Shown: one piece after another, positions 1 through 64,000 of the stretch | How positions within the stretch are numbered: the stretch's first letter is position 1 | Layout: every line of letters begins with the position of its first letter | DNA from: a virus | DNA length: 64,000 nucleotides | Virus genome (UHGV): UHGV-1375844 | Strand: one strand, 5' to 3' | Program-made: the position numbers and the translations under genes | Notes under the pieces: generated by a model | Database searches by the model: none | Told to the model about the DNA's origin: nothing | Seen by the model: the letters and a program-made list of their open reading frames with translations, nothing else

Positions 1-125
1 TTTTTACTGGCAAACTTTATCAGCAACCATTTCACAATAAATTGGCCTGCAGCGAATGCGCACGCAACGCCAGCTGCCGTAAAGTAGGCGACCAGCCACC
101 AGTCGAGTGAGGTCAGTTCCGTCAT
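1..125 (-). CDS. small hydrophobic protein, truncated by window edge
   Basis: ATG at 125-123 overlaps stop of upstream ORF (ATGA); translation MTELTSLDWWLVAYFTAAGVACAFAAGQFIVKWLL is one predicted TM helix; ORF runs off the window. Confidence 0.3.
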   Translation of the reverse strand, partial: MTELTSLDWWLVAYFTAAGVACAFAAGQFIVKWLLIKFASK

Positions 126-274
126 TTTGGCGCCCCTGTTTCATGAACTACACGATATACACGCTTGCCTATGCGCATAGATTTTGTTTTAAGCTGCTGC
201 TTAACCAGATGTCGATGTGCGATGAAGCCGAGGCTCGCGCCAACAATCAAAGCTAATGTGATGTATGGAATCAT
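122..274 (-). CDS. small membrane protein (50 aa)
   Basis: Hand-translated MIPYITLALIVGASLGFIAHRHLVKQQLKTKSMRIGKRVYRVVHETGAPK; start and stop both overlap neighbours by ATGA; below ORF-track size cutoff. Confidence 0.3.
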   Translation of the reverse strand: MIPYITLALIVGASLGFIAHRHLVKQQLKTKSMRIGKRVYRVVHETGAPK

Positions 275-480
275 GAGTAAGCACCTGTTTCCGTCAGTTG
301 TTTCAGTAATTCTCGGCCTTTTTTGGTCAACTGATAGTTCTCTGTTTTGCCCTCTGGCTCGACGTTGGCGACAAGGTTCATCCTCTCAAGTTTGGCACGC
401 GTTTTTGGCTGCCAGTGTGCGTAGAAACACGACCATTTGCTGATTTCTCGAAGGGTGTCTCGTTCCCGCTTACTAAGCAT
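271..480 (-). CDS. hypothetical protein (69 aa)
   Basis: ORF 271..519 trimmed to internal ATG at 480 that overlaps stop of upstream small ORF; charged hydrophilic sequence. Confidence 0.45.
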   Translation of the reverse strand: MLSKRERDTLREISKWSCFYAHWQPKTRAKLERMNLVANVEPEGKTENYQLTKKGRELLKQLTETGAYS

Positions 481-649
481 GATCATCATTAACCCCCTGC
501 AACTTATCAGTAATATCAATGATGCGATAAATGCGCCCTCTTCTCTGCATGATGCCCTCTTTCACGTAATCATTGAGACAACTACTCATCACCATGCTGC
601 CGATAACAATCCCCAACCCCAAAAAAGCAATCATCCAGCCAAGCATCAT
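473..649 (-). CDS. small membrane protein (58 aa)
   Basis: Hand-translated MMLGWMIAFLGLGIVIGSMVMSSCLNDYVKEG...; GGAGACAAGGA upstream; ATG overlaps ligase stop (ATGA). Confidence 0.35.
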   Translation of the reverse strand: MMLGWMIAFLGLGIVIGSMVMSSCLNDYVKEGIMQRRGRIYRIIDITDKLQGVNDDHA

Positions 650-1968
650 TCCTTGTCTCCTATGCGATCTTCCGTATCACGTAAGCAGCGCGGCCACTTC
701 AATCGAGGGTGACGCAAACTACCGTCTGGCGTTTTCTCGTGACAGTGAACCTCTACAATGCGCCCGCGATACTTCTCCTGATTGTTCCAAATTTCATCCA
801 GGTAACGGTGCTTTATGCCACTGGCTCGAACGACAACTCCATTCTCCAGCCGGATAACGATTTTCCCCAATGTATGTGCAAAACCAGAGTCCGGATCGCC
901 TGGCTCGAAGTCGATAATTTCCCCGTCTTCAGAGTCTTCGTCTTTTAGCTTCCACCAGCTGCGGGAGCGCTTAAACTCATAAACAGAATCCGGATCTTTG
1001 CCCATCTCCCCTTCTTCATTGTCATCGAGGCGTTTCATAAAGCGCTCAATGAAGTCTTCATGGCTATGGATTATGTAGAACGGGTGCAAATGGATGTCCG
1101 GTGCATAGTCTTCACCGCGGGTGTTTCTGAACCATGCCACCAGCGAGGACAGGCGTTCTTTCAGCTTCATGCCCGTCTTCGCATATTCTTTTGACTTAGC
1201 CAGAGAGCGCCATTCCGGCAAGAAGAAGTCAAAAATGTGATAGACCGCGCCGATCGCTTTTACGTTTTTCTTCCGCAGCGCGGAAACAGACTGATTGAAC
1301 GAACCTGCAGTTCCCTCTCCATCAAAGAAAATGTGTTTGTGGCCAGTGAGTCTCCCCAGCTCTAACATGGCCGGCTTTAAGTGATCGAGCGAAGTGATCG
1401 GGTTGCCTGTACGTGAAAGGAAATTAACCTCTTCCTCATCGACAATGACCTCACAAATGACGCGCAGCCCATCCAGCTTGAGGCTGCCGATCATTGGCCA
1501 TTTTGCCTTCGGATTTGGCTTGAACGGATATTTGTCGCCTTTCTCCTTATATGCTGTTGCCAGCTGCACCTCGAACTTGGGAATTGGGGTTTCAAATACC
1601 TTGTTGCATAAACTTATGCCAACGCCGGCTTTCGGATCTTTGAGCAGAAAGCGGCGAAAAACATCCTGCCCATCAGCGCACATCGAGGCCACAATAGACT
1701 CAACGGCAGTGATGGCCGCATTACCGGTTAGTTCGCGTGCTGCGAGTTTCTCCAGTAACTCAACTGCCTTTTCATCGCTTGGAACCGACTGTTCCAGCGG
1801 CATGGCCACTTTATATTTCTTTACCCCGAATCGAATAAACGGGTTGAGCATCAGCGAAACCATGCTCTGTTCGAAAGCATCCATGCTGGCCAATGCCTCT
1901 TTTTTGGCATTGGTTCCCATCGTTTTAATGGCATCCAGCTTATGCTTCAAGGCGATCAATTTTTCCAT
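646..1968 (-). CDS. ATP-dependent DNA ligase
   Basis: 440 aa; adenylation motif KLDG in SLKLDGLRV; GGAGG RBS upstream of ATG at 1968. Confidence 0.8.
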   Translation of the reverse strand: MEKLIALKHKLDAIKTMGTNAKKEALASMDAFEQSMVSLMLNPFIRFGVKKYKVAMPLEQSVPSDEKAVELLEKLAARELTGNAAITAVESIVASMCADGQDVFRRFLLKDPKAGVGISLCNKVFETPIPKFEVQLATAYKEKGDKYPFKPNPKAKWPMIGSLKLDGLRVICEVIVDEEEVNFLSRTGNPITSLDHLKPAMLELGRLTGHKHIFFDGEGTAGSFNQSVSALRKKNVKAIGAVYHIFDFFLPEWRSLAKSKEYAKTGMKLKERLSSLVAWFRNTRGEDYAPDIHLHPFYIIHSHEDFIERFMKRLDDNEEGEMGKDPDSVYEFKRSRSWWKLKDEDSEDGEIIDFEPGDPDSGFAHTLGKIVIRLENGVVVRASGIKHRYLDEIWNNQEKYRGRIVEVHCHEKTPDGSLRHPRLKWPRCLRDTEDRIGDKE

Positions 1969-2002
1969 AGCTATTCAACCTCCATCGGTCGCTCGGGAGT
2001 TC

Positions 2003-2470
2003 TCATGTGTTTTCTTTTGTTGCTTCTTCAACAAGTGCCGCGTACACGTCAGTGACGGGCGCCAGTGATTCTTTAGATGTGGTATCTGGGTTCGCTTTCT
2101 TAGTACGCTTGACCAGACTGTTTATGTTTGTGGAATTGCGTTTGCGGTGGTTGGTTGTGGCGTTCCTGTTGCGCTCTTCAACTTCCTTAATGAGAGCTGC
2201 CATATCGACGAAGTAGATGGGTTCCCCTTTGCGGATCTCCTCAACCATCATCTTTACCGCTTTGCATTTGCCAGCGGCAATAGCCGTGGCGCAGGATGTA
2301 AAGGACGTTGCCGGCAAACGCTTCTCTTTGTAAGCGAGTATGGTGTGCTGGCAGACGGTGTAGCTGCAATGCGCATCATCACCGCCTATCTTCACTTCGG
2401 GACAGCGAAGCGAATAGCCGTTGTTTCCGGAGATGGACGGGATTTTAGAAAAATCTGTTCTTGTGGACAT
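2003..2470 (-). CDS. hypothetical Cys/His-rich protein with basic C-terminus
   Basis: ORF 2003..2518 trimmed to MSTRTDFSK start; C..C..HC..C pattern suggests metal binding; motif A just upstream. Confidence 0.5.
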   Translation of the reverse strand: MSTRTDFSKIPSISGNNGYSLRCPEVKIGGDDAHCSYTVCQHTILAYKEKRLPATSFTSCATAIAAGKCKAVKMMVEEIRKGEPIYFVDMAALIKEVEERNRNATTNHRKRNSTNINSLVKRTKKANPDTTSKESLAPVTDVYAALVEEATKENT

Positions 2471-2490
2471 ATAACAAACCGTAGTCTTGT

Positions 2491-2506
2491 ACTTACTTAA
2501 TAAGTG
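2491..2506. promoter_or_regulatory. motif A palindrome copy (variant)
   Basis: ACTTACTTAATAAGTG between primase-side gene and 2003..2470. Confidence 0.4.
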
Positions 2507-2551
2507 GATTCTAAACAAGCCCCATCAGGGGGCTAAGTGTTTAAGTAAGGC

Positions 2552-3346
2552 TTACCAGGTCGCCCAGCCGGTCATCTTGCCTTGTGCGGCCTCGAATCTA
2601 AACGGCTCAAGTAGTTCATTGGCGTGGTGGACGGCATATGATTTGGCCTCCTGCTTAACCATTGGGAGATCATTAGCCAGACGGACAACCTGCCCCGCAA
2701 AGCTCGCGAGGACGCCATCGCAAGCCTGTCCTGCATCGACAATGATGCGCACCAGGTCAAGGTCGCTATGACACATATCGCAGATGGTGCCGTATTCAAC
2801 CTCACGAACACGCTCCACAGCCTTCTTGGTGTCAGCATTTACAACTAAATCCAGCAGACCAGGCGGGGTCTTCAGCTCAGAAGAACGTTCCATTACTTCA
2901 GGCAATTCGATGATGCTTAAGAATGCGGCGCAGGCTGTGTCCTCTTCCGTTTCCGCTCTGTTTTTGATCGCTCTTAGGGTGATGTCTACGACACTAAGAA
3001 GATCTTCACCATGCAGGCATTGGGCGTAATTTGTGAAGACGATACGGCCGTCGTACCAGGCACCGGTACGTATCTCCATCGCTCCATTCTCAGCCTTCTT
3101 CATGAAAGCCACCAACGCGGCACGCTTCGGTTTAATGCCCGGTAATTCAGGGGACTCTCCAAAGCGAACCCACACCCGCATGTAAGAAGAACCTTCAGCA
3201 AGCGATACGGTCTTTAGCACCTGTGCAATATGCTTCAACGCCGCATCGATGGCTTCACCAACAATTTTCTGGCGTTCGTCAGCGTCGATTTCCACGCCCG
3301 ATTTATCAATCATCTCTGTCACGGATTTTTGAATGTCTTCTTTCAT
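2552..3346 (-). CDS. hypothetical protein (264 aa)
   Basis: Long ORF in replication block; no recognisable motif. Confidence 0.55.
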   Translation of the reverse strand: MKEDIQKSVTEMIDKSGVEIDADERQKIVGEAIDAALKHIAQVLKTVSLAEGSSYMRVWVRFGESPELPGIKPKRAALVAFMKKAENGAMEIRTGAWYDGRIVFTNYAQCLHGEDLLSVVDITLRAIKNRAETEEDTACAAFLSIIELPEVMERSSELKTPPGLLDLVVNADTKKAVERVREVEYGTICDMCHSDLDLVRIIVDAGQACDGVLASFAGQVVRLANDLPMVKQEAKSYAVHHANELLEPFRFEAAQGKMTGWATW

Positions 3347-3387
3347 CGGTATTCCTCACTCAACAATGCGCTTATTCTTACAGAAAT

Positions 3388-3407
3388 ATAAGTAAGCATC
3401 TACTTAT
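3388..3407. promoter_or_regulatory. motif A palindrome copy
   Basis: ATAAGTAAGCATCTACTTAT in the primase / 2552..3346 intergenic gap. Confidence 0.45.
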
Positions 3408-3424
3408 CATAAAGGCTATAAAAC

Positions 3425-4540
3425 CTACACGAGAGCTTTGATGCCAAGCACCTTGCTTTGCAGTTCAAGCTGTCTTGTGTAGGGTTTCGCACGATAATAG
3501 GCTTTGAGGATTTGCTCTGGCGTCGCGTCGCCCGGGTCAAGTCCTTCCTCTCCTAAGCAGGCGACTTTAACGTTGATGCCCAGACTGGCGAGTCGTCTGG
3601 CCGCCGACATCGTGTTGCGGATCGCTTGCTTCTCGCTATCCCACATCATAATGACGTTTCGCAGACCACGGGCCTTCAGTGTCAGGAACGCGCCCAGCTG
3701 GTCTTCTGCATCTTCCGTTGTATTTCCGGATAAGTGCATCCCGAACGTACCTATTGGCTCGACGTACTCTCGCAACGTCTCTTCTTCGAATATGGCGCGC
3801 TTAACCCCCATGACATCAAACGCACCTTCACACACGACGACCGTCTGCTTTCCGACCGCGTTATGGCCGTTGTAGAGAAACTTTCCGGAGGCTGGCAGCT
3901 GCATGGGGAAAAGGTAGCGACGTTCTGCTGTGCCGGTGACATCACGCCCCTGGAATGTCTTCATGACACCATCCAGATCGTAAACCGGTATGAGAATGCG
4001 CATGTCAAACACCTGCCCCTTCACCTGGTCGGTGTAGGGATCGACATACGCGTGCTTGCCTTCCACGCAATAACGAAGGTCAAAGTATCTGGCCATTTCC
4101 GGCGTTATGAGACGCTTAACGAGATAATCAGGAAGTCGCCCATCGATAGGCAGTTCATAGTGGCGCGGAAGAGCAACTGGCCCCTCAAGCTCAACACCAC
4201 TGGATAACACCACTTCTTCTTTCTTCGGCGCCCACCCCTGCGAGATTAAGGCATTCTGAACGTATGCCTCGAAATCCCGGCGTGATTTGCCACTGTAGTG
4301 CTTGAGAAAAACCAGCTTGTTAAACTGAATCTCTTCGGGGTGATCGCCCGCAAAACATTTACCTACGCCATGAGAGAGGTTGAAATACACTTTCCAGTTT
4401 GAGCTGCCGCATACCGGACACTCTTTGATGTTAATTTCTCGTCCGCGCGTACTCACTCCGCCGCGACGATAGATAACGCCTTCAGTATCGAGCCATTGTT
4501 CAAAATCCAGCTCGGTCAGTAACTCTTTCAGGTCGCTCAC
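3425..4540 (-). CDS. DNA primase (zinc-ribbon + TOPRIM)
   Basis: CPVCGSSNW...GKCFAGDH zinc ribbon; TOPRIM-like VVVCEGAFDVMG and MMWDSEKQ. Confidence 0.75.
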   Translation of the reverse strand: MSDLKELLTELDFEQWLDTEGVIYRRGGVSTRGREINIKECPVCGSSNWKVYFNLSHGVGKCFAGDHPEEIQFNKLVFLKHYSGKSRRDFEAYVQNALISQGWAPKKEEVVLSSGVELEGPVALPRHYELPIDGRLPDYLVKRLITPEMARYFDLRYCVEGKHAYVDPYTDQVKGQVFDMRILIPVYDLDGVMKTFQGRDVTGTAERRYLFPMQLPASGKFLYNGHNAVGKQTVVVCEGAFDVMGVKRAIFEEETLREYVEPIGTFGMHLSGNTTEDAEDQLGAFLTLKARGLRNVIMMWDSEKQAIRNTMSAARRLASLGINVKVACLGEEGLDPGDATPEQILKAYYRAKPYTRQLELQSKVLGIKALV

Positions 4541-4690
4541 GTTTAAACCTACTTTTTTCAGGCAATATTTTGATTACTCTCGGTTTTTAGTTACCATAGA
4601 GGCTCATGTGTTTTTCTTTTGTGGTTTTGGCAAAAGAAAACTTAAATCTCTGATGGATTAAGGCGTGGAGAGACTTTCCACGCCTGTTTT

Positions 4691-6031
4691 TTATAAAACA
4701 TCCATGATTCTTTCGATAAACCGCATTTGTTCCAGGTTCTGTTTGACACGGATGCTCACCCCGCCCTTCTGGTTACGTGAACCAGCAAAGTAGAGTCTTG
4801 CCTCGCCTTTTGCTTCTTCCTCTTCCGTTTTGTTGATAGTGATGACCAGGTCAGCGATACGCACCTTCTCGATGTTGTCTGCTGCGTGCATCATGGTCGC
4901 CACTTCCGATGCCCCACCTTCCCTGTTTGTTTGGGATGCGGTGATGCCGGCAACGTTGTGCTTGTCGTACAGCGCACGAAGATCGGTGTAAATGCTTCGT
5001 ATGTTTGCCCGGTCATCACGGAGGTCGTAGCTCGGCCGCATCAGATCGGCATAATCGACAACCACCATATCCGGGATCATGCCATTTGCCTTCATGCCAC
5101 CCAGCATACGGTCAAGATCTGCAGGCGATACGCTTCCGGATGGCCGCTCAACAATCCACAAGCTCCCAACCCCTTTCGTCGCCCCCAGCTCCGCCAGTTT
5201 GCGGTGGACGTCGTCGCGGCGCTCCACCAGCTTGGACATTTCCGTCTCGGACAGACGGGCGTCGAAACGGTCTGACAGAATAGAGGTGTGTACTTCCAGC
5301 GACAGATACAGGACGTTGTAACCGGCAAGCGTGGCGTTGACAGAGAACTCACCCATCGCCGTCGATTTACCAGACTTCGCGAAGCCCATGAACAGCACCA
5401 TTTCACGCTTGGCCCAGCCTTTCTGGTAAAGCAGTTTATCGAGCAGGGGGAGACCCGTTGTGATGCTGTTTGGCACGTAATCGTCAGATGCCTCGTACTC
5501 ACGCGTCTTGTAACGCTCTGCTGACTCAGAGAAGTAATCGTAGATGCCGGTCGCTTCGTTAGAGCCGATTTGCTGGACTTTGGCCATGATTGCCATCGCG
5601 CCCTGGAAATCGCCCTTCTCCTTCATCTCAGCCGCTTTGATTAGCGCGTCGTCGAACGCCACGCTTTTGGCGAACGTCGCGACCTGGTCGACCATGTACG
5701 CCGTGTCTGACAGCTTCTCAGCGAGAATCCGCTTAAACGCCTCAACAACATCGGGGAACAGCTCTTCGCGGATCGTCTTATCGCGTTTGGCGCGTTTGAG
5801 CATGTCGAGGATGGCCGACGACGAAGGTGCGCTTTTGTACATTCTGTAATAGCCAGACACCATATTCACCAGCAGGGCATTGGCCGCGTTGGAGAACTGG
5901 TTAGGTGCAACCAAATCGCCTGCACGAGTCAGAAACTCATGGTCGCGACAGAAATAGGCTGCGAGCCGGTTCTGGAAGTCGTCATCGAACTCTTCTGACA
6001 ACCCTCGTCCTGTGTGGCAAAGTTCGGTCAT
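4691..6031 (-). CDS. DnaB-like replicative DNA helicase
   Basis: Walker A GFAKSGKST, Walker B-like VVVDYADLM, RecA-type C-terminal domain, 446 aa. Confidence 0.75.
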   Translation of the reverse strand: MTELCHTGRGLSEEFDDDFQNRLAAYFCRDHEFLTRAGDLVAPNQFSNAANALLVNMVSGYYRMYKSAPSSSAILDMLKRAKRDKTIREELFPDVVEAFKRILAEKLSDTAYMVDQVATFAKSVAFDDALIKAAEMKEKGDFQGAMAIMAKVQQIGSNEATGIYDYFSESAERYKTREYEASDDYVPNSITTGLPLLDKLLYQKGWAKREMVLFMGFAKSGKSTAMGEFSVNATLAGYNVLYLSLEVHTSILSDRFDARLSETEMSKLVERRDDVHRKLAELGATKGVGSLWIVERPSGSVSPADLDRMLGGMKANGMIPDMVVVDYADLMRPSYDLRDDRANIRSIYTDLRALYDKHNVAGITASQTNREGGASEVATMMHAADNIEKVRIADLVITINKTEEEEAKGEARLYFAGSRNQKGGVSIRVKQNLEQMRFIERIMDVL

Positions 6032-6050
6032 GTGCTTTCCTTTAGTTCTT

Positions 6051-6066
6051 AAACAAATTGTTTTCT
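6051..6066. promoter_or_regulatory. motif B core copy
   Basis: AAACAAATTGTTTTCT about 20 nt upstream of helicase ATG. Confidence 0.45.
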
Positions 6067-6091
6067 AATGCTAAAAAAGCCAGATAGGGGA

Positions 6092-6817
6092 TCAACAGAA
6101 ACGCCGCGCTTCTTCCAGCTCTTCCGGAAAGTGGGCGTAGATAACTCGCTCAGGCACAACTTCCATGAGCCAGATGGCAGAAAAAATTATGCGTATGCGC
6201 TTATCCCGGGTGATGCCACGTAAACGCTCCAGAACCCACTCAAAATAGCTTTCCTGAATCGGGTCGTGCTGCATGTCTCCCATATGCTTAAAACTCACCA
6301 GAGAGTCATCCAGACGGGTTACAGCGCGTTTAGCTAACTTCTCTTCGAATATCTCGATTAGCTCTGGCTGCCAGAGATGTTGTGGGCGAGGTAATTTGTC
6401 CCACAACCGGCGTGCAGCTGCGGAGAGAACGGTGGAGATGAAGTAGTCATAAGAGCAGCAATAACGATCTGCGAACTGCCTGGCTTTCCAGAGAGAAGTC
6501 TTATTGGCTGTGGATAGCTCCTGATATGGCAAACGCTTCAGGCCAGTTGTAAACGGTGCTGTCTCGAAGTGTTCACGTCCATGCGACAGCATGATGTAGG
6601 AGTACTGCCGCTTGTATGCTTCGGTGAACAGACATGTCGCCATTAGCGGGTGCATATCGCGGTAGTCGAACCACTTGGAGTCATACAACTCGGCCTCATC
6701 CTTACAGCGCGAAAGACCGATGTTTTCGGCCACCCACTTGTCCATGACAGCGGTGTCCCACTCCTTCATGAAGGCGTACTGGTCGTTGTCGATAGTGTTG
6801 AAGAAAATCTGGCTCAT
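6092..6817 (-). CDS. hypothetical protein (241 aa)
   Basis: ORF adjacent to helicase; no recognisable motif. Confidence 0.55.
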   Translation of the reverse strand: MSQIFFNTIDNDQYAFMKEWDTAVMDKWVAENIGLSRCKDEAELYDSKWFDYRDMHPLMATCLFTEAYKRQYSYIMLSHGREHFETAPFTTGLKRLPYQELSTANKTSLWKARQFADRYCCSYDYFISTVLSAAARRLWDKLPRPQHLWQPELIEIFEEKLAKRAVTRLDDSLVSFKHMGDMQHDPIQESYFEWVLERLRGITRDKRIRIIFSAIWLMEVVPERVIYAHFPEELEEARRFC

Positions 6818-6831
6818 GTGATCCGCTATGG

Positions 6832-6850
6832 TAGGTAGTTACTTACTTAT
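6832..6850. promoter_or_regulatory. motif A palindrome copy
   Basis: TAGGTAGTTACTTACTTAT immediately upstream of ATG at 6817. Confidence 0.45.
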
Positions 6851-6936
6851 CAAAGTGAGCGAATCATAACGACTGGAGACAGCTTTTGGAAGTGGCAACT
6901 GAAGGGAATGTGTCTGGGAAGCTCGTTGTGAAAAGA

Positions 6937-6990
6937 CCTGCTTCCGTATAAATAATAATAAGTAACTTAGTATTTATATACAGAAGCAGG
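6937..6990. repeat. long inverted repeat H1 (18-20 bp arms)
   Basis: CCTGCTTCCGTATAAATA ... TATTTATATACAGAAGCAGG; loop carries a motif-A-like palindrome; near-identical copy at 40995..41049. Confidence 0.7.
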
Positions 6991-7006
6991 TTATAAAATC
7001 CTTTAT

Positions 7007-7417
7007 CTATTTTTCGATAACTCTTTGTTCAACTTCTTGCATCTGCTTTTCAGTGAGACTAGAAATGTGTTGATTCAGCAACAGATTGCGGTAGAAACTT
7101 TTTTGAGCCTCCGATAAATCCTGTCGCTTATCAATGTTTCTCAAAGCATTGCCGTAACTCTCGCTGATCGCATCACCATTGAATGCCTCAATAATGGTTT
7201 TCACATTCATAGCCAAGACGCCAAAGATAAAACAACCAGTGTTGTATACCCAGTCTACAACAAACCCTTTGGCGTACAAGAAAGGGGTTAAAATGTGAAG
7301 AATAACCCAAAGCAAAGCGCCAATTATTATTCCAAAAGCAGTTCTAAGCGGATAGCCCAAAAACAGAATATCTATTGCCCGATTTAAATTCCGACTAAAG
7401 AAATCATGATCTGGCAT
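7007..7417 (-). CDS. membrane protein (136 aa), AT-rich gene
   Basis: Hydrophobic helices (ILFLGYPLRTAFGIIIGALLWVILHILTPFLY); visibly AT-rich coding sequence. Confidence 0.5.
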   Translation of the reverse strand: MPDHDFFSRNLNRAIDILFLGYPLRTAFGIIIGALLWVILHILTPFLYAKGFVVDWVYNTGCFIFGVLAMNVKTIIEAFNGDAISESYGNALRNIDKRQDLSEAQKSFYRNLLLNQHISSLTEKQMQEVEQRVIEK

Positions 7418-8048
7418 CTAAAACCCCCTTTCCCAATTCTTCCCCTGGAATTTCTTCCGAGGCAGGGGTATTAAATATTTTACGCCTTCTGCCGCTTCCA
7501 CCATCATCGATCTTGTCGATATTATTTTCGATGAACTTTAAAAGCTGTATAGCCTCTGTACTATTGTTGCCGTAAAACCCTTTGGAAATACGATATGTCA
7601 GAACGCGCTCTTTCAGCTCAAGTAAAACAAAGACAACAATCCCGATAATAGTTACAATGGGGCTAAAGCCCCAAAAGTAACCCATTGAAGCACCAAGAAA
7701 AATCATCAGCACCGATAAAAACTTAACCTTAAGGAAGGTTTTTTTCTCATATAAAAGATAAAGCTCGGAAATAGTTTTCCTTTTCAAAAACTCTTGCTCT
7801 TTCTTTAAATTGTCCTCATGTTTTGCTTTTATCTCTTGTAATTTTATTCTGTACTCTTCTGATTTTATATAACTCAATGTATTACGATACAAGAAACTAC
7901 ATACCATACCTATCATTGAGCCAATAACAGAAATGACACCTTGGTTTGAAATTCCCAACAACCCCATAACCTTTCCAAAGATCACGGCGGCTATAATGGC
8001 TAACATTAGACCTACGAACCATCCGAAATGTCTATTCAGGAATTTCAT
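7404..8048 (-). CDS. membrane protein (214 aa), AT-rich gene
   Basis: N-terminal TM helices, lysine-rich coiled middle, second TM block; AT-rich; overlaps next gene by 14 nt. Confidence 0.5.
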   Translation of the reverse strand: MKFLNRHFGWFVGLMLAIIAAVIFGKVMGLLGISNQGVISVIGSMIGMVCSFLYRNTLSYIKSEEYRIKLQEIKAKHEDNLKKEQEFLKRKTISELYLLYEKKTFLKVKFLSVLMIFLGASMGYFWGFSPIVTIIGIVVFVLLELKERVLTYRISKGFYGNNSTEAIQLLKFIENNIDKIDDGGSGRRRKIFNTPASEEIPGEELGKGVLDARS

Positions 8049-8052
8049 TATA

Positions 8053-8412
8053 TTAGCCTTTCTTCATCAGCTCGCGCTTGATCTCGTCTGTGCGCATCGT
8101 GACGTCAGCAGCGGTGATCGCCTCGTTCAGTTTCACAATGTCCTCGATTTCCTGCGGCGACTTCTCTGCCAGATGGTAAATGGCTGCACGAATCACGTCA
8201 GAACGGGTGAACTTCTCAAAGCGAGGGATGAATTTCATCATCTCCAGCAGATCGAAGTATTCGTCCTCCAGCGACATGGTACGGCTCTTTATTTTCTCTT
8301 TCCCACGAGTCGGGCGGCCCTGTGGTCTGACTGGCTGGCGCAACGGCGTGCTGTTTTTGGCCGGAGCATCCGGTTCTTTGCGCTTGGCAAGGTCTCCCAT
8401 CTTCATGGACAT
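8053..8412 (-). CDS. ParG-like ribbon-helix-helix partition protein (putative centromere-binding)
   Basis: Basic disordered N-terminus then RHH-like segment (KSRTMSL / EDEYFDLLEMM / RSDVIRAAIYHLAE); immediately downstream of ParA-like gene. Confidence 0.5.
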   Translation of the reverse strand: MSMKMGDLAKRKEPDAPAKNSTPLRQPVRPQGRPTRGKEKIKSRTMSLEDEYFDLLEMMKFIPRFEKFTRSDVIRAAIYHLAEKSPQEIEDIVKLNEAITAADVTMRTDEIKRELMKKG

Positions 8413-9077
8413 TACTCTTCCTCCAGACTCAAGATATAATCAACAAACTGTTCAAACTCGGCTTCTGCCTTCTTGTCGCGTTCGGCGCCAGTCATTTCAA
8501 AGATAGAGCGACCAGCCTCTTCTGCATCATCGTAAACGTTACGGTTGTACAAATTGACCGGTGCAGCTTCGATACCAAACGTCTCAACGATTTCTTTGGC
8601 GGCCAGAATACGCGACACCTGGGAAGGTAGTGACGGGCACTGGTTGATAACGGCACGTATTTTCACCTTCTCGTTCACATTGCGTACATTGTCGATAATC
8701 GGGTCGATGTCGCGCAGCGATTTCAGGTCACGACGTTTAGGGCGCAGCGGTATGACGATAACATCAGCCATCAGCATAGCTTGTCGCTGGATTTCGGAGT
8801 CGAAGCCCCCTGCGTCTACAACCACGTAATCGAAGCGCCCCTGAAGCGATTTGAGATGCTTAACGACGTCTTCCTGAACGTAAGCGAAAGGAATGAGATC
8901 GAGATCTTCATTCTGTCGACGGTCTTCGCACCAGCTGGTAGTGGTGCGCTGGATGTCGATGTCGGTAACTTGGATTTTCTTTTTCTTTTTGACTTTCAGG
9001 CAAACCGCTATTTGCTGGGCAACGGTCGATTTACCCGGGCCACCCTTCGTGCCGCCAACCACAATGATCCTAGTCAT
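8412..9077 (-). CDS. ParA/ParF-family partition ATPase
   Basis: Deviant Walker A GGTKGGPGKST, 221 aa. Confidence 0.8.
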   Translation of the reverse strand: MTRIIVVGGTKGGPGKSTVAQQIAVCLKVKKKKKIQVTDIDIQRTTTSWCEDRRQNEDLDLIPFAYVQEDVVKHLKSLQGRFDYVVVDAGGFDSEIQRQAMLMADVIVIPLRPKRRDLKSLRDIDPIIDNVRNVNEKVKIRAVINQCPSLPSQVSRILAAKEIVETFGIEAAPVNLYNRNVYDDAEEAGRSIFEMTGAERDKKAEAEFEQFVDYILSLEEE

Positions 9078-9111
9078 TGAATAGTTCCCTTTGCGTGAAT
9101 TATTGTCGTAT

Positions 9112-9130
9112 GAAACAACTTGTTTTCTTA
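9112..9130. promoter_or_regulatory. motif B copy upstream of ParA-like gene
   Basis: GAAACAACTTGTTTTCTTA followed by TATGCGATAT. Confidence 0.45.
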
Positions 9131-9272
9131 TATGCGATATAGCCTAAATGCCTACGGCTGCGGTGTAAAGGTGAAATGGTAGGTATTATCGAGATAGAGA
9201 GGGTCTTGAGATTAAGAATGAGAAGAGGTAAACAACTTTTGGCGAGAAGGCGGCACATAGCCGCCAGACTGT

Positions 9273-10022
9273 TTATTTAGTGTATAGGCCGACAGGTGCT
9301 CTTGAGCAACGAGAGATGATTAGAACAATGAACTTCTGTACATTGACCTGAACTTTGTTAGGCAGCCATGAACTGAGTTCGGGATCGAGCAGTAACCCAC
9401 GATTCCAAGGTAAAAAACCCGTGTTCTTGCCCATGCCGTATTCACCCAGCACGTCCTCGAACGTTTCTGTTTTGGCATTGTATATACGCACATCGCCGGT
9501 ACGCATGAGAGGGCCAGCCCAGATCTTAGCGCCAGGAATGGTTTGTTTATCGTCGCAGACTAAATGCTCGTACCAATGAAGAAGGAAAAGATAGGTACGG
9601 TGACACAATCCTCGCTGACGAAGCGCTCTGACGGTTTCGACCCCTGCTACCTGGTAACAGTCAATCTCGTTGCCGTCTTCAATAAAACTATATCCACGCA
9701 GAGCTATCCTGCCGGCGATCGTGTTTTTGCTTTCGTCCAGCAGTCCGGACTGGAGCGCCTCTTTGATGATCTCTTCTTCAGGGGCATCTTCATCAGCTCG
9801 ATCTAAGATAAATTCACTCAGGTCGCCCTGGTCGTGCGCGCCGACTCGCTCCATAGAGACATACAGGCAAATGTCATCTTCTGGCTCGATGATTTCAATT
9901 TCTGAGATTTTATAGAGGGAGGCTTCGTTGATGAGAAAGCCAAAACGAGCAACACGAGTCTCCCCTTGATGAGGAAACTCGCTTAGATCTTTTGAATATG
10001 CGGTATCTAGTGTAGGAGCCAT
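9273..10022 (-). CDS. hypothetical protein (249 aa)
   Basis: Long ORF; no recognisable motif. Confidence 0.5.
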   Translation of the reverse strand: MAPTLDTAYSKDLSEFPHQGETRVARFGFLINEASLYKISEIEIIEPEDDICLYVSMERVGAHDQGDLSEFILDRADEDAPEEEIIKEALQSGLLDESKNTIAGRIALRGYSFIEDGNEIDCYQVAGVETVRALRQRGLCHRTYLFLLHWYEHLVCDDKQTIPGAKIWAGPLMRTGDVRIYNAKTETFEDVLGEYGMGKNTGFLPWNRGLLLDPELSSWLPNKVQVNVQKFIVLIISRCSRAPVGLYTK

Positions 10023-10390
10023 CTTGTAGCAGAGTCATCAGCCTTAACCGTACTGACAATGCTACCATGATTACGTAAGAAGCGGCGAATAGAATGTTCA
10101 ATAACCTCCGAAAAAGCCTCGATAAAACGAGACAGCTCAGGGTACTGTTTGGCTGGCTTCACTACAAAACGAACACGACCATTCAGGTAAATTGCTTCAG
10201 CCAACGGTTTCACGCTTGCACCGGCGCGCTCGACATCGTCTTTAAAGGTAACGATGAAGCGTGAGTCTTCAGGTTCAATAGCGTCGTTATTGAGCTTACG
10301 TACTTCGAGCTTGTGCTGATGCAGCACATGAGTCTCGATAATACTCGTGCAATCGCGAATAGTTTGTATAGAACGTTTCTCGTTCAGCAT
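10007..10390 (-). CDS. hypothetical protein (127 aa)
   Basis: ORF overlapping downstream gene by 16 nt. Confidence 0.45.
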   Translation of the reverse strand: MLNEKRSIQTIRDCTSIIETHVLHQHKLEVRKLNNDAIEPEDSRFIVTFKDDVERAGASVKPLAEAIYLNGRVRFVVKPAKQYPELSRFIEAFSEVIEHSIRRFLRNHGSIVSTVKADDSATRWLLH

Positions 10391-10576
10391 GTGTCCACCT
10401 TAGCCGTTAACACAAGTGTCATTGCGGCACCCCTTCCGGGGTTAAAGGCTACGAGTATGCGTAGCTTGTATGTGTCCCACTTACGTGGATGCCTAATAAA
10501 TCTACATCAAATTGCTAAATGGTTCAACATGAGGTTGCGTGAACAGGCGTGTATACGGGTGAAGATGCCATCTTTA

Positions 10577-10618
10577 GGATAAAAGGTAAATTGGAGGCGC
10601 CACATAATTTCTGGCGCC
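10577..10618 (-). terminator. intrinsic terminator after lysis cassette
   Basis: GGCGCC-loop-GGCGCC stem followed on the minus strand by CCTTTTAT. Confidence 0.45.
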
Positions 10619-10632
10619 CATAAATCACCAAC

Positions 10633-10860
10633 TCAGCTCCGGTGCTCCCACTTACACAACCTTTCACCTATCGTATTGTGGATAAGCAGCTGTCGCTCTG
10701 TTTCCTCGGTCATAAAATCCTCTCTACTCACATAGATAGGATTTGCGGCATCGCAGAATTGTACGCCCAAGGTCTGGGGTTTAATCACGCATCCACTTAT
10801 CGCGAAGCTCGCGATGAATGGCAGAAGCATCCTTAGCCCTGACTTCATTAATCGTTTCAT
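10633..10860 (-). CDS. outer-membrane lipoprotein, o-spanin-like
   Basis: Signal peptide with lipobox (FAISGC); 5' end embedded out of frame in the i-spanin gene. Confidence 0.55.
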   Translation of the reverse strand: MKRLMKSGLRMLLPFIASFAISGCVIKPQTLGVQFCDAANPIYVSREDFMTEETERQLLIHNTIGERLCKWEHRS

Positions 10861-11032
10861 TTTTCACATCCACTGTGTTCTGAAGCCGTTTCCTGTCGTC
10901 TTGCCGCGCCTTTTCTTCCATTGCTTGCCGCGCCGCACGACCACCCATCGTATAGGCGCCTGCAAGCACTAAAAGAACGGCAGCCGCGGTAATCAGAGCA
11001 ATCTTTAGCTTCGAAAATAGGCTGCCGAACAT
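10781..11032 (-). CDS. i-spanin-like protein
   Basis: ORF trimmed to MFGSLFSKLKIALITAAAVLLVLAGAY (N-terminal TM) then charged coiled region. Confidence 0.5.
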   Translation of the reverse strand: MFGSLFSKLKIALITAAAVLLVLAGAYTMGGRAARQAMEEKARQDDRKRLQNTVDVKNETINEVRAKDASAIHRELRDKWMRD

Positions 11033-11033
11033 A

Positions 11034-11726
11034 TCAGACGATTCCTTTCTGATGCTTTCTGACCTGCGACCAGGCAATGAAGCCGGCCACGACGATAGTT
11101 GCGATCCCGAAGACGATGCGGATCGTGTCACCGCTGGTAATGTGGCCCTGTGCCTTGTCCATTGCCACCGATACCTGTGGCATGACATCGGCCAGCTGCG
11201 CCAGGCCAATACCTGCCGTAACGGTCGCACCGGCAGTCTCTTTGGTAACGGGAACAGCTTTTACAGTCTTTACCGGTTTGACAATGCCGGCACGTCGCAG
11301 ACCTTCTTCGATAAGCTCGGATGCATACCAGGTATTTGGTGTTTTCAGCGGACCTCGACCATTTTCGTGTCTGATGATCGCCTCTACCAGCGGTCTTAGG
11401 GTCTCGTAGTCATGTAAATCGATCACCATGTCCGGCGTGACACCAACAGCTTTGGCCACCTCATTCACGTAAGCCACAGTGTTGTTCTCATGTGGAGGCG
11501 CCCAGCGCTCAATAACTTCGCGGATCGTGTCGATGCTTGAGCCGTCTTTGGCTCGACGTTTGTCATGGTAGGTGATGAGCGTAACTGCCAATGCGCGAAT
11601 CCCCCATACGGGATCTTTGAAAGTGCAGAAGCGCGGTTCTGAAGGGTTGTCGACTAAGCCCTGCCACGGCGAACCTTTATCAAGATTGCCAGGGTTGTTG
11701 TTGCGAATACCTCTTGGAGTTTTCAT
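11034..11726 (-). CDS. putative cell-wall hydrolase / endolysin (by position), C-terminal TM helix
   Basis: 230 aa between holin-like gene and spanins; RNNNPGN motif near N-terminus; catalytic family not identified. Confidence 0.4.
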   Translation of the reverse strand: MKTPRGIRNNNPGNLDKGSPWQGLVDNPSEPRFCTFKDPVWGIRALAVTLITYHDKRRAKDGSSIDTIREVIERWAPPHENNTVAYVNEVAKAVGVTPDMVIDLHDYETLRPLVEAIIRHENGRGPLKTPNTWYASELIEEGLRRAGIVKPVKTVKAVPVTKETAGATVTAGIGLAQLADVMPQVSVAMDKAQGHITSGDTIRIVFGIATIVVAGFIAWSQVRKHQKGIV

Positions 11727-11737
11727 CCTTGATCTCC

Positions 11738-12073
11738 TTATTGCAGTCCATTTTTAACGCCGTAAGCGGCCAGCCCCAACAGCAGTACGGTAATCAGGAA
11801 CGACGTAATCTTTGAGACAATGCCGCCAAAAAACCCGCTGGAGATGGAGTCGAGCCGATTAAGAAGTTTGTCCAGATTTGAATGCTGGATGCTGTGTTGT
11901 GCCGGGGTCATATCGCCAAAGTAGGTCTTGAGCTGATCGTTAACTTCCTGACCAATCTCCTCGCGCAGTTCTTTGCCCAATTTGCCGACTACCTCGCGGG
12001 CAACAATCGCGGCAATGCGCTCTACCTGCTCTGGCGTTACGCCTGCCATCTCGTTCGACATTATTTCCTCCAT
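11738..12073 (-). CDS. putative holin / membrane protein
   Basis: 111 aa with C-terminal TM helix (ITSFLITVLLLGLAAYGV); first gene of presumed lysis cassette. Confidence 0.4.
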   Translation of the reverse strand: MEEIMSNEMAGVTPEQVERIAAIVAREVVGKLGKELREEIGQEVNDQLKTYFGDMTPAQHSIQHSNLDKLLNRLDSISSGFFGGIVSKITSFLITVLLLGLAAYGVKNGLQ

Positions 12074-12124
12074 GAAAAGTCAAATCGGGATGGCAGGGTT
12101 ATAACACATTAGCAAACAATTTTG

Positions 12125-12143
12125 TAGGTAAGCACTTACTTAT
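12125..12143. promoter_or_regulatory. motif A palindrome copy
   Basis: TAGGTAAGCACTTACTTAT between Gly-rich gene stop and holin-like gene. Confidence 0.45.
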
Positions 12144-12151
12144 TAATGCAT

Positions 12152-12976
12152 TTAAACACGGGTGCCATGAATTGTGCCAACCGTCACCCACGTTGGGGCA
12201 TTACCATTAACAGCAGCGCCACCAGCCCCACCTGCATACGGGGTGATATTCTTCCCCCCTCCAGACTGCGAAGCAGCTGCACCAGCGGAACCCAAGTCAC
12301 CACCTTTCCCGCCAACAGATGTTCCAAGGCTTGTGGAGGTATTCCCTGCACCTGGAGCCGTAAGCGAAGCATTGCTGCCGTTGCCACCGCCGCCGCTGGG
12401 GTAGGTTTTTGTACCACCGACGCCAAATGGTCGCCCGCCGCCGCCGCCTGAATAAGTTGGTTTATTATTACCAGCCCCAACAGCGCCGCCGCCTCCACCA
12501 CCGCCTCCAATAATGCCGTTATTTTGGATGCGCAGTTTGCTTCCGATGGCATTGGTGATCGCAGGACCGCCCGGCTTACCTTTGTTGGCATCGCCGTTTC
12601 CTCCACCGCCGCCATTTCCCCCACGGCCAAGCACCATTTGTCCCGAGTTAATCACAAGCAAGATATAAGCGCAGCTGGCAAGCTCGCTTGTAAAATTGAG
12701 ACAGGGCGCACTGGCAGAACTCGACACAATGGTACCGGTGATGTTGACTCTGATGGCGTTGTCCTTCACGCCTAAAGACTTAATCTGATTGACTAGAGTA
12801 GACCAGGAATAGTTGTTGTTCGCTGAAACATTGATGACCTGCTCTCTGGACTTGCCTACCAGGGTTTTCATCCAGAAAGGGGCGCCAACCCGTACAGATC
12901 TGCCGGCAGCTGACATCCATCGTTGCCCAGTCTCACTTACTGCGGAGGAGCCAACCCATCCGGAGTTGATGGTCAT
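12152..12976 (-). CDS. glycine-rich putative tail fibre / receptor-binding protein
   Basis: Start trimmed to MTINSGWVGSSAVS; N-terminal ~45 aa paralogous to 14410..14967; C-terminus is poly-Gly rich. Confidence 0.5.
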   Translation of the reverse strand: MTINSGWVGSSAVSETGQRWMSAAGRSVRVGAPFWMKTLVGKSREQVINVSANNNYSWSTLVNQIKSLGVKDNAIRVNITGTIVSSSASAPCLNFTSELASCAYILLVINSGQMVLGRGGNGGGGGNGDANKGKPGGPAITNAIGSKLRIQNNGIIGGGGGGGGAVGAGNNKPTYSGGGGGRPFGVGGTKTYPSGGGGNGSNASLTAPGAGNTSTSLGTSVGGKGGDLGSAGAAASQSGGGKNITPYAGGAGGAAVNGNAPTWVTVGTIHGTRV

Positions 12977-13227
12977 TTTCTCATCTCCTTGAGTTCCATA
13001 ACCTCTTTTTCGACGCTTTAACAGCTTCGACCATAATCCCAATGATACCGTTACATTTCAGACGAAGGCGTTCTTCTCCTGAATGGTCGTTTTTATCGGC
13101 TGTAACCAGCTCTGGTTGCAACTTTTACATCTCGGGCGGTCAAGCTACCCGCCATCTTGCCCGACATCATTTCCTTAATGAAAGTCAGTTCAGATGGCAG
13201 GTAATACTATACTTTTTTTACCGGTCT

Positions 13228-13247
13228 ATAGGTAAGCACTTACCTAT
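13228..13247. promoter_or_regulatory. motif A palindrome copy
   Basis: ATAGGTAAGCACTTACCTAT just downstream of lipoprotein gene stop. Confidence 0.45.
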
Positions 13248-13261
13248 ATAACAAGCTAATT

Positions 13262-13507
13262 TTAGGATTTTGGGCAGTTGATGGAGGTGAACGCCCCTTG
13301 CCCCACCCAACGCCAGTTAAAAATACTCCCGGCCCGATAAAGCGTATACTTACCTTCTTTCTTGATCGCATAAATTGGCACACTCGTTGACGAACCGCCA
13401 ACCATTGCCTTCCCATAGCAAACAGGCTCTGGTAATTTTTGACAGGCGCTCAATGTAAGTGTTACGCCTAGTAATAAAACTAATTTCTTCATTTTATATT
13501 CCATCAT
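13262..13507 (-). CDS. lipoprotein (candidate superinfection-exclusion / receptor-masking protein)
   Basis: Signal peptide plus lipobox LSAC; located inside the RBP-like cluster; AT-rich; start overlaps upstream stop. Confidence 0.5.
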   Translation of the reverse strand: MMEYKMKKLVLLLGVTLTLSACQKLPEPVCYGKAMVGGSSTSVPIYAIKKEGKYTLYRAGSIFNWRWVGQGAFTSINCPKS

Positions 13508-14112
13508 CCGTAGAGATTTCTGTTTAAGACTGGAACTCGGTTGTTGATAGCAAGGCTCGCCCCTCCATTAATTTCATTAACAAGGATAGAACTCACGGTA
13601 TTTCCGTAGCATGTGTAGCCGTAAACCAGCGTCTTAGCGCCACCCGGCATTGGAATAGCAAAGGCGTTAGCGTAAGTTGGCACAACCGCTACCGGATAAT
13701 TGAATACGTGCTTATCATTACTGTTCCAGCTATTATTATCAAGAAATGTGAAAGACAGTGGGATATTTGCCGTGTTATAGATCTCAACCCCTGAAGAATT
13801 GAAAAAACTCATTCCCCATTTTTCTTTTCTGGTTATGCCCGTAGCGAAAACATACACAGTTACGTTTGAATCACTCCCACGTCCACCGAAGCTGTAAATA
13901 ACCTGGTTATTGCGAACTATACGATTCGCAAGCAGTGAAACAGCTTTTGTATACGCCACGAAGACCATAGGGGACCGATCAGGAGATAGTCCCGTATTGA
14001 ACTCGCTCCCCCCTTTCAGTGAGACAACATGTTTGCTCTGGAAAACCAGAGGCGTAAGGCTTGGAGACATCCAGACCTTTCCATCAGATCGAACGATTTT
14101 GCTTCCGTACAT
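13504..14112 (-). CDS. hypothetical tail-fibre-associated protein (202 aa)
   Basis: AT-rich ORF coupled to neighbours by overlapping stop/start. Confidence 0.45.
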   Translation of the reverse strand: MYGSKIVRSDGKVWMSPSLTPLVFQSKHVVSLKGGSEFNTGLSPDRSPMVFVAYTKAVSLLANRIVRNNQVIYSFGGRGSDSNVTVYVFATGITRKEKWGMSFFNSSGVEIYNTANIPLSFTFLDNNSWNSNDKHVFNYPVAVVPTYANAFAIPMPGGAKTLVYGYTCYGNTVSSILVNEINGGASLAINNRVPVLNRNLYG

Positions 14113-14366
14113 TATTTCTGAAACACCATTAGGTAGATGGTTCCGTATGCATTTGTCCAGTTAATCTGGTTTCCTGAAATGGTTACACTGCCAATGTTGC
14201 CATTCAGTGTTTCCATAATGTAGTAATCAAGAGACATCCCCGACTCGACAGCATACCTTCTGCTGCCGCTACCGGTTGGCTGAAAATAATCCAGATAATA
14301 AATTGGCGCTAAGGCGTCGACCATTTCCTGTCTGCTCGGCGACCAAATTTTTGCTCCATAACTCAT
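14112..14366 (-). CDS. hypothetical protein (84 aa)
   Basis: Small ORF, TAATG overlap with next gene. Confidence 0.4.
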   Translation of the reverse strand: MSYGAKIWSPSRQEMVDALAPIYYLDYFQPTGSGSRRYAVESGMSLDYYIMETLNGNIGSVTISGNQINWTNAYGTIYLMVFQK

Positions 14367-14409
14367 ATATCATCCTTGATTATGTAAGGCGCTTGTGGGC
14401 GCCTTCTAA

Positions 14410-14967
14410 TTAAATTTTAGTTACGGCAATCGTTTTGCCATTTTGATTGTAAAGCCAGCCTCCTGCTGTACTCGCTCTATAATGCCTGGTGTTATATGCA
14501 AAGTGGCTCGGAGTGAAGGTAAAATTAGTTCCACCAAAAGAAAGCGTGAAATTTTGGTTCGGCCCATTAGTTAAACCTATATACATGGTTGTCGCATTTT
14601 GAACCTGGGAAACATGCGTAATAGCACACCCCAATAATGTTCCACTAACAGAGCCTGTTGCGTTAATCGAGAGCGGTTGTTGCGCACCGCTTACGACTGT
14701 TGCAGCAATGGCTCCTGTTTGAACGGAGTTATTTGAAAAACCACCATACGAGGATGTCCCTTGAATGAATTGACCGTTCGAAATCTGCGCTCTGAAAGCG
14801 TATGTGTTCCGGCCAACCACCACCGTGAAGTCCTGCATCGCTTTTCCAACCAGAGAACTCATCCAAAACGGAGTGCCAACCTTAACTTTGGAGCCAGCGG
14901 CAGACATCCACCGCTGGCCAGTAGTTGATACGGCTGACGACCCGACCCATCCTGAGCCAATCGCCAT
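14410..14967 (-). CDS. putative receptor-binding / tail fibre protein sharing N-terminal domain with 12152..12976
   Basis: MAIGSGWVGSSAVSTTGQRWMSAAG...VGTPFWM closely matches N-terminus of the Gly-rich protein. Confidence 0.5.
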   Translation of the reverse strand: MAIGSGWVGSSAVSTTGQRWMSAAGSKVKVGTPFWMSSLVGKAMQDFTVVVGRNTYAFRAQISNGQFIQGTSSYGGFSNNSVQTGAIAATVVSGAQQPLSINATGSVSGTLLGCAITHVSQVQNATTMYIGLTNGPNQNFTLSFGGTNFTFTPSHFAYNTRHYRASTAGGWLYNQNGKTIAVTKI

Positions 14968-17900
14968 TATCTGTTCTCCTTGATTTCACGGATTTCGTCA
15001 CGCAGCTCTTTCACCGCTTCGACCAGCAGTCCAATGACGCCGTTATAGTTCAGACGCAGACGCTCTTCCCCGGATTGGTCATTTTTATCAACCGTTACCA
15101 GTTCTGGCTGTACCTTCTGAACATCCTGAGCGATCAGGCCACCAGACTGCTCGTATCGATCATGTACCTGAATCTCATACAGAACCCCTTCAATCTGCCC
15201 CAGCTTGTCGAGTGCGCTCTCGATTTTGCGGATATTCCGCTTACTTCTACGGTCAGAACGGATATATACGTCGTTGAAGCTACCATTACCGCCACATACC
15301 CAAGTGCCATCGTTTTGCAGATATGCCTGGGCATCCGTACCGTTGGCCGTCCGTGAGTTGTTGATCATGTAAAAACCAAACTGGCTGTTACCCAGACCGC
15401 CGACGAAAAACTTACGATCGGCATGATCTTGTCTCAACAACGCTTGGGCCGAGCTGGTTGACACGGCATTCCGTCCAAAAATAACGTTCTGATCACGCAT
15501 GTTAATCCACGAGCCAGAGCCGCTATTGATGGCGAAGCGACCTGCGTAGACCCACGCACTTGAAGTAATGTCTCCTGACACAGAAAGGGGCTTATTGCTT
15601 TGCAACGTCCCGTTGACGAATCGGAACACATGAGCGCTATTGGCGTAGACATCCAGTACGCCATCCCCATTTTGCTTAAACCCGGTATCGTTATCTCCCA
15701 GAACAATAGAGTTCCCACCTAATCCATTCGTTACGCCTAAACCGAGGCTGCCGGCAATAGTTGCGCCACCAGCGATATCAAGGCCGTTAGCCATCGACGC
15801 ACGACCAGAAGTGTTGTTAATGGTCAGCGGTCGAAGGCCGTTCCATCCACCAAACTTGTCGCCTGATGCCGTTAAAAGGAAATAGGTGCTGCTGCCATCG
15901 TTTCGGATGAAGAAGCCAAAGTTACCGTAAGCAGCTCGCAGAGCATTGGCGCTTAATGAGGTGATCTCATTTCTTGCACGAACACCATATCCAGTGTTGA
16001 TAATGAGTTCCTCTTGCGCGTCAGTATTCCCTGTCGCCCAACGGATAGTTCCACCCTGAACCGTCTCGTGCCAGATTGTGTCGCTACTTCCCCCGCGGTA
16101 TTTGCGGAGATATTTCTTACCCCCTGTCGTGCCTCCACATAAAGCGGTGGCCATGTACGTGCCCTGGGCGCCGCCATCCTGATTAATGGTTCCGGTAACT
16201 GCTCCACCGCCTGTAGGGAGTGCCCCAACCTCAGCGGCGCTCGGTTTGTTAGCCGTGGTGTAGATCTGCGCCCAACCAGACCAATTGGCGTCAGTGGTAT
16301 CACGACGAGAGCGGATGTAAGCTGGGGCATGGCCACCGCTGGTGCCACTCCAGCCGAGTAACAACTCGCCTTCGCCTGCAGCAGACCCTCCTTTAAAATG
16401 AAGAACGTTGCCGTAAGTTGTTGGATAGCCGTTGTTGTAGGCTTCATACATCTGGATACCCGGCATGGCCCCCTGCGTACTTCCGGCCAGCGCGGTAACG
16501 CGACCGCGAGATACCAGAGTAGGGATGCTGATATTCGCGGTACCATCAAAAGCGACATTGTTGATCGATCTTGCCGTCTGCAATTTGCTCGCTGAGACCG
16601 CATTAGCACCTGAAGCAAGAGCGCCAATATCGGCAGGCGTTGGCTTATTACGGGTGTTATATAAGCGACGCCAGCCTGGTCCATAGCCGTCACCATTATT
16701 TACGTAAATAAACTCGGCGTTAGTTACCCCACCATGACCTGTCGTCGTTGGTGTGGTAATGCGGATCGTGTAGTTACCTGAGTTTCCATTGCTGAAAACT
16801 TCAATAACTGAACCAGAGAGATCAATCCTGCCGCATCCAGTGTCGTCAATGTAGTTATTGCTGGCGTAAGACCATGAGCAACGCGCGATCCAACATTTAT
16901 ACCCAAAAGCACCTTGTTCATTAAGCCAGGTAACAAACTGAGCTGTGGTAAAGGCCGCACCACTGCCACTATTCAGCCAACCACTAACTGCTGCCGCAGC
17001 ATTGATGTTTGCCGGGCTAATGTTAATGTCAGAAGAACCGTCGAAGTTTACACCTGCGATTTTACGTGCGGTTTGTAGCTTAGTTGCAGTCGCTGCGTTG
17101 CCTGTCGTGCTTTGATTTCCCTGGGTGTTAACACCAGGCAAGTTGATATCGGCGGAACCGTCAAAATTCACCCCACCAATTTTTCGGGGCGTCCTGAGCT
17201 TGCTGGCCGTACCCGCATTCCCTGATGTTGACTGGTTCCCCTCGGCATTCACACCCGGAAGATTGATGTCCTGGCTGCCATCGAACAGCACCCCACCAAT
17301 ACGACGTCCCGTCTGGAGTACCGTCGCAGTACTCGCATTGCCCACCAGTGAGCCTGTAATAGCACCATTGATGTCTGAAAGTACTCGATGATATACCGTT
17401 CCCTCTACGGCGCCTTCAGGCAACGAGTCAACCGATTCGATCACTTCCAGCGATTCAACCGCGGCGCCGGAGAATTGCAGGTTCACAATTAACTTTTGAG
17501 CGCCCGCGCCCACGCGAAGGTAGATGTCGTAATTTTCTTCGTCGGTATTAACGGTGGCCACGCTATTTACAGCGGAGTCCTGCGTTAAATAGGCAACAGC
17601 ATTGAGACCTTTGGGATCGCCCCCCGCTGTGCGAAGAACAATGTCAGCCATCGCAGCCTGGCCTGGGCTATCGGTATCATAGCCAGCGCCACCGATCACT
17701 TCGATGTAGACAGTGCTGGTCGCTTGCGGCATACGCGCACGCGAGACTTTTACCCACTTGGGCGTATCAGAGGTCAAGTCCAGTTCGGCGGACGTACCTT
17801 TCCATTTCACGCTGGCGATACTGGACTGCGCATTCTGCGCATATTCGTATGCCTTGTCCTCAGACGCTTTCGCTTTCGTCTGGGATGCTTTGGCCTCAGC

Positions 17901-19166
17901 TGCCGAAGTCGAGGCCTCGGACGCTTTTGCTGTCGCGAGTGTGGCCGACTCAGCGGCTTCTGTTGCCTTTGCTTCAATACCTGCCAGCGCGTCAGTTGCG
18001 GTGGTCGCAGATGCGGCTGCGCTTGCCTCAGACTTCTTCGCTTCGCCAGCACTTGATGCAGCTGCATCTTTGCTGGCCTCTGCCGCATCAGCATATTCGC
18101 CAGCTGTAGTGGCGCTCCCCGCCGCCGCGTCAGCGCTTAAACCGGCAGCCACTTTACTCGCGGCGGCGGCTGTTTCCGAGGCGGCAGCGTTGGTTTCAGA
18201 CACTTTAGCCGCGGCAGCGCTGGCGGCCGACCCGTCGGCGCTCTGCGCCGCGTTTGTTTCAGATGTTTTGGCTGCGTTCTGAGATGCAAGTGCGGCAGCT
18301 GCACTACCCGCTGCTGCGTTTTCCGATGCGGCGGCATTGCTCTCAGAAACTTCAGCAGCCGCAGCGGAATTAGATGCTGCGGTCGCAGAATCCGCAGCAG
18401 AGACAGCGCTGCCAGCAGCGTTAGTTTCTGAGGCTTTCGCGGCATTTTTGGACGCTGCGGCACTCGAAGCAGATGCCCCTGCTTCGGCGGCTTTCTCCGT
18501 TGCGGTGGCAGCTGAAGCTACAGCAGTCTCTTTATAGCTTTCTGCATTCGTTTCGGAGGTCTTTGCACCCTTAGCGGCTTCGCTGGCAACGCTTTCGGAT
18601 GCAGCAGCTGCGGCAGCACTTTTACTGGCCTCAGTCGCCTTTGTTCCGGCAGTGCTTGCGCTATTGGCAGCTGCTGCTGCGCTGGCGGCTGCCTGTTTAG
18701 CTTTGTCACCCGCGGCATCGATTGCATCCGTATTGTCTCTGTACCATTGCTGGTTGGCATTGTGCTCATTGACGATTTGGGTGAGCGATTTGACTGTCAC
18801 CTCAGTGCCGTCCTCGCGTTCGAGTGTCACTTCATCAATGGCAGTTAACCAGCTTCGCATTGTCTTCGAGTCGGCTGACATTCGAGTCATCAATGCCGTG
18901 AAGCGAGCACTGAACTGTGTCAGATCGCCTTCATAGGTAGTGATGATGCGGCATGGGACATCATTCTGGGTCTCACCCGAGTACTGCTCCATAAGTGTCA
19001 GGCGGGTGTCATTTAGCACACGCTTAATTTCGTACAGCTTGTTATCGGGGCCGATGACAATCATGCCCGGCAACACGCCATTGGCAGTGACGTTCCAAAA
19101 CGTGCCAGTGCCCTCAAGCGTGTCACTTCCCTGTGTAAATGTGATAGTACCTTCCCTGTACCACAT
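14967..19166 (-). CDS. lateral (L-shaped-type) tail fibre with C-terminal intramolecular chaperone domain
   Basis: 1399 aa; C-terminal DVYIRSDRRSKRNIRKIE matches the self-cleaving chaperone signature of tail fibres/endosialidases; Ala-rich region; repeated FDGS.DIN units. Confidence 0.75.
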   Translation of the reverse strand: MWYREGTITFTQGSDTLEGTGTFWNVTANGVLPGMIVIGPDNKLYEIKRVLNDTRLTLMEQYSGETQNDVPCRIITTYEGDLTQFSARFTALMTRMSADSKTMRSWLTAIDEVTLEREDGTEVTVKSLTQIVNEHNANQQWYRDNTDAIDAAGDKAKQAAASAAAAANSASTAGTKATEASKSAAAAAASESVASEAAKGAKTSETNAESYKETAVASAATATEKAAEAGASASSAAASKNAAKASETNAAGSAVSAADSATAASNSAAAAEVSESNAAASENAAAGSAAAALASQNAAKTSETNAAQSADGSAASAAAAKVSETNAAASETAAAASKVAAGLSADAAAGSATTAGEYADAAEASKDAAASSAGEAKKSEASAAASATTATDALAGIEAKATEAAESATLATAKASEASTSAAEAKASQTKAKASEDKAYEYAQNAQSSIASVKWKGTSAELDLTSDTPKWVKVSRARMPQATSTVYIEVIGGAGYDTDSPGQAAMADIVLRTAGGDPKGLNAVAYLTQDSAVNSVATVNTDEENYDIYLRVGAGAQKLIVNLQFSGAAVESLEVIESVDSLPEGAVEGTVYHRVLSDINGAITGSLVGNASTATVLQTGRRIGGVLFDGSQDINLPGVNAEGNQSTSGNAGTASKLRTPRKIGGVNFDGSADINLPGVNTQGNQSTTGNAATATKLQTARKIAGVNFDGSSDINISPANINAAAAVSGWLNSGSGAAFTTAQFVTWLNEQGAFGYKCWIARCSWSYASNNYIDDTGCGRIDLSGSVIEVFSNGNSGNYTIRITTPTTTGHGGVTNAEFIYVNNGDGYGPGWRRLYNTRNKPTPADIGALASGANAVSASKLQTARSINNVAFDGTANISIPTLVSRGRVTALAGSTQGAMPGIQMYEAYNNGYPTTYGNVLHFKGGSAAGEGELLLGWSGTSGGHAPAYIRSRRDTTDANWSGWAQIYTTANKPSAAEVGALPTGGGAVTGTINQDGGAQGTYMATALCGGTTGGKKYLRKYRGGSSDTIWHETVQGGTIRWATGNTDAQEELIINTGYGVRARNEITSLSANALRAAYGNFGFFIRNDGSSTYFLLTASGDKFGGWNGLRPLTINNTSGRASMANGLDIAGGATIAGSLGLGVTNGLGGNSIVLGDNDTGFKQNGDGVLDVYANSAHVFRFVNGTLQSNKPLSVSGDITSSAWVYAGRFAINSGSGSWINMRDQNVIFGRNAVSTSSAQALLRQDHADRKFFVGGLGNSQFGFYMINNSRTANGTDAQAYLQNDGTWVCGGNGSFNDVYIRSDRRSKRNIRKIESALDKLGQIEGVLYEIQVHDRYEQSGGLIAQDVQKVQPELVTVDKNDQSGEERLRLNYNGVIGLLVEAVKELRDEIREIKENR

Positions 19167-19203
19167 ATTCGCTCCTTGAAAGGACGGGCATCCTTGCCCG
19201 TCA

Positions 19204-19223
19204 TTAAGTAAGTACCTACTTAT
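19204..19223. promoter_or_regulatory. motif A palindrome copy
   Basis: TTAAGTAAGTACCTACTTAT between J-like stop and fibre start. Confidence 0.45.
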
Positions 19224-19253
19224 TTTTACCGATATAAAGAAATATTTCTACTA

Positions 19254-22200
19254 TCAAAGCAAGCCAATGCGCACCCGGAGAACATTGTTGTCATCATAAA
19301 CATCAATGCGCTGACCATTAATGACCAAACGACCGTTGCCACCGCTGTTGCCGTTAATCTCCAGAACTCCGTTTTTGCCAAACCGCCACCCAGAGCGCCC
19401 GGAAACAAAATTCGTAGACTGGAGATCGCCCACTTTGGCATTGGTAATCGTGCCATCCTTGATATAGGCGCCATTCATGTAAGCAATGCTGTTTTCAACC
19501 ACGAACGGCGTTGTAACCTTCCCGTTCACTGAGTTCACCAATCCAAAACGGTCGGCTTGAACAAGGAATTGAGACAGGCCAGTGCTGTCGATCCCCAGCG
19601 CGATGCCGGCAACATACTTCTGCCCGCCGCTGGTGGATGTCTCCATCTTAAGTGTCCAAGCTGTAGAGACCTTTTTATTGGTATCTGCAATAGCTGTCGC
19701 CTGTTGCCTAATCGTTGCAGAGTTACCGTCAACAGAGGCTTTTAGCGTGTCGATACGTGACCCCAACGCCCCATCAGCATTAGCCCTGGCGTTCGCCTCG
19801 GACGTAATCGCTGCATTAATGTCCTTGCCAGTCTGGGCTTTCAGGCTTGTGATCTGCCCGGCCAGCGCCGAATCGGCATCAGTACGAGCTTTAGTCTCAG
19901 TAGCAACCGCTGCTTTGATGTCCTGTGCAGTCTGGGCCTTTAACGTGCTGATCTGGGTTGCCAGTGCGCTATCCGCGTCAGTACGCGCTTTCGTTTCACT
20001 GGCAACTGCCGCCTTAATATCCTCCCCCGTCTGAGCCTTGAGGCTGGTAATTTGTTTGGATAATGCCTCATCCCCTGAAGCTCGTGCGGTCTGCTCTTCC
20101 GTAAGAGCCGCACTAATGTCACCTTCTACCTTCGCCTGCAGTGACGTAATCTGCCTGGAAAGCGATTCATCCGCAGTCGCTCGGGCCTCCTGCTCAGAAA
20201 CAATGGCCGCAGAAATATCATCATTGATCTGGGCTTCCAGCTTGGTGATTTGTGTTGCGATCGCCTTATCAGCTTCAACACGAGCTGTCGTCTCTTCGGT
20301 AATAGATGCCCGGATGTCCTCACCAATCTCTGCGCGGATCTCTTCCACTTTGGAGGCCATCGCAGACATATCGTCAGCAAAGGTCTTTTGAGTGGTGGCG
20401 ATCTTCGCATTATTGACCATCTGCTTATGCTGGTCTTCGTCCTGTCGCAGTGCGAGGTCGATGTTGGTTTTGGCCAATGCCTCGATATTAGTCGTCACTT
20501 CCGCGCTGGCACGTTCGACTTCGGCAACGGTCTTTTTCATCTCTTCGACAGCGGCTACGCTATCATCGACAGAAGACTTAATCGCCTCGATCTGTTTGGC
20601 GTTCGCCTTGTCACCCTCTACTCTGGCCTCTCGCTCTTCAGCAATTAAGGCAGATGAATTGTCCAGGGCCGCTTGAGCCGCTTCAACCGCGCCGGCCACT
20701 GCTTTGCCCTGTTCAGACACAGTCTCCTGCAATTCAACCAGGGCGGCGTTTGAGTCTTCGACTTGACTCAGCGCCTCGTTAACCTTATCGAGCGTGCCAG
20801 ACACCTCTGTTTTCAGGTCATTCTGGGCCTGCTCAAGTCTGTCGCTGGTCTCTGACAGCTTCCCGTCCAGATCGGAAACAGACTGGTCGAGTTCTTTGAG
20901 GCTTTCCTCCATCTGCTTATTGATAGCGTCAACGGCTTCTTGAGAGGCTTTGGTGTCAATTTCCTCCAACAGTTCCTGCCCCAGCTCAGAAGACGTGATC
21001 TTACCTGTCAGGAAAGAAAGCACGTCTTTCGTCATAGCCTCTGTACCCAGATTAGAGTTAGGCGGACTTAACATGCCTCGTTTATTGGCTGCACGTACCC
21101 AATAGAACCAGGTCTCGCTATCCCCTAAACCCGCATGGGTAAAGGTCGTGCTGGCCGACTCAGCGATCAGCTTGGCTGTGTCCAGATTGTTAGTCTGGGA
21201 TGCATATACGTTGATATGGTCGAGGTCGATTGAGTCTGGGTTTACCCAATTCAAAATCACATTTCGGTAGTCGCCAACGGCCGTCAAAGCAGTCGGGGCG
21301 TCAGGCGGAGTCATCGTTCCCTGCACTTTGTATACGGTGCTGATAATCTCCGTCTTCTTACCGCTAAACGACACTGCGTACAGCTGGATGTCGTACTGCC
21401 CGTTTTCAGCAATATTGATGATCTCATATTGCTCTTCCGTTACGCGTGCCGACTGCCAGTTAGAAACGTTGTTAGCATCAGAACGTCGCCAGCTGATCCA
21501 GTATTCAGCAGATTTACCTTCCCACGTAGCAATGAGCTTGATTGAAAGGTTGCCCGGGCTGGAAATATACGTCCCTTCCGTAACCTGCAAATTTGTCGGC
21601 TTCGAGAAAGTCGGGTCAAGAACAGTATTGTTTTCCGGAATCAACGTCGCCCCGTTGTCGATGGCTTCGTATTTCGATGGGTTGTTCTGGACAACCGTAA
21701 CATCGAAAGATCCCTGGGCATCACCTTGCGCAACGTTAATAACACGCACACGCATTGGCTCCAGATCTGGCTCGGTGATAGTCCAGACGCCGTTCAACAC
21801 AGGCATATCGCCTGACGACAGCGATTTTGAGAAGGTAACTTTGGTAAGGTTCTCACCGGTCTCAAGAATGTCTCTCTCGACGATTTTACCTTCCTGATTC
21901 ATGACACGGATGTAGCTGCCGCCTTTCTTCAGCGTTACCGGCGCATCGAGCGTGATGCTGTTCTTGTTGAACGCCATAATGCGCCCGGAATTGCGTTTGC
22001 CGGCGCGATATTTGTTCTGAATCAGAACAGTCTCGCCAGGCATTAAGAAAGAGGCATCCAGACCTGCAGTAAAGGTGATTACGTCAGATTCCATGCGAGC
22101 GGTATACAGGAGCCACAGCCCGACTCGATGCGCCTGGCCACGACTGGTGCAGCCAAACGCCACGACTTCAGTTTTGCGCTCGCCATAGCGACGCATCGCC

Positions 22201-23537
22201 TCCTGGTCTTCAACGTATTCGATGTTCTGCTTATAGCCATCTTCCTTGTTGTTGTAGGTTACAAGTGCAACGGAAGGACGGTCTTTGCGAGCAGATCCTT
22301 TGTAGCTGAATAAACCATCTTTGACGTTGGCATTAGTGAACATCATTACCGGATCAGATGGGCTATCCTGCATGACATTAACCATACCACCAGCCCAGAA
22401 AACCATACCGCGGAACGCTCCAGCGATGTCCTGAATCAGTCGGTAAGCGTCCTGTCGGCTCGTGATCTGAGTGTTGATAGCGAAGCGTTTTTCTTTACCG
22501 CCGAAACCATCGTCGATCTCTTCATCGCAATAGCGGCCAATTTGGTAGAGCTGCCCCAGGTCGATCATGGATTCGGAAACGAACTGCCCGAGGCCGTAAC
22601 GTGCGTTTGTCAGTACGTCGAAAAGAATCCACGCCGGGTTCGAAGATGACAACAGCTTAAAGGTGCCATCCCAGATGCCTTCATAGGTGTTAGTTTTTTC
22701 GTTGTAGTTTGACGGCACACGAATTTTTAAACCGCGAACCAGATACGAACGAGAAGGCATAGAACTACCAAACTGCTCGGAGTTAACCTTAAGCCCCACC
22801 AGAGCGGAGTTCGGGTAGTTCATTGGCGTATCAACGATCTCACCGATCGAGTCAACCCAGGTGTCGTTATACAGATACTGAGTTTTACTGTCGTCAGTAA
22901 GCCGGATGACGCGAACCTTATATGCCCGGCCAGGTTTCGGCAGCTTCAGCTCATAGCTGCGGTAGTAAACGCCTGTTTTCTTCGCTGTCAGCGCGATCTC
23001 AACGTTTTTCTCTCCTTCGGCAACCACGTCAGAGAATGTTCCGTCGCCGTTGGCGATCTGAAACTTGTACTGGACGGTCGTACCATTGGTATCCCCGGAT
23101 TTTTTATCCACGCTACGCAATGAAGGAAACTTGAGGATGACGCGAACGCGATCGGCTTCGTCGTTGTCGATGGAGACCGTAACGTCATGCGTTTTTTTCA
23201 ACTGAATGTTGATGGACTTCGGCGTCTCGACGAAATCAAAACCGGCCATAGGCGTCTGGTCTTGCGAGCCATCGCGAAAATCCCATGTAATGCCGCTGTA
23301 GTTTGCAGAGCCGTCTTCGTTGAGGATCGGCAGATCGTCGATAAAAATCGACTTCGCGCCATCTACCAAGCCACCAATAACACCTTCCCCGAGCAGATCG
23401 AGGATGGATGCCATAGCACGCGAGTTAACGGTATCATCCGCTTCAACCGGTGTGCGGCTTGAGCCACTGCTTTTCTTACCGCCTGCACCTGCGATCAGGA
23501 GAGGAAGTCTTTTCTTCTTGAACTGTTCCATGTTCAA
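19254..23537 (-). CDS. J: tail tip / host-specificity protein, lambda J-like
   Basis: 1427 aa; N-terminus aligns by eye with lambda gpJ (LLGEGVIGGLVDGAKSIFIDD vs gpJ ISEGPIEGPVDG); follows I/K/L/M-like genes. Confidence 0.85.
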   Translation of the reverse strand: MNMEQFKKKRLPLLIAGAGGKKSSGSSRTPVEADDTVNSRAMASILDLLGEGVIGGLVDGAKSIFIDDLPILNEDGSANYSGITWDFRDGSQDQTPMAGFDFVETPKSINIQLKKTHDVTVSIDNDEADRVRVILKFPSLRSVDKKSGDTNGTTVQYKFQIANGDGTFSDVVAEGEKNVEIALTAKKTGVYYRSYELKLPKPGRAYKVRVIRLTDDSKTQYLYNDTWVDSIGEIVDTPMNYPNSALVGLKVNSEQFGSSMPSRSYLVRGLKIRVPSNYNEKTNTYEGIWDGTFKLLSSSNPAWILFDVLTNARYGLGQFVSESMIDLGQLYQIGRYCDEEIDDGFGGKEKRFAINTQITSRQDAYRLIQDIAGAFRGMVFWAGGMVNVMQDSPSDPVMMFTNANVKDGLFSYKGSARKDRPSVALVTYNNKEDGYKQNIEYVEDQEAMRRYGERKTEVVAFGCTSRGQAHRVGLWLLYTARMESDVITFTAGLDASFLMPGETVLIQNKYRAGKRNSGRIMAFNKNSITLDAPVTLKKGGSYIRVMNQEGKIVERDILETGENLTKVTFSKSLSSGDMPVLNGVWTITEPDLEPMRVRVINVAQGDAQGSFDVTVVQNNPSKYEAIDNGATLIPENNTVLDPTFSKPTNLQVTEGTYISSPGNLSIKLIATWEGKSAEYWISWRRSDANNVSNWQSARVTEEQYEIINIAENGQYDIQLYAVSFSGKKTEIISTVYKVQGTMTPPDAPTALTAVGDYRNVILNWVNPDSIDLDHINVYASQTNNLDTAKLIAESASTTFTHAGLGDSETWFYWVRAANKRGMLSPPNSNLGTEAMTKDVLSFLTGKITSSELGQELLEEIDTKASQEAVDAINKQMEESLKELDQSVSDLDGKLSETSDRLEQAQNDLKTEVSGTLDKVNEALSQVEDSNAALVELQETVSEQGKAVAGAVEAAQAALDNSSALIAEEREARVEGDKANAKQIEAIKSSVDDSVAAVEEMKKTVAEVERASAEVTTNIEALAKTNIDLALRQDEDQHKQMVNNAKIATTQKTFADDMSAMASKVEEIRAEIGEDIRASITEETTARVEADKAIATQITKLEAQINDDISAAIVSEQEARATADESLSRQITSLQAKVEGDISAALTEEQTARASGDEALSKQITSLKAQTGEDIKAAVASETKARTDADSALATQISTLKAQTAQDIKAAVATETKARTDADSALAGQITSLKAQTGKDINAAITSEANARANADGALGSRIDTLKASVDGNSATIRQQATAIADTNKKVSTAWTLKMETSTSGGQKYVAGIALGIDSTGLSQFLVQADRFGLVNSVNGKVTTPFVVENSIAYMNGAYIKDGTITNAKVGDLQSTNFVSGRSGWRFGKNGVLEINGNSGGNGRLVINGQRIDVYDDNNVLRVRIGLL
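19700..20350 (-). repeat. tandem ~81-bp (27-aa) coding repeats inside J-like gene
   Basis: About 7 units of E.ARTDADSAL..QITSLKAQTG.DIKAAV; boundaries approximate. Confidence 0.6.
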
Positions 23538-23547
23538 AAATCCCTTA

Positions 23548-24138
23548 TTACATAAGCTGGTCGATAGTGATTGAAGAACTCACAACCTGCGAACCAACCA
23601 AAATTTCTTCTCCGTAGATGAGCTGCACCGGATTGCCCTGATTGGTGGTGTTTTGCGGCCCATCGAAATAAAACGAGTTGGAATTGTCTGCCTGCCGAAC
23701 GCTATCGTTCGTAGCCTGTGGGGAGATCAGCTGCGCCACCCCCCCCATCATCAGAGACAATCCCAACGGTGCTAGGGCGGGAACCCAGATTGAGGCAACT
23801 AGCAGGACTGCGCCGACAACGGTCTGAAACCACCCAAATGCAGAGCCGCCGCTACCGCGAGGAACTGGCGTGATGCGGATCTTCGCGATGTTTTCAGACT
23901 GCCCCATCATCTGGTACTCACCTTCGTCGACAGACCATTTGTGGCCTTGTTTGTTGGTGATCTGGATGTGGTAACTGTCATATCGTTTAATGTTGCGCTT
24001 CATCCAGGCTTTAAATCCCGGTCGGTTTGCGTCGATTAAATCCAGCGCCTGCTTGGTATTACGCACCTTCAAATGCCAGTGGCGGCCAAAGTGTTTGGCC
24101 ATCGGGCCGCCAAGTTGAACATGAACTAACTCAGACAC
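23548..24138 (-). CDS. I: tail assembly protein, lambda I-like
   Basis: 196 aa, position between K-like and J-like genes. Confidence 0.65.
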   Translation of the reverse strand: MSELVHVQLGGPMAKHFGRHWHLKVRNTKQALDLIDANRPGFKAWMKRNIKRYDSYHIQITNKQGHKWSVDEGEYQMMGQSENIAKIRITPVPRGSGGSAFGWFQTVVGAVLLVASIWVPALAPLGLSLMMGGVAQLISPQATNDSVRQADNSNSFYFDGPQNTTNQGNPVQLIYGEEILVGSQVVSSSITIDQLM

Positions 24139-24923
24139 GTCTCATCTCCCTTGAGTAAGTCTCTATGACGCAGGTGATGCGTCGTATGTTTCTGGTACAT
24201 TCCTCCGTAATAAGCCCGGCAGCTAAGACGGTCGATTTGGTGATGGAGAATCATTCCCTCTCCGATATAGACCGCGCAGTGATCAGGCATCTTCCCGTAC
24301 TGGATGAAGAAGATGTCTCCTGGCTGTGGTTCCGTCCCTGGTGCCAGGCGCACTAACCCTTCTTTGCGATAGTTCTGATCAAGAATGTCGTTGTCGCCCG
24401 TGTACCACGATGGAATGTGCAAATGAGCATTGGGGTTAAGGTCGACGCCGAACTCGCGCTTAAGGTAGTCGCGGCACAACATCCAGCAATCGAAAACGCC
24501 AAACACATACGGCCGGCCTACATAGGGCATTTCGAAGCCATCCGGGGTGATCACGTTCATCTCGCTAAAGTGGAAAGAAGCATCCCCCTCAACATTCTTG
24601 CGAACAGCCAGAATCATCCACGGTACCTCCGTGGCTTCGCAGCCTGCACGATCGGCATCTGACGCTTCCGCAGACTCATCAGTATGTGAATGCCAGATAG
24701 CAATCACCTCGCCTGCATCTTCTGCGGCCATGATGTCGTCGACGTGCATAACGAAAGTGTTTTGCGGGTTTTCCGACACGTTCCGAGCTTCCATAAAGCG
24801 ATATTTATCGCCATGAGTACGCACCAGAAAGCCACACGCTTCGTTAGGGTAGCGATTGATGGCGCAGAGATAGATTTGCTGCATAACGTCCGAACCAAGT
24901 TCAGGGAGCGCTTTATTACCCAT
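24126..24923 (-). CDS. K: tail protein, lambda K-like (MPN/JAMM + NlpC/P60)
   Basis: JAMM motif HSH-x7-S-x2-D (HSHTDESAEASDAD); C-terminal Cys/His hydrolase-like region. Confidence 0.75.
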   Translation of the reverse strand: MGNKALPELGSDVMQQIYLCAINRYPNEACGFLVRTHGDKYRFMEARNVSENPQNTFVMHVDDIMAAEDAGEVIAIWHSHTDESAEASDADRAGCEATEVPWMILAVRKNVEGDASFHFSEMNVITPDGFEMPYVGRPYVFGVFDCWMLCRDYLKREFGVDLNPNAHLHIPSWYTGDNDILDQNYRKEGLVRLAPGTEPQPGDIFFIQYGKMPDHCAVYIGEGMILHHQIDRLSCRAYYGGMYQKHTTHHLRHRDLLKGDETCLS

Positions 24924-25647
24924 AACGCGTTGCTCCTATAAACCCGCCAAAATGGATAACGCCATTGGCGAAGAAATTTCGACGAGCGTTGCATGAGTCG
25001 TAGCGTTTCGTGCAGTAATCCGCGCCTGACATCGTGGTTTGCTGGTTGTTCTTGTCGAAGTACGGACCGGTGTAGCCGCATTCGGGGCCACGGTACTTCC
25101 ACGGACAGGTATTTTTGATAATCTGGCGATACGGCAGCTGCACGCCCATTAGATCGAACACACTGGACAACTCGAACTCGACAACCTCATGTGTTTCGAG
25201 AGTTTTTTGTTCGATAAACCACATTTCATCCGGGAAATGCTGGTTTGGATCGGCGGTGGGATTGCCGTCTTTGAAGTTGGCCGCATCGAGGAAACGGGCC
25301 AGCGTCATCTTGCGAATTACACGACACCCAACCAGATCATCATTGGCCTGGACTTCAGCCGAGACGGTTCCTGCAAAGTTGGAAACCTGAATTTTTGGAC
25401 GCGGCAAAGTACCCTGACCAGTCTTATCAAAGCCTGATGCTTTGATTGGCCACGGTTCATAGGTCACCCCCTGCCAAACGACTGGCTCCATCAGTTCGTT
25501 CGTGCCGGCGTGAAAATACAGCTTGCCCCCAGAAGTGGTGTTCGACATATCCAGCTCGAACAGCTCAATGAGCGCGGAGGGTGACAAGCTTTGAATATCA
25601 GCTTTAATACCCATTGTTTCATCCTTGAAATTAACAGGCGCCAACAT
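24916..25647 (-). CDS. L: tail tip protein, lambda L-like
   Basis: 243 aa with C-terminal conserved Cys cluster; synteny. Confidence 0.7.
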   Translation of the reverse strand: MLAPVNFKDETMGIKADIQSLSPSALIELFELDMSNTTSGGKLYFHAGTNELMEPVVWQGVTYEPWPIKASGFDKTGQGTLPRPKIQVSNFAGTVSAEVQANDDLVGCRVIRKMTLARFLDAANFKDGNPTADPNQHFPDEMWFIEQKTLETHEVVEFELSSVFDLMGVQLPYRQIIKNTCPWKYRGPECGYTGPYFDKNNQQTTMSGADYCTKRYDSCNARRNFFANGVIHFGGFIGATRYG

Positions 25648-25671
25648 CCTGTCAGCGCCTACAAATAATAG

Positions 25672-25690
25672 TAAATAAGCACTTACTTAT
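25672..25690. promoter_or_regulatory. motif A palindrome copy
   Basis: TAAATAAGCACTTACTTAT between M-like and L-like genes. Confidence 0.45.
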
Positions 25691-25703
25691 CCAGTAGGAT
25701 AAA

Positions 25704-26075
25704 TCAACCCTCAAACACTTGTCTGAACGTAGCTGTGAGTAAGAGATGCCCCTGATAGCGTTTCACCGTGTGGCTGTCGCACACCACAATGATTTTCTTG
25801 CCTCTCGGGTTCGTCCAATAAAATGACTCGACCGCGGCCCGCTCTGTCAGGAAATCGTCAATGGCGTTAATCACATCATGTGTTCTTGTGAAGGTTAGAG
25901 ACCACTCTTCTTTAATGCGATTAAGCCCTTTGCTCTGGCGCTGCTCATAATCGTCGCCAAAATTTAAAACTGTCACATTCGGTTTGACGGTTTTTTCAGA
26001 CTCGTAATCCGGGTACCAAGTGAAGGTTTTTCTTTCCATTTCACGTCCTTGTGATGCTGCCCGCCAGGGCAGCAA
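25704..26075 (-). CDS. M: minor tail protein, lambda M-like
   Basis: 123 aa; immediately downstream of tape measure. Confidence 0.6.
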   Translation of the reverse strand: MLPWRAASQGREMERKTFTWYPDYESEKTVKPNVTVLNFGDDYEQRQSKGLNRIKEEWSLTFTRTHDVINAIDDFLTERAAVESFYWTNPRGKKIIVVCDSHTVKRYQGHLLLTATFRQVFEG

Positions 26076-26079
26076 TTGG

Positions 26080-29000
26080 TTAGTTACGTTTCGAGTTCGG
26101 GTTAAGTGATCCGCCAGGTCTCTTTTCCTGAGCGATGGTTTCGAGTGCGATCGCTTTCATTCGCTGTGCGGCATTGTTCCATGCACTCTCTGTGTTAGCG
26201 CTCTCTGTTGTGCTTCCATCGCTGTTGACGTTGATCGCAATGGAAACCGGGGACACAACGCTTCCACCACCTTTAAACCCATCGGTGTTAAGCGTAACCG
26301 GAATGGTTCGTCCATCAGGCAGAGGTACGTATGCTTCGTTCATATCCCCTTCGCCAAACAGCGCAAGCTGCGGTGAATTGGCAATCCCGCCGTTCCGATA
26401 TGCGCGAAGCGGAACAACGCCGTCCTTGCCGAAAATGCCACCGTTAGCGAACTTAGGAATATCAGGAATACCACTCGTTCCATCCGCGGCTGAACCGGTC
26501 AGGTTGTTAAAACCTGATGTTGAGCTGGATGAGCCAGAAGATGTGCTGTCAAACCCACCTCCTGCCCAGGCAGACGCCAGCCCAGAGGCGATGGTCATAC
26601 CAAAGCCCAACCACTTGTTACCTGAACCCGATGCATTCGCGCCCAGCATGGCAAATGCGGCAGAAAGAGCGCCGGTTACAGAACTGAGGTTTTGCATAGA
26701 GAAGATGGAAGTCTTCACCGCTTTGGTTTCGGCATCTTTGGCCTCAGTACTGGTGAACAATCCATTTACCCAGCTGCCGATCGCGTTCGTTGCCGAGCCG
26801 ATCGCATTTGCTGTCTCCTGGGTCGTCTGCCCCAGACCGGACACAGAGCTGGAGGTCTCCTTCGTTGCTTCACCTACAGATTTGTCACCATTGACAGCGT
26901 TCATACGGACGCCCTGGTTCGCGACGGCTGAAGATACGCCTGTCAGCAGGTTTCCGCTTTGAGAGCTGCCGGGCGCCGTCGTCCCCATGCCCAGCATGTT
27001 CATAAGCGGCAGAGTGATCTGCGTCTTAATAACCATGTTGGTGATGTCACGGAGAATGGATTCGGCCAGGCTGGAGAAATCCATTTTCCCCTTCATGACA
27101 AAGTCGGTGAGCGTGTCTGTCAGGCTACTGAAGAGATTGCTCCAGCTGCTTTCCAGCTGCTCGGCCAGGTTCTCATATTCAAGCGCCAGCTTTTGTGTAG
27201 CAGTCCCGGTCTCTTTAATGAGCGCGGTATTACCAGCGGCAACAAGCTGGTTGATCTGCTTCGTATACAGGGCCACGATTTTCGGGTCGGAAGCCTGTTC
27301 GCGCAGATCCATCAGAGCTTTCAGATTACGATTGTAGGTGTCGTTGAAATCAGCCACCTTCTCTTCACGAGACTTCGTATACCCTGCGCTAATGATGGAG
27401 TCGGACTCCGGCGCCCAGGTAGAGATCATCTGCTCGACGTTGCGGCGATTGAACATCTCACGATAGTCGTCGCTCGCATTCGCCAGATCAGCCAGGCGAG
27501 ATTTTGCCTTGTCGATCATCTCCTGAGTGATGAACTCGTTCGGAACAGCGTTAGCAAGGTCAGTCAGTGATTTTGTGGTATTTCGAAGAGACTGATCAAA
27601 CGACACGGTCGCTTTAGAGCTTTCACCCATTTGCCCCATCAGCTGATCGGCTTTATCCAATGCTTTCTGGTAGCCGGCCGCCAGTTTACGCTGCGCACTC
27701 TCTTCTTTCTTCGCTGCACGCTGGGCAGCGTTTGCTGTACGCTGGCCCGCTTTTTCTGCTGCTGCTGCGTCCTGCTCACGCGCTTTGGTAAGAGCGGCAA
27801 TAGCTGCGGTTCGCTCCTCATCGCTCATTTTCTCCAGAGAACTGGCACTTGAGGCTTTTTGCAGGTTCAGCTGAGTCTTGAGCTGCTTAGGCCCAATAAT
27901 CGGCTTACCCTCAAAGTCCATCATCGGTGTGCCGTCTGGCAAGGTTCGCTGGTACGTTCCAGAATCCATCTGGTTGCGCATAAACTGAGCCACAGCTTTC
28001 TGAGCAGCTTTATCGGTCGTCCCCAGGCCCAGAACCGTCCCCTGGTTGGAAAGGACGCCCTTACCAGTTTTGGCCGCATTATCACGCTCAAACTCTGCCT
28101 GAGTCAGTTCCTGAGCAACCGCCTCCAGATGCTCCTGATAGCCGCGAATACTCCCTTGCAGCTTCTGTACCTGCTCGGTATTACCCTCCTTTTTGGCTTT
28201 CTCCAGCAGGTCGCTAAAATGTGCAATCTGCTTTTCGGTAGCAGTCTTACGTGATGACAAAGAGTCGACCAGCTTTTGTGCTGGTTCCAGATAGGACTTG
28301 TTTACCGTTTCGCGAAGCGGTTTGAGCAGGTTGTTCTTCTCTTCGTCAGAGAGAGATTTGTCGTCATTGATTTTCTGGATCTGTTCCAGTGCATCCTGAC
28401 GCGCCTTCACGAATGTCGCGGAAAATACCTGGTTATCCGCACGGATTTTTTCAATCTGGGATTCGGCAGCCTCTTTTGCCAGACGCTTCGCTACAGCGCC
28501 ATCCCCAAGCGCGATCGTGCCGGTGAGCGTTTTGTACTCTTCCTGATTCTTTTTCAGGCGAGCCTCAATATCAGCCTTCGACTCAGTAACGGTCACAGCA
28601 CCGACAGTGCGAGAGACATAGTTCAGCCCTTGCCCTGTTTTCAGGGCTTGCTGGTCTGCCTGAATTTCTTTTTCAAGTTTGCCTGCACGTTCTGCCATCT
28701 GCGCACGTTTGGCCGCCGTCATCGCTTCCGGGATCTTGCGAATCTCGTCCACAACTTTTGACGTTTCGCTGCGGAGCATGGTCATATACGTGATCAGCCC
28801 GGCAACAGCTACGGTAGCAACGGTAAAAGCTGCACCAATGGGGTTGGCTGCGATGAACGCAGTCAGTCCGGCGAAAGCTCCCTGCAGACCCGTAATCGCA
28901 CCACGAATGGCAAAAATGAGTGATGGGATCGGGGCCAGGCCCAACCGAGCTGCGCGGTTGAATCGGGTAATGGCCGTCGCGCCAAGATTGAACGGCGCCT

Positions 29001-30681
29001 GGAGAACAGTCGACATCGTCGCGAACGTATTCACCATCTGTCCGGCTGTGCCGATCACGCCCATGATGCCGGCTCGCATCAGTTTGAAAGCCACCATCGC
29101 GGCCACAACCTTACCGAGATTGATGATCAGTTCCTGATTCTTCGCCAACCACTGAGCCAGCTCTCTCAGGGCGTCAATAGCAGTGGAAAGACCAGCTCCC
29201 AGAGAATTAGCAAAGGAAATGCCTTCTGCGCTGTTCATGATGGAAGCCAGCTCTTTCATCCCCTTGGAAAGAGAATCCAGATAGCCCGCCTGACCGATGC
29301 GATCAGCAAACAACGTGAAGGAGGTTTGCAGCTGCGCCAGCGCACCGGTGTAGGTTTGCATCATGTCTTTGGCCGCGTTTTCGTTTTCAGCACGCAGCCC
29401 AACAAACATCAGCGATAGCGCCTGTTTCGCTTCCACTGTACCGGTGGAAACTGCTTTGGTCAGTTCCCCCATAGTGATACCGGCAGCGTCTGCCATCGCT
29501 TTCATCGCGTTAGGAACGGCTTCACCCAATTGCTGACGCAGTTCTTCCATCGACACGACGCCCTTACCGGACATCTGCTGGACAGCTACGGCTGCACGTT
29601 TAAGTAGTTCACTGTCCCCGCCAAAACGTGCGACCGAGTCCACCAGCGCTTTCAAAGAGCCGTCAGTAGGATCAAGACCAGCCGAACGGAATTTGACGAA
29701 GGAGTCGGTCAGCGCCTGCATAGCGAACGGGGCATTTTGTGCCATATTGACGATGTACTGCATATCGTCAGCGGCCGCCTGGCCAGGGTTGGCCTTGTCC
29801 TTATTCAGACCGCGCAGCATGACGCGCATACGCTCCATCTCGGCAGCGGCTTCAATAATCGGCTTCTGCCAACCGAAAAGAATGTCGGTTACTGTTCGGG
29901 CCGCATCACCGATCTCACCCAACAGAAAAATGTTACCGCGCAGCCCGGAGAACATGCCTCCTTCATAGCTTCTGCCGCCATGACCGGAAGACCAGCCGCG
30001 GCGACCATTTCCGCCATAACCAGAGCCATTCCCATCGCCCGTCGCCCGGACACGTACCGGTTTGCTAATGAGCTGCTGGCGACTGATAACCGCATCCATC
30101 TGATCGCGGACCTTTTTAAGCCCTTCGGCAGCCTGGTTGGTCGTGACGCCCCAATTACTTAATCGCTTAGTTGTGGTGTTAAGGCGTGTATTCATGCCGC
30201 TGACGGATGCAGAGGCTTCCTTTACCTCCGTACCAAAGCGGCCAGCGCTTTTGCTCGCAAACGTTGCCCAATCTGAAAACTCATTGAGTTCAGACTGAAC
30301 CTTTCGCAGCGAGGAAGTCAGTTTGTTGACGGATGAGATTGTGTGGTCGACTCTTTCAACCAGGGTTTTTAAGCCTGAGTTGAGACTGGTGATGTTGCTA
30401 CGCGTTTTACGAGAAGCATCAGAAACAAGCTCGAAGCCGGCAGCTACGTCCTGTAGTTTGTCTGCCGTGGCATCGAGCTTAGATTCAAGAACGCCGATGA
30501 TGCGGGAGACCGAACCCAGCGAGCGTTCCAGACTATTAATTTTTTGAGCTGGCTTAGTGGCCTGCTCTCCGAATCTGGTAAGTAGCTTACCCGCCCGGTC
30601 AATTGACGCTGTAAACTGTTTGTCTTCCAGCGACAGGATAAACTCTACGTTTTGTGACATTCCCTTGTCATCCTCTGCCAA
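26080..30681 (-). CDS. H: tail tape measure protein
   Basis: 1533 aa, coiled-coil rich with hydrophobic segment and Gly-rich C-terminal region; follows G/GT chaperone. Confidence 0.85.
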   Translation of the reverse strand: MAEDDKGMSQNVEFILSLEDKQFTASIDRAGKLLTRFGEQATKPAQKINSLERSLGSVSRIIGVLESKLDATADKLQDVAAGFELVSDASRKTRSNITSLNSGLKTLVERVDHTISSVNKLTSSLRKVQSELNEFSDWATFASKSAGRFGTEVKEASASVSGMNTRLNTTTKRLSNWGVTTNQAAEGLKKVRDQMDAVISRQQLISKPVRVRATGDGNGSGYGGNGRRGWSSGHGGRSYEGGMFSGLRGNIFLLGEIGDAARTVTDILFGWQKPIIEAAAEMERMRVMLRGLNKDKANPGQAAADDMQYIVNMAQNAPFAMQALTDSFVKFRSAGLDPTDGSLKALVDSVARFGGDSELLKRAAVAVQQMSGKGVVSMEELRQQLGEAVPNAMKAMADAAGITMGELTKAVSTGTVEAKQALSLMFVGLRAENENAAKDMMQTYTGALAQLQTSFTLFADRIGQAGYLDSLSKGMKELASIMNSAEGISFANSLGAGLSTAIDALRELAQWLAKNQELIINLGKVVAAMVAFKLMRAGIMGVIGTAGQMVNTFATMSTVLQAPFNLGATAITRFNRAARLGLAPIPSLIFAIRGAITGLQGAFAGLTAFIAANPIGAAFTVATVAVAGLITYMTMLRSETSKVVDEIRKIPEAMTAAKRAQMAERAGKLEKEIQADQQALKTGQGLNYVSRTVGAVTVTESKADIEARLKKNQEEYKTLTGTIALGDGAVAKRLAKEAAESQIEKIRADNQVFSATFVKARQDALEQIQKINDDKSLSDEEKNNLLKPLRETVNKSYLEPAQKLVDSLSSRKTATEKQIAHFSDLLEKAKKEGNTEQVQKLQGSIRGYQEHLEAVAQELTQAEFERDNAAKTGKGVLSNQGTVLGLGTTDKAAQKAVAQFMRNQMDSGTYQRTLPDGTPMMDFEGKPIIGPKQLKTQLNLQKASSASSLEKMSDEERTAAIAALTKAREQDAAAAEKAGQRTANAAQRAAKKEESAQRKLAAGYQKALDKADQLMGQMGESSKATVSFDQSLRNTTKSLTDLANAVPNEFITQEMIDKAKSRLADLANASDDYREMFNRRNVEQMISTWAPESDSIISAGYTKSREEKVADFNDTYNRNLKALMDLREQASDPKIVALYTKQINQLVAAGNTALIKETGTATQKLALEYENLAEQLESSWSNLFSSLTDTLTDFVMKGKMDFSSLAESILRDITNMVIKTQITLPLMNMLGMGTTAPGSSQSGNLLTGVSSAVANQGVRMNAVNGDKSVGEATKETSSSVSGLGQTTQETANAIGSATNAIGSWVNGLFTSTEAKDAETKAVKTSIFSMQNLSSVTGALSAAFAMLGANASGSGNKWLGFGMTIASGLASAWAGGGFDSTSSGSSSSTSGFNNLTGSAADGTSGIPDIPKFANGGIFGKDGVVPLRAYRNGGIANSPQLALFGEGDMNEAYVPLPDGRTIPVTLNTDGFKGGGSVVSPVSIAINVNSDGSTTESANTESAWNNAAQRMKAIALETIAQEKRPGGSLNPNSKRN

Positions 30682-31030
30682 AAATTTGCATCAGTTGCTC
30701 TTTGGCGTCAGGGTCTGCCTTATCCTTACGTGGATCGTAGACTTTATCGGTAACGACTGGTCTTCCAATCCTGAGTTGCAAACCCTCCATGAACGCCTTC
30801 ACGCCCTCGCCATCTGCCTGGGCAGCGCGAGCGACTTGTAGGTTGCGGACATCCTCTTCCGCACGTAGACGGTCGATGTTGCGACTGAGCATCCAGAACA
30901 TCGTGAGAGGGACGCCCAGCAGCTCTATTGGCGACACGGCGTAGTGAGCAACTACACGACTGAAATAGAACCCGAGATCTATCGAGACGGTCTTTATCCC
31001 GGATTCATCGCGGGAAACTACTTTGCCCCT
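30668..31030 (-). CDS. T-frame extension of tail assembly chaperone (putative -1 frameshift product G-T)
   Basis: -1 frame relative to G-like ORF opens right after a TGA at 31033..31031 and runs to 30668; overlaps the last codons GGG GCA AAG TAG of G. Confidence 0.4.
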   Translation of the reverse strand, partial: RGKVVSRDESGIKTVSIDLGFYFSRVVAHYAVSPIELLGVPLTMFWMLSRNIDRLRAEEDVRNLQVARAAQADGEGVKAFMEGLQLRIGRPVVTDKVYDPRKDKADPDAKEQLMQIFGRG

Positions 31031-31335
31031 TCACCAGCCGCTTTTTCGTTCTCTTCATCAATCACTTCCATAGCGAAGGTGAAGATCTGCTGAAGCTGCG
31101 GAACAGTTAGTTTTTCCAGCACTGCATCAGGTACGGATGGGATGACCTTGCGCACAAGATCGGCATAGGCAGTAACCTGCTCTACCGGGGACATGTTCTG
31201 AAGGTCTTTCCCTTCCATTTGTTTGATGGAAACGAACAGGCCAACAGTCATTTCAACGATGGGGTATTCCTGACCGCCGAATTTGATGCTTTTCTTCGGA
31301 GGCAGAATGGAGTCGAGATCGAGTAATTTGGTCAT
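31018..31335 (-). CDS. tail assembly chaperone, lambda G-like
   Basis: 105 aa acidic protein between major tail and tape measure genes. Confidence 0.6.
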   Translation of the reverse strand: MTKLLDLDSILPPKKSIKFGGQEYPIVEMTVGLFVSIKQMEGKDLQNMSPVEQVTAYADLVRKVIPSVPDAVLEKLTVPQLQQIFTFAMEVIDEENEKAAGEGAK

Positions 31336-31395
31336 TGGTTAAAATCCTTTTTGAAGAGAGGCTCTTCCTGAGCCTCTGCTTAATTAACACCACGA

Positions 31396-32181
31396 TTAAC
31401 TGGCAGCAGTCACCGTTACAGATTTGGTGGCCTTCTTGCCGCCGCTATTAGCAGTAAACGAAATGTTGACTGCGCCTTCTGCAACACCGCGAACCAGTCC
31501 GGACTGGTCTACGGTTGCTTTTTGTGGATCTTCTGATGCCCAGACACCGGTTTTGTCTGCAACATCATCTGGTTGAACTTGCGCCGAAAGTTGAACCGTA
31601 GCCCCTACTTTGCAGGTCGGTGAACCCGGAGAGATGGTTACGGTTTTAACCGGCTTTGGGCCGCTCATTTTCCCCAGAACGCCGTTGTCATCCGGATATG
31701 CGGTGAACTGAACGGAGAAAACGCGAACATCATCAGACTGGTAGGTCATGGTGAAGTTGCCTGCGGTTGCGGCTTTCGGGATTGTCAGAACGTAGTCGGT
31801 CGTATCCTGCGGGGTCAGAATCAACTCTTTAGCAACGTCGATCAGGTTGACGCCCTGGGCAGAGGTAATGGTCACAGAATTGTCTTCTTCGCTCATGGTT
31901 GAACCAGGCATAAGATCGACCATGTTCTGCAACACGGACTCGGCCAGCGGCGCAGTGATGGTAATGTTACGACCCTGTACCAATTCTGAGATGGTGGTCT
32001 GCCCCAACTGGTCGACGGTCACTTTGAGGGTCTCTGTCGCAACTTCGACCTGAACGCCGCCTTTGGTGTAACCCAGATCCACGCCACCAAACGACACTTT
32101 ACAAGCGCCAAGTTTGATGTTTTTTACATGGGTATTGGACATTGTTGGAAAACTCCTTTTTCCGTTAATCGGCACCGTCAT
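31396..32181 (-). CDS. V: major tail protein with C-terminal Ig-like domain, lambda V-like
   Basis: 261 aa; C-terminal Big_2-like segment (TVTISPGSPTCKVGATVQLSAQVQP...). Confidence 0.75.
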   Translation of the reverse strand: MTVPINGKRSFPTMSNTHVKNIKLGACKVSFGGVDLGYTKGGVQVEVATETLKVTVDQLGQTTISELVQGRNITITAPLAESVLQNMVDLMPGSTMSEEDNSVTITSAQGVNLIDVAKELILTPQDTTDYVLTIPKAATAGNFTMTYQSDDVRVFSVQFTAYPDDNGVLGKMSGPKPVKTVTISPGSPTCKVGATVQLSAQVQPDDVADKTGVWASEDPQKATVDQSGLVRGVAEGAVNISFTANSGGKKATKSVTVTAAS

Positions 32182-32191
32182 CGTGCCAATG

Positions 32192-32211
32192 ATAAGTATA
32201 TACTTACTTAT
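32192..32211. promoter_or_regulatory. motif A palindrome copy
   Basis: ATAAGTATATACTTACTTAT immediately upstream of major tail gene. Confidence 0.45.
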
Positions 32212-32215
32212 TTTA

Positions 32216-32665
32216 TTAATTCAACAAATAGCCAGCAAATTCAACGGGGATGCCGGCTTCAATTAGCGCCCCATCGTTTTTGGGATAGGTTATTGGCATC
32301 GTCATTGGGCGCACCAACCGAAAATGAACGCCTTCCGACTCAGTTTCCTCTACGGGCAGCATGGCCATAATTTTATTGGCCTTTTCCATAGTCTTTGTGA
32401 TCGTCGCGTTTCTCACAATGATGGTAAAAGACTCATAGAAGAAACCCTGTAACTCGTGGTCAATACCAATGCCGCTGTTGGGGTTGATCAGCAGAACGCC
32501 TGACTTCACATTGGCCGGCATAAAATGACAAAAAATGTCTGTTCCTACTTTCCCGATCTTCGCCTTTTGCATCAGGCTCGCAAATGCTTCAATAAACACA
32601 TTAACCTCTCGTAAAACCGGCTTTCCTTGCCGCGTCTGCAATTGTCTGCGAGAAACGCTTCTCAC
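32216..32665 (-). CDS. putative tail terminator protein (U-like by position)
   Basis: 149-aa ORF preceding major tail gene; true start may be an internal ATG. Confidence 0.4.
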   Translation of the reverse strand: MRSVSRRQLQTRQGKPVLREVNVFIEAFASLMQKAKIGKVGTDIFCHFMPANVKSGVLLINPNSGIGIDHELQGFFYESFTIIVRNATITKTMEKANKIMAMLPVEETESEGVHFRLVRPMTMPITYPKNDGALIEAGIPVEFAGYLLN

Positions 32666-33074
32666 TAATCAACGCTGCCCTTTCGAGGAAGAAAGGCCCA
32701 ACACGAGGCTGCACGCCAGCTACGGGCGGGTTGGTAACACTTTTCATGCGGGAAAGGTACCCGAGACGATATTTACCCAGCTCCATATATTCTGCGTAGT
32801 CGCCCACTTCCACGCCCGGGTGCCCCTCACGCGACTTTGCCCCTGAAACAGACAGCTCGATCCGCAACCCTGAATATCCCTCTTTAACAACGCGAGCAAA
32901 TATGGCGCTTTCCAACGAACCGGTCTCGATCGGTGCCATAGCACGCGCCAGACGCTCGACAAGCCTGGCCAGTTTCTCCATATCGCGGATCAAATAGCGT
33001 TTGAAGGCTTTTTGACTGTTGTTAAGTCGCTCACCAGCGCGTTTAAACTGGTGTGCGTCATAGCTTAAACCCAT
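32601..33074 (-). CDS. putative tail completion protein (Z-like by position)
   Basis: 157 aa; synteny only. Confidence 0.4.
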   Translation of the reverse strand: MGLSYDAHQFKRAGERLNNSQKAFKRYLIRDMEKLARLVERLARAMAPIETGSLESAIFARVVKEGYSGLRIELSVSGAKSREGHPGVEVGDYAEYMELGKYRLGYLSRMKSVTNPPVAGVQPRVGPFFLERAALISEKRFSQTIADAARKAGFTRG

Positions 33075-33523
33075 ACGTTTGCCCCCACTTCAAAATGCCC
33101 TGGGCGCTCACGGAGTCCCCAGCGGCGATGCACGCTTGATACTTTCAACTTTTGCCCTTCAAGTATCAGTACATCATCCAGCTGAACAGTGGCTTCAAGA
33201 GGTAGTACCAAGACCGCATCGAACAATTCCAGATTCGCTTTGCCGCGGCTGCCTGAGCTATCGGCACGCACTGATGACTTCTCGTTGCTCTGCTCAAACT
33301 TAACAATACCGGCGCTCGTCTTTCTGACGAACTGCAACTGTGCCTCGCCGTAGACGTTTTTTGCACCGAAACGGTAGATTGCTAATTCAGCTTGCCATGA
33401 AATATTCATCCACTCTCCCTCGTGATGATCGCCACACTCAAAACCAGGCGAAGGCGCGATTCCTCGTCTTAAGCCTTTCGACCAGAAGTAGATCATGCGG
33501 CGAGCGTTACGCACGGCGTACAA
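33065..33523 (-). CDS. putative head-tail joining protein
   Basis: 152 aa; synteny only. Confidence 0.35.
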   Translation of the reverse strand: MYAVRNARRMIYFWSKGLRRGIAPSPGFECGDHHEGEWMNISWQAELAIYRFGAKNVYGEAQLQFVRKTSAGIVKFEQSNEKSSVRADSSGSRGKANLELFDAVLVLPLEATVQLDDVLILEGQKLKVSSVHRRWGLRERPGHFEVGANVWV

Positions 33524-34340
33524 TCATTCGATTGTTAATGTAACTGGTCAGCAGCCGCCAGGTACTGCGTGCCACTCGTACATTTGCCGCTTTACCGGTT
33601 CGATACATATTGGTGGTTTCACCAATAGACTCAGACAAGATGCCGTCCTCGCGGGCTGCCGCCACGTCATTACCGTTAGCGATCTCGCAGGCTTCATTTA
33701 CCACGGCCAGCATCAGTGCCTCTTTGAAGTAGTCCGGTAACTCATCAAATTTTTCCTGTGTCATTCGCTCCCAATCGACAATATCGTGACGGTATACACC
33801 GTCAGCGCCCCACGGAATGTCATAGACGTTCAGCATATTCTGGGGTCGATCGTAACGGTCAAAGTCGATGCGCAGAATCTTGCGAATGGAGAACGGGAGC
33901 GTTTTGACTCGCCTGGTGGCCTCGATGAGCCGTTTGCGCATTAGTCCTTCGCCATCGGCCAGCAAAGTGTCGCCATTCAGCATATCAATGGCTTGCATCT
34001 GAGCATCAGCCACTGTTGCGAATGACTGATCGGGAATAGCCAGCTCGAAACTGTTCAGGAGAACGTACATCTGTCGCTCTTCATGCGTCAGCCCTGCAGC
34101 AGTAGCTTTGACGATGACATAGCGCAAATCTCGCTCTTTATCGATCAGCTGGTTGTGCTCGGCCGACACGACAACCGGAATGGACATCTGGCCTTCACTA
34201 ATTTCGATTGGCTCGCCATCAACGAGGGTAGTCCCAGAGCTGTCTTTGACGGTGAAAGTGGCCGACTGAATATCGAGCACATTAAACGCAAACGACAGTG
34301 AAACAGGTTCACCACTACGGTACGTGTCGATCTGAGCCAT
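33507..34340 (-). CDS. hypothetical head/connector protein (277 aa)
   Basis: ORF in head-to-tail junction block. Confidence 0.4.
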   Translation of the reverse strand: MAQIDTYRSGEPVSLSFAFNVLDIQSATFTVKDSSGTTLVDGEPIEISEGQMSIPVVVSAEHNQLIDKERDLRYVIVKATAAGLTHEERQMYVLLNSFELAIPDQSFATVADAQMQAIDMLNGDTLLADGEGLMRKRLIEATRRVKTLPFSIRKILRIDFDRYDRPQNMLNVYDIPWGADGVYRHDIVDWERMTQEKFDELPDYFKEALMLAVVNEACEIANGNDVAAAREDGILSESIGETTNMYRTGKAANVRVARSTWRLLTSYINNRMIVRRA

Positions 34341-34771
34341 TATTCACCGCCTTGCGCTTTAAGAATGCCTTCGATCATTTCGACAATGCCTTTGGCTTTC
34401 ACACCAATGGAGTTCCCAATCTGGCGAAGACCGGCGATACCTTCGCAGTCTGCAATGGACTCCAGCTCTTCCCGGGTAAACCGTTGCATTGGCTTGGCAA
34501 CCTCTTCAGAGCCGCGTTTCAACGGGACAATATCAGGGGCAGTCTGCTCGACAATCTGATCGGCCACCAATTCATTACGGCGACTGTATGCGGCAGAGGG
34601 GGAAACGTTCGTCCCTTCTACGGTAGAGGCGCGCATAGACGCACAAATTCGTTGCTGATCTACGAATGGCAGTTCAGACACCGATACGCCCTCCACGAAC
34701 TGAACGCCGCATAAAATGCCCGTATAGCCTACGAATTGGGGTTCTAATAAACGAATTTTTGCTGGTTTCAT
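34340..34771 (-). CDS. hypothetical head protein (143 aa)
   Basis: ORF coupled to downstream gene. Confidence 0.4.
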   Translation of the reverse strand: MKPAKIRLLEPQFVGYTGILCGVQFVEGVSVSELPFVDQQRICASMRASTVEGTNVSPSAAYSRRNELVADQIVEQTAPDIVPLKRGSEEVAKPMQRFTREELESIADCEGIAGLRQIGNSIGVKAKGIVEMIEGILKAQGGE

Positions 34772-34810
34772 AATTTCTCACTTATGGGCGGCCTGGCCGC
34801 CCATGTGTTG

Positions 34811-35473
34811 TTACGCGTCTGGAGATTCGGTCACTTGCAAAGATGCAGTGGCCTTATGGCTTCCGTCTTCTGAGACGATTTCAATGGTTGCAACACCAGC
34901 TGCGACACCCGTTGCCAAGCCTGACTGATCGATGGTTGCGAACTCTGGATTCTTCGAAGCCCAGGTCACTTTTTTATTCGATGCATTGGCTGGCAGGACA
35001 TTAGCGGCCAGTCTTACGGTCGCGCCTTTCTCCACTGTGGCGGAATCCGGTTTAATGGATACCGACTCAACGGAAACAGGTTTCACGGTTAACTCAACTG
35101 TCGCTGATAGATTCGTTTCCGAATCCGTCGCGGTGATCTGCACTTTCCCTGCCGCTACGCCTGTCACCAAGCCAGCGGTATTAACGGTAGCAATCGCGTT
35201 GTCGGCGCTTTTCCATGTAAATGAACCCGCACCTTCGCTCATAGTGATAGCTGCACGTAGCTGTACAGTTTTCCCTACCAAAACAGAGGGCGAAGCCGGT
35301 GTGATTGACACGGTCTGACTGAATGGAACGGCCTGGAGACAAGCGGCAAGATGGCCCTGCTGACGCTCACTTAAAGGCTCGTTGGAAATGGAGTTAGTGA
35401 ATCCGGCTCGGCACATATGGCCAGTAAAATCCGAAAACGCCTCTTCCATAATTTTCATCTTTTGCTCTGGCAT
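34811..35473 (-). CDS. Ig-like (Big_2-type) domain protein, candidate capsid decoration
   Basis: Two tandem Ig-like segments (VSITPASPSVLVGKTVQL..., VSIKPDSATVEKGATVRL...); directly after major capsid gene. Confidence 0.5.
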   Translation of the reverse strand: MPEQKMKIMEEAFSDFTGHMCRAGFTNSISNEPLSERQQGHLAACLQAVPFSQTVSITPASPSVLVGKTVQLRAAITMSEGAGSFTWKSADNAIATVNTAGLVTGVAAGKVQITATDSETNLSATVELTVKPVSVESVSIKPDSATVEKGATVRLAANVLPANASNKKVTWASKNPEFATIDQSGLATGVAAGVATIEIVSEDGSHKATASLQVTESPDA

Positions 35474-35483
35474 TCTTCTGCTC

Positions 35484-35515
35484 CTACAAAAAGGGTGGGC
35501 GTATAGCCCACCCTT
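35484..35515 (-). terminator. intrinsic terminator downstream of major capsid gene
   Basis: AAGGGTGGGC-loop-GCCCACCCTT stem followed on minus strand by TTTTTG. Confidence 0.6.
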
Positions 35516-35520
35516 AACAG

Positions 35521-35539
35521 TAGATAACTACTTACCTAC
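35521..35539. promoter_or_regulatory. motif A palindrome copy (variant)
   Basis: TAGATAACTACTTACCTAC adjacent to the capsid terminator. Confidence 0.4.
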
Positions 35540-35547
35540 TACACTGA

Positions 35548-36429
35548 TCAAATTTTGACGTTTTTCAGTGCCGCGATAGCTTTATCGTGCTTATTCGCCA
35601 GCGAGCAGTACCATTTAACACGGGTACGAACTGCGTCTTTGTTCTGAACAGTGCCGATATTTTCCACAACGATACCGGCATTCTCGCCACCGTACAGGCC
35701 AGTCACACCGTTTTCTTCAGACAGATGCAGACAGTAAATGTCAGCCGCATCATTCTCTTCAGTTTTAGGAATGAAGTCGTTGATGATGAACGGAATACCG
35801 TTGTGGCACAGCATCGGGCGACCGAAGTTTTCCAGCATAATTTCGGACGGACCGACATTTACGGTACGCAGCAGTGCTCGGTATGCACGCAGGTGCTCAG
35901 AACGCATCATGATGCAGTCAGCGCCCAGATCCTTCACTGCGTCGACCAGCTCATCGAACATAGAGAAGGTCATGGAAGCCTTCGCAATGTCAATTTTCTG
36001 ATCGTCGTGCATCAGCTTAGGAATGCCGTCGAACGCTTTGGTGTTCTCGGTAGAGTTACCAAGAATCAGGTTACGACGGAAAGCACGCGCCAGGCCTTTT
36101 ACCTTCTGACGAACCTGAATTGCGAGCTGGCTGTTGGTGTCAGACATAGTGGTCGCCAGGAATTTGTCGACGTCTACGTCGCCTGCCAGAATACGCAGCT
36201 TCGCCACATGCTCGGTGAAGGTTGCCGCGCCTTCGGAGATGGTGTCGTTCACATCAATGAAGGTCGCTTCGCTCAGGGTAGCTTCACGGTTGTAAAGGTA
36301 CGCTTTGGAGTCGATCTTCATGAACGGCAGAATGGCGAACAGATCATCGCGGTCAATAATAGTTTCGATCACGCCCTGTTCGAGTTCGTTGTTAGACAGC
36401 TTTTCAGCTTCTTCACGCAGTAATGGCAT
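35548..36429 (-). CDS. major capsid protein
   Basis: 293 aa; position after scaffold and before strong terminator. Confidence 0.65.
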   Translation of the reverse strand: MPLLREEAEKLSNNELEQGVIETIIDRDDLFAILPFMKIDSKAYLYNREATLSEATFIDVNDTISEGAATFTEHVAKLRILAGDVDVDKFLATTMSDTNSQLAIQVRQKVKGLARAFRRNLILGNSTENTKAFDGIPKLMHDDQKIDIAKASMTFSMFDELVDAVKDLGADCIMMRSEHLRAYRALLRTVNVGPSEIMLENFGRPMLCHNGIPFIINDFIPKTEENDAADIYCLHLSEENGVTGLYGGENAGIVVENIGTVQNKDAVRTRVKWYCSLANKHDKAIAALKNVKI

Positions 36430-36454
36430 CTTTCATTTCCCTATGATTAAGATG

Positions 36455-37351
36455 TTACTTGAGTCCGATTTTCCCCAGACCGGAAGTCAACTTATCCATT
36501 GTCGACCTGTTCTTCGGCTGGTTAACTTTATGGGTCGGTTTGCTGTTTGAACCGGCACCCTGCTTGGCTTCGCTGCGCATCAATGCGTCAGCCTCCGGAT
36601 CAGCACGCAGAATGCGCTCAATCGCGGATTCGAACGGTAACGGCTTACCTTCGCCGTCAACCAGAACTGCACGTTCCTTCTGACCGGCCGGCTTGTCATA
36701 GCCAACAACGCTACCGTCTTCACCCACTTCAAAATGAGAGCCGTAGATAACGCGTGCTTTTGCCGGTGTCATCAGAACCTTTTCACGCAGGAAGGTAGAG
36801 CCGCTGAATGACGCGCCGACAGTCATTTCGACCAGCTGGGCTTTTAAGGCGGCGTTTTCACTCTCCAAAGCGGAGAATCGTTCGTCACGCTGTGCCAGCT
36901 CATGCTGATGCGCTTCGATCATCTGCTTTTTGACAGCGTCGAACTCGCCTCGGCGTTCCAGTTCAGCTTGCTCCGCCTCACGGCGTGCATTTTCTGCGGC
37001 TTGTTCAGCTTCCAGAAGCTGACGAGCACGCGCCGGGTCAATGTCACCGTACTGAGCAAGCTGATCGGATAAAGAGCGCTCTTTTTCCTTGCGCTTCATA
37101 TTCTCTTTCAGCAGGTCAGCGCCAGCTTTCTTAGACTTACGCAGTTCGGCCAGCAACTCTTCAGGAGTCAAACCAGCTAAATCGTCGTCTTCACCCTTCG
37201 GCTGCTCTTTTTGCTCACCCTGTTTGCCTGGGTCTTGAGTACCCTGCTCGTTATCACCAGCAGGAGCACCAGCACCTGCGCCGCCACGCTCATGCGATTC
37301 GGCTACATCCATCAGGCCACGACGGGCCATAAGCATTTGCCACAGATTCAT
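36455..37351 (-). CDS. scaffolding protein
   Basis: 298 aa, highly charged coiled-coil-like, between portal and capsid genes. Confidence 0.55.
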   Translation of the reverse strand: MNLWQMLMARRGLMDVAESHERGGAGAGAPAGDNEQGTQDPGKQGEQKEQPKGEDDDLAGLTPEELLAELRKSKKAGADLLKENMKRKEKERSLSDQLAQYGDIDPARARQLLEAEQAAENARREAEQAELERRGEFDAVKKQMIEAHQHELAQRDERFSALESENAALKAQLVEMTVGASFSGSTFLREKVLMTPAKARVIYGSHFEVGEDGSVVGYDKPAGQKERAVLVDGEGKPLPFESAIERILRADPEADALMRSEAKQGAGSNSKPTHKVNQPKNRSTMDKLTSGLGKIGLK

Positions 37352-37372
37352 AGAAATTCCTTTTGTTACTTA

Positions 37373-38947
37373 TCACTCGGTCTCTTGAGTAGATGAGTCC
37401 CCATTCCCTCGGGGTTGATCTTGCCCGCTCTCTTGGGCTGCATCTCGATCATAAGTAAGTACTGACTTATTTTCAAGGGTGTTTAGATCATTTTTTAGAG
37501 GAAATTTCAAGAGGTCTTTATCAAATTCCTTTTTCATCGCTTCGGAAATGTTAGGGAAGACTTTCTCGATAAGCATTTCCATCTGGTGCCGACGAACAGA
37601 ATCTGGCGCCTGCAGCAATGCGAGTTTCTCAGCAACAGCAAATTCGTCAGTCAGCCCGCGAATATCGAAACTCTCCGGGTAAGCAATTAAAGAGTGGTCT
37701 TCGTCCAGTTCGACACCCATCCACTTCGCGGCCAGCATCATCATTTGGCGCTCGGCTCTTTCGAGACGTTCAGCCTTTGTCACCAGCAGACTGTTAACTC
37801 TCTGGAAGTCGTACATTTTGGCTGCGCCTGATGAGTTATCGATACCCTGCGCGTTATCCTGCTTGGTTCGCTCTCCTGCAACACCAACGGAGTGGTAGAT
37901 CTCATTAATCACGGTCTTAATCGTGGTAATGATCATCTGCGCTTGTTTTGGGTCAGGCGAAAGGTAAAACGGCTGGTTCCCGCCCTCGGAATCGTAGGTG
38001 AAAACACGCTTCGTCCCCATCTCCAGCACCTTGTCGTGATTTTCATCGCCCGGCAGTAGAGACTGAACAGGGATAGCAAGCTGGCTAAATGTCTGATCCT
38101 GAATGATGGCGTCCAGGTTCGAGAGATAGTTAGCGACGGCCCGATCGAGATAGGCAATATCATCAATGAGTGACGGGCTGAAATAAGGTGATTCACTTTC
38201 CCCGATGCAATCTACCGGGAATACCGGTACCGCGCCCAACTTGTGCTCACCGTAGTCCTCCAGCACGACTTTTGCCTGCCTGCGACCTGCGCCACCGGAA
38301 CTCTTTTTCACCTCTTCACGGAAGAGATACCATTCATTTTGTGTCCATAGACGATAACGCTGGTATTCCTGACCAGTTGAGGTGAAAGGGTCCGTATCGT
38401 CACGCGCAATTTCTACGATCAGCGCCCACAGCATATTGCCATCTTCGTCCCAGGCCACATCAAGCAGCTGCTGCGGCGAAATCCAGTAGGCATAGGCTCG
38501 CGCCCCCTTCTGTTTCTCGTCAGCAACGGACTCAACGTCACCGTTCATTGTGCTATCGACCACAACCCAGATGCGGCCGTAAATAGACGACTGAAGATCG
38601 ATTGCCGCCATGAACGCATCAATGGAAGCATTCTGCCGTGTGGCTCGTTTCCAGAAATTGCGGATCTGCTCGGGCGCCTCTTCGATATTGCGATGAATAT
38701 CCTCTTTGAAGAGATATTTGTTGATCAGGTTTACCACTTCGCGAGTGTGGTTAAAGCGATACGCTCGCTCAAGGCGCTCCTTGAACTCCTGATCACCCTC
38801 TTTGAAGTAACGAAAGATATTTTCGCTGAACCAGGCTCGCCCGCCAGCGTAAGTGCTGGCGAGAAAATCCCAATGTTCTTTTTTCTTCTCATATTCGGGG
38901 TGGCGCCGGGCCACCAGATCTTTGATTTGCTTATCAGTCAATTCCAT
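37373..38947 (-). CDS. portal protein
   Basis: 524 aa directly downstream of terminase large subunit. Confidence 0.7.
   Translation of the reverse strand: MELTDKQIKDLVARRHPEYEKKKEHWDFLASTYAGGRAWFSENIFRYFKEGDQEFKERLERAYRFNHTREVVNLINKYLFKEDIHRNIEEAPEQIRNFWKRATRQNASIDAFMAAIDLQSSIYGRIWVVVDSTMNGDVESVADEKQKGARAYAYWISPQQLLDVAWDEDGNMLWALIVEIARDDTDPFTSTGQEYQRYRLWTQNEWYLFREEVKKSSGGAGRRQAKVVLEDYGEHKLGAVPVFPVDCIGESESPYFSPSLIDDIAYLDRAVANYLSNLDAIIQDQTFSQLAIPVQSLLPGDENHDKVLEMGTKRVFTYDSEGGNQPFYLSPDPKQAQMIITTIKTVINEIYHSVGVAGERTKQDNAQGIDNSSGAAKMYDFQRVNSLLVTKAERLERAERQMMMLAAKWMGVELDEDHSLIAYPESFDIRGLTDEFAVAEKLALLQAPDSVRRHQMEMLIEKVFPNISEAMKKEFDKDLLKFPLKNDLNTLENKSVLTYDRDAAQESGQDQPRGNGDSSTQETE
37451..37470. promoter_or_regulatory. 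motif A palindrome copy inside portal 3' coding region
   Basis: ATAAGTAAGTACTGACTTAT about 100 nt upstream of scaffold start. Confidence 0.4.
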
Positions 38948-38963
38948 TTGCTTTACTCTCCTG

Positions 38964-38983
38964 ATAGGTAAGCACTTACTTAT
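38964..38983. promoter_or_regulatory. motif A palindrome copy
   Basis: ATAGGTAAGCACTTACTTAT spans terminase large subunit stop; AGGAGA RBS and portal ATG follow. Confidence 0.5.
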
Positions 38984-40242
38984 CTTGATCCGCCAAGAAT
39001 AACACGATTTTTAACCGGATACCTACGATGAACTGGATAACCTAATGCATCCGCGCTGTGCTCAATGCCACCACTCTTATCCATATCCCGTGAGCCAGGT
39101 TTATAAATTACTTTTTCAAGCGAATCGATAAGGTGTTTGCATTTCGGGTCGATATAAAGCCGCGTTTCGCCAGATGCGCTTAACAGCATACGGTTTACGG
39201 CATTCACACGATCCGCTATTGGCGGGTGCTTCTTCGGAAAATCAACCCGTAGAAAACCCTTTTCCTTAAAAATGTCTACGTCTGACTCACCACGAGCGTG
39301 CTGACGATACGCGCCGGCAGGGTCGGGGAAAATGGTCACATGTGATTTCCATCGCCAGTAACGGCGCTCCAGCTCATCACACACTTCTGCCGTGTTGGAT
39401 GAGAAAAGCACCAACTCGTCAACCGCCCACAACTCGCCATTTGGCTGTGGCTGGAGAATGACAGAAGACATCGGATCGATGTTGAAGTCCTGACCAACCC
39501 AGATCGGCAGCTTTGGATTGAACTGCAACGGCTTCACATGCACGCTTCGGTCGAAAGGATAGTAAACACGACCGGACATGTTTTCGAAGCTGGCCAGGTA
39601 CTCCTGAGCGAACGACTTAGGGTCCATATCATTCTTCGCGGCTTCGATTTCAGCGGTCGGAACAAACGGAGAGTCAGCAGTAACAAACTGCCAGCTCTTC
39701 CACTGGCCTTTACGCTGTAGCTCTTTGTTCTGGCCGATCGTCCACAGCTTATGGAACTCAGAGAAGCCTTTCGGCGTACCGATGATCAGCGCCCCGCCCC
39801 GGGTGGATGACAACGTCGGTCGAAGAACCTTATACCAGGTGTCCGGCTTCATATCCTGAAACTCGTCGAGTACCACGAAGTGAAGCGCAACACCACGGAG
39901 CGTATCGGGCTTATCGGCGCCTTTGAGCGCGATCTCAGAGCCGTTCTTCAGCACGATTGTCATCGTGGTATCGTTTTTCTTACGAATCCATTTCCGGGGT
40001 AAAACTTCCTGCAGGTCATCCCACAAAATCTGGCGTGCCATCTGATAAGTCGGCGCGACATACCAGACACGTTGTTTTTTCTCTTTGGCCGCGGCTCGGA
40101 TAATGGTGGAAATCGACAACCGGGATTTACCCCAGCGTCGACCCGCACATACCACCTTGAATCGATGTGGCGACTGGAAGACTTTCATCTGTCCAGAATG
40201 CAGCTGTACGAGACTCAGAGACGACGGGATGCTCATAATCAA
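38980..40242 (-). CDS. terminase large subunit
   Basis: Walker A CAGRRWGKS, Walker B VVLDEFQ, 420 aa. Confidence 0.85.
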   Translation of the reverse strand: MIMSIPSSLSLVQLHSGQMKVFQSPHRFKVVCAGRRWGKSRLSISTIIRAAAKEKKQRVWYVAPTYQMARQILWDDLQEVLPRKWIRKKNDTTMTIVLKNGSEIALKGADKPDTLRGVALHFVVLDEFQDMKPDTWYKVLRPTLSSTRGGALIIGTPKGFSEFHKLWTIGQNKELQRKGQWKSWQFVTADSPFVPTAEIEAAKNDMDPKSFAQEYLASFENMSGRVYYPFDRSVHVKPLQFNPKLPIWVGQDFNIDPMSSVILQPQPNGELWAVDELVLFSSNTAEVCDELERRYWRWKSHVTIFPDPAGAYRQHARGESDVDIFKEKGFLRVDFPKKHPPIADRVNAVNRMLLSASGETRLYIDPKCKHLIDSLEKVIYKPGSRDMDKSGGIEHSADALGYPVHRRYPVKNRVILGGSR

Positions 40243-40880
40243 ACACTCCCATCACTTTCATCGTCCGACGCGTCAGAATCGATTTCAGCTTCGCTCAGCG
40301 CTTCCTCTTCCAGCGACTCAAGCAGTTCATCATCGATCAACTCAGGCTCATCGTCTTCCTTACGCAGCTGCGCAACCTGTGAAGGTGTAAGTTCGCCAAA
40401 CACCAGGTTCGGAATTTCATCTTCCTCATTTTCGGCGCGATCCATGCCGAGCGCTTTCGAAGAGATTTCGAAGCACTTGGCCAGTGTGCCGCTGGCTCGC
40501 TGGAGACTTTTAAGGTCATCTTCTATAGCTGCGAGAGGTCTGCCATCCTTTTTGGCAGTGGCAACTTCGTGCATGACCATGCGCCCGAGTGCAAACGCCC
40601 AATCGTCGTAGCGAGTACGCCGCTCTTCAATTTTGTCTGCTCTCGCTTTGGCACGAAGCTCCGCATCGGATTTGAGCGATTCGCGAACCATCTTTCCAAC
40701 AGAGTCAGCGCCCTTCTCTAATCCACGCTTTTTGAAATGTCTGGAGAGCGTTTCACGACGAATGCCGTACTCTTCCTCCAGTTTTGAGAGCGTATACTCG
40801 CCTGAAGTCCACTTCGCTTCGGCTTCTGCCCACTCAGCTGGCGTCAGGCGAGTTTTGGTCTCGTCTTTTTCTACCGTCAT
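40239..40880 (-). CDS. terminase small subunit
   Basis: 213 aa with N-terminal HTH-like segment and acidic C-terminus; overlaps large-subunit start by 4 nt. Confidence 0.6.
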   Translation of the reverse strand: MTVEKDETKTRLTPAEWAEAEAKWTSGEYTLSKLEEEYGIRRETLSRHFKKRGLEKGADSVGKMVRESLKSDAELRAKARADKIEERRTRYDDWAFALGRMVMHEVATAKKDGRPLAAIEDDLKSLQRASGTLAKCFEISSKALGMDRAENEEDEIPNLVFGELTPSQVAQLRKEDDEPELIDDELLESLEEEALSEAEIDSDASDDESDGSV

Positions 40881-40920
40881 AGATCCCTCTAAAACACGCA
40901 GAGCGCATCCTTGCGCCCTC

Positions 40921-40965
40921 TAAACAATTTGTTTAAATCTCTGTCTAACCAATTTGTTTTCTGGG
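40921..40965. promoter_or_regulatory. motif B copies (two half-elements) upstream of terminase small subunit
   Basis: TAAACAATTTGTTTAAA and AACCAATTTGTTTTCTGG. Confidence 0.45.
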
Positions 40966-40994
40966 TGGTTTATCAAAACTTGAGAGTTGCAGAA

Positions 40995-41049
40995 CCTGCT
41001 TCCGTATATAATTAATAAGTGACTTAATATTTATTTATACGGAAGCAGG
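40995..41049. repeat. long inverted repeat H2 (about 20 bp arms)
   Basis: CCTGCTTCCGTATATAA ... TTATACGGAAGCAGG; arms nearly identical to H1 at 6937..6990. Confidence 0.7.
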
Positions 41050-41074
41050 CTCCACATCTGACTCCCAGACCTGC

Positions 41075-41341
41075 TTACATCACCAGTAACTTGGCCCTTG
41101 CTCGACCCAATGCAGTCAGCCCCAGCGTGCGGCGGTGATAGCCTGAATCCCCGCGCTGCCGACACATTCCCTTCTCCACCAGCCCCTTTTTCACCAGTGC
41201 GCGGATAGAGAACTGCATACTCTGCTTGGTCGTTTTGTACGGCAGGACTTCAAGCAGCTCGTCCAGATCAAGCAGATTCCCTCGCTCGTGCCCTAAATTG
41301 ATGGTTTTAATGATGTCTTTCTGTTTGTCGGTCAAAGTCAT
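41075..41341 (-). CDS. small winged-helix-like DNA-binding protein
   Basis: 88 aa basic protein; last gene of the coupled operon. Confidence 0.4.
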   Translation of the reverse strand: MTLTDKQKDIIKTINLGHERGNLLDLDELLEVLPYKTTKQSMQFSIRALVKKGLVEKGMCRQRGDSGYHRRTLGLTALGRARAKLLVM

Positions 41342-41350
41342 GGCAAATCC

Positions 41351-42250
41351 TTATGCCGGTAAAGCAATTTCAAGTGGTTTATCCAAAGGCTGTTTGTCGA
41401 ACGCCAGCAGCGGCAGAGTTTCTGGCAACGAGCGACCAAAATCCGGGTTGCGGTACACCCCATATAACGGTGAGGTGAAGCTCAGGTTATGAATATCTTT
41501 GAGTAGCTTCACGATGCTGGCTTCATCCACCAGGCTGTCGGCAATATCCTGAATGGTAGTGCCTCGGTTACGCCCGGCTTTGGCCAGTGAACTGTTCTTG
41601 TGGTAGTCGGCAACCAGATCACGCAGCGCACGACGACGGCGAGATTCGCTCATGGCGAACAGCTCTTTGACGATCGCTTCGTTGTCGCCAGGGTCGGAAC
41701 GAAAATGACGCTGGAAGACGCGCAGCGCACTCTCATAGCTCTTCGGACGCTCCGGACGGATGAACTGGAACCCTGCTTTCATGGCGAACGGGTTGTATTT
41801 GCTCATCGATGACTGGATCTCGATGATTGGCCGGTCATGCATCCTGCTAACCAGGTTAATCATTCGATAGGAGACGCCGACACCGCGATACTGCGTATCC
41901 ACTACAGAACGGCTGATCACTGCAAAGTTATTGTTCACGTACCGGCCCCAATACTGGTTGGCCACAGTGGTATTGGTCGTTGGCTTCAGCTTAGGAAACA
42001 TGCGATGGCGAGGTGCCAGTAGAAGTTTCGGATAGGCCATGACCACGACGCCCACCAGCCGGCCGTCCAGCTCGCAGCGATAATACGTGGGCGCGAACGG
42101 TTTACCGTCCGTCTTGTAGTGCAGCGACTTCAGCGCGTGCCAGTCTTCAACAGTGCCTTTGGATACGGTCATTCGTTCCAGAAAGTCCAGATGCCGCGGG
42201 AACTCTTCCGGACGGTAGCGTTTGATGATGATGTCTGCCATGTCGATCAC
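41351..42250 (-). CDS. GNAT-like fold protein (tentative)
   Basis: 299 aa; segment AVISRSVVDTQYRGVGVSYRMINLV resembles GNAT motif A. Confidence 0.35.
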   Translation of the reverse strand: MIDMADIIIKRYRPEEFPRHLDFLERMTVSKGTVEDWHALKSLHYKTDGKPFAPTYYRCELDGRLVGVVVMAYPKLLLAPRHRMFPKLKPTTNTTVANQYWGRYVNNNFAVISRSVVDTQYRGVGVSYRMINLVSRMHDRPIIEIQSSMSKYNPFAMKAGFQFIRPERPKSYESALRVFQRHFRSDPGDNEAIVKELFAMSESRRRRALRDLVADYHKNSSLAKAGRNRGTTIQDIADSLVDEASIVKLLKDIHNLSFTSPLYGVYRNPDFGRSLPETLPLLAFDKQPLDKPLEIALPA

Positions 42251-42501
42251 CTGCGCTCGATATTGGCATTAATGAAATCCAGGCGAAGAGATTCCATCGC
42301 TCCCACCATGACATACGGGCGCCCGCCGTTATGCCAGCAATCAAGAACACTGCCGTCATTGTTGATCATCAGCAGCGCCAGGCTCTGGCTTTTGCCTTCT
42401 CTGGCGTACTGAAGTGCTTCTTCCAGCAGGCGGATGACTTCAACGTTATTGTTGTCAGCCTCTTTCGATGGCTTCAGCTCTACGATCTTCAAATCAGGCA
42501 T
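42247..42501 (-). CDS. hypothetical protein (84 aa)
   Basis: Coupled by overlaps to both neighbours. Confidence 0.4.
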   Translation of the reverse strand: MPDLKIVELKPSKEADNNNVEVIRLLEEALQYAREGKSQSLALLMINNDGSVLDCWHNGGRPYVMVGAMESLRLDFINANIERR

Positions 42502-43132
42502 ATTCCACCTTCACGCGTTCTTTGTAGTGCTTGGTGATCTGCATATCCGGCCGCAGGGCGTTCTTCAGATCTTCGTGTGTCGTCGCCACCATTACCGTCG
42601 CGCCAACCTTACGAGCGGCACGCTGGAGGTTCGACGCAACAACCTGAGCGGTTACACGGTCGAGTACGGCACCAAATTCGTCGGCCGCCCACACTTTCGC
42701 GCCGGACTCGATTAGCTTGGCGATTTTGAGACGGTATTTCTGGCCGTCAGACATTTCGGATGGCTTGCGCACAAAGAGATAGGCGTCATTCAATCCGGCC
42801 ATAGACAACAGCCCCAGCGCTTCGCTGGTGGTTTTGCCCAGCTGGTCGATGACGTTAACCTCATTGTCGAAAGCAAAATCATCGATTGAGGCCACAGAAA
42901 GACCTTCATCCTTCATCTGGCGTTGCAGCTCGCGCAGCACAACGGATTTGCCTGAACCGGATTGTCCGGTGATGTACACAACATCACCCTGCTTCACTTC
43001 CAGCTCCAGATTGTCGTAAAGCGTCCACTCTTTTTCGTCCAGACCAAGACCGAACGATTCGGCAATTTCCAGCGTTCGCGTGGTTTTGTTCACGCGGGTC
43101 TGGAACGACACGTTGATGGTGTACTTACTCAT
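42494..43132 (-). CDS. ABC-type ATPase, nucleotide-binding domain only
   Basis: Walker A GQSGSGKS, signature-like MSDGQKYRL, Walker B VWAADEFG, H-loop ATTHED; 212 aa, no membrane domain. Confidence 0.65.
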   Translation of the reverse strand: MSKYTINVSFQTRVNKTTRTLEIAESFGLGLDEKEWTLYDNLELEVKQGDVVYITGQSGSGKSVVLRELQRQMKDEGLSVASIDDFAFDNEVNVIDQLGKTTSEALGLLSMAGLNDAYLFVRKPSEMSDGQKYRLKIAKLIESGAKVWAADEFGAVLDRVTAQVVASNLQRAARKVGATVMVATTHEDLKNALRPDMQITKHYKERVKVEYA

Positions 43133-43830
43133 GCAGCCAGCTCCCCGGAGGACACTTTCTCCGCATACGCCACGAAAGCGTTCACCCCGCGCTCTCCCGT
43201 GATTTCTTCCATGTGGGCGAGCAAATCCCCAACCACAATGGCAGAGCCAGCAGGAAGCGTTTTAAAGCCCAATACGTCGATGACACGGACTTCTTCAGCG
43301 GCCACTTCGCGACTGATCTCGGTGTGCTCTTCTTTCTGGCGTTCCGTCTCTTCGCCCAGATCGAGCACCAGAGAGCCGGTTTCCATCTCTTCGGTCATGC
43401 TGCCGACAAGCACATTCAGTTCACGCTCTTCAAAACCGAAGACCTCGACGTCGCCCAGCACCAGGGATTCCAGTTCCTGCTGCAATTTGATGGCGTCGTA
43501 ATCGATACTGGCAAGGCGGTTGTCTTCCAGACGCTTCGCCTTCACCTCTTCTTCATTCAGATCGTCGCGAACAATGACCGGCACACGCTCCAGACCAGCC
43601 AGAAGCGCCGCCTCGCGACGACCATGACCAGTAATGATGACGCCGTTCTTGTCGATCGTGATCGGCTGGTCAAAACCGCGCTTTTTGATGGCGGCAGCCA
43701 GATCGCGGATCTGCTGTTCATCATGTTTTTTGGCGTTCATCTCATACGGGATGAGTTCAGCCGGGTTTCGATAGACGATTTCAAAGTTCTTGGTCATTAC
43801 ATACGCTCCTTGTAGTAGTCGACCAGCCAC
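43129..43830 (-). CDS. ParB-like nuclease-domain protein
   Basis: ParB/Srx-like N-terminal region (ITGHGRREAALLAGLERVPVIV), acidic C-terminus. Confidence 0.55.
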   Translation of the reverse strand: MAGRLLQGAYVMTKNFEIVYRNPAELIPYEMNAKKHDEQQIRDLAAAIKKRGFDQPITIDKNGVIITGHGRREAALLAGLERVPVIVRDDLNEEEVKAKRLEDNRLASIDYDAIKLQQELESLVLGDVEVFGFEERELNVLVGSMTEEMETGSLVLDLGEETERQKEEHTEISREVAAEEVRVIDVLGFKTLPAGSAIVVGDLLAHMEEITGERGVNAFVAYAEKVSSGELAA

Positions 43831-44495
43831 ACCAGGGCTTCCCCGGCGTTCTCCATTTCGTTACCGGTGTTGATCCCCTGCTCTTTGATGATGGTTTTGA
43901 TGGTGTCGGCGACGCGATCTGACGCATCAAACGTCACTTTGAAGCGCATCGTCTGGTGTTCTGCGCCAACACGCTCCGTTTTCTCGCGGCGATCGTCGTC
44001 AGCTGGCTCATCATCGCCGCGGGAAAGCGCTTCCAGCGCTTCGAGATCAATGGCAGAGGCTTTGGCAAGGGTGGCCGCCATTTCATCGTCATAGGGGGCA
44101 ATATCGGAAAGCCGGTAGTCGATTTCAGACTGGATTTCTTCGATCAGTCGCTGCAAAGCGATCTGATCGTCTTCGCCGTAACGTTCGTTATCGACAAGTG
44201 ACATCTGCTTGGCCACCAGGTCGTTGATTTTGCCAACCGAGATGACAGGAACAGTCGAAATTCCCTGCTCTATCGCAGCCCGCCAGCGATGTTCGCCGCC
44301 GAGGATCTGGAAAGTGCCACCGTCCAGCTCACGGGCCAAAATTGGCTTAAAAAAGCCCAGCTTCTCGATAGAACCTTTCAGTTTTTCGAAGTTTTGCGCC
44401 CCCACCGAGTTGGTGTTCCAGGGATTCGGACACAGTTTCGCAACTTCAACCTGCAAAATCGTAATTTTCACATCCATTTTCTTGATACAATCCAT
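43797..44495 (-). CDS. ParB-like nuclease-domain protein
   Basis: Classic ParB box GGEHRWRAA; first gene of operon. Confidence 0.65.
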   Translation of the reverse strand: MDCIKKMDVKITILQVEVAKLCPNPWNTNSVGAQNFEKLKGSIEKLGFFKPILARELDGGTFQILGGEHRWRAAIEQGISTVPVISVGKINDLVAKQMSLVDNERYGEDDQIALQRLIEEIQSEIDYRLSDIAPYDDEMAATLAKASAIDLEALEALSRGDDEPADDDRREKTERVGAEHQTMRFKVTFDASDRVADTIKTIIKEQGINTGNEMENAGEALVWLVDYYKERM

Positions 44496-44497
44496 TG

Positions 44498-44514
44498 TAT
44501 AAGTACTTACTTAT
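44498..44514. promoter_or_regulatory. motif A palindrome copy in divergent control region
   Basis: TATAAGTACTTACTTAT between minus-strand operon start (44495) and plus-strand helicase (44560). Confidence 0.45.
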
Positions 44515-44559
44515 TATAATAGCCAATTAACACACAAAAGGCACGAAGGAAAGAGGTTT

Positions 44560-46119
44560 ATGACAGTTCGTATTGTATCGAATGCCGTCAATGCACTTAT
44601 TTCGGGTGCAGATGACAATGTAAAAAGGCTCGTTCAGGAAATGTTGAGCTACGAAGTAGAGGCTGGTGACTGGAAAGGCACCAGCACGATGTTCAACTGG
44701 AGCAAAAATGCGTTCCCGGCCGGCTTCGCCAAGCCAGTGGCAGCCAACCTTCTCAAAGCGGGCATCAAATGCGTCCACGTTCGTAAGGATAAAGCGACGC
44801 CGCTTGGCAAGCCTAATCCAGTCGTTAATCCGTTTCCGTACAACCCAGACTATGCCTATCAAGATCAGACTGTCGAAACGCTCGTTCGCGAGGGGATGAT
44901 GATCGCGCAAATTGCGACAGGGGGCGGGAAGTCTAACGTAGCGTGTAAAGCAGCAGCACGTATTGGGCGAATGACGTTGTTTTTAACCACGCGTTCTGTT
45001 TTGATGTTCCAGATGGCTGAAAATTTCCAAAAATCTATCGATTATCGAGCTGAAAACGGAGAACCGTGGCTTAAAGGCCAGAAGGTGGGCGTAATAGGAT
45101 CTGGTCAGTGTCAGGTTTCACGCCATATCAACGTCGCAACGGTGCAAACCCTGGCCAGCTTCCTTGAAGAACCGCCACGCGATGCTTCACCGGAAAAGAG
45201 GAATCACCACCTTAGACGTCAGGGGCTTGTTAAGCGGTTCCTTTCCAGCGTTTCCCTCCTGATTCTGGAAGAAGCCCACGAATCATCAGGCTCCAATTTC
45301 TACGATATAGCGCGGTTATGCATTAATGCTGATTATCGACTGGCTCTGACAGCTACACCGTTCATGAAGGATTCGACGGAAGCGAACATGCGTCTCATGG
45401 CAGTGGCCGGGCGAATTGAGATCAAAGTCACCGAAAAATACTTGATCGACCGAGGTATTTTAGCAAAGCCCTACTTTCTTTATCATAAGATCTCGTACAC
45501 TCCGGATGAGGTACGAATCCGGGCCGAACTAGCTTCAAAACATCTCAATTTCAGGGTCGGAATGAGCACTGCGTATCAGAAAGCCTATCAATTAGGTATT
45601 GTCTACAATCTGGCTCGCAACGAAGCCATTGTGCGTGAGGCGCTCATGTACAAAAGCCACGGCCTGAACTGTATGACACTGGTGCGTCTGAAAAGGCATG
45701 GACAGATCCTGATGGAAATGATGAGAGAGAGCGGCCTTAACGTCGACTTTATCTATGGGGAGTCAAATCAGTCTACCCGGCAAGCCAAACTGAGCAGCTT
45801 AGCGGCAGGCAAGATAGACGTTTTGATTGGCTCAACCATACTGGATGTAGGCGTCGACGTTCCTAGCGTCGGGGCGGTAATTCTGGGTGGTGGAGGAAAG
45901 GCCGAAGTTGAAATGCGTCAGCGCGTAGGACGTGGCCTTCGAGCCAAAAAAAATCAGGCGAATGTGTGTTTTGTTACCGACTTCATCGATGTGAGCAACA
46001 AATATCTCATGTCGCACTCATATGAACGGAAAAACATCATCGACACTACGCCTGGGTTTGCCGAGGGCGTATTGCCAGTGGGTAGCACCTTCGATTTTAC
46101 TGTTTTAAATAGAGAGTAA
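44560..46119 (+). CDS. superfamily 2 DNA/RNA helicase (DEAH-box)
   Basis: Walker A ATGGGKS, motif II LEEAHE, motif VI QRVGRGLR. Confidence 0.75.
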   Translation: MTVRIVSNAVNALISGADDNVKRLVQEMLSYEVEAGDWKGTSTMFNWSKNAFPAGFAKPVAANLLKAGIKCVHVRKDKATPLGKPNPVVNPFPYNPDYAYQDQTVETLVREGMMIAQIATGGGKSNVACKAAARIGRMTLFLTTRSVLMFQMAENFQKSIDYRAENGEPWLKGQKVGVIGSGQCQVSRHINVATVQTLASFLEEPPRDASPEKRNHHLRRQGLVKRFLSSVSLLILEEAHESSGSNFYDIARLCINADYRLALTATPFMKDSTEANMRLMAVAGRIEIKVTEKYLIDRGILAKPYFLYHKISYTPDEVRIRAELASKHLNFRVGMSTAYQKAYQLGIVYNLARNEAIVREALMYKSHGLNCMTLVRLKRHGQILMEMMRESGLNVDFIYGESNQSTRQAKLSSLAAGKIDVLIGSTILDVGVDVPSVGAVILGGGGKAEVEMRQRVGRGLRAKKNQANVCFVTDFIDVSNKYLMSHSYERKNIIDTTPGFAEGVLPVGSTFDFTVLNRE

Positions 46120-46121
46120 TA

Positions 46122-46400
46122 ATGAGCGATAAACGCGCTATACATTGCCAGGTGCAACTGACCGAGAAGGCCAACGACAAGCTGGAAAACTTTCAAAATC
46201 GTCTTCGTGAACGCAACATTAAGTTGTCAAAGGCAGACATCATCAATCTGGTGCTGGCCAACATGACAGTTGCCGATTTTGATAAGGCAGCGACATCTCT
46301 GGAGGCGTCAGCGAAAGCTCGTGAAAAAGTCATGAAAATTTACGAGAACTCGGGGATGACCAAAGAAGATTTGGCCGATATTCTAAAACGTCTCGACTGA
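46122..46400 (+). CDS. hypothetical protein (92 aa)
   Basis: ORF coupled to helicase stop. Confidence 0.5.
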   Translation: MSDKRAIHCQVQLTEKANDKLENFQNRLRERNIKLSKADIINLVLANMTVADFDKAATSLEASAKAREKVMKIYENSGMTKEDLADILKRLD

Positions 46401-46406
46401 ATCAAG

Positions 46407-46432
46407 ATGGCGCCTTTAGGCGCCATGTTTTA
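46407..46432 (+). terminator. intrinsic terminator
   Basis: ATGGCGCC-loop-GGCGCCAT followed by GTTTTA. Confidence 0.55.
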
Positions 46433-46462
46433 ATGAACTGATAAGGACTTTGTTCAGGTACG

Positions 46463-46885
46463 ATGAAATACGTAATAATTCCACTAATCACCACCTCTGC
46501 TTTACTTCTTTCCGCATGTCAGTCCCGTCCTGTTTCTGTTTCTGATGCAAAACCCGCGCCGCAGGCCAGAGTATTCAAATATCAGACTCCAGAAGCCTCC
46601 ACCCTGGTGGTCTTACGTGATAAAGGCATGGTCGGCTCTGGATGTGACGCTTCCATCTTCATCAATGGGGAAACCGTCGCAAAACTGGAGACAGGTGAAA
46701 AAGCCACTTTCCATCTTGCAGCTGGAGAATGGATCGTCGGAGCCTCGCTTGAAGGTTCCGGACTGTGCGCACTTAACCCGGCACGACAGGAGCGTGAAAC
46801 AATTACCAAAGCCGGTGACACGAAAGTGTTCAGGGTGTTTACCAGCAATGCTGGTGACATAGATATTCTTCCAACGACGCTGTAA
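46463..46885 (+). CDS. lipoprotein (140 aa)
   Basis: Signal peptide with lipobox LSAC. Confidence 0.55.
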   Translation: MKYVIIPLITTSALLLSACQSRPVSVSDAKPAPQARVFKYQTPEASTLVVLRDKGMVGSGCDASIFINGETVAKLETGEKATFHLAAGEWIVGASLEGSGLCALNPARQERETITKAGDTKVFRVFTSNAGDIDILPTTL

Positions 46886-46889
46886 TGAC

Positions 46890-47417
46890 ATGACGAACAT
46901 AACTGACATCACCTACGGTATACCTGCAGAAGTCTGGCCGCGGGATTATTCTAACGTCGAGAAGGCACTCATGTTCTGGCGTAAATCCCTCATTCCTGTA
47001 AGGGTCACGATGGAGGATGGTCAGGTGTTCTGCATGTATGTGCAGGGTCTCATGTCATCCCGCAATAAGGTTGATCTTTGCTCTGCCCCGTTCGACAAAG
47101 AAAATCGTATAAGGCTCCCACTTGAGCGGATCAGCACGATTGAGTCGGGTGTGACAGAAAGTATTGGACACGACTTCAAGGGGCGAATCACGATTAACCC
47201 CGAATATGTTGATAATCGGCCATCTCGCCGGGACTTCTTCAAAATCTGTCGGCAGGCTCATGCGTCTCAGAAGTCTATAAGGGTGTACATGGCGGATGGC
47301 CGTGAAATTGAAGGTGTGTCATTAGGCGTTGACGCTTGCCAGGTCACGATCGGCATTGGTGAAGGTCGCAAGATGGTGGTCTTGTTCGATTGGGTCGAAA
47401 GGATTATACCGTTTTAA
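46890..47417 (+). CDS. hypothetical protein (175 aa)
   Basis: ORF directly after lipoprotein gene. Confidence 0.5.
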   Translation: MTNITDITYGIPAEVWPRDYSNVEKALMFWRKSLIPVRVTMEDGQVFCMYVQGLMSSRNKVDLCSAPFDKENRIRLPLERISTIESGVTESIGHDFKGRITINPEYVDNRPSRRDFFKICRQAHASQKSIRVYMADGREIEGVSLGVDACQVTIGIGEGRKMVVLFDWVERIIPF

Positions 47418-47430
47418 ATCTATAAGGGTA

Positions 47431-47460
47431 ATAACCGGCTAAGTCCGGTTATTATTTTAT
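47431..47460 (+). terminator. intrinsic terminator
   Basis: AATAACCGG-loop-CCGGTTATT followed by ATTTTATGG. Confidence 0.55.
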
Positions 47461-47632
47461 GGGTCACTTCTTCACTATATATTCCTTACAGCCAATTCCC
47501 GCCAATAATATATAAGGGCAATCTCACAATTGCGTTATTTATTTAGGGAACACCTTCAAGAAAAACGGATTTATTTCTAAGACTTTGATTTTTATTGAAT
47601 AAAATTTTTTCCTGCTACCTTACAAAAAATAC

Positions 47633-47660
47633 TTGCTTTTAAAATTCATATAGCGATAAT
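47633..47660 (+). promoter_or_regulatory. sigma70-like promoter
   Basis: TTGCTT, 16-nt spacer, GATAAT; in AT-rich UP-like region about 80 nt upstream of ATG 47739. Confidence 0.5.
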
Positions 47661-47738
47661 TACACACATCGAAAGCGAACACGCTAACGATAAATAAAAA
47701 ACAAATTAATTTTCAATATTACATAAGGATTAAATATT

Positions 47739-48386
47739 ATGTCTAACGTTATCTCTAAAAAAGCTATCATCGACGCTGCTGTAGTTATCACTGAAGAGCT
47801 TCAGATCAAAGCAAATGAAGCAAGCCAGACACGCGAACAACGCGCTAAAAATGGAACTGCTACCAAAGCAGATAAAGCTAACGAGCTTGCAGCCACTACT
47901 AAACTTGCATACTTCACTAACAACGTATTAAACGCGCTTAAAGATGAAAAATTAGCTGGTGTCTTTTACTACGCGATTAAAGCCAGCAAGCAAGATCCAG
48001 AAGTATTTTTCCGTGAAGCGATGACTAATAGCTACTCTCTCGAAAAGCTGGTTTATCTGGTGAAGTCTATTAAGTCTGGCAAATGTGTTTATTCAGTCGC
48101 TGATATGTCAGGATCTCGCGTATTCGCATTAATCGAAATGATTAATGATGAAATGGAAACTTTTACTAATGGCGCTGTATTCGATTTAATGAATGAAGCT
48201 AAAAAAGCATGTGAGATTAAATTAGACGCTGGCTACACTCAAGCCAATCAGCTTATCAATTTGTGTGAACGTCTGGGACTGGTCGAGAAGATCAAAGGAA
48301 TGGGCGCTGCTAAAAACGGATCTCAGCAATATCGCTTTATCAAGAATGATTTTTATAACTATCTGGCTGAAGCGTTCAAAGCGTAA
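47739..48386 (+). CDS. hypothetical protein (215 aa), AT-rich cassette gene
   Basis: Own promoter and terminator; AT-rich codon usage. Confidence 0.55.
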   Translation: MSNVISKKAIIDAAVVITEELQIKANEASQTREQRAKNGTATKADKANELAATTKLAYFTNNVLNALKDEKLAGVFYYAIKASKQDPEVFFREAMTNSYSLEKLVYLVKSIKSGKCVYSVADMSGSRVFALIEMINDEMETFTNGAVFDLMNEAKKACEIKLDAGYTQANQLINLCERLGLVEKIKGMGAAKNGSQQYRFIKNDFYNYLAEAFKA

Positions 48387-48397
48387 TTAGATGGATA

Positions 48398-48424
48398 TAG
48401 CGCCCACTATGGGCGCTAGTTTTA
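48398..48424 (+). terminator. intrinsic terminator
   Basis: AGCGCCCACTATGGGCGCT hairpin plus GTTTTA. Confidence 0.5.
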
Positions 48425-48436
48425 AGGATAAAAATC

Positions 48437-48640
48437 ATGACAAGCTATGACCAGATCCTCGCGGAGTATCGCGCAAAATATCGCGCTTATAAACTTGAAT
48501 TAATCGACGATCTAAAAGCGCAACGCGATAAACTAAATTTTACTTTTGCTGATTTGCTTAACAGTAAAAGAGACTGTAAACGCAAGCGTGAATATTTGCG
48601 CTTGTCTGAAATGATCGGAAAACTGCAAAACAGCATTTAA
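48437..48640 (+). CDS. hypothetical small protein (67 aa)
   Basis: ORF between two copies of the same terminator hairpin. Confidence 0.45.
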   Translation: MTSYDQILAEYRAKYRAYKLELIDDLKAQRDKLNFTFADLLNSKRDCKRKREYLRLSEMIGKLQNSI

Positions 48641-48643
48641 ACA

Positions 48644-48670
48644 AAAGCGCCCACTATGGGCGCTTTTTTC
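48644..48670 (+). terminator. intrinsic terminator (second copy of GCGCCCACTATGGGCGC hairpin)
   Basis: Hairpin followed by TTTTTTCG. Confidence 0.65.
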
Positions 48671-49149
48671 GTTTCAGGATCTCCACCATAACGCGCCAAC
48701 AATGGCGCGTTTTCTTTTGTCTGGCGTTCACTCATTCACAACAAAAATAAGCTCCATAAAAACGCCACTGCGACGCGTTTTAACGTGTGGCAATACGTAC
48801 CCATAGCTAAAACAAAAAAGCGCTCAGAATGCGAGGTGTGGCGTTTTAGTGTATGGCTTATTTTATGCTGTCGTGGGCGTGATCGTCTGGCGTTATCTGG
48901 CGACGTGATCCGCGCCATCCTTCGGGACGTGTCGGCAATAATGGCGTGATCCGTGGGCGCTCGCGTATAGTCTCCACGTTGGCGCAACGTGTACGCGCTT
49001 ACAGTCTCGTTTATTCAGTGATTCATAATCACATAGCGAAAGCTATCCGGATGGCTCAGGGGCTGAAAAGCCCACCAGCACCACCCCAGCGCCTCTGTGC
49101 ATTTTCTGGTGTGATTCTGAGCGTCTCCCGCTCGGTTTCTACATAGAGG

Positions 49150-49262
49150 CAAACCCAGCCGTTTCCCGAAAATTCCCTGGCCGTTTCCCTACGGCTGCCC
49201 GAATCGCTCTCTGGCCGTTCCTGAAGTTTTCCCCTGCGGCAGCGGGCGTCCAAAAAGAAAGG
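49150..49262. repeat. iteron-like direct repeats (GCCGTTTCCC family), 4 copies
   Basis: CCAGCCGTTTCCC, CTGGCCGTTTCCC, CTGGCCGTTCC, GGGCCGTTTCC at roughly 25-35 bp spacing. Confidence 0.6.
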
Positions 49263-49284
49263 GCCGTTTCCAGCCCCTCCCCTC

Positions 49285-49767
49285 TCACACGCCAGGCAGG
49301 ATATGAATGCGGTTGCTGACATACATCTCTTTCACGAAGTCCCCGCATGTGACTTTCCATTCACTGACACCGGCTTCATAAACCACGTTTTTGCATTTAA
49401 GTGCATTGTCAGCGATACGCACACCCTGCGCTGTTGCTTCCTGGTCGGTGAAGTCGAACCCGGATTCAGTTTTGACCCACACGGCAATTTGTGTTGCCAG
49501 CTCGATGAGTTTTGACTGGCAGAAGCGACCGCGTCGTACCGGGAAGATAAATACCCCGAACCCCGCGGTGGTAACGTAGGCTTTTTCGAATACGCGTTTA
49601 TGTCGACGGTTACAGATAATGTTGCTGGCGATCTGCTGCTTCTCTTTCCCTGACAACTCAATGGTCTCATTGCCACGCCAGGCGCCCAGCACGCTTTTTT
49701 CAATGTCAGAGTAAGTCACGGAGATCGTGCCATGCTCGGGAGTGTTCACAGTAGCGATATAGTTCAT
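49285..49767 (-). CDS. hypothetical protein (160 aa)
   Basis: ORF with motif B immediately upstream. Confidence 0.5.
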   Translation of the reverse strand: MNYIATVNTPEHGTISVTYSDIEKSVLGAWRGNETIELSGKEKQQIASNIICNRRHKRVFEKAYVTTAGFGVFIFPVRRGRFCQSKLIELATQIAVWVKTESGFDFTDQEATAQGVRIADNALKCKNVVYEAGVSEWKVTCGDFVKEMYVSNRIHILPGV

Positions 49768-49780
49768 CGAGATAATCCTT

Positions 49781-49816
49781 TAAACAATTTGTTTTCTTGA
49801 TGGTTTAATTATCGCT
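49781..49816 (-). promoter_or_regulatory. motif B promoter/operator copy
   Basis: Minus strand reads GCGATAATTAAACCATCAAGAAAACAAATTGTTTAAAGGA then ATG. Confidence 0.5.
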
Positions 49817-49990
49817 ACGCGTATCAGGCGTCCAAGCGCTCTATTCCGGCATCTGTTTGCCTGAAGGGAGTCAGAGGGTCGTTCGGTAGCCTGGCGGTAA
49901 GAGGTGGGTGTTTTGCCTGATGTGATGAGGTTGGTATATCTGGCGGGCAAGCGGTGCTATCTTGGCCGCAGGTAACTCAGGAGACTCAAG

Positions 49991-50179
49991 ATGTTAGATA
50001 AACTGGATAATCTGCAATTAAGCGAAGAAGAGGCAACGGCTCTGGCCCAGCTCGTCAAACGACTCACCTGGACTGATATGCGAGGCTGTGCCGTTGACGA
50101 TGATGAGGCGTATACCATCAGTGATGCGGTCGCCAAATTGCAGAAGAGTCTCGCTGAAGCAGGCTTCGCTCCGCGATAG
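49991..50179 (+). CDS. hypothetical small protein (62 aa)
   Basis: AGGAG RBS 6 nt before ATG. Confidence 0.4.
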   Translation: MLDKLDNLQLSEEEATALAQLVKRLTWTDMRGCAVDDDEAYTISDAVAKLQKSLAEAGFAPR

Positions 50180-50206
50180 GCCACCAGCAAGGGTGGCCCC
50201 GTTCTC

Positions 50207-50488
50207 TTAGTGGAGCAGACCGACGTCGATGGTGTCGCCGGAGTCTGTGATGCGGATCATCAGCATGGCGAAGGCATTTAACGGATAGCCTGCGTGCCAC
50301 TCCGGGAAACGATCGTCTCGCATGAAATCGGCAATGTCATACACGCTGTCCTGAAAACGGAAGAAGCGGGTGGCGCTCTGCTCGTCGTATTCAACATGAT
50401 CCATCTCCTGCTGTTCTGCCGGCGACAGGTCCAGCCAGGACTCCAGGTAAACATTTTCAGCTTTAGGGGTAATTGTAAAATCGGTCAT
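50207..50488 (-). CDS. hypothetical acidic protein (93 aa)
   Basis: ORF with motif B upstream and GAGGA RBS. Confidence 0.5.
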   Translation of the reverse strand: MTDFTITPKAENVYLESWLDLSPAEQQEMDHVEYDEQSATRFFRFQDSVYDIADFMRDDRFPEWHAGYPLNAFAMLMIRITDSGDTIDVGLLH

Positions 50489-50506
50489 GTGCTTAATCCT
50501 CAGTGC

Positions 50507-50542
50507 GTAAACAATTTGTTTTCTTGTTGGTGTAATTATCGC
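50507..50542 (-). promoter_or_regulatory. motif B promoter/operator copy
   Basis: Minus strand TGCGATAATTACACCAACAAGAAAACAAATTGTTTAC. Confidence 0.5.
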
Positions 50543-50615
50543 AGTGTGAATAAGGCAGAAAACATTTTGTTATCGGGGGCAAGTAAGTGGCGCGGGATTC
50601 GCGCCACTGGCGGGA

Positions 50616-51008
50616 TTAGGCGAACACGCTTTCAGGGATGTAATCATCAATGAGTGCGCCGGAGTTAATGCGCAAACCGTACTGACCCATCCAGGTGCTG
50701 TTAGGGTTAAGATCTGAGGTGAACAGCGCGTTCACTTTCGTCATAAGCGATTCGAACATCGTACTATCGACGGTGCGGAAGTAGGCTTCCAGTTTGAGCA
50801 GTAGCGGATCTGATGCGTCGCTAATGTTCTGGTAGCCAATGGCGTATGTGCTCTTATCAGTACCCTTACGCACTAAGGTGCTGGTATGTACCTCAGTTCC
50901 GGTGGTGTTATCACGCACAACAACGGTCAGTTTGGCAGTGGCTTCGCCGGAGGTGGTCTCAGATGCATAATGCAGATCGAGTACCAGATTTTCACGTAAA
51001 ACAGTCAT
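50616..51008 (-). CDS. hypothetical protein (130 aa)
   Basis: ORF preceded by motif A copy. Confidence 0.5.
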   Translation of the reverse strand: MTVLRENLVLDLHYASETTSGEATAKLTVVVRDNTTGTEVHTSTLVRKGTDKSTYAIGYQNISDASDPLLLKLEAYFRTVDSTMFESLMTKVNALFTSDLNPNSTWMGQYGLRINSGALIDDYIPESVFA

Positions 51009-51047
51009 TATCTTCTCCCTGTGTTAGACCCCTTTTATATTATTGTC

Positions 51048-51063
51048 ATAAGTAACTACTTAC
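51048..51063. promoter_or_regulatory. motif A palindrome copy (variant)
   Basis: ATAAGTAACTACTTAC upstream of 50616..51008. Confidence 0.4.
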
Positions 51064-51138
51064 AATACAGAGTAGCCAAAAAAGCCCCGAAGGATGGACG
51101 GGGCTGTCGTAAATTCGACTAAACGCTTTTGCACATGG

Positions 51139-51450
51139 TCAGGCTGTGGCTTGAAGAGAGACGCGCTGTATTTCCTGCTGGGCTGCTTTATTGGCTTCAA
51201 GTAATGCCAGCTCAAGCTCCCCTTCTGGCCATATCATTTGTTTGGACACCCATCCTGTTTTCCCCTGGCGTCTGACACTCATCACATAGCGCGAGCGGGC
51301 GCCATTTTCGAACGTGACAAGTGTCTCCTTGAAGAGCCTGATGGATGTACCGTTTGCGATAACATCAAGGAGAGTCAGTTGCTTCAGTATTGTTGGCTTG
51401 GCCTTTTTTGGCTGCCCAACACTCAGTCTGGAAATCATCCCGATATTCAT
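51139..51450 (-). CDS. hypothetical protein (104 aa)
   Basis: ORF 51139..51516 trimmed to MNIGMISRL; the upstream 22 codons are the motif B element read in frame. Confidence 0.45.
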   Translation of the reverse strand: MNIGMISRLSVGQPKKAKPTILKQLTLLDVIANGTSIRLFKETLVTFENGARSRYVMSVRRQGKTGWVSKQMIWPEGELELALLEANKAAQQEIQRVSLQATA

Positions 51451-51460
51451 ACACAACTCC

Positions 51461-51497
51461 GTAAACAATTTGTTTTCTTGATGGCGTAAATAATACC
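51461..51497 (-). promoter_or_regulatory. motif B promoter/operator copy
   Basis: GTAAACAATTTGTTTTCTTGATGGCGTAAATAATACC on plus strand. Confidence 0.5.
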
Positions 51498-51590
51498 AGT
51501 GTGAAAACGGTGACAAAGCGTGTCGTTACGGCGCTGCGCTGCCCCGGAGGTGGCAAACAACAAAAAGCCACCGTGCTGGTGGCCTCACTC

Positions 51591-51809
51591 TTAATCTTCT
51601 TCGTCCGGGAACTCGCTGTGTACCGCGTCCACCAGCTGCCGCTTTTCATCTTCACTCAGCAGGTGCCAGATATCCTTCCCTTTGGGCGATTCCCCTTCTG
51701 CCGGGACGAACGACCATAGCTTGCGGTGCAGTTCCGGCCCTACAGCATCCAGACATTCGGCCAGCGAATCCACACTCCACACCTCAACCAGCACAGGCAT
51801 CTTAATCAT
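51591..51809 (-). CDS. hypothetical acidic protein (72 aa)
   Basis: ORF trimmed to MIKMPVLVEV start to avoid overlap with the next gene. Confidence 0.4.
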   Translation of the reverse strand: MIKMPVLVEVWSVDSLAECLDAVGPELHRKLWSFVPAEGESPKGKDIWHLLSEDEKRQLVDAVHSEFPDEED

Positions 51810-51819
51810 CTCTTCGCCC

Positions 51820-52038
51820 TCACTTCGTTTCTGACGTTGTGCAGTTCCACGCGACGGACATTGGGCTGTCCTCGATATGGAAATCAAACGTCCCTTCTCT
51901 GTACCCTTCAGAGATAAGCGTCGCTACGCGAGTAGTGACATCCTGGGAACGGATAACGTCATCGAGGGAGATCTGGAGTTCGTCAGTGCATGTCTCTTCT
52001 CCGCAAAGGGTGATGCTGATATTAAGATGCTTGTACAT
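51820..52038 (-). CDS. hypothetical protein (72 aa)
   Basis: ORF with motif B upstream. Confidence 0.45.
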   Translation of the reverse strand: MYKHLNISITLCGEETCTDELQISLDDVIRSQDVTTRVATLISEGYREGTFDFHIEDSPMSVAWNCTTSETK

Positions 52039-52053
52039 GTGTTTCTCCTTTGT

Positions 52054-52089
52054 CTAAACACGTTGTTTTCTTATTGGTGTTATTATCGC
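52054..52089 (-). promoter_or_regulatory. motif B copy in divergent region
   Basis: CTAAACACGTTGTTTTCTTATTGGTGTTATTATCGC between minus gene start 52038 and plus gene start 52181. Confidence 0.5.
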
Positions 52090-52180
52090 AATAAGAAAAC
52101 GGGGAAAAAGCATTCATTAAAGGCTGATGTGTTTGTGTCGATTTATTGCTATGTATGTATCTGGCTAACTCAGAGGGAAT

Positions 52181-52426
52181 GTGATGAGCACTAACAACTA
52201 CACAGACGGCTACTTCAGCATCGATGTCGAGAGAGGCGAACTGCTACATGGCGGCGCCTCTGTTGGACGCATTATTCTGGTCAACGGCCAGATTTACACA
52301 GAGCTGGACGATAGCAGTGCAGACACACCTGTCGTCTCCGGTCCCTTCGGGACAAGAGAGGAGGCGTTAGATGATTTGTGGGACAACAGGGATGATGCAA
52401 ATCAGGGCAGCGAGATTTTCGAATAA
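52181..52426 (+). CDS. hypothetical acidic protein (81 aa)
   Basis: GAGGGA RBS before ATG. Confidence 0.45.
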   Translation: MMSTNNYTDGYFSIDVERGELLHGGASVGRIILVNGQIYTELDDSSADTPVVSGPFGTREEALDDLWDNRDDANQGSEIFE

Positions 52427-52604
52427 ACGTCCTCGGCAATTTCGCCACCAAAACCCTTAACCCTTTACACTAGCTCTGGCTTCCCGACATGAGCGTGCGA
52501 AGCTAGTCTGGTCTCAACACTCAATTGCGGGACTCACAAGTTCCCGCAATATTCAGGTTAACGAGAAGCAAGACACACTCCCGCAGCGCTCCCTCGCTCT
52601 TTAC

Positions 52605-52750
52605 CGGGATGCATCCGTTTCCTGACCTGAAGCCAGCCTTTTCCCGGTTCGCATGACGGGATTCTCCCCGTTTCCCTGAAAAACCCAGCCGTTTCCCTGC
52701 GGCGATGCTCCCGTTTTCCAGTAGGGATGCAGCCTTTTCTCTGGATGGCC
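52605..52750. repeat. iteron-like direct repeats (GCCGTTTCCC family), about 6 copies
   Basis: CATCCGTTTCC, CAGCCTTTTCCC, CCCCGTTTCCC, CAGCCGTTTCCC, CCCGTTTTCC, CAGCCTTTTCTC at about 22-28 bp spacing. Confidence 0.6.
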
Positions 52751-52979
52751 CGCAGGTTGACCGTAGGGGTGGGGAGGGACGTTACGGGAGATAAAATCAT
52801 GGCTTGAATAAATACGGGAAAAGTAGCGATCCCCCTCTTCCCCTTCCCACTTATACCTCCAGTTAAATCTCTGCGTTCCTCTCTCCTTTAATCGAATCTG
52901 TCTTCCCTCCGATAAGGCTCAATACGATGACTACCTCTGTACGTGAAATGGGTGGTTCGTACTCTCTGCCGGCATATGT

Positions 52980-53470
52980 CTTTTTGCGCTTCTTGAGGCT
53001 GTTCTTCTATGCGTTTTCTTCTGGGTTGTTTTCGTCTCTTTGGGTGTTCTTCTTCTCTGGGTATTGAGTAATGGCAGGTGTGCTTTCCTCTTCGTTTACT
53101 TGCTGAGAAGGAAGTGTGGGGAATGGCAGTAGGGCGCTTTAGTTGTTCTCTGCATATCAAGTAATAGCGTTCCCTGCTTTTCAGGACTTTGCGCTCTCTT
53201 CAGGGGTAATGGTGGGTAAGTAAGATTGCAACGGCTCCTGTTCTGGTCTGGGTTTGCCCGGGGTTGCATTCTGAGCGCTGTTCTCTGTGTTTTGGGTAAT
53301 GGCATGTAGAGGATTGCGTGCGCGAGCTGCGTCTCGGTTGCCTGGTGGCATTAGGTGGGTGGTCGGTAGCCTGGGGTCAAGAGGTGGGTCTATTCCATAG
53401 CCTGGTGGTAAGAGGTGGGTAGTTTCCGGGGGTTGTGGGCAATGGCGCCTCTGGGTTTCCCGCGGGTGGG
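52980..53470. repeat. degenerate tandem direct repeats in ORF-free region
   Basis: Recurring TTCTCTGGGT...GGTAATGGC units (period roughly 75-80 bp) and 3 copies of TAGCCTGG.GGT.AAGAGGTGGGT; a fourth copy of the latter lies at about 49871. Confidence 0.55.
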
Positions 53471-53510
53471 ATTAATTTGTTTTCTTGCTGTAGAAAACAA
53501 CTTGTTTAAA
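53471..53510. promoter_or_regulatory. motif B copies in both orientations
   Basis: ATTAATTTGTTTTCTTGC and GAAAACAACTTGTTTAAA. Confidence 0.4.
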
Positions 53511-53706
53511 TGGGCAATTTAACGCAATCAGAGCGCTTTTGAGCGTGTCTGTTTTTGGGTGGTGTGTTGAGTCGTTAGAGATGCTTTCGTCGCGAGGTGA
53601 TTGATTCTGGTGGGCAGGATAGCGGGTATAAGAGATGGCATGTGAAAACGTCAACTTTTTAGACTAAATCGGGAGAATGCATTGACATTTCTTTGATGTG
53701 TTATTT

Positions 53707-53731
53707 ATTTGTTTTCTCATATGCGTAATTA
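53707..53731. promoter_or_regulatory. motif B-like copy
   Basis: ATTTGTTTTCTCATATGCGTAATTA (compare 9112..9130). Confidence 0.35.
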
Positions 53732-54075
53732 ACTGAAAGCCCTTGTCACGCCTGGTCTGGTGTAGGTTGGGAGAGTGGAGAAAGTGGCGATCAACGGACT
53801 CTTATAGAAATCCTCATTTTGTGACCGCCAATGTCAACGATTTGACTAAATCAGATGGTCGAGTTCATCGTTGATTTGCTCTCTCAGGGAGGAATCGTTT
53901 ACACCCCACGCGTCAATCCTTTGCCTCAACTCTGGACTGAATTGCATATAGATGCTGTGGATGATTTGTGGGGTAGGGGTTAAACCTCTCATCGCAATGC
54001 ACTGGTACAGGTATGACTTTTCACTGAACACTGTTAAATGCCCTCATTTGATTGAAAAGTGCATTTTAACCTTAG

Positions 54076-54393
54076 TCACCAGTCCCATGAGGTAAGTCCG
54101 TCCACCAGCTCGGCATCACGGTCGAAATGTACCGAATCGAAGCCAGCATCGAGTACTGCCTGAATATTCGTTATCGTCTCTTCGGAGATATTGTAGGCAC
54201 GCAGTTCTTCCTTCCAGTCATTCCCCCGTAATCCGGCCCGGACAATCCATCCGTACTTGCTACCGTGTACCCAATTCAGCCCGCGGTCTGTGATTGGGTC
54301 GAAACTTACGACAGGCAGACGTTCAGAGTCTTCGCCCGTTACGTGAGCGGTGCTGATCACCGCCGTCTTATAGGACTCGGTGATTTTCAGCAT
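54076..54393 (-). CDS. hypothetical protein (105 aa)
   Basis: ORF coupled to the upstream gene. Confidence 0.5.
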   Translation of the reverse strand: MLKITESYKTAVISTAHVTGEDSERLPVVSFDPITDRGLNWVHGSKYGWIVRAGLRGNDWKEELRAYNISEETITNIQAVLDAGFDSVHFDRDAELVDGLTSWDW

Positions 54394-54629
54394 GATGACT
54401 TCTCCTTCGGAAAGAGGGTTTCAGCCGTGTCAGAGATAACATCCCAATTCACGCCCACATTAGCATCATGGCAATCCTTGATTTTACGCATCACCTGTAC
54501 GCACTGCTCGTCTGTCAGATCCGGTCGAACCTGGCTTACGTCTTCCTTGTGCCACATGACCATCAGCAGCGGCTCATCTTCCGGGTAGTTCTCCAGTTTT
54601 TCGGTTATCTCTTTAGCGGTTCCGAACAT
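54387..54629 (-). CDS. hypothetical protein (80 aa)
   Basis: ORF trimmed to second ATG, which has AAGGAG RBS lying within motif B. Confidence 0.45.
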   Translation of the reverse strand: MFGTAKEITEKLENYPEDEPLLMVMWHKEDVSQVRPDLTDEQCVQVMRKIKDCHDANVGVNWDVISDTAETLFPKEKSSC

Positions 54630-54639
54630 TATTAACTCC

Positions 54640-54675
54640 TTAAACATCTTGTTTTCTTGTTGGTGTTATTATCTC
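54640..54675 (-). promoter_or_regulatory. motif B promoter/operator copy
   Basis: TTAAACATCTTGTTTTCTTGTTGGTGTTATTATCTC. Confidence 0.5.
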
Positions 54676-54713
54676 AATTTACAAGAGGCAGAAAACAAAA
54701 TGTTTAAGGGGAG

Positions 54714-54980
54714 TCAGGTCAGACTGAAGTCGTCCATATCATCCACAAACTCCATGAACCTTGCTTCAACATCAGCCAGTATAAGGAGATAGGCCAGACC
54801 TTCGCTCAGCGAAACAGGCTTTTCTATAACAAACTCAAAGCCGTCGATATGGGTTTTGCCCAACCAATACCCCCCGCCATATTTCTTTAGCCGTTGAAAG
54901 AAAACGTATCCTCCCGGAACGAAATTGTTTAGCGTCTCGCCTCTGTATACGATCTGGTAATTTGAATCTTTGCCGCCCAT
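54714..54980 (-). CDS. hypothetical protein (88 aa)
   Basis: GGGAGG RBS before ATG. Confidence 0.45.
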   Translation of the reverse strand: MGGKDSNYQIVYRGETLNNFVPGGYVFFQRLKKYGGGYWLGKTHIDGFEFVIEKPVSLSEGLAYLLILADVEARFMEFVDDMDDFSLT

Positions 54981-55050
54981 TTTTACCTCCCAAACAACTG
55001 TATATATTTACAGTAGTATTAAGGCAAAAATCAGTCAATTTAGAAGGGTG

Positions 55051-55087
55051 TGATAATAACTTATGTGTGAAAACAAATTGTTTAAGG
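55051..55087 (+). promoter_or_regulatory. motif B copy in plus orientation
   Basis: TGATAATAACTTATGTGTGAAAACAAATTGTTTAAGG, orientation opposite to flanking genes. Confidence 0.4.
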
Positions 55088-55103
55088 CCACAACAGTGGC
55101 CTT
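55068..55103 (-). terminator. intrinsic terminator
   Basis: AAGGCCAC-loop-GTGGCCTT; on minus strand followed by AAACAATTTGTTTTC, so the motif B core doubles as U-tract. Confidence 0.45.
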
Positions 55104-55110
55104 AATATGA

Positions 55111-55296
55111 TCATTCGCCGTGGTTGTTTTCGGTTTGTCTCAACTCTTCGTTAATCATGCGCTTACTCTGCTGTCGCGCTCGATGCTTACAGGCCCGAAG
55201 TTCCGAGTCGTAACCGTTCCCCTTTCTGTAACCACGAGAACGACATAACGAGCAGGTACACCCATCGGCTGAATAGAATTTACCAAAGGGCTGCAT
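55111..55296 (-). CDS. small Cys-rich basic protein (61 aa)
   Basis: C.C..C...C..H pattern suggests zinc binding. Confidence 0.4.
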   Translation of the reverse strand: MQPFGKFYSADGCTCSLCRSRGYRKGNGYDSELRACKHRARQQSKRMINEELRQTENNHGE

Positions 55297-55514
55297 TATT
55301 CTCCCCCTGTAAGCTGTTTTGTCTGCTTAGCCTCAAGAGCTGCCAAACGCTTCTCTAAGTCGTCCACCTCATCAAGCAAAGCGAGGACGATGACTGGAGT
55401 GGCCAGGGCATCGAACTTTAATCTCGCAGCCCGGCCCCGGAGATGATTTTCTACACCGCCGAGTTCATCTGCTCTTTCAGCTGCCTTACGCAGCGCCTTT
55501 TTGTCAACTTTCAT
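55296..55514 (-). CDS. hypothetical coiled-coil protein (72 aa)
   Basis: Small ORF in early-gene run; start overlaps stop of the upstream gene, stop abuts start of the next. Confidence 0.4.
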   Translation of the reverse strand: MKVDKKALRKAAERADELGGVENHLRGRAARLKFDALATPVIVLALLDEVDDLEKRLAALEAKQTKQLTGGE

Positions 55515-56068
55515 GCAGCTCGCTCCATCTCAACCAGCCCGGTGCGGACAACGTTTAAGATCCGCTCCAGGTATTCGTATTCGGGGTTTGGTACAGAAGG
55601 CCAGTTTGCATACCACGGCTCATCTCCGAACAGATCCATCAGCTCATTTCCAATACCGAAACCGCAACAGTTTTCTTTCACATCATCGGCGTTTTCAGGC
55701 TCGTCCCACATGTCCCGAGCCTTTGATGAGTCAATCTCACGTTCTCTGCGGAGCTTCAAAATCTCCGATTTAACAAAGCGAAGGTTGGCCTCATTGTCGT
55801 CGTCGACCGTTTTACGAAGATGTGCGTCCAGACAACCGATAAGATAGTCATTACTTACCCGCTTAATGAACTCCTGCACCGTATCGCCTCCCATTGCAGA
55901 CCACGCGCCAGTCCATACTTTCCCGAAACAAGTAATAGTGATGCGACCTTTGCCCGGCTCGTAGTTTTCAATCATGACGCGTACCGGGTCGAGACGTTCC
56001 AGGTCTGTCAGAACGAATGACAGAACATCTATCTTTTCGACTTTCACATGGCCTCCCATGCATTCCAT
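55511..56068 (-). CDS. hypothetical protein (185 aa)
   Basis: ORF overlapping the upstream gene by 25 nt. Confidence 0.5.
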   Translation of the reverse strand: MECMGGHVKVEKIDVLSFVLTDLERLDPVRVMIENYEPGKGRITITCFGKVWTGAWSAMGGDTVQEFIKRVSNDYLIGCLDAHLRKTVDDDNEANLRFVKSEILKLRREREIDSSKARDMWDEPENADDVKENCCGFGIGNELMDLFGDEPWYANWPSVPNPEYEYLERILNVVRTGLVEMERAA

Positions 56069-56697
56069 ATCAGCGCTTTATGCTTCTCGTAACGTTTAGC
56101 GTGTACCGGTTGCAGACTGGCAATGCCGGCCGTCACCATCGTCCGCGCATTTGTCAGCAGAGTGTGTTCCATGCCTTTCTTCTCCAGGTACTCGACAACA
56201 CCTGCATCTGCGCCGATCTCTTTACCCATAAAGAGTACGGCCAGCATTAATTCTTTCTCAGCGAGGTAGATAGCGGAAAACTCAGGATCGCGGCTAACAA
56301 TGGATGAGGTATTGTCCAGCAAATCCGCGAGCTTAATCACACGCGTCTGCATATCGAGGCTTTGCTCCAGCTCCCGAACGTTGATAATGAATCGCTGGAT
56401 GCGATTACCGTCTTCTGGCCTGGCGACGTTGGTCAGTGCCAGCACCATTTCAGCGACACGCTCACCGAAGTGTTCCCGTACCATTTCGATAGTGACTTTG
56501 GTGTCTTCAACTACGTCATGCAGTAACGCGGCGATCTGCATATCAATACTTCCACCATGCCACGCAACAATTTCGCGAACCGCGACTGGATGATTAATGT
56601 AATCCTCGCCGGTGTATTTGCGCTTCTGGCCTATACCTCCATGAGCACCAGCGGCAAACATATGAGCTTTGGTAATACTGGACATACTTAACTCCAT
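56044..56697 (-). CDS. HD-domain (p)ppGpp-hydrolase-like protein (small alarmone hydrolase candidate)
   Basis: SpoT/RelA-type HD signature: YINHPVAV, AALLHDVVEDT, KLADLLDN; true start may be ATG at 56685 which has a GGAG RBS. Confidence 0.65.
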   Translation of the reverse strand: MELSMSSITKAHMFAAGAHGGIGQKRKYTGEDYINHPVAVREIVAWHGGSIDMQIAALLHDVVEDTKVTIEMVREHFGERVAEMVLALTNVARPEDGNRIQRFIINVRELEQSLDMQTRVIKLADLLDNTSSIVSRDPEFSAIYLAEKELMLAVLFMGKEIGADAGVVEYLEKKGMEHTLLTNARTMVTAGIASLQPVHAKRYEKHKALIWNAWEAM

Positions 56698-56714
56698 TGT
56701 TTTCTCGATGTGGT

Positions 56715-56758
56715 TATTTTCACATACAAGAAAATGCAGAAAACAAATTGTTAAAGGC
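56715..56758. promoter_or_regulatory. motif B copy
   Basis: TTATTTTCACATACAAGAAAATGCAGAAAACAAATTGTTAAAGG; element readable in both orientations. Confidence 0.45.
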
Positions 56759-56772
56759 CACTACTGTGGCCC
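56738..56772 (-). terminator. intrinsic terminator
   Basis: GGCCAC-loop-GTGGCC hairpin then AACAATTTGTTTTCT on the minus strand. Confidence 0.4.
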
Positions 56773-56777
56773 TAAAT

Positions 56778-57149
56778 TTATTCAGCAAGCAGCGTCTTCA
56801 TCATTACTTGCATCTCGCTTTCCCGCTCTTTGGCGATACGTGCATTCTCTTCTTCCACAAGACGCTTCAATCTTTCCATCGTGGCAAAAGACGCTCGACG
56901 CCTGGCGCTCTCATCAATAGCGTGAGCATCCATTGAGATAAGGAAACCAAAGTGCTGGAAGCCCATGCCGACGAAAATCTCATAGAGCCTTGAGTCACAC
57001 TCGAACAAAGCGATGCCGTTCCGAACCTCAAGCAGCACTCCCTCTTCCATCAGCTTCGCCAACCCTCTGTCCCAGACAGGGCAGTAGCGATAATGGAAAC
57101 CGTCAAACAGTGCGGTACAAAACAGTGAAATGGCGTTTCCAAACTTCAT
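56778..57149 (-). CDS. hypothetical protein (123 aa)
   Basis: ORF, no recognisable motif. Confidence 0.45.
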   Translation of the reverse strand: MKFGNAISLFCTALFDGFHYRYCPVWDRGLAKLMEEGVLLEVRNGIALFECDSRLYEIFVGMGFQHFGFLISMDAHAIDESARRRASFATMERLKRLVEEENARIAKERESEMQVMMKTLLAE

Positions 57150-57151
57150 GA

Positions 57152-57433
57152 TTACTCTCCCTTACTACTTGCTCTGTTCGCCTGAACTTCCTTAGCCAGA
57201 TCGTAAGTAATTTTGCATGGCACAATCATCGCCCAGCCTTTTTCGTGGCTGTTAATCACCTGCTGGATATGACCATCTGTAATAGGGATATCCGGCAGTG
57301 CTTTGAACGTGGCGATCTGCTCCTGTATCTCCAAAAAGAACTGCGCCAGCTCCATCTGTTCGCCGCGGGTTAAGGGGTGTTCCAGTGGACATCGGACAAA
57401 ATCCGCGACACGTTTGATGCTGAGATCACTCAT
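57152..57433 (-). CDS. hypothetical protein (93 aa)
   Basis: ORF, coupled to the upstream gene. Confidence 0.45.
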   Translation of the reverse strand: MSDLSIKRVADFVRCPLEHPLTRGEQMELAQFFLEIQEQIATFKALPDIPITDGHIQQVINSHEKGWAMIVPCKITYDLAKEVQANRASSKGE

Positions 57434-58119
57434 GCCGAGGCCTCTTTAGCCTTTGCTTCCAAATCGCGAACATATTGCACAAGCGAGCCACCTGGTGGGA
57501 TCTGGCACTCTTCTACCAGCTGGAAGTAGATATCGGCTGCGGCTCGGGTGTTTGAACCTTTTGTCAGCTTTTCTTCGCGCAGTGCGGCGCATTCGTTAAT
57601 AAGACGATCACACTCGCCATTGCGCTGATCAATCACGGCTTCCAGTTCTGCAATTCGCTCGCCTGGCGTTTTGCCTTCCTTACGTTGAGTCGTCACGGTA
57701 AAGTCACCCAGCTCCGGCACGCTGTAAGTTAGCTCCAGGTAGTTACTGGCGCCGTGACGAACAAACTCGCCGGCGAACATGGTGCCGAACATTGCAGAGG
57801 CCAGCTCGCCATTAAAAAGCGACTCCAGATCTAACGGAGTACCGGCAGCCAGCGCCTCTTTAGCTGTTTCCATTGCGTCCATGAACCGATCGAACTCATT
57901 AGCGCGTTTTTCCAGGTTTCTCCATTGCTGACTCCAACGTTTTGCAACGTGTTCCACGAACACCTGGGCAGCGGAATCAAACTCGCCGGTGAACGTCACT
58001 TTGTCTTTGTCGATGGTAATCTTGCCGACCTGTTTGTTCGAGTTGCCCTGAAGCACCAAGTTGAATGGCGTGTCAGCTACACTCGCAGAGGCTATAAATG
58101 GCGCTACTGTATTTTTCAT
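57430..58119 (-). CDS. hypothetical protein (229 aa)
   Basis: ORF with motif A upstream. Confidence 0.5.
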   Translation of the reverse strand: MKNTVAPFIASASVADTPFNLVLQGNSNKQVGKITIDKDKVTFTGEFDSAAQVFVEHVAKRWSQQWRNLEKRANEFDRFMDAMETAKEALAAGTPLDLESLFNGELASAMFGTMFAGEFVRHGASNYLELTYSVPELGDFTVTTQRKEGKTPGERIAELEAVIDQRNGECDRLINECAALREEKLTKGSNTRAAADIYFQLVEECQIPPGGSLVQYVRDLEAKAKEASA

Positions 58120-58157
58120 TTTTCTCCCTCAGTCATCTGTTCCAATTCTTACACAAA

Positions 58158-58177
58158 ATAAGTAAGTATTTACCTAT
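58158..58177. promoter_or_regulatory. motif A palindrome copy
   Basis: ATAAGTAAGTATTTACCTAT abutting the methyltransferase stop codon. Confidence 0.45.
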
Positions 58178-59880
58178 CATTTAATGCGTTTGAAAACGTA
58201 CACGCTTACAGTGATCCCCGTGTCCTCAAACTCATCAGTGAATGACTTGCCTTTGGCGTAGACGTAATTGTCCAGCGTCATCCAGTTTAGAATTGATGAG
58301 TCTCCCGGTAATACTGCTACCAGGCGCCCACCGACTTTCAGATGCCCCAGCCCGGCCAGCGTGTGCTCTTTGTGGCGGCCGAGAGAGTAGGGTGGGTTCA
58401 TGACAATCTTGTCGAATTGATAACCTGCATTATCGGCAGACCATTTCATGAAGTCACAGCAGACCGTGTTTACGTAGCCTTTGCCAACAAGGATGTCAGC
58501 GAAGAGCGGGGCAATCTCAATACAGGTGACGTCTTCAGGATTGGTCTCGATATAAGCAAGCAGATCTCCGCGACCAGCTTCCGGCTCCAGCAATGTTTCA
58601 CCGGATTTCAAATCAACGGCTTTGGCTACGTACTCAGCGATTACGCGTGGGGTAGGGTAAAATTGATGTGATTTTGCATCTGGGATCAGACCCGTGGCCA
58701 CAATCGTATTGAGCGTATGACCGATCTCATACGGGAACTGCCAGTGCCCCTTCTCCTGCACGCCGCCAATGAAGCTCAGTGTGCGCACCAGCTCTTCCAC
58801 CTGCGACTTCTGAAGGCTCGAATCTGAGAAGTACCAGACACCTTTGTCTTTGCTGAATCGCCCGTCACGCAACGTGGTGCGAACAGGTTCAGAGATGGTC
58901 TTTTGGATGAGGCCAAACTCTTTAGGCGCTCGGGCTTTTGGCGCTGTTCTGCAAGGGGCAGGGATAGCAGCAGGCATACTGTACGCCAGCACTTCATTTA
59001 GTTTCCAGGCCACATCCGGATGGATCTCAAAATGTACGTTGCCGTTCTTGAACATCTTCACACGCATCAGGTTTCCGTCGACATTCATCCAGTCACCGGT
59101 CTGGCAGTCGTTCGCCCGGTACGCAGCTGATAGCATCTCCGTTGTGCGGTTGATGGTGATGAACTCTTTGTGCGCAAAAAAATGAAGCATAACGCGCAGG
59201 TCGTCGATGTAGTCTTCCTTCCGATAGTTCACGCTGACGCTGTCCCTCCAGAACTCGGAAATGCAGCTGGCGATGATCAGACGCTCGCTGAAGCCGTTCG
59301 TCTTATTGGTCTTGTGCGCAGGACTCAGCGCCTTAAACAAGCCATACACGCGCTCGGAAAGATATTTATGCCTGTCATTCAGCAAATTAAGCATCGTTGG
59401 GATGACCGTCTCTGCCTTGAACTCCGGCACACCAACGAACTCCTTAACCTTCATCTGGTAACCGGTTCTGTCTGTCTTGATAGTTTCCTGTTTGCCTTCT
59501 ATGAACTGTTCGCGCCACTCGTCACGGCGTGAAGCTGGCATGATCAGCAGAACGTTGGTCATATCCGTAACCTTCTTCCAGTACTCGGCCCAGATATTCT
59601 GTTTCACCCATTCCAGGTCGACTTTATCCAGCCAGGCTCTGTTAAAACGCGTGCGCTCATCATCCGGCCGGTGGTTGAGTCGCAGCAGACGGTTGATCAT
59701 GTTGTGGCGTTCGTCGCCATAAACGAAGTCGTGAACCTGATACATGAAGGCGATCTCTTTCTCGCACTCGGCCACAATTTCGTGGATGACGTTCATTTCC
59801 TGGCGATAGTCGATTTCAGTATTGGGCGTTACGGAGTCAATGATAGAAAGGGCTGTACTCATAATTGCACCATTAAACAA
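58177..59880 (-). CDS. N6-adenine DNA methyltransferase with ~390-aa N-terminal domain of unknown function
   Basis: C-terminal FYPTP, motif I-like EPEAGRGDL, catalytic NPPY (IVMNPPYS). Confidence 0.75.
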   Translation of the reverse strand: MFNGAIMSTALSIIDSVTPNTEIDYRQEMNVIHEIVAECEKEIAFMYQVHDFVYGDERHNMINRLLRLNHRPDDERTRFNRAWLDKVDLEWVKQNIWAEYWKKVTDMTNVLLIMPASRRDEWREQFIEGKQETIKTDRTGYQMKVKEFVGVPEFKAETVIPTMLNLLNDRHKYLSERVYGLFKALSPAHKTNKTNGFSERLIIASCISEFWRDSVSVNYRKEDYIDDLRVMLHFFAHKEFITINRTTEMLSAAYRANDCQTGDWMNVDGNLMRVKMFKNGNVHFEIHPDVAWKLNEVLAYSMPAAIPAPCRTAPKARAPKEFGLIQKTISEPVRTTLRDGRFSKDKGVWYFSDSSLQKSQVEELVRTLSFIGGVQEKGHWQFPYEIGHTLNTIVATGLIPDAKSHQFYPTPRVIAEYVAKAVDLKSGETLLEPEAGRGDLLAYIETNPEDVTCIEIAPLFADILVGKGYVNTVCCDFMKWSADNAGYQFDKIVMNPPYSLGRHKEHTLAGLGHLKVGGRLVAVLPGDSSILNWMTLDNYVYAKGKSFTDEFEDTGITVSVYVFKRIK

Positions 59881-59908
59881 ATTGTTTTCTTATTGGTGTT
59901 ATTTTCGC
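59873..59908 (-). promoter_or_regulatory. motif B promoter/operator copy
   Basis: TTAAACAAATTGTTTTCTTATTGGTGTTATTTTCGC immediately upstream of methyltransferase ATG. Confidence 0.5.
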
Positions 59909-59961
59909 AAAGCTGAAAAGGCGTAAAAGCTGTATTTGCAGGCGTTGCAGCATAGTGAGGG

Positions 59962-59985
59962 CAAAAAAGGGGGCTTTCGCCCCCT
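59962..59985 (-). terminator. intrinsic terminator
   Basis: GGGGGC-loop-GCCCCC followed on the minus strand by TTTTTTG. Confidence 0.6.
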
Positions 59986-60001
59986 GAATGTTGATACTGA
60001 G

Positions 60002-60571
60002 TTAGTGGCTTGCACTTAAATCTTTCTGAGGCTGCTTATTCAGGTCATGGCGGTGGGTAAGCTCGCGCATCATGTCCTCAAGGCGACTTTTGGTGGAGTC
60101 TAACTGGTCGGCCATAGAGCCGAGCATTTGACGAACGGCCATTGGATCATCGCTCTGCAGATCAGGCATCTTGAAACCTGTCTGGGTGGTCATCAACTTA
60201 AAGGCAGAAATAAGTATGGCCATCGAGGATTTCAGGCCGGCAATTTCGCGGTCTTTACTGGCGACAGTTTCGTCAGCTTTGATGGCGCTCGGTGCGCATT
60301 TCTGCTCGCTGACCATATTCAGTGTGGATTGCATTTTATCAGCGCGATCTTTCTCTGCGAGATAGTGAACACCCAGGTGGTGCGCCAGGCCGATAATTTC
60401 CATTGGGTCATCAAAAATTGAAGCGAATTTAACGACAGTAATCAGTCTTTCAGGCGCTGAAGACTGTTCTGTGCCGCGCACTATACCAAGCATTTTTACC
60501 AGATCCGCGACTTCCATCTCTTCAAATTTTGCATTCATCTCTGCGGCTTTAGCTTTGCAATTCTGACACAT
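60002..60571 (-). CDS. hypothetical protein (189 aa)
   Basis: ORF with motif B upstream. Confidence 0.5.
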   Translation of the reverse strand: MCQNCKAKAAEMNAKFEEMEVADLVKMLGIVRGTEQSSAPERLITVVKFASIFDDPMEIIGLAHHLGVHYLAEKDRADKMQSTLNMVSEQKCAPSAIKADETVASKDREIAGLKSSMAILISAFKLMTTQTGFKMPDLQSDDPMAVRQMLGSMADQLDSTKSRLEDMMRELTHRHDLNKQPQKDLSASH

Positions 60572-60589
60572 GTGTTTTTCCTTATTGGT

Positions 60590-60626
60590 TTAAACAAATT
60601 GTTTTGTGGATGGCTGTATTGTTACG
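60590..60626 (-). promoter_or_regulatory. motif B promoter/operator copy
   Basis: TTAAACAAATTGTTTTGTGGATGGCTGTATTGTTACG; leader AATAAGGAAAAACAC-ATG shared with copy at 62141. Confidence 0.5.
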
Positions 60627-60678
60627 TGACAGAGAAGGTGAGCAAGCGCCATGACAAGGGAAATGTCTGCGCTCACGG

Positions 60679-61491
60679 TTAATGAAGACGTGTGGTCTCC
60701 TCCATCTCGCGCTCAACATGCACACGACACGGTTCGTATTCGATACCGCTTACGCTAATTTTCCCGGCAGCGATCAGCTTCACAGCAGCGAAGCAGAGTC
60801 CTTTGAAGGTGTACTTGGCCTGATTGTGGCCATTGCCGGATACAACGTTTTTGCCATATCCGCGGTCGATAAAGATCTTCAGAAATTGACGGTTAGTTGT
60901 TGTGTACTTACGTTTAACGTACACATCGCCCAACGAATCCATTAAAGCCCCCAGAACTGCACCCGAGGTTCCGAGTATGCGTCCGGCTTCATTTAGCCCG
61001 TAAAGCTCATCAGCAGCCCCGCAGATTGTGTCCATGAGAATGGCTTTTGGTTTAGCGTGAGAGAGCGCAACGCCCAGAGCTTCGTTCTCTTTTTCAAGTC
61101 GTTCATTTTCTTCGACCTGGCGGAGCAAGTGGACGAGCGCTTCTTTATAGGTATGCGGGATAGCGGGAGTTACCCGATCGGCATACAGGGTCTCCAGTTC
61201 CTTCCATCGATCGACAAGTCGTGCGGTAAACTCAGGGGATAGCTGCGCCACAACAATGATACTGTCACGTTTGCCCTGTTCGTTTTCAAACAGGTAGATC
61301 GTCACGGGGCGCCCGGCCGTGGGCTTTTCCACCGTTGGTGGAGAAGCTATAACGCCCGATTTCGCCAGTCTTTCAATGGTGCGCTTTACACTGTCGTGCC
61401 GACTACCAACCAACTCGGCGATCTCCAGGCTGGTCATGGATGGTTTCGCGTGTATGCCGGTGGTGGGGGTGAGGGAAGCTATTTCAAACAT
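60679..61491 (-). CDS. Rha-family regulatory protein / antirepressor
   Basis: Trimmed to MFEIASLTP start; N-terminal Rha-like HTH (MTSLEIAELVGSRHDSVKRTIERL). Confidence 0.6.
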   Translation of the reverse strand: MFEIASLTPTTGIHAKPSMTSLEIAELVGSRHDSVKRTIERLAKSGVIASPPTVEKPTAGRPVTIYLFENEQGKRDSIIVVAQLSPEFTARLVDRWKELETLYADRVTPAIPHTYKEALVHLLRQVEENERLEKENEALGVALSHAKPKAILMDTICGAADELYGLNEAGRILGTSGAVLGALMDSLGDVYVKRKYTTTNRQFLKIFIDRGYGKNVVSGNGHNQAKYTFKGLCFAAVKLIAAGKISVSGIEYEPCRVHVEREMEETTRLH

Positions 61492-61502
61492 ATTCGCTCC
61501 GT

Positions 61503-61529
61503 GAAAGAAAAGGGCCATCACTGGCCCTT
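61503..61529 (-). terminator. intrinsic terminator
   Basis: AAGGGCCA-loop-TGGCCCTT followed on minus strand by TTCTTTC. Confidence 0.45.
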
Positions 61530-61691
61530 GTTGTTGACTGATTTCTTCTTTAGCAATGGACTGGCGAAATAGAACGCCAGCCCAACCAACACGCCATCAG
61601 CCGCAACTGACATCAACTTGCCGGTGAAATCCACCAGAACGGTCAATACCAGCAGCGCGATAACTGCCGCAAATCTGAAGTTCTCTAACAT
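61518..61691 (-). CDS. small membrane protein (57 aa)
   Basis: Hand-translated MLENFRFAAVIALLVLTVLVDFTGKLMSVAADGVLVGLAFYFASPLLKKK...; ATG overlaps upstream stop (TAATG). Confidence 0.35.
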   Translation of the reverse strand: MLENFRFAAVIALLVLTVLVDFTGKLMSVAADGVLVGLAFYFASPLLKKKSVNNKGQ

Positions 61692-62116
61692 TACAGATAA
61701 GGGTCCAAAGACAGCTGAAGCGCCTGGGCAATTTTGCGAAGGGCTTTCTCTTCCTGCTCCCCGATGCCGTCCTGATCAGCAATATCGATGCAGAGGCACA
61801 GCACATCCACGGCATCACTGGTACCGGCAATGTCTTCCAGTTCACGAAGAGCCTGGGCAGCTGCTCGGCGTGCGCTGGCTTCAAACTGCTGGCGAACGTT
61901 GGTGCTCAGTTGAGCGATTTCGCTGGCGAAAGGTGTAAATGCAGGCGTGGCCTGAATAGCTTTTTCAAGAATGGAAACTTCTTCTGCGGTGCATTCACCA
62001 TCAAAGTAGGAAATGTAGTACCCGCCCCACACTGTTGCTTCAACGGCGTCACGGTTTTCCATTTTTTTCACTTCAACAACCGCTTTACGGGTCTTCTTTC
62101 TTAAAAAACCTAACAT
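61691..62116 (-). CDS. hypothetical protein (141 aa)
   Basis: ORF with motif B and AATAAGGAAAACAC leader upstream. Confidence 0.45.
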   Translation of the reverse strand: MLGFLRKKTRKAVVEVKKMENRDAVEATVWGGYYISYFDGECTAEEVSILEKAIQATPAFTPFASEIAQLSTNVRQQFEASARRAAAQALRELEDIAGTSDAVDVLCLCIDIADQDGIGEQEEKALRKIAQALQLSLDPYL

Positions 62117-62140
62117 GTGTTTTCCTTATTAGTTATTTGG

Positions 62141-62158
62141 CTTAACAAATTGTTTAAG
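62141..62158 (-). promoter_or_regulatory. motif B core copy
   Basis: CTTAACAAATTGTTTAAG. Confidence 0.45.
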
Positions 62159-62181
62159 TAGTGATGAAACCTAAATAAGCG

Positions 62182-62370
62182 TTAAAAAAATCCGAGTACG
62201 CTTCCGAGCGGTACGATGAAAATGCCCACCACTCGCGCCAGAGTCATGCCGGCGTTGAAATGGAGATCTCCGCTCGCAATGAGCTTCACCAGATTCATTA
62301 CCCACCCACCTAACAGAACGATGCACAGGCCGATCCAAATAGATGTGATTTTTTGGAAACTTAGCGTCAT
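62182..62370 (-). CDS. small membrane protein (62 aa)
   Basis: Two hydrophobic helices. Confidence 0.4.
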   Translation of the reverse strand: MTLSFQKITSIWIGLCIVLLGGWVMNLVKLIASGDLHFNAGMTLARVVGIFIVPLGSVLGFF

Positions 62371-62621
62371 GCCACTACCTCAATCACAGCAGGAGGAAGA
62401 TCCGGTATCGCAGGACGCGCCGGAATAGTGTCCAGAGACATCCCATCCAGAGAAACAGGTGCTCTTTCGGGCTGGGGTGTCGTCTGTGACGGTGTGATGG
62501 GAGAAATGGTTGATTCCGGCATCAGTATGCTCTGACCGGTGGGAATTGCTGCGGCTGCCAGAGAAGCCAATATCAGACCGTAGGCCATTGGTTTCAGTCG
62601 CGTTCTTTGAAAGTTTTCCAT
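62367..62621 (-). CDS. putative secreted Pro-rich protein (84 aa)
   Basis: ORF 62367..62678 trimmed to MENFQ start; signal-peptide-like MAYGLILASLAAAAIP. Confidence 0.3.
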   Translation of the reverse strand: MENFQRTRLKPMAYGLILASLAAAAIPTGQSILMPESTISPITPSQTTPQPERAPVSLDGMSLDTIPARPAIPDLPPAVIEVVA

Positions 62622-62889
62622 CCGAACTCTCCATGTGCTTCTGGGATTGACGCAGCACGCGAGAAACCGTGGATTCACTTTTCTTTTTAACGGCTACAGT
62701 CGCCCCCAGATGGGCAATGGCGTCAGCCTGGGCATTAGCTCGATGCTCCAGTTCAGCCACTCGCTCTTCAAGCTCCACGAGACGTGCAAAAATTCCGCCG
62801 CTTAACAAATTGGCGAAAGCCAGACGTAATGAACGAGGTCGTTTTTTGAAAGAGGTGAGGGGCGTATGACGTGCCATTGAGGATTCCAT
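62380..62889 (-). CDS. hypothetical protein; only N-terminal coiled-coil part looks coding
   Basis: First ~90 codons coiled-coil-like; remainder low-complexity and overlaps 62367..62621 in another frame. Confidence 0.3.
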   Translation of the reverse strand: MESSMARHTPLTSFKKRPRSLRLAFANLLSGGIFARLVELEERVAELEHRANAQADAIAHLGATVAVKKKSESTVSRVLRQSQKHMESSDGKLSKNATETNGLRSDIGFSGSRSNSHRSEHTDAGINHFSHHTVTDDTPARKSTCFSGWDVSGHYSGASCDTGSSSCCD

Positions 62890-63007
62890 TCATTGTCAGA
62901 AAGAGTTGCGGCTGGCATGGCCAGCCGCCGTTTGGCGTTCCATCCTGGAACAGTGCCTACCGGCACTTCGTCATCCTGACGAATGGTAAGATAACTGATT
63001 TAATATG

Positions 63008-63027
63008 ATAGGTAAATACTTACTTAT
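63008..63027. promoter_or_regulatory. motif A palindrome copy
   Basis: ATAGGTAAATACTTACTTAT spanning the RNase H stop codon. Confidence 0.45.
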
Positions 63028-63628
63028 CATTTTGTGACAAAAAACCAATGTCACGCTTGTGAGGCATATCCGCTGCGGTGTGAGCCGCGATCTTCGCCAG
63101 ACGGTCACACATTTCGTTTTCGCGATGACCCGCATGGCCTTTAACCCACTTCCAGCGAACGTTGTGGCGGCTGGCGGCCGCGTCGAGACGTTTCCAGAGA
63201 TCGACGTTTTTGACTGGCTTCTTCTCGGACGTGATCCATCCGTTACGCTTCCAGCCTTTCATCCAGAGCGTCATGCCGTTTTTGAGATACTGGCTGTCTG
63301 AATGCAGGATCACGTTGCAGGAGTACTTCAGACGCTCCAGCGCAATCAGGGCGCCCATCATCTCCATACGATTGTTGGTCGTACTGTGGAAGCCCTCAGA
63401 AAGTTCACGCTCTTCGCCTCGATACTGGAGAACGATGCCGTAACCGCCCGGCCCGCCCGGATTTTTGAGGCAAGAGCCATCACTGAACACTTTTACGGTT
63501 TTGAGCTGGGGATTGAACTCGACTACGGGGGTTTTGAAGCTGGTACGGGAATGGTGGTGGGTTTGCTGTCTGGCTTTGGACTTCGGCCGGCAGCCAGTTT
63601 GTTGTCGGGCTGGGGTTTTAGTTGTCAT
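63020..63628 (-). CDS. rnhA: ribonuclease HI with basic ~40-aa N-terminal extension
   Basis: Catalytic core closely matches E. coli RnhA by eye ([56 protein letters not shown]); ATG at 63628 has GGAG RBS; longer ORF to 63685 starts on GTG. Confidence 0.8.
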
Positions 63629-63670
63629 TTTGACTCCAGAATCGCGCGCCGCGACGATTTTTTTTTCCCT

Positions 63671-63692
63671 CGCGCGTGTGCGCACGCGTGTG
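63671..63692. other. alternating purine-pyrimidine (CG/TG) tract
   Basis: CGCGCGTGTGCGCACGCGTGTG followed by A/T-rich region and small inverted repeats. Confidence 0.5.
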
Positions 63693-64000
63693 TTTAAATT
63701 TTAAAAATTTTTATGAAAGAAAAACTTACTTCCCAGAACAGGTTTTAATAAAACCTGAACTGAACGAACGAAGTGAGTGAAGTTCACCTCGAACGAAGTG
63801 AGAGGTTGTCTTTTCAGGTAATATCTTCCCAGGGAGGTGAGTACAGATCCTCACCAGCCTGGTCGTTACATAACCTGAAAAGTTATGGCCTAAGTCTACT
63901 GCCAGCTTAGGCTTGGGAAGTTATGGATGACAGCACCCCAGAACCGAGATCTTCCCACATTCTATGAAGGGGAGCTGGGAACACAACCTCTCGAAATCCC

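Follow-up and report, generated by a model that had tools for sequence, protein, structure and literature searches.

A pair of predicted inner-membrane proteins in the cargo slot beside the partition genes of SSU5-like phage-plasmids, a candidate phage-exclusion or defence module

Phage-plasmids of the SSU5 group occur frequently in clinical lineages of Salmonella Typhi, Shigella sonnei, Klebsiella and E. coli, and PD-T4-3, PD-T7-5, PrrC, RM and AbiH have been reported on them (preprint, 10.1101/2025.09.12.675607). In the P2 and P4 elements, the so-called hotspots are reservoirs of defence systems. They are fixed sites of temperate elements with conserved bounding genes and AT-rich, rapidly swapped and mostly anti-phage cargo, and six of eight randomly picked unknown loci from them were protective (PMC9122126; PMC13586616). 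Several small multi-TM proteins carried by mobile elements are thought to act at the inner membrane and have variable partner genes in their vicinity, as do Rst_2TM_1TM_TIR of the P2-like phage AC1, RexAB, the TM effectors of CBASS/Pycsar and KwaA of Kiwa; these systems have a cytosolic sensor or signal enzyme. Another group is formed by the superinfection exclusion (Sie) proteins SieB of P22 and lambda, SieA of P22, Imm of T4 and gp15 of HK97, small prophage-expressed inner-membrane proteins without enzymatic domains. The direct orthologues of the genes described here are gp35 and gp36 of phage SSU5 (SSU5_035 and SSU5_036; phrog_22270 and phrog_17322), which are annotated as hypothetical proteins only, and a literature search with the SSU5 and RefSeq identifiers of the pair returned no mention of them.

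The DNA analysed here (hereafter the window, 64,000 nucleotides) comes from an SSU5-like phage-plasmid, and the locus is 100% identical to a Salmonella enterica plasmid. The first-pass annotation had placed two overlapping genes for membrane proteins next to the partition genes. Both points were borne out, with exact coordinates and both genes on the minus strand, and with the ParA ATPase and its 119-aa partner directly upstream (Table 1). The end of the first gene, orfA, overlaps the start of the second, orfB, by 14 nt. The SSU5 proteins gp35 and gp36 lie in the same slot after parA/parB, share 74% and 68% amino acid identity with orfA and orfB, and are identical to them in length (214 and 136 aa) and in the overlap, with an equally low GC content (0.38). 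SSU5 differs by an extra DUF2971/PDC-S31 gene located 3' of the pair; instead of that 886-bp segment, the window has 12 bp (6993-7004).

Table 1. Features of the cargo slot and its flanks in the window.
Feature	Coordinates	Strand	Description	Source
orfA	8048..7404	-	214 aa, ~4 TM, predicted inner-membrane protein	ORF list
orfB	7417..7007	-	136 aa, 2 TM, predicted inner-membrane protein	ORF list
AT-rich cargo segment	6993..8050	.	GC ~0.37-0.39; variable slot content, from the stop codon of the parB-like gene to the hairpin	
parB-like partner gene, phrog_5111	8053..8412	-	119 aa; upstream boundary of the slot	
ParA partition ATPase	8412..9077	-	Pfam AAA_31 E 2e-16, also MipZ, CbiA, VirC1; phrog_164 ParA-like	
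Backbone gene phrog_2500	6092..6817	-	241 aa, conserved; downstream flank of the slot	
Conserved hairpin	6936..6991	-	15-bp stem, one G·U wobble possible solely on minus-strand RNA; AT-rich loop	

The 119-aa protein, whose identity among relatives is 90-98%, is presumed from its position alone to be the ParA partner, a centromere-binding protein of the ParB/ParG type; it gave a weak match to aCcr1 (residues 54-80, E 1.4e-4) that is far under the curated cutoff. Its stop codon lies 4 nt before the ATG of orfA, and no terminator is found between the two genes. Each member of the pair has a separate ribosome-binding site, read from the sequence as a Shine-Dalgarno-like GGA/AGG run 6-8 nt 5' of the ATG. 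A simple promoter scan of the minus strand between 6000 and 9400 found no sigma-70 consensus promoter, so that co-transcription of orfA/orfB with parAB is deduced from gene spacing alone. Presumably, parA is the first gene of a transcription unit parA-parB-orfA-orfB. Read-through of the par operon into orfA/orfB would mean that both proteins are made in the plasmid-prophage state. On the other side of the slot lies the phrog_2500 gene, with the genes for a DnaB-like helicase and a primase after it; tblastn found it in 932 plasmid records, and the identity reached at least 80% in about 730.

Downstream of the pair, the slot closes on a hairpin whose loop is partly self-complementary and which is followed by CUUUUC. 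Its RNA fold reaches -23.6 kcal/mol (z = -3.95), and none of 200 shuffled sequences was as stable. The hairpin is kept in eight phage-plasmids irrespective of their cargo, and homology starts at its 5' arm, at the same base in all eight; it marks the fixed downstream edge of the slot. It is also the probable terminator of the par-cargo transcript, although a simple terminator scan missed it, as the loop is longer than 8 nt.

The borders of the slot were defined by blastn. SSU5 and pJN2-26 align to the window at 6000-6992 and 7005-9185, and Cyrano at 6002-6996 and 8051-9184, with the breakpoints at 6992-6996 and 8050-8051. The relatives show six distinct cargo states, which include PD-T4-3 (GIY-YIG, E 1e-23), a KAP NTPase (PDC-S49), DUF2971 (PDC-S31, E 2e-33 to 3e-41) and unknown genes. 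In this small sample, alternative cargo genes of four relatives have PADLOC matches, which comprise three families, of which PD-T4-3 is validated while PDC-S49 and PDC-S31 are candidates; a 352-aa alternative cargo gene gave no PADLOC match, and neither did orfA and orfB. As judged by these alignments, the interval from the parB-like gene to the hairpin is a hypervariable cargo slot of SSU5-like phage-plasmids. orfA and orfB matched the same 74 PLSDB plasmids, which, against the approximately 730 plasmids carrying the backbone neighbour at an identity of at least 80%, means that the pair occupies the slot in about 10% of the relatives. A second variable slot, upstream of parA, holds KacT-type toxin-antitoxin modules in relatives. 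In its fixed position, conserved bounding genes and rapidly swapped AT-rich cargo, the slot is organized like the P2/P4 hotspots, with the difference that it belongs to an SSU5-like phage-plasmid and forms the 3' end of its partition operon.

The cassette stands out from this backbone in base composition. The 1-kb bin 7001-8000 has the lowest GC content of the 64 bins (0.377), and GC falls sharply at both edges of the cassette (~6850-6990 and 8000-8050). With GC contents of 0.371 (orfA; GC3 0.395) and 0.389 (orfB; GC3 0.409), the two genes are the lowest in overall GC among the 76 long ORFs of the window, whose means are 0.503 for GC (sd 0.039) and 0.550 for GC3 (sd 0.066). Since GC3 is low as well, the AT-richness is more than an effect of hydrophobic residues, and an artefact of hydrophobic codons was rejected for the same reason. 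The cassette had been described beforehand as more AT-rich than its flanks, and the GC and GC3 analyses agree with this. Comparison of related phage-plasmids, furthermore, shows greater divergence in the cassette than in its flanks, synonymous sites included.

Outside the SSU5-like plasmids, the pair (the A and B families) was found in very different contexts. In P2-like prophages it lies between the genes for tail completion and the baseplate or beside ogr/D, which are moron sites and not the gpA-gpQ hotspot of PMC9122126, and also at a prophage end; in PICI-like islands it is located at the cargo end, directly upstream of PD-T7-5 (E 7e-131); and in metagenomes it lies beside transposases/IS elements and toxin-antitoxin genes. 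The family range comprises Enterobacteriaceae, Acinetobacter and cable bacteria, in the last case in toxin-antitoxin islands. Some searches returned a narrower picture: a query of GTDB representative genomes with the A family found one carrier only, Buttiauxella; a plasmid tblastn with the Acinetobacter homologue gave enterobacterial phage-plasmids only; and the PICI cassette, searched at the nucleotide level against E. coli genomes, recovered PD-T7-5-like genes only, the pair being absent. In all 31 loci examined, distant relatives included, a B-like gene lies directly downstream of an A-like gene, and B was never found without A in IMG/VR. The cassette had been suggested to be a horizontally acquired accessory element, and this is well supported by the patchy distribution, the swapped cargo, the P2-like, PICI-like and IS contexts, and the divergence above that of the flanks. 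These comparisons show that temperate phages, satellites and phage-plasmids exchange the cassette. Far from being a single insertion, it is a module with deep conservation and obligate pairing, of which hundreds of distant relatives exist.

In some elements the pair is followed by a third gene. DUF2971 comes after it in SSU5, pJN2-26, Buttiauxella and three IMG/VR contigs, and PD-T7-5 in the islands of Enterobacter and K. aerogenes. This arrangement could mean that the pair supplies the membrane effector to a system of three genes, with DUF2971 (SSU5) or PD-T7-5 (PICI-like islands) as the sensor, and that the copy of the window, in which both genes are absent, is a truncated and inactive remnant. 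A precedent exists in Rst_2TM_1TM_TIR of the P2-like phage, which couples TM proteins to a cytosolic signal generator (PMC9122126). Nevertheless, we find this explanation highly improbable. Most occurrences of the pair have no third gene (the window type, the class II type of Klebsiella, E. coli and Cronobacter phage-plasmids, P2-like prophages and metagenome loci), and purifying selection is kept there; the identity of the third gene varies with the context; and both DUF2971 and PD-T7-5 also occur elsewhere without the pair, the latter being catalogued as a single-gene system.

At the protein level, hydropathy (Kyte-Doolittle) places hydrophobic segments at residues ~10-27, 36-54, 107-125 and 129-145 of orfA and at ~26-47 and 57-72 of orfB. 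The K/R clusters sit on the non-loop sides in both proteins, which predicts N-in/C-in proteins whose periplasmic loops measure no more than 3-9 residues. Membrane insertion in this orientation is a prediction from hydropathy, the positive-inside rule and monomer AF2 models. The models are all-helical with helices at the hydropathy positions, the one of orfA being weak (mean pLDDT 60, pTM 0.31) and the one of orfB moderate (mean pLDDT 75, pTM 0.44). Read from the N-terminus, orfA is predicted to have a first TM hairpin, from which a charged, helical arm in the cytoplasm (55-106) leads to the second one; the conserved juxtamembrane motif YRISKGFYGNNSTEAIQLLKFIENNIDKID (residues 152-181) comes next, and the C-terminus is a disordered, basic/acidic tail. 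For orfB, the predicted order is a cytoplasmic N-terminal helix, one TM hairpin and a helical cytoplasmic C-terminal part of ~64 aa.

The conserved core of orfA comprises residues 89-193, R153 and E165 being invariant in 130 family representatives, and the family motif that follows the TM hairpin is [YF]R[IV]xxGx[FY]Gx4E[AT]xx[IL][IL]xF[IL]x7DFxDxxG. In orfB the motifs lie in the TM hairpin, P23-x-R25-T26-x2-G29-x3-G33 and C62-F63-x2-G66, and the family motif is PxRTxxGxxxG. The conserved residues of both proteins are predicted to be cytoplasmic or intramembrane. Whereas orfB matches phrog_17322 in full length (E 1.1e-51, 1-136 of 136 positions), orfA matches phrog_22270 at residues 67-208 only (E 2.2e-30, profile positions 106-251 of 255). 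This alignment spares the N-terminus, and therefore the N-terminal module of orfA belongs to a different class; it is exchanged between classes while the core is retained. The dN/dS values (0.09-0.12 for orfA, 0.12-0.13 for orfB) indicate that both are real genes under purifying selection, and their obligate adjacency and overlap suggest that the two proteins may form a physical complex.

The searches for known families gave no homology of orfA or orfB to known defence, Sie, Abi, holin or toxin families (Pfam, NCBIfam, PADLOC, PDB profiles, Foldseek), nor any enzymatic or recognisable sensor domain. Pfam, NCBIfam and PADLOC returned sub-threshold noise only, such as DUF2244 and DUF5822, and in PADLOC-DB 2.0 the two proteins matched no family at E 0.1 or below. 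The extension to relatives was equally negative: no Pfam family was common to more than three members when 29 sequences of the A family and 8 of the B family were searched; the homologues of the pair from PICI and class II elements gave only noise in PADLOC; none of 130 A-family representatives was assigned to a PADLOC family (0/130), the single hit being LeoBC at E 9e-4; and profiles of both families found nothing under E 0.1 among PDB sequences. The Foldseek lists of the orfA and orfB models against BFVD and PDB were uninformative, without a match at E <1. Given that no family homology was found, the function proposed below is one of guilt by association.

Two roles in the biology of the phage-plasmid itself were rejected. 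A lysis function (holin/antiholin or spanin) is contradicted by the location of the putative lysis genes elsewhere (Cyrano and pJN2-26 have the orthologue of 11034-11726 annotated as an endolysin gene, followed by Rz/Rz1-like spanin genes), by the lack of the pair in about 90% of SSU5-like plasmids and by the lack of a holin match in Pfam. A partition-related membrane anchor would not be missing in about 90% of the relatives, nor present in integrated prophages.

The position beside the partition genes also brings to mind an addiction module, in which one protein would be a membrane toxin and the other would neutralise it, stabilising the phage-plasmid after partition failure and perhaps serving in defence as well. 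The overlapping two-gene layout, the obligate pairing and the KacT-type modules of the neighbouring slot are in line with this toxin-antitoxin-like role, as are the distant homologues that lie among RelE-, PIN- and HigA-like genes, identified by sequence reading only. The pair is also a small overlapping gene unit of the kind that is characteristic of type II toxin-antitoxin systems (14-nt overlap, the same order in 31/31 loci), with co-transcription deduced from spacing. However, both partners, at 136-214 aa, are predicted integral membrane proteins, whereas known membrane toxins are shorter than 60 aa or paired with soluble antitoxins, and no toxin or antitoxin domain was found in either protein (Pfam, NCBIfam, PADLOC). 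Moreover, many copies of the pair lie in integrated prophages and islands, elements that have less need of post-segregational killing, and pKPHS1 carries a split A gene with an intact B, which fits poorly with a simple scheme of one protein neutralising the other. We therefore consider an addiction module improbable.

Classical superinfection exclusion, the leading analogy of the first-pass annotation, would imply that an inner-membrane A-B complex stops the entry of incoming genomes and leaves the cell unharmed, in the way of T4 Imm, P22 SieA or HK97 gp15. The small size and membrane nature of the proteins, without enzymatic domain, their carriage by temperate elements, a position suited to expression in the lysogen and the moron positions in P2-like prophages speak for it. 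Against it, the pair has almost no predicted periplasmic exposure, its conservation is mostly on the cytoplasmic side and extends far past one phage group, and a blocker specific for a receptor or an injection machine is not expected in satellites, IS-flanked islands and the toxin-antitoxin islands of cable bacteria. The Sie families other than SieB gave no match. The sole link, to SieB (PF14163), was dismissed as chance, since it concerns one of 29 members (E 0.09, 12.7 bits vs a cutoff of 26) and the window protein itself gave no match. On balance, exclusion of the classical type is unlikely, if somewhat less so than the addiction module.

The pair could also be cargo unrelated to defence, such as two orphan immunity proteins directed against a contact-dependent toxin or a bacteriocin that acts on membranes, an anti-defence factor, or a moron of membrane or stress physiology that benefits the host otherwise. 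Immunity proteins of pore-forming colicins are similar to four-TM N-in/C-in proteins of ~180-210 aa, and this likeness in size and topology is a lead only. The mixed content of the hotspots and the lack of a defence-family match for the pair also leave room for such cargo. On the contrary, no Pfam match to colicin immunity or to any other family was obtained, no toxin gene is consistently close in the contexts examined, and the identified neighbours in the same slots are validated or candidate anti-phage genes. We consider a non-defence role a quite doubtful alternative.

Our preferred proposal is that the pair is a mobile cassette of the accessory ('defence') slot whose products would form an inner-membrane complex, expressed in the lysogen and protecting it against other phages or mobile elements; we regard the chances of this being right as about even. 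On this view the effector core would lie in orfA, in its conserved TM hairpin and its juxtamembrane motif, with orfB as a partner or regulator within the membrane; the N-terminal module of orfA, which varies, would react to infection. Once activated, the complex would damage the membrane in the manner of abortive infection and would not serve to block one particular injection machine. We favour a generic membrane effector over receptor-specific exclusion because the predicted loops have 3-9 aa, the conserved residues are cytoplasmic or intramembrane, the host range is wide and the N-terminal module is swapped, and for the mechanism we lean towards such an abortive effector over injection blocking or a toxin-antitoxin role. 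Points against the proposal are the negative searches for family homology and for enzymatic or sensor domains, the low confidence of the AlphaFold models and the negative promoter scan; in addition, the hotspots also hold toxin-antitoxin, anti-defence and virulence genes, and a membrane-damaging protein, if constitutive, would need tight control. The earlier guess of superinfection exclusion, abortive infection or another host-modifying function is in part upheld by circumstantial evidence, namely the location at defence-hotspot sites and the validated or candidate defence neighbours, and finds no support in matches to defence, Sie or Abi families. Overall, the comparative evidence makes the pair a good candidate for a new phage-exclusion or defence module.

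A more specific version, which we put forward only tentatively, is that the two small inner-membrane proteins would by themselves, without soluble sensor or enzyme, constitute a new kind of self-contained system against phages, which would sense an infection at the membrane, or through it, and would then abort this infection. In this the pair would differ from Rst_2TM_1TM_TIR, RexAB, CBASS/Pycsar and Kiwa, as it is self-contained at most loci and has no PADLOC match. Crouga, Bandua, Aernus, Toga, Reve and Hailong were rejected as identities, since all of them have soluble enzymatic domains by description (PMC13586616), and none of the systems named in PMC9122126 or PMC13586616 is a membrane-protein pair without a soluble partner.

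The analysis gives exact borders to a cargo slot at the partition operon's 3' end, with a conserved hairpin as its closing edge, and identifies a recurrent occupant of it, an obligate and phylum-spanning two-gene membrane module without annotation in family or defence databases. If the pair is anti-phage, a minimal and enzyme-free membrane system would be added to the defence catalogue, and the two short motifs would help to find hundreds of relatives; if it is not, it offers a clean case of a moron cassette moving among phage-plasmids, P2-like phages and satellites. The genes that SSU5-group phage-plasmids express in the plasmid state shape the range of phages, therapeutic ones included, that can infect their hosts.

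The window is an SSU5-like phage-plasmid, and its region 6000-9200 shows 83% identity to Salmonella phage SSU5. Two overlapping minus-strand genes, orfA and orfB, lie downstream of the partition genes; orfA begins 4 nt past the stop codon of the gene for the ParA partner and overlaps orfB by 14 nt, and a purine-rich Shine-Dalgarno-like run is found 6-8 nt 5' of each ATG. Both proteins are 100% identical to their counterparts in the Salmonella enterica plasmid NZ_CP030187.1 (106.6 kb).

Features of the partition-cargo region and of the neighboring replication genes
Feature	Coordinates	Strand	Description
ParA	9077..8412	minus	
ParA partner	8412..8053	minus	119 aa
orfA	8048..7404	minus	ORF, 214 aa
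orfB	7417..7007	minus	ORF, 136 aa
Hairpin	6991..6936	minus	
phrog_2500 gene	6817..6092	minus	backbone gene, 241 aa
DnaB-like helicase	6031..4691	minus	
Primase	4540..3425	minus	

The position of the 119-aa gene suggests that it encodes the centromere-binding partner of ParA. Its orthologue in phage Cyrano (L002, 3308-3667) is annotated as "RelE/ParE putative toxin", probably wrongly; no RelE/ParE match was found for the protein of the window in Pfam or NCBIfam.

The first-pass annotation had described two overlapping ORFs at 7007-8048, more AT-rich than their surroundings and encoding multi-helix membrane proteins, and had proposed topology prediction as a check; the description was borne out in each respect. 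Hydropathy analysis gave four hydrophobic segments in orfA (residues ~10-27, 36-54, 107-125 and 129-145) and two in orfB (~26-47 and 57-72), which coincide with the helices of all-helical AlphaFold2 models of low confidence for orfA (mean pLDDT 60) and moderate confidence for orfB (75). From the K/R distribution, both proteins are predicted to be N-in/C-in, and their periplasmic loops to span just 3-9 residues. By this predicted topology, the products are small inner-membrane proteins with nearly all of their non-membrane mass in the cytoplasm.

Regarding base composition, the bin 7001-8000 has the lowest GC content (0.377) of the 64 one-kb bins of the window, and orfA (0.371) and orfB (0.389) are the two lowest-GC members of 76 long ORFs (mean 0.503, sd 0.039). 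Since third codon positions are likewise GC-poor (GC3 0.395 and 0.409; ORF mean 0.550, sd 0.066), the AT-richness does not come only from hydrophobic residues. The AT-rich block has sharp edges. Positions 47001-49000 form a second AT-rich stretch (GC 0.41-0.43); the 215-aa ORF 47739-48386 (+), third most AT-rich in the window (GC 0.395, GC3 0.370), has no match in Pfam and is probably a further cargo gene. The 175-aa product of the ORF 46890-47417 (+) has a match to Pfam Flag1_repress, the family of FljA-type repressors of phase-1 flagellin (E 2.7e-89); this host flagellar-phase regulator on a Salmonella phage-plasmid is a possible lysogenic-conversion gene.

Located at the 3' end of the partition operon, the pair occupies a slot whose other contents in related phage-plasmids include validated or candidate defence genes. 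By pairwise blastn, SSU5 and pJN2-26 align to the window in two blocks with clean breakpoints (6000-6992 and 7005-9185); in these elements a DUF2971 gene accompanies the pair, and 12 bp of the window stand in place of 886 bp of their sequence. Cyrano aligns at 6002-6996 and 8051-9184 and has a DUF2971-type gene alone in place of the pair. The DUF2971 genes of SSU5 and Cyrano match the PADLOC candidate PDC-S31 (E 2e-33 and 3e-41). Other occupants are a PD-T4-3-like GIY-YIG protein in pLAO59 (E 1e-23), a KAP-family NTPase matching PDC-S49 in the E. coli O104:H4 plasmid, and a 352-aa gene without assigned function in Klebsiella and Enterobacter plasmids. All of this alternative cargo is AT-rich to differing degrees (GC 0.31 to 0.48). 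SSU5-group elements have been described to carry PD-T4-3, PD-T7-5, PrrC, RM and AbiH systems (preprint 10.1101/2025.09.12.675607).

The downstream edge of the slot is the hairpin 6936-6991, with a 15-bp stem followed by CUUUUC and a fold energy of -23.6 kcal/mol (z = -3.95). It is kept in eight phage-plasmids irrespective of cargo, and homology starts at its 5' arm. One stem position, a G·U wobble, can pair only in minus-strand RNA, consistent with a role as terminator of the par-cargo transcript. A leader of about 120 nt (6818-6935, minus) separates the hairpin from the phrog_2500 gene and is highly conserved in eight phage-plasmids, with stretches including CCCTTCCGTTTCCACTTCCAAAA and GATAAGTAAGTAACTACCTA; it may be a promoter, operator or replication-related element for the phrog_2500-dnaB-primase genes. 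The neighboring phrog_2500 matches 932 plasmid records, ~730 of them at >=80% identity, whereas orfA and orfB match an identical set of 74; the pair thus occupies the slot in about one tenth of the relatives. A requirement for partition was rejected, because the pair is absent from ~90% of relatives and present in integrated prophages.

A second variable slot lies 5' of parA, at 9273-10390 (minus). In the window it holds genes of 249 aa (phrog_3307) and 127 aa (phrog_2594); a KacT/GNAT + DUF1778 toxin-antitoxin pair is found there in Cyrano, pLAO59 and the O104:H4 plasmid, a 403-aa HEPN protein in Cronobacter and a helix-hairpin-helix protein in Klebsiella. The 185-aa ORF 14410-14967 (minus), with a Gp38_N tail-fibre adhesin N-terminal domain (E 1.4e-20), adjoins large tail-fibre genes and is ordinary host-range machinery.

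Beyond phage-plasmids, the pair occupies moron or cargo sites in P2-like phages and satellite-type islands. Homologues of orfA with ~58% identity, in an identical 214+136-aa overlapping layout, are present on Enterobacter and Klebsiella aerogenes chromosomes, either at the cargo end of a PICI/P4-like island (AlpA, Bro-N, integrase, DUF4222, D5-type primase) or adjoining an IS3-family (rve-domain) transposase. Here a 374-aa PD-T7-5 gene (PADLOC E 7e-131) comes after the pair, an arrangement that raises the alternative of a truncated three-gene system. An obligate partnership with DUF2971 or PD-T7-5 was discarded, since each of the three occurs alone: E. coli has a PD-T7-5-like gene without the pair, and Klebsiella oxytoca a lone 293+136-aa pair at a prophage end, past the tail-fibre genes. 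In IMG/VR contigs of P2-like phages, the pair lies between the tail-completion and baseplate-V genes or beside ogr/D, and in metagenome contigs it adjoins a DDE transposase. In each of these contexts the cassette is AT-rich (GC 0.31-0.39 vs 0.47-0.56 in the backbones). Compared with four related phage-plasmids, dN/dS was 0.09-0.13 for A and B and 0.015-0.05 for backbone genes, and cassette dS was ~1.6 against 0.4-1.3, with saturation in the two more distant comparisons. These values suggest that recombination has replaced alleles of the cassette and that purifying selection acts on it. The proposal of a horizontally acquired accessory cassette is therefore supported and sharpened by the swapped cargo of the slot and the other mobile contexts.

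This horizontally exchanged and selected module is obligately paired. A B-like gene directly follows the A-like gene in 27/27 loci from genomes and IMG/VR, and a B-family search of IMG/VR returned only contigs already known from A. A word-based protein search found 32 clusters, all enterobacterial, while HMMER with an A profile against 1.84 billion representatives gave 752 clusters at E <= 1e-3 (308 at E <= 1e-10), with sources including Pantoea, Citrobacter, Acinetobacter and the cable bacteria Electrothrix and Electronema. In a distant branch, four metagenome loci have A and then, with a 4-nt overlap, a B-like gene matching the enterobacterial B profile (E 1e-11 to 2e-19), which brings the A-then-B count to 31/31. 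Some distant-branch loci have neighbors that look like toxin-antitoxin genes, and a toxin-antitoxin or addiction module is another explanation for the pair. In pKPHS1 of K. pneumoniae HS11286 (L004, CP003223.1, 3242-4008), the A-like gene is broken into ORFs of 61 and 144 aa beside an intact B-like gene, owing to a frameshift, pseudogene formation or an error in sequencing; in its IMG/VR relatives (L036-L038) the gene is intact and encodes 255 aa.

In A, conservation covers the second TM hairpin and a motif on the cytoplasmic side next to the membrane, [YF]R[IV]xxGx[FY]Gx4E[AT]xx[IL][IL]xF[IL]x7DFxDxxG, with R153 and E165 invariant among 130 representatives. Its N-terminal module varies between classes: class I, the type of the window, has a TM hairpin and a charged helical arm, and class II (250-260 aa) a different N-terminus with a long coiled region. 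B is conserved over its full length (P23, R25, T26, G29, G33, D55, C62, F63 and G66, among others). No significant or consistent match was found for the pair in Pfam, NCBIfam or PADLOC, including 130 distant members, in PDB sequence-profile searches, or by Foldseek comparison with viral structures and the PDB. One of 29 members hit SieB at E 0.09, a result attributed to chance, and membership of a lysis cassette was rejected, the lysis genes being elsewhere in the window. No mention of these genes was found in the literature searched, and none of the newly named P4-hotspot systems resembles the pair.

As for function, read-through from parAB would express the pair in the plasmid-prophage state, and A and B would form a complex protecting the lysogen from other phages, given that unknowns in such hotspots are usually defensive (6/8 P4-hotspot loci picked at random were protective; PMC13586616). 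Superinfection exclusion and non-defence cargo are rival readings. We lean weakly towards an abortive-infection-type membrane effector over a classical injection block, for four reasons: very little of either protein is exposed to the periplasm, conservation falls on residues in the cytoplasm or within the membrane, the N-terminal module of A is exchanged in the manner of a specificity domain, and the conservation of the family across phyla and in non-phage islands speaks for a generic target, e.g. membrane integrity. The functions first proposed for the cassette (exclusion, abortive infection or host modification) are thus plausible but unproven. The pair constitutes a new family without annotation at a type of site already known, the defence hotspots of mobile elements. 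As a possible defence or exclusion system of minimal, membrane-only make-up, it is a concrete candidate that can readily be tested.

What the first reader, a model, noticed from the sequence alone, without database searches (positions are those of the whole stretch)
8053..9077. Plasmid-type partition pair (ParA-like ATPase plus ParG-like RHH protein) inside a phage genome
The deviant Walker A GGTKGGPGKST followed by a small protein with disordered basic N-terminus and RHH-like C-terminus matches type Ib partition systems. Together with the iteron clusters and Rha antirepressor this suggests the phage can persist as a low-copy extrachromosomal prophage. No integrase is present in 64 kb.
Basis: partly seen in the sequence, partly recalled or inferred. 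Interest (0 to 1): 0.55.

Follow-up and report, generated by a model that had tools for sequence, protein, structure and literature searches.

The report
Partition gene pair of a phage-plasmid
The two genes are a plasmid-type DNA-segregation pair (a ParA ATPase plus its small partner protein) in an SSU5/pHCM2-type phage-plasmid, a well-known group of phages that live as plasmids, so the finding is correct but largely ordinary.

Summary
Both ORFs exist as described on the minus strand. ParA is at 8412-9077 (221 aa, deviant Walker A GGTKGGPGKST). A 119-aa ORF at 8053-8412 follows it, joined by a TAATG stop/start overlap.

The whole window is 99.5% identical to a circular 106.6-kb Salmonella plasmid and about 81% identical to phage SSU5. 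It is therefore part of an SSU5/pHCM2-type phage-plasmid, a group already known to be maintained as plasmids. Among 5,426 complete E. coli genomes, the module is on a plasmid in 185 of 185 cases and never on a chromosome.

ParA's closest solved relative is ParF of TP228 (E 4e-13). The small protein belongs to a tiny, unannotated family (phrog_5111). All five distant members examined (27-39% identity) sit directly after a ParA of about 220 aa, so it is very probably the ParA adaptor. Its ribbon-helix-helix (RHH) fold is only weakly supported, by sub-threshold RHH_1 and aCcr1 hits. It is not a member of the ParG family.

No repeat-array centromere was found. The 108 bp upstream of parA are more conserved than the genes. 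They carry one copy of a 13-bp palindrome found at many promoters in this genome; pMT1 keeps that palindrome without this par pair. A tyrosine recombinase and a Rep_3 RepA lie outside the window.

The parts
8412..9077 (-). parA: 221-aa small ParA-type ATPase with no N-terminal HTH extension
   Evidence: PHROG 164 at 6e-52. Pfam AAA_31, MipZ, CbiA and VirC1. NCBIfam ParA_partition at 3e-34, aligned over residues 4-213 but below the cutoff. Best PDB hit is ParF of TP228, 4e-13, residues 7-199. K11, K16, D39/D41, D88 and RPKRRD 112-117 are invariant in 9 orthologues.
9024..9056 (-). Deviant Walker A motif GGTKGGPGKST (residues 8-18)
   Evidence: Read directly from the translation. G8, K11, G12, G13, G15, K16 and S17 are invariant in alignment A6.
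8053..8412 (-). Small partner gene (119 aa): conserved N-terminal MGDLAK(R/K) motif, variable low-confidence linker, basic arm PQGRPTRGK, RHH-like core (about 41-82), two extra C-terminal helices
   Evidence: PHROG 5111, 'unknown function', 2e-79. No Pfam hit. Family alignments A1 and A4. Five of five distant members lie directly downstream of a ParA gene. RHH_1 hits are sub-threshold in 3 members. The aCcr1 (RHH) NCBIfam model gives E 1.4e-4 on residues 54-80. AF2 models have pLDDT 66-67.
8410..8414 (-). TAATG stop/start overlap between parA and the small gene, suggesting translational coupling
   Evidence: Sequence read. GGAGG lies 7 nt upstream of the ATG.
9078..9185 (-). Conserved 108-bp upstream control region (promoter/operator; best local candidate for the centromere)
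   Evidence: It is 88-94% identical to SSU5, Klebsiella, E. fergusonii and pJN2-26 versions, against 78-85% for the parA CDS and 44-58% for the next 80 bp upstream. It contains a -35-like TAGGCA (9149-9154), a -10-like TATAAG (9127-9132), and tetramer boxes with 4-bp AT-rich spacers (TACC-ATTT-CACC-TTTA-CACC and AGGC-ATTT-AGGC-TATA), read by eye. The role of the boxes is inferred.
9113..9125 (.). Exact copy of the genome-wide 13-bp palindrome AAACAAnTTGTTT, between the -10-like hexamer and the parA ribosome-binding site
   Evidence: It is invariant in all 5 relatives aligned and also present upstream of parA in a distant relative, L014.
52900..53560 (.). Conserved non-coding repeat region (G(G/A)GTAATGGC-type repeats and 29-bp CGGTAGCCTG..GAGGTGGGT repeats). 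It is only a speculative distal centromere candidate and could equally be a replication origin
   Evidence: It is conserved without annotated genes in 834 plasmid records. The motif resemblance to the parA upstream block (AATGGYAGG at 9175 and 53070) was found post hoc and is weak.

Best explanation
This is the plasmid-partition cassette of an SSU5/pHCM2-type phage-plasmid.

ParA is a small Walker-type ATPase of the ParF/type Ib kind. By analogy with other ParA proteins, it binds the nucleoid as an ATP dimer (inferred from the family). The 119-aa protein that is translationally coupled to it is its adaptor. Its RHH-like core is proposed to dimerise and bind specific DNA on the element. Its conserved N-terminal G-D-L-x-K-(R/K) peptide, on a flexible tail, is proposed to insert into the ParA dimer and stimulate ATP hydrolysis, as the ParG tail does with ParF. 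Repeated cycles would then move sister copies of the ~106-kb low-copy prophage apart before cell division.

What is shown:
- the identity of ParA;
- the conserved ParA + small-gene pairing;
- the plasmid state of the element family.

What is inferred:
- DNA binding by the small protein and its RHH fold;
- ATPase stimulation by its N-terminus;
- the location of the centromere.

The best local centromere candidate is the unusually conserved ~55 bp upstream of the promoter. Transcription of the operon also appears to be tied into a genome-wide palindromic operator that some other regulator recognises.
For: ParA:
- PHROG 164 ParA-like, E 6e-52.
- Best solved relative is ParF of TP228, E 4e-13.
- NCBIfam ParA_partition aligns over the full length, E 3e-34.
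- The Walker A lysines and Walker B aspartate are invariant.

Pairing of the two genes:
- TAATG overlap.
- The two genes stay together in SSU5, Klebsiella, E. fergusonii and pJN2-26 while both flanks change.
- Five of five distant family members (27-39% identity) lie directly downstream of a 212-229-aa ParA.
- Both genes are absent together from pMT1, which uses a P1-type ParAB instead.

Adaptor features:
- A low-confidence N-terminus with conserved L8 and K10 and a largely conserved Gly at position 6, comparable to ParG's Gly16/Arg19 tail (PMC5393062, PMC7308502).
- Sub-threshold RHH_1 hits in a consistent register, and an aCcr1 RHH-family hit at E 1.4e-4 (aCcr1 is an RHH protein, PMC9976878).

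Plasmid state:
- The window is 99.48% identical to a circular plasmid that carries a Rep_3 RepA.
- 705 plasmid records hold the locus.
- 185 of 185 E. coli occurrences are on plasmids.
- SSU5 is an accepted phage-plasmid (PMC7969092).
Against: - The window protein has no Pfam hit at all, including no hit to ParG or RHH models.
- PDB profile searches found no RHH protein.
- hhalign against recalled RHH sequences was no better than against negative controls.
- No repeat array of the parH kind is detectable next to the operon.
- The only strong motif upstream is a palindrome shared with about 20 other sites, and the small protein probably does not bind it.
- Two ParB_N-domain proteins elsewhere in the window are alternative partners in principle.
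- No functional data exist for this cassette in the literature searched.
Confidence: 0.8

Rival explanations
1. ParA works with the two ParB_N-domain proteins encoded 35 kb away (43129-44495). On this reading the adjacent small protein is only a transcriptional regulator of the operon, or is unrelated to partition.
For: Two tandem ParB_N-domain genes next to an ABC-type ATPase are present. A screening study uses an SSU5 'parB' as a marker gene (10.1101/2025.09.12.675607). Small chromosomal ParAs do pair with ParB_N proteins (general knowledge).
Against: The ParB_N genes and the ABC ATPase are kept in pMT1, which lacks this ParA and has its own P1-type ParAB. They therefore do not depend on this ParA. 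They lie beside the packaging genes, 35 kb from parA. The small gene, in contrast, is overlapped with parA and co-inherited with it in every context examined.
Confidence: 0.07
2. The small protein is a global regulator and centromere-binding protein that recognises the dispersed 13-bp palindrome AAACAAnTTGTTT. This would resemble KorB of RK2, omega of pSM19035, or SopB at the scattered N15 centromeres. The roughly 20 palindromes would then jointly serve as operators and centromeres.
For: An exact palindrome sits upstream of parA and is invariant in relatives. AAACAA half-sites are the only motif shared by the parA upstream regions of distant loci. Eleven exact palindromes and about ten near-exact ones occur in 64 kb; a related 15-mer has 23 matches against 2.4 expected by chance. 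The precedents of dispersed sites in RK2 and N15 rest on my own knowledge.
Against: pMT1 encodes neither this ParA nor the small protein. It nevertheless keeps the palindrome at all 6 homologous sites, although the flanking DNA is only 76-88% identical. That implies selection by another binding protein. The sites are locked to promoters, 13 nt after a GATAAT hexamer and 9-36 nt before start codons, which is typical of a repressor operator. A FljA-like regulator shared with pMT1 is an alternative binder.
Confidence: 0.07
3. The ParA-like ATPase is not a partition protein. It would instead be a positioning or accessory ATPase of the MipZ/VirC1/MinD kind, for example one that acts on host division or on phage DNA processing during lytic growth.
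For: Pfam MipZ and VirC1 models score almost as well as the ParA models. RefSeq names some orthologues 'division plane positioning ATPase MipZ'. The operon carries the same operator as the helicase gene and many early genes.
Against: The best full-length matches are partition ATPases, while the MipZ alignment covers only residues 3-132. The gene order and the coupled small basic partner are typical of plasmid par cassettes. The module is lost exactly where another par system replaces it, in pMT1.
Confidence: 0.04
4. The small ORF is a toxin or antitoxin. It is annotated 'RelE/ParE putative toxin' in phage Cyrano, and on this reading the pair would act as an addiction module.
For: Only the annotation of one phage record.
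Against: No RelE/ParE or any other toxin or antitoxin family is hit, even at E up to 10. The upstream gene is a ParA ATPase, not an antitoxin.
Confidence: 0.01

Closest known systems
parFGH of plasmid TP228 (type Ib partition system: ParF ATPase, ParG RHH adaptor, parH centromere)
   Same: Both have a small ParA without an N-terminal DNA-binding domain, and ParF is the closest solved relative (E 4e-13). In both, a short downstream partner has a flexible N-terminal tail carrying a Gly followed by a basic residue, then a DNA-binding core with an RHH-like pattern. In both, the control region lies directly upstream of the operon (PMC3130281, PMC7308502).
   Different: The partner here is 119 aa (ParG is 76 aa by my recollection), with about 35 extra C-terminal residues modelled as two helices. 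It shows no detectable sequence relationship to ParG (no Pfam ParG hit). There is no array of 12-20 tetramer boxes, only about 5 loosely box-like tetramers (and reading). The upstream region also carries an operator shared with many other promoters of the element.
Phage SSU5 / plasmid pHCM2 group of phage-plasmids (SSU5_033 'ParA-like partition protein' and SSU5_034 'hypothetical protein')
   Same: The genes are orthologous and in the same order. This window belongs to that group, which is known to be maintained as plasmids (PMC7969092).
   Different: Nothing essential differs. The local differences are about 81% nucleotide identity and a different annotated start for the small gene. The literature searched names the ParA but does not describe the partner.
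P1 parABS, pMT1 ParAB and N15 sopAB (type Ia partition systems of other plasmid prophages)
   Same: The biological role is the same: active segregation of a low-copy plasmid prophage by a ParA-type ATPase.
   Different: Those systems use a large ParA (about 400 aa) with a regulatory N-terminal domain and an HTH/ParB_N-type ParB. pMT1, a relative of this element, carries such a system in place of this pair.

Membership tests
ParA/MinD-type deviant Walker A ATPases, partition subgroup (type Ib, ParF-like) | Deviant Walker A KGGxxK[ST] with the signature lysine, plus Walker A' and Walker B aspartates | tested here: met
   TKGGPGKST at residues 10-18. K11, K16, D39/D41 and D88 are invariant in 9 orthologues.
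ParA/MinD-type deviant Walker A ATPases, partition subgroup (type Ib, ParF-like) | Small size (about 200-250 aa) with no N-terminal HTH/regulatory domain | tested here: met
   The protein is 221 aa. The alignment to ParF starts at residue 7 of both proteins, and ParA_partition model positions 1-202 of 203 are covered.
ParA/MinD-type deviant Walker A ATPases, partition subgroup (type Ib, ParF-like) | Score above the curated cutoff of the NCBIfam ParA_partition equivalog (NF041546) | tested here: not met
   118.2 bits against a cutoff of 180. It is a relative of that family, not a member of that equivalog.
Type Ib partition cassette | Small centromere-binding protein encoded immediately downstream of parA and co-inherited with it | tested here: met
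   TAATG overlap. The pair is conserved with changing flanks. Five of five distant homologues follow a ParA gene.
Type Ib partition cassette | The partner has a dimeric ribbon-helix-helix DNA-binding fold | tested here: inconclusive
Type Ib partition cassette | Centromere made of an array of short repeats next to the operon | tested here: inconclusive
   No repeat family was found in 9078-9272. A strongly conserved 108-bp block with a few box-like tetramers is present.
Type Ib partition cassette | The cassette stabilises an unstable low-copy replicon | not testable with these tools
   This needs a plasmid-stability assay.
ParG family (Pfam PF09274) | Sequence match to the ParG profile | tested here: not met
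   No ParG hit at E up to 10 for any of 15 + 14 family members. hhalign against a recalled ParG sequence aligned the right register (KIKSRTMSLEDEYF with KIKRVNVNFDEEKH) but without significance.
SSU5/pHCM2-type phage-plasmids | Genome-wide similarity to SSU5-group elements, phage structural genes together with a plasmid replicon, and an extrachromosomal state | tested here: met
   The window is 99.48% identical to circular plasmid NZ_CP030187.1, which carries tail, capsid and terminase genes plus Rep_3 RepA. Synteny with SSU5. All 185 E. coli occurrences are on plasmids.

The most novel reading that the evidence does not exclude
The small protein founds an unrecognised family of ParA adaptors confined to SSU5-like phage-plasmids. 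It would combine an N-terminal ParA-activating peptide, an RHH core and a two-helix C-terminal extension. Its real centromere would not be next to the operon but in the conserved 600-bp non-coding repeat region 44 kb away, comparable to the scattered centromeres of N15. The operon itself would be subordinated to a genome-wide 13-bp palindromic operator regulon run by a different regulator, possibly the FljA-like protein.
Probability: 0.15. Interest if true: 0.5.

Novelty: new member of a known kind. Interest (0 to 1): 0.22.

Why it matters
SSU5/pHCM2-type phage-plasmids are common in Salmonella, E. coli, Klebsiella and Enterobacter. The locus is present in 705 plasmid records and in 185 of 5,426 complete E. 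coli genomes. Phage-plasmids in general are reported to carry antibiotic-resistance genes often (PMC9600943).

Their stable inheritance depends on this kind of cassette. The ParA is routinely annotated, but its partner is labelled 'hypothetical', 'unknown function', or even 'RelE/ParE toxin'. Assigning the partner and narrowing down the control region would give a concrete target for curing or stability experiments, and would correct those annotations.

It would not change how partition or phage-plasmids are understood.

Tried and rejected
**Fold and family of the small protein**
- Pfam, PHROG and NCBIfam scans of the window protein gave no curated family. The only hits were phrog_5111 (unknown function) and a sub-threshold aCcr1 match.
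- PDB sequence and profile searches with the protein and with alignments A1 and A4 gave only chance hits.
- A family consensus sequence scanned against Pfam gave only RHH_1 at E 0.033 over 10 residues.
- The exhaustive representative search found only 20 family representatives and no bridge to a named family.

**Centromere and RNA searches**
- Repeat and tandem-repeat searches around the operon found no array.
- K-mer sharing among the parA upstream regions of six loci recovered only the AAACAA half-site of the global palindrome.
- A post hoc motif link between the parA upstream block and the 53-kb repeats is weak.
- The Rfam scan of the window found nothing.

**Ideas rejected**
- The small protein binds the dispersed palindrome: made unlikely by pMT1.
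- The pair is a toxin-antitoxin module: no supporting hits.

**Not retrievable**
- A 2026 preprint on an SSU5-related phage-plasmid could not be opened.

Full report
**1. Observation**

On the minus strand, ORF 8412..9077 encodes a 221-aa protein that begins MTRIIVVGGTKGGPGKST. ORF 8053..8412 encodes a 119-aa protein. The second ATG overlaps the parA stop codon (TAATG at 8410-8414), and a GGAGG lies 7 nt upstream, which suggests translational coupling. RefSeq starts the orthologue at Met3, so the exact start is uncertain.

The first protein matches:
- PHROG 164 'ParA-like partition protein' (E 6e-52);
- Pfam AAA_31, MipZ, CbiA and VirC1;
- the NCBIfam ParA_partition model over its full length (E 3e-34, 118 bits; below the 180-bit cutoff).

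Its closest solved relative is ParF of plasmid TP228 (E 4e-13, residues 7-199).

**2. What the window is**

The par region is 99.9% identical to the circular, non-mobilizable 106,569-bp Salmonella enterica plasmid pSA20094620.2. The whole 64-kb window aligns with it end to end at 99.48% identity, at plasmid positions 25004-89006. The locus is about 81% identical to phage SSU5 and has the same gene order; SSU5_033 is annotated 'ParA-like partition protein' and SSU5_034 'hypothetical protein'. SSU5 and pHCM2 define a recognised supergroup of phage-plasmids (PMC7969092).

The part of the plasmid outside the window carries a Rep_3-family RepA (typed IncFIB) and a tyrosine recombinase annotated 'site-specific integrase' at 17479-18585, about 6.4 kb beyond the window's left end. 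The window itself holds a Rha-domain gene (60679-61491) and no annotated integrase.

Among 5,426 complete E. coli genomes, the par module occurs once in each of 185 genomes. All 185 copies are on plasmids and none is on a chromosome. So the element family is extrachromosomal despite encoding a recombinase. Whether that recombinase resolves multimers, as Cre does in P1, is my inference and was not tested.

**3. The small protein as ParA's partner**

The family is tiny. The word-indexed search found 24 clusters. An exhaustive HMM search of 1.84 billion representatives found 20. The window protein has no Pfam domain.

The evidence that it is ParA's partner comes from gene context:
- The pair stays together while both flanks change in SSU5, a Klebsiella plasmid, an E. 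fergusonii plasmid and phage pJN2-26.
- All five distant members examined (27-39% identity) lie immediately downstream of a 212-229-aa ParA-like gene.
- pMT1 of Yersinia pestis, a relative that uses a P1-type ParAB, lacks both genes.

The family alignment shows these parts:
- a conserved N-terminal motif M-G-D-L-A-K-(R/K), with L8 invariant and K10 at 90% or more;
- a variable linker;
- a basic arm, PQGRPTRGK;
- an invariant block, I-K-S-R-T-M-S-x-E-D-E;
- a second conserved block, (T/S)-R-S-D-V-I-R-A-A.

The AF2 monomer models (pLDDT 66-67) leave residues 1-25 at low confidence. They give an extended segment, then helices 48-61 and 70-82, and two further helices at 86-97 and 101-118.

This pattern fits strand - helix - helix of an RHH domain, but statistical support is weak. 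RHH_1 gives E 0.005-0.11 in three members, in a consistent register and below the cutoff. The NCBIfam aCcr1 model gives E 1.4e-4 on residues 54-80 of the window protein; aCcr1 is an RHH family (PMC9976878). All other tests were negative or uninformative, and a dimer prediction was not possible.

The protein does not match the ParG family. Its architecture resembles ParG in having a flexible N-terminal tail with a Gly and a nearby basic residue, like Gly16/Arg19 of ParG (PMC5393062; PMC7308502), followed by an RHH-like core. It carries a C-terminal extension that ParG lacks.

**4. Control region and centromere**

No repeat array lies next to the operon. However, the 108 bp upstream of parA are 88-94% identical among relatives whose parA coding sequence is only 78-85% identical, and conservation falls to 44-58% just beyond that block.

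By eye, the block contains:
- a -35-like TAGGCA and a -10-like TATAAG, 16 nt apart;
- a few tetramers separated by 4-bp AT-rich spacers (TACC-ATTT-CACC-TTTA-CACC and AGGC-ATTT-AGGC-TATA). These are reminiscent of, but far fewer than, the ACTC boxes of the TP228 OF/parH sites (PMC3130281).

I regard this block as the best local candidate for the operator and centromere. That is an inference.

**5. A genome-wide palindrome**

The block also holds an exact copy of the 13-bp palindrome AAACAAnTTGTTT (9113-9125). The window contains 11 exact copies and about 10 near-exact ones. A related 15-mer has 23 matches against 2.4 expected by chance. The copies sit 13 nt downstream of a GATAAT-like hexamer and 9-36 nt upstream of start codons. 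These include the DnaB-like helicase gene and many small genes between 49 and 62 kb. This looks like the operator of a global regulator.

pMT1 lacks the ParA/small-protein pair. It keeps the palindrome at all six homologous sites, although the flanking DNA is only 76-88% identical. The binder is therefore most probably another protein. One candidate shared with pMT1 is a FljA-like regulator (Pfam Flag1_repress, E 3e-89; window 46890-47417). The par operon thus appears to be wired into the element's global regulatory circuit, which is unusual for a type Ib cassette but remains unexplained.

**6. Other candidates considered**

Two ParB_N-domain genes and an ABC-type ATPase (42494-44495) are present. 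They are retained in pMT1 and lie beside the packaging genes, so they are unlikely to be partners of this ParA.

The 'iteron clusters' correspond to a non-coding region at about 52.9-53.6 kb with two repeat families. It is conserved in 834 plasmid records with almost no annotated gene, and the repeats are conserved across divergent versions. Its function (replication origin, centromere or other) is open. A motif resemblance to the parA upstream block was found post hoc and is weak.

**7. Verdict**

The element is a member of a well-known phage-plasmid group, and its ParA is already annotated as such.

The modest additions here are:
- good contextual evidence that the unannotated small protein is the ParA adaptor;
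- the finding that its RHH nature is plausible but unproven;
- the absence of a classical adjacent centromere array;
- the operator link to a genome-wide regulon;
- the presence of a recombinase and RepA outside the window.

Interest is low.

Noticed in passing
window 6051, 9113, 40922, 40947, 49782, 50509, 50560, 51463, 52056, 53495, 54642, 54693, 55071, 56741, 59875, 60592, 62143 (13-bp sites): A dispersed palindrome AAACAAnTTGTTT (extended form AGAAAACAAnTTGTTT in gene orientation) sits 13 nt after a GATAAT-like hexamer and 9-36 nt before start codons of the helicase gene, parA and many small genes. There are 11 exact copies in 64 kb. It looks like the operator set of a global regulator, and pMT1 conserves it at all homologous sites despite 76-88% flank identity.
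   Followed up: partly
window 46890-47417 (+): A 175-aa protein matches Pfam Flag1_repress (FljA, repressor of phase-1 flagellin) at E 3e-89. An orthologue is annotated in pMT1. It is a candidate binder of the dispersed palindrome, or a modulator of host flagellin. Neither possibility was tested.
   Followed up: no
window 42494-44495 (-): An operon of two tandem ParB_N-domain proteins (222 and 232 aa) and an ABC-type ATPase (212 aa) lies next to the packaging genes. It is also present in pMT1. It is not adjacent to parA, and its role is unknown.
   Followed up: partly
window 52900-53560: A G/T-rich non-coding region carries two conserved repeat families: G(G/A)GTAATGGC-type repeats, and 29-bp CGGTAGCCTG...GAGGTGGGT repeats in three copies. 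It ends in a palindrome copy. It is conserved in 834 plasmid records with almost no annotated gene. It could be an origin, a centromere or another cis-acting site. Another copy of the 29-bp unit lies at 49885-49909.
   Followed up: partly
L003 (NZ_CP030187.1) 1-1056 and 17107-18585, outside the window: The near-identical complete plasmid carries a Rep_3-family RepA (typed IncFIB) and a tyrosine recombinase ('site-specific integrase') beside an XRE-type regulator. pMT1 has the same recombinase neighbourhood. The element is nevertheless always found as a plasmid, so the recombinase may resolve multimers.
   Followed up: partly
window 8972-8996 (ParA residues 28-36): ParA carries a lysine run, KVKKKKKIQ, encoded by a TTTTCT-type tandem repeat. 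The run is conserved in the close relatives and partly conserved in distant ones. It could be a DNA-contact patch or a slippage-prone tract.
   Followed up: no
window 6836-6991: The intergenic region downstream of the two membrane-protein genes has nested inverted repeats, for example ACCTGCTTCCGTATA / TATACAGAAGCAGGT (15 nt, 93% complementary, 26 nt apart). It may be a terminator or a protein-binding site.
   Followed up: no
database records H8 (OV696614.1) and H68-H80 (RefSeq E. coli plasmids): Annotations of the orthologues are inconsistent. The small gene is called 'RelE/ParE putative toxin' in phage Cyrano, and parA is called 'division plane positioning ATPase MipZ' in several RefSeq plasmids. 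Neither name is supported by the family scans done here.
   Followed up: partly
window 7007-8048 (-): Two predicted membrane proteins (136 and 214 aa; phrog_17322 and phrog_22270, unknown function) directly follow the par pair in this element, in SSU5 and in pJN2-26. In Klebsiella and E. fergusonii relatives a convergent 1059-nt gene replaces them. This is a variable cargo slot next to the par module.
   Followed up: no

Follow-up and report, generated by a model that had tools for sequence, protein, structure and literature searches.

The locus examined here raises the question of why a single tail fibre gene should be followed by two short genes for receptor-binding proteins that share an N-terminal part, with a lipoprotein gene lying between them. 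The window, that is, the whole stretch of 64,000 nucleotides analysed (virus genome UHGV-1375844), can be assigned on sequence grounds to an SSU5-like phage-plasmid of Salmonella (SSU5 group). In fact, synteny and DNA similarity to SSU5 were found together with similarity to IncFIB-typed, non-mobilizable plasmids of about 105–115 kb, the gene order of tail, lysis, ParA and DnaB functions being kept between the window and its SSU5-like relatives. The DNA identity amounts to 81% with SSU5 over the common parts and to 99.3% with plasmid pSA20094620.2, in which the same two adhesin ORFs are annotated by RefSeq.

The two ORFs are both located on the minus strand, at 14410..14967 (adhesin A, 185 aa) and 12152..12976 (adhesin B, 274 aa). 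A first-pass annotation had described their first 45 or so residues as almost identical. The similarity is far above chance and statistically supported by pairwise alignment (BLASTP, 42% identity over 99 aa, E=3e-22), but the wording was too strong, since identity reaches 73% in the first 45 residues and 75% over 44. The expected divergence into one glycine-rich and one different protein was borne out, the split falling at about residue 45–60 and PF05268 occurring in B only. The common part corresponds to the Pfam family PF21721 (Gp38_N), matched at positions 1–40 of 40 by adhesin A (E=1.4e-20) and 1–39 of 40 by adhesin B (E=1.3e-19), both exceeding the family cut-off of 25 bits. The Gp38_N domain is one that attaches an adhesin to a fibre tip. 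With this anchor in common and different receptor-binding C-domains, the two proteins are supported as receptor-binding adhesins. The likeness is also visible as a direct repeat in the DNA, which had escaped the first reading: positions 12902–13124 match 14893–15116 with 72–77% identity at a spacing of 1991 bp, and on the upstream side of adhesin B the repeat continues into what is left, over 36 codons, of the 3' end of a fibre gene.

Adhesin A combines the Gp38_N anchor (residues 1–40) with a non-glycine beta-sandwich C-domain, and its ATG overlaps the stop codon of the fibre gene. Its SSU5 counterpart is gp22, with which it shares just 50% identity and which is reported to bind the LPS core (PMC12312913), so that A-tipped fibres, by analogy, probably bind the LPS core as well. 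No PF05268 match was found in adhesin A, its PDB match is limited to residues 1–54, and its AF2 model is predicted as a plain beta-sandwich; anchored by Gp38_N, it falls in another class as regards the C-domain (phrog_1121). Adhesin B, according to its domain matches, is a complete T2/S16-type Gp38 adhesin made up of the Gp38_N anchor, a beta-helix and a polyglycine sandwich, since it covers positions 1–218 of 218 of PF05268 (E=1.1e-49), belongs to phrog_2056 (E=3.7e-70) and matches S16 gp38 over its full length (PDB 6f45_D, E=1.7e-36). By analogy with T-even Gp38, B-tipped fibres probably bind an outer-membrane protein.

The lateral tail fibre gene is placed at 14967..19166 on the minus strand and encodes 1399 aa; no other fibre in the 64 kb carries a chaperone. 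In its product, a shaft rich in Ala and Ser is combined with a Gp34_trimer-like domain, a tip like that of Mu S and an intramolecular chaperone at the C-terminus, with Pfam matches to PF21446 (E=6.5e-22) and to PF13884 Peptidase_S74 at residues 1304–1358 (E=5.6e-12) and PDB matches to the Mu tail fibre S (5yvq), T4 gp34 and S16 gp37 (6f45_A). Self-cleavage is predicted immediately before Ser1304, between YIR and SDRRSK. The 110 residues preceding this motif are identical at 104 positions to a fibre that naturally bears a B-type adhesin and at 101 to the A-type fibre of SSU5, which gives indirect support to a tip compatible with either adhesin type (92–95% identity to the tips of both). The tip is near-invariant across SSU5-like plasmids, even when the adhesin N-terminus is of the other subtype (IVGVPGWIG). 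A comparison of fibre-tip with Gp38_N subtypes, made in search of a lock-and-key co-variation, therefore does not discriminate.

Between the two adhesin genes, GC content falls to 41–46% (13250–14600), compared with about 50–60% in the flanks, and the three ORFs first noticed there, two of 84 and 202 aa and a lipoprotein of 81 aa bearing the lipobox LSAC, are all real. The two described simply as AT-rich ORFs are both genes of a cor cassette, gene 1 at 14112..14366 (84 aa, phrog_557, E=4.4e-23) and gene 2 at 13504..14112 (202 aa, phrog_425, E=2.1e-48), both on the minus strand. The PHROG labels of the two products are putative "outer membrane protein" and putative "membrane associated protein", respectively. 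The same phrog_557/phrog_425 pair is present in Stx phages and Drexlerviridae, and the 202-aa protein is 92% identical to its SSU5 homologue and about 25–27% identical to Stx-phage and T1-like homologues. The lipoprotein (13262..13507, minus strand) belongs to the Cor family of superinfection-exclusion proteins (phrog_1119, E=6.8e-30); RefSeq selects a downstream start, giving 76 aa, and the gene is annotated as "lipoprotein" in NZ_CP030187 and as "Cor superinfection exclusion protein" in SSU5. Its LPAM_1 match is weak (19.7 bits, just below the 20-bit cut-off). At the DNA level, the cassette is about 78% identical to that of SSU5.

In T1, phi80, N15, HK022 and ES18, a three-gene cor cassette has been tied to FhuA as receptor, and the order found here (phrog_557, phrog_425 and Cor, 3' of the tail fibre genes) matches that description (PMC13164509). 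Nevertheless, in the window the cassette comes after an adhesin of Gp38 type and has an adhesin gene on either side, its FhuA link being one of family. The earlier suggestion of a receptor-masking lipoprotein was thus right as to the superinfection-exclusion family, but not as to masking of the adhesin receptor: because the cassette is FhuA-linked in known phages (PMC13164509), Cor most likely masks FhuA rather than the receptor of adhesin A or B. Family membership suggests that FhuA would be blocked and FhuA-dependent phages excluded.

Comparison of the locus across relatives disclosed how this layout arose. Related SSU5-like plasmids have one of two modules, as had been foreseen in the proposal of an exchangeable receptor-binding cassette: module A (fibre, adhesin A, cor cassette, holin), found alone in SSU5 and in an Enterobacter hormaechei plasmid, and module B (fibre, Gp38, holin), found alone in Enterobacter, Salmonella and E. 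coli plasmids. The window is the joined form, with both modules present and one fibre gene. Its backbone is nearer to the Enterobacter module-B plasmids (91–92%) than to SSU5, and the sampled relatives included no close A-only plasmid. In SSU5 itself (gp21–gp22, SSU5_021 to SSU5_025) the same order of fibre, short adhesin, 84 aa, 188–202 aa, Cor and holin is found, but neither a second adhesin nor a scar.

The scar of the joining can be mapped to the base and explains the two-adhesin layout. Its left half (13148..13261, minus strand), delimited by alignment with SSU5, is an extra copy of the module-A cor–holin intergenic region plus the first 20 or so nt of the holin gene; from 14366 to 13148 the match to SSU5 takes in cor and the intergenic region and reaches 20 nt into the holin gene, and the extra copy includes the palindrome GGTAAGTGCTTACC at 13231–13244. 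The right half (12977..13147, minus strand), recognised by tblastn, consists of the last 125 or so nt of a fibre gene from module B, after which comes the adhesin B Shine-Dalgarno sequence. This fibre relic, which carries an in-frame stop or frameshift, is identical to the fibre C-terminus at 28 of 36 residues (78% aa, E=5e-17) and shows 76% DNA identity to the Enterobacter fibre 3' end, the homology to the Enterobacter module-B plasmid beginning exactly at 13142. At 11738..12151, on the minus strand, lie the original pre-holin intergenic region, with the second copy of GGTAAGTGCTTACC at 12127–12140, and the holin-like gene with which the lysis cassette begins (SSU5 "putative holin"; phrog_5093). 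The palindromic element is conserved before the holin gene in all relatives and duplicated upstream of adhesin B, and the holin-like gene region, with dS=0.026 to the Enterobacter plasmid, is the conserved downstream anchor of modules A and B.

Public Salmonella-type assemblies often contain the joined form. An exact match to adhesin A occurs in 169 blocks of an assembly index, and all ten contexts shown are hybrids or their derivatives. In PLSDB, homologues of the 202-aa cor-cassette protein with at least 60% identity were found in 126 plasmids and the Gp38 body in 86. All the parts are known families, and what is uncommon is the retention of both adhesins.

Other systems share some of these traits. 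In T2, T6 and Salmonella phage S16 (PDB 6F45), as in the window, a Peptidase_S74-ended fibre is followed directly by a separate small adhesin with Gp38_N, and adhesin B has their full polyglycine-sandwich domain; nevertheless, the window fibre tip resembles Mu protein S, there are two adhesin genes per fibre gene, adhesin A is without the polyglycine domain, and the host element is a siphovirus-type phage-plasmid instead of a T-even myovirus. A single fibre gene with a chaperone is also followed by a pair of adhesin genes in the Edwardsiella phages PEi20 (T4-like) and PEi26, the Felix-O1-like Ounavirinae phage LPML1 and the 222-kb E. ludwigii plasmid NZ_CP134650, with N-termini 66–82% identical within each genome and divergent after about 45–60 residues, as in the window. 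These, however, are tidy tandems 23–156 nt apart with no genes between, no fibre relics were found between the adhesins of PEi20, LPML1 or NZ_CP134650, and we found no published functional analysis of these tandem adhesins. The Mu G segment with Gin and the P1 C segment with Cin likewise provide two alternative receptor-binding ends for one tail fibre, but they do so through inverted repeats, a serine invertase and alternative fibre C-terminal exons, none of which was found at this locus, recombinases being sought in the four adjacent ORFs. The T5-like phages DT57C and DT571/2 are described as carrying two receptor-binding proteins (LtfA/LtfB) on one lateral fibre system with dual specificity (PMC4728585); these are both fibrous and act simultaneously at different sites of a branched L-shaped fibre, whereas in the window a single site would be contested by two caps, both monomeric.

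On balance, the best explanation seems to us to be that the two adhesins serve one T2/S16-style fibre as a result of the joining of modules, a view held with a little more than even confidence. The T2/S16 principle is that of a gp37 with a self-cleaving chaperone and a separate gp38 adhesin (bioRxiv 10.64898/2026.05.12.724579; PMC3157838). Following it, the fibre would trimerise with the aid of its C-terminal chaperone domain, which would then cut itself off and expose the fibre tip, where a small monomeric adhesin would dock through its Gp38_N domain of about 45 aa and confer receptor specificity. In this plasmid family two interchangeable modules follow the fibre gene, A with the beta-sandwich adhesin and the cor cassette, and B with the polyglycine Gp38. 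An illegitimate join fused codon 7 or so of the holin gene to the last 125 or so nt of the fibre gene at a short TGGYGG-like microhomology, and a homologous crossover elsewhere would have closed the exchange; it is because the modules were united that one fibre gene is now followed by both adhesin genes. The two adhesins would both be late products of infection and rivals for the same tips, giving virions with a mixture of A-tipped and B-tipped fibres and a wider reversible adsorption, while irreversible binding would probably take place through the tail tip and FhuA, which Cor would mask in cells that carry the element. Of all this, the data establish the family of each part, the scar, the either/or occurrence of the modules, the spread of the joined form and the purifying selection on B, while the expression of B, the loading of both adhesins on the fibre and the receptors are inferences. 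It is also possible, although we would put this more tentatively, that the two structurally unrelated adhesins make each virion a mosaic in which two receptor specificities are mixed at random, a form of host-range bet-hedging without a DNA switch, and that the same solution, reached independently in at least three other backbones, has gone unrecognised as a strategy.

The most serious competing account is that adhesin B is a passenger relic behind the scar, slowly decaying and not usefully present in virions, the element using adhesin A only. The remains of fibre and holin genes point to such an accidental origin. Moreover, adhesin B is preceded only by the 125-nt or so fibre relic and lies about 1.4 kb plus the scar away from the fibre gene, and translational coupling to the fibre stop codon is gone, whereas in Enterobacter plasmids its orthologue (90% aa identity), annotated there as "receptor-recognizing protein", comes immediately after a complete fibre gene. 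In the hybrid lineage, at least three separate inactivations of B are seen among about nine haplotypes, by a nonsense mutation at W35 (L018), by one-base deletions (L016) and by a 646-bp deletion (L013), so that the element can do without B, at least while it is carried as a plasmid. Diversity in the B segment is about tenfold above that of its flanks, which fits imported rather than in-place evolution. Nevertheless, B is intact in most contigs and under purifying selection, with 19 synonymous against 3 missense changes (7 haplotypes, 15 contigs; P=6e-9 against neutrality), omega=0.05–0.12 overall and omega=0.05 between the window and pSA20094620.2, although part of the synonymous excess could come from imports out of module-B plasmids, where the gene is certainly used. 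Over the same period the adjoining non-coding relic degenerated, gaining a stop and a frameshift. In addition, the AAGGAG Shine-Dalgarno sequence before B is kept, the fibre tip is fully compatible, and the tidy two-adhesin operons of other phages indicate that such an arrangement can be stable. The relic account is consequently regarded as the less likely of the two, albeit a serious one.

Less probable still is that the two adhesins act sequentially or in different settings, B being transcribed, for instance, together with the lysis genes, starting from the extra copy of the pre-holin element, and serving as a decoy or receptor blocker on the debris of lysed cells. In favour of this, the conserved palindromic element is duplicated upstream of B, and free recombinant gp38 can block the adsorption of another phage (PMC12946066). 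However, scans for sigma-70 promoters and intrinsic terminators over 11600–15200 gave counts equal to the shuffled expectation, with none over background, and so carry little information, and the full Gp38_N docking domain of B (residues 1–45) is itself constrained (omega=0.18). As to the unrecognised switching system that the first-pass annotation had contemplated, a programmed toggle between A and B, in which the direct repeats made of fibre 3' end and Gp38_N recombine to delete or exchange the cassette, now appears very improbable. The 223-bp repeat does flank the A cassette, and recombination between its copies would yield a clean fibre–Gp38_B module with the layout of the module-B plasmids; but the copies are only 72–77% identical and direct, the predicted deletion product was absent from all contexts with the exact adhesin B sequence, the sole deletion seen (that in L013) removes B instead of A and does not use the repeats, and a deletion, being one-way, provides no toggle. 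An invertase or shufflon-type switch was likewise rejected: the only inverted repeats found were five pairs of 23–37 nt with 70–78% matches, none flanking the adhesin genes, a check of the four adjacent ORFs revealed no recombinase family, and the 15 related contigs of full length were collinear throughout, with no inversion among them. The layout for which a switch had been invoked is explained by the scar.

The preferred reading of two adhesins on one fibre has implications for the group as a whole. The host-recognition module of SSU5-like phage-plasmids exists in at least two interchangeable forms, exchanged between two conserved flanks, on one side the block made up of the fibre 3' end and Gp38_N and on the other the holin gene, and one successful lineage keeps both adhesins under selection. 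SSU5-like phage-plasmids are frequent in clinical and food-chain Enterobacteriaceae and can bear resistance genes, hence their choice of host cell is of practical interest. If both adhesins load on the fibre, the locus would represent a simple widening of host range without a recombinase, and would offer a natural template for the engineering of dual-specificity fibres through a second Gp38_N-anchored adhesin gene.

Over 11700-15200 the window matches two 106.6-kb Salmonella enterica plasmids (pSA20094620.2, NZ_CP030187; and NZ_CP044180) at 99.3% identity. In the shared parts, identity is ~81% to Salmonella phage SSU5 and to numerous plasmids of Enterobacter, Citrobacter, Escherichia and Salmonella that are typed IncFIB and non-mobilizable. 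These identities mark the window as an SSU5-like phage-plasmid. The genes of the locus all lie on the minus strand, in the order tail tip protein J, lateral fibre (14967..19166; 1399 aa), adhesin A (14410..14967), an 84-aa ORF (14112..14366), a 202-aa ORF (13504..14112), a lipoprotein gene (13262..13507), a non-coding stretch of 285 nt, adhesin B (12152..12976) and the lysis genes, namely a holin-like gene, endolysin and spanins. Two spanin-like genes overlap at 10633-10860 and 10781-11035 (minus strand), a 75-aa lipoprotein (lipobox ISGC) overlapping the 3' part of the 84-aa spanin-like gene; its ORF is absent from the PLSDB gene table of pSA20094620.2, such tables being incomplete, and equivalent Rz-like spanins are annotated in SSU5.

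The first-pass annotation had described the two adhesins as paralogs sharing an N-terminus before diverging, and this was borne out: they align with E=3e-22, with 73% identity over the first 45 residues, both N-termini span the full Pfam Gp38_N model, and beyond it the divergence is complete. Adhesin B covers the entire Pfam GP38 model (positions 1-218 of 218, E=1.1e-49) and matches the solved S16 gp38 adhesin (6f45_D) at full length (E=1.7e-36). The counterpart of adhesin A is SSU5 gp22 (50% identity), cited as an LPS core oligosaccharide binder (PMC12312913), while the receptors of canonical Gp38 adhesins are outer-membrane proteins (PMC12032242; bioRxiv 10.64898/2026.05.12.724579).

In T2, T6 and S16, gp37 lacks a receptor-binding domain of its own and bears a chaperone which is shed by self-cleavage once trimerised, the Gp38 N-terminal domain then docking on the gp37 tip (PMC3157838; bioRxiv 10.64898/2026.05.12.724579). 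The window's fibre has a Peptidase_S74 chaperone domain at its end (residues 1304-1358 of 1399), its C-terminus aligns with S16 gp37, and it also contains a Gp34_trimer-like domain and a Mu protein S-like tip. At the expected cleavage serine stands the motif NDVYIR|SDRRSK, conserved in closely similar form among the fibres of SSU5-like plasmids, LPML1 and PEi20. The 110 residues before it are identical at 104 positions to an Enterobacter fibre naturally bearing a B-type adhesin and at 101 to the A-type fibre of SSU5. Moreover, no second chaperone-bearing fibre was found in the 64-kb window, and each adhesin gene still has its AAGGAG ribosome-binding site. Taken together, these features make the co-loading of both adhesins on one fibre plausible. 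The fibre shaft at 17990-18690 is made up of imperfect 63-nt-periodic Ala/Ser-rich repeats (repeat-search families D1 and D4), with a GC content of up to 0.63, and likely varies in length among relatives; in two related contigs, L010 (GCA_010983075.1) and L018 (GCA_021056105.1), the fibre gene is called as 894 aa only, which suggests disruption of the Ala-rich repeat or an assembly error.

The origin of the double arrangement can be read from its relatives. SSU5 and many plasmids carry a module A of fibre, short adhesin, cor cassette (the 84-aa, 202-aa and lipoprotein genes) and holin, and other SSU5-like plasmids carry a module B of fibre, canonical Gp38 (annotated 'receptor-recognizing protein') and holin. 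In PLSDB, 126 plasmids carry a homologue of the 202-aa protein at 60% identity or more, and 86 carry the Gp38 body. The double layout of the window was seen in the two Salmonella plasmids only. The J-like tail tip gene measures 4689 nt in two module-B Enterobacter plasmids without the cassette and is shorter in the window lineage (4278 nt) and in SSU5 (4158 nt); the longer form is reminiscent of what was observed in BASEL, where a J with an extended C-terminus can stand in for a separate receptor-binding locus.

In pairwise mapping, window 14366..13148 aligns to SSU5 through cor, the cor-holin intergenic region and then 20 nt of the holin gene, and 13142..11000 aligns to an Enterobacter ludwigii module-B plasmid from ~125 nt before the fibre gene end. 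The junction reads ATGTCGGGCAAGATGGCGGG (holin start) followed by TAGCTTGACCGCCCGAGATGTAAAAGTTGCAACCAGAG... (fibre 3' end), and where they meet the two may share a TGGYGG microhomology. The fibre relic is interrupted by an in-frame stop or a frameshift and shares 76% identity with intact fibres. The recombination created a 223-bp direct repeat of fibre 3' end plus Gp38_N, and the shared adhesin N-terminus is thus part of that repeat. The fibre-end/Gp38_N block upstream and the holin downstream, both conserved, are natural crossover points for adhesin-module swaps, which supports the earlier proposal of an exchangeable cassette. The scar also makes a 24-codon chimeric ORF (MSGKMAGSLTARDVKVATRAGYSR; 13094-13168, minus strand) which begins at the duplicated holin ATG with that gene's ribosome-binding site; it could be translated, although it is probably meaningless. 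A palindrome, TA(A/G)GTAAGTGCTTACCTA, lies at 12127-12140, 13231-13244 and 38967-38980 (minus strand), that is, ahead of the holin gene, ahead of both the scar and adhesin B, and next to the ribosome-binding site that precedes a 524-aa ORF (37373..38947), directly before that site. It has 8 matches on both strands versus 0.47 expected and does not vary in the pre-holin region between SSU5 and the Enterobacter plasmids; a role in late-gene regulation is possible.

An unrecognised switching system had also been suggested, and every invertase feature sought came out absent: no inverted repeats were found flanking the adhesin genes, no recombinase family in the four adjacent ORFs checked, and no inversion or repeat-to-repeat deletion in any related contig, and on these grounds an invertase system was rejected.

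The cassette between the adhesins matches, in order, phrog_557, phrog_425 and phrog_1119 (Cor). Exactly this three-gene locus, in the same order and downstream of the tail fibre genes, has been described in the T1-like phage KanT1 (2026); it is found in T1, HK022, N15, ES18 and phi80, all FhuA-dependent, is a consistent feature among FhuA-targeting phages of the BASEL collection, and its Cor is predicted to bind FhuA in the manner of T5 Llp (PMC13164509). The phrog_557/phrog_425 pair was also confirmed in Stx phages and Drexlerviridae. As a member of this FhuA-linked locus, the Cor-family lipoprotein would be a receptor-masking protein, as had been proposed; its target is probably FhuA, likely the terminal receptor, rather than the receptor of either adhesin. 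In the 202-aa gene, five amino-acid-changing differences fall within six codons (127-132; 13717-13732: N127K, S128N, N132 to D/S/K), together with most of its 5 synonymous differences; they divide 15 related contigs 7 versus 8 and resemble either a hypervariable loop or a small patch of gene conversion.

The hybrid is widespread. The assembly index lists the exact adhesin A sequence in 169 blocks, mostly contigs of 50-200 kb, and 10/10 contexts among those listed are the hybrid layout or derivatives; exact adhesin B occurs on 23 contigs, in hybrid layout wherever the flank suffices. Among 15 full-length contigs (7 haplotypes), adhesin B shows 19 synonymous versus 3 missense changes, an excess far from neutral (P=6e-9), and the window copy gives omega=0.05 against pSA20094620.2 and 0.12 against the Enterobacter orthologue. 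Inactivated copies also exist, through nonsense W35* in L018, two one-base deletions (frameshift) in L016 (GCA_045624365.1) and, in a further contig, L013 (GCA_054350835.1), a 646-bp deletion of window 12404..13049. Such a combination points to a gene that is constrained but dispensable. L010, L013, L016 and L018 are grouped as hybrid derivatives with adhesin B deleted, frameshifted or stopped. At 12000-13500 diversity exceeds that of the flanks about tenfold, so part of the variation may have come in from module-B plasmids instead of arising locally. Between the window and NZ_CP030187, otherwise ~99.8% identical, 23 of 54 differences over 15.5 kb lie in this 1.5-kb stretch, a concentration which suggests that adhesin B alleles entered the hybrid lineage by recombination.

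Two Gp38_N adhesin genes likewise follow one fibre gene in the T4-like Edwardsiella phages PEi20 and PEi26 (both genes annotated as gene 38), the Ounavirinae phage LPML1 and a 222-kb E. ludwigii plasmid, with paired N-termini 66-82% identical within each genome; these tandems are tidy and without relics, whereas the window retains a fibre relic. Of the phage records that matched, ~1% have two matching places (822 places in 814 records; 922 in 913), and no published analysis of such pairs was found in the literature searched. The host label of 'Listeria phage LPML1' (OK283618.1) looks doubtful, as the phage is classified in Ounavirinae and has an S74 fibre and Gp38 adhesins of enterobacterial type. 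Overall, the first-pass observation was confirmed and its interpretation was partly right. The family of every part is already known, and the mechanism conforms to the T2/S16 paradigm. What is unusual is the fusion of two alternative modules by a datable recombination scar, and the retention of both adhesins under selection by a successful lineage of Salmonella phage-plasmids.
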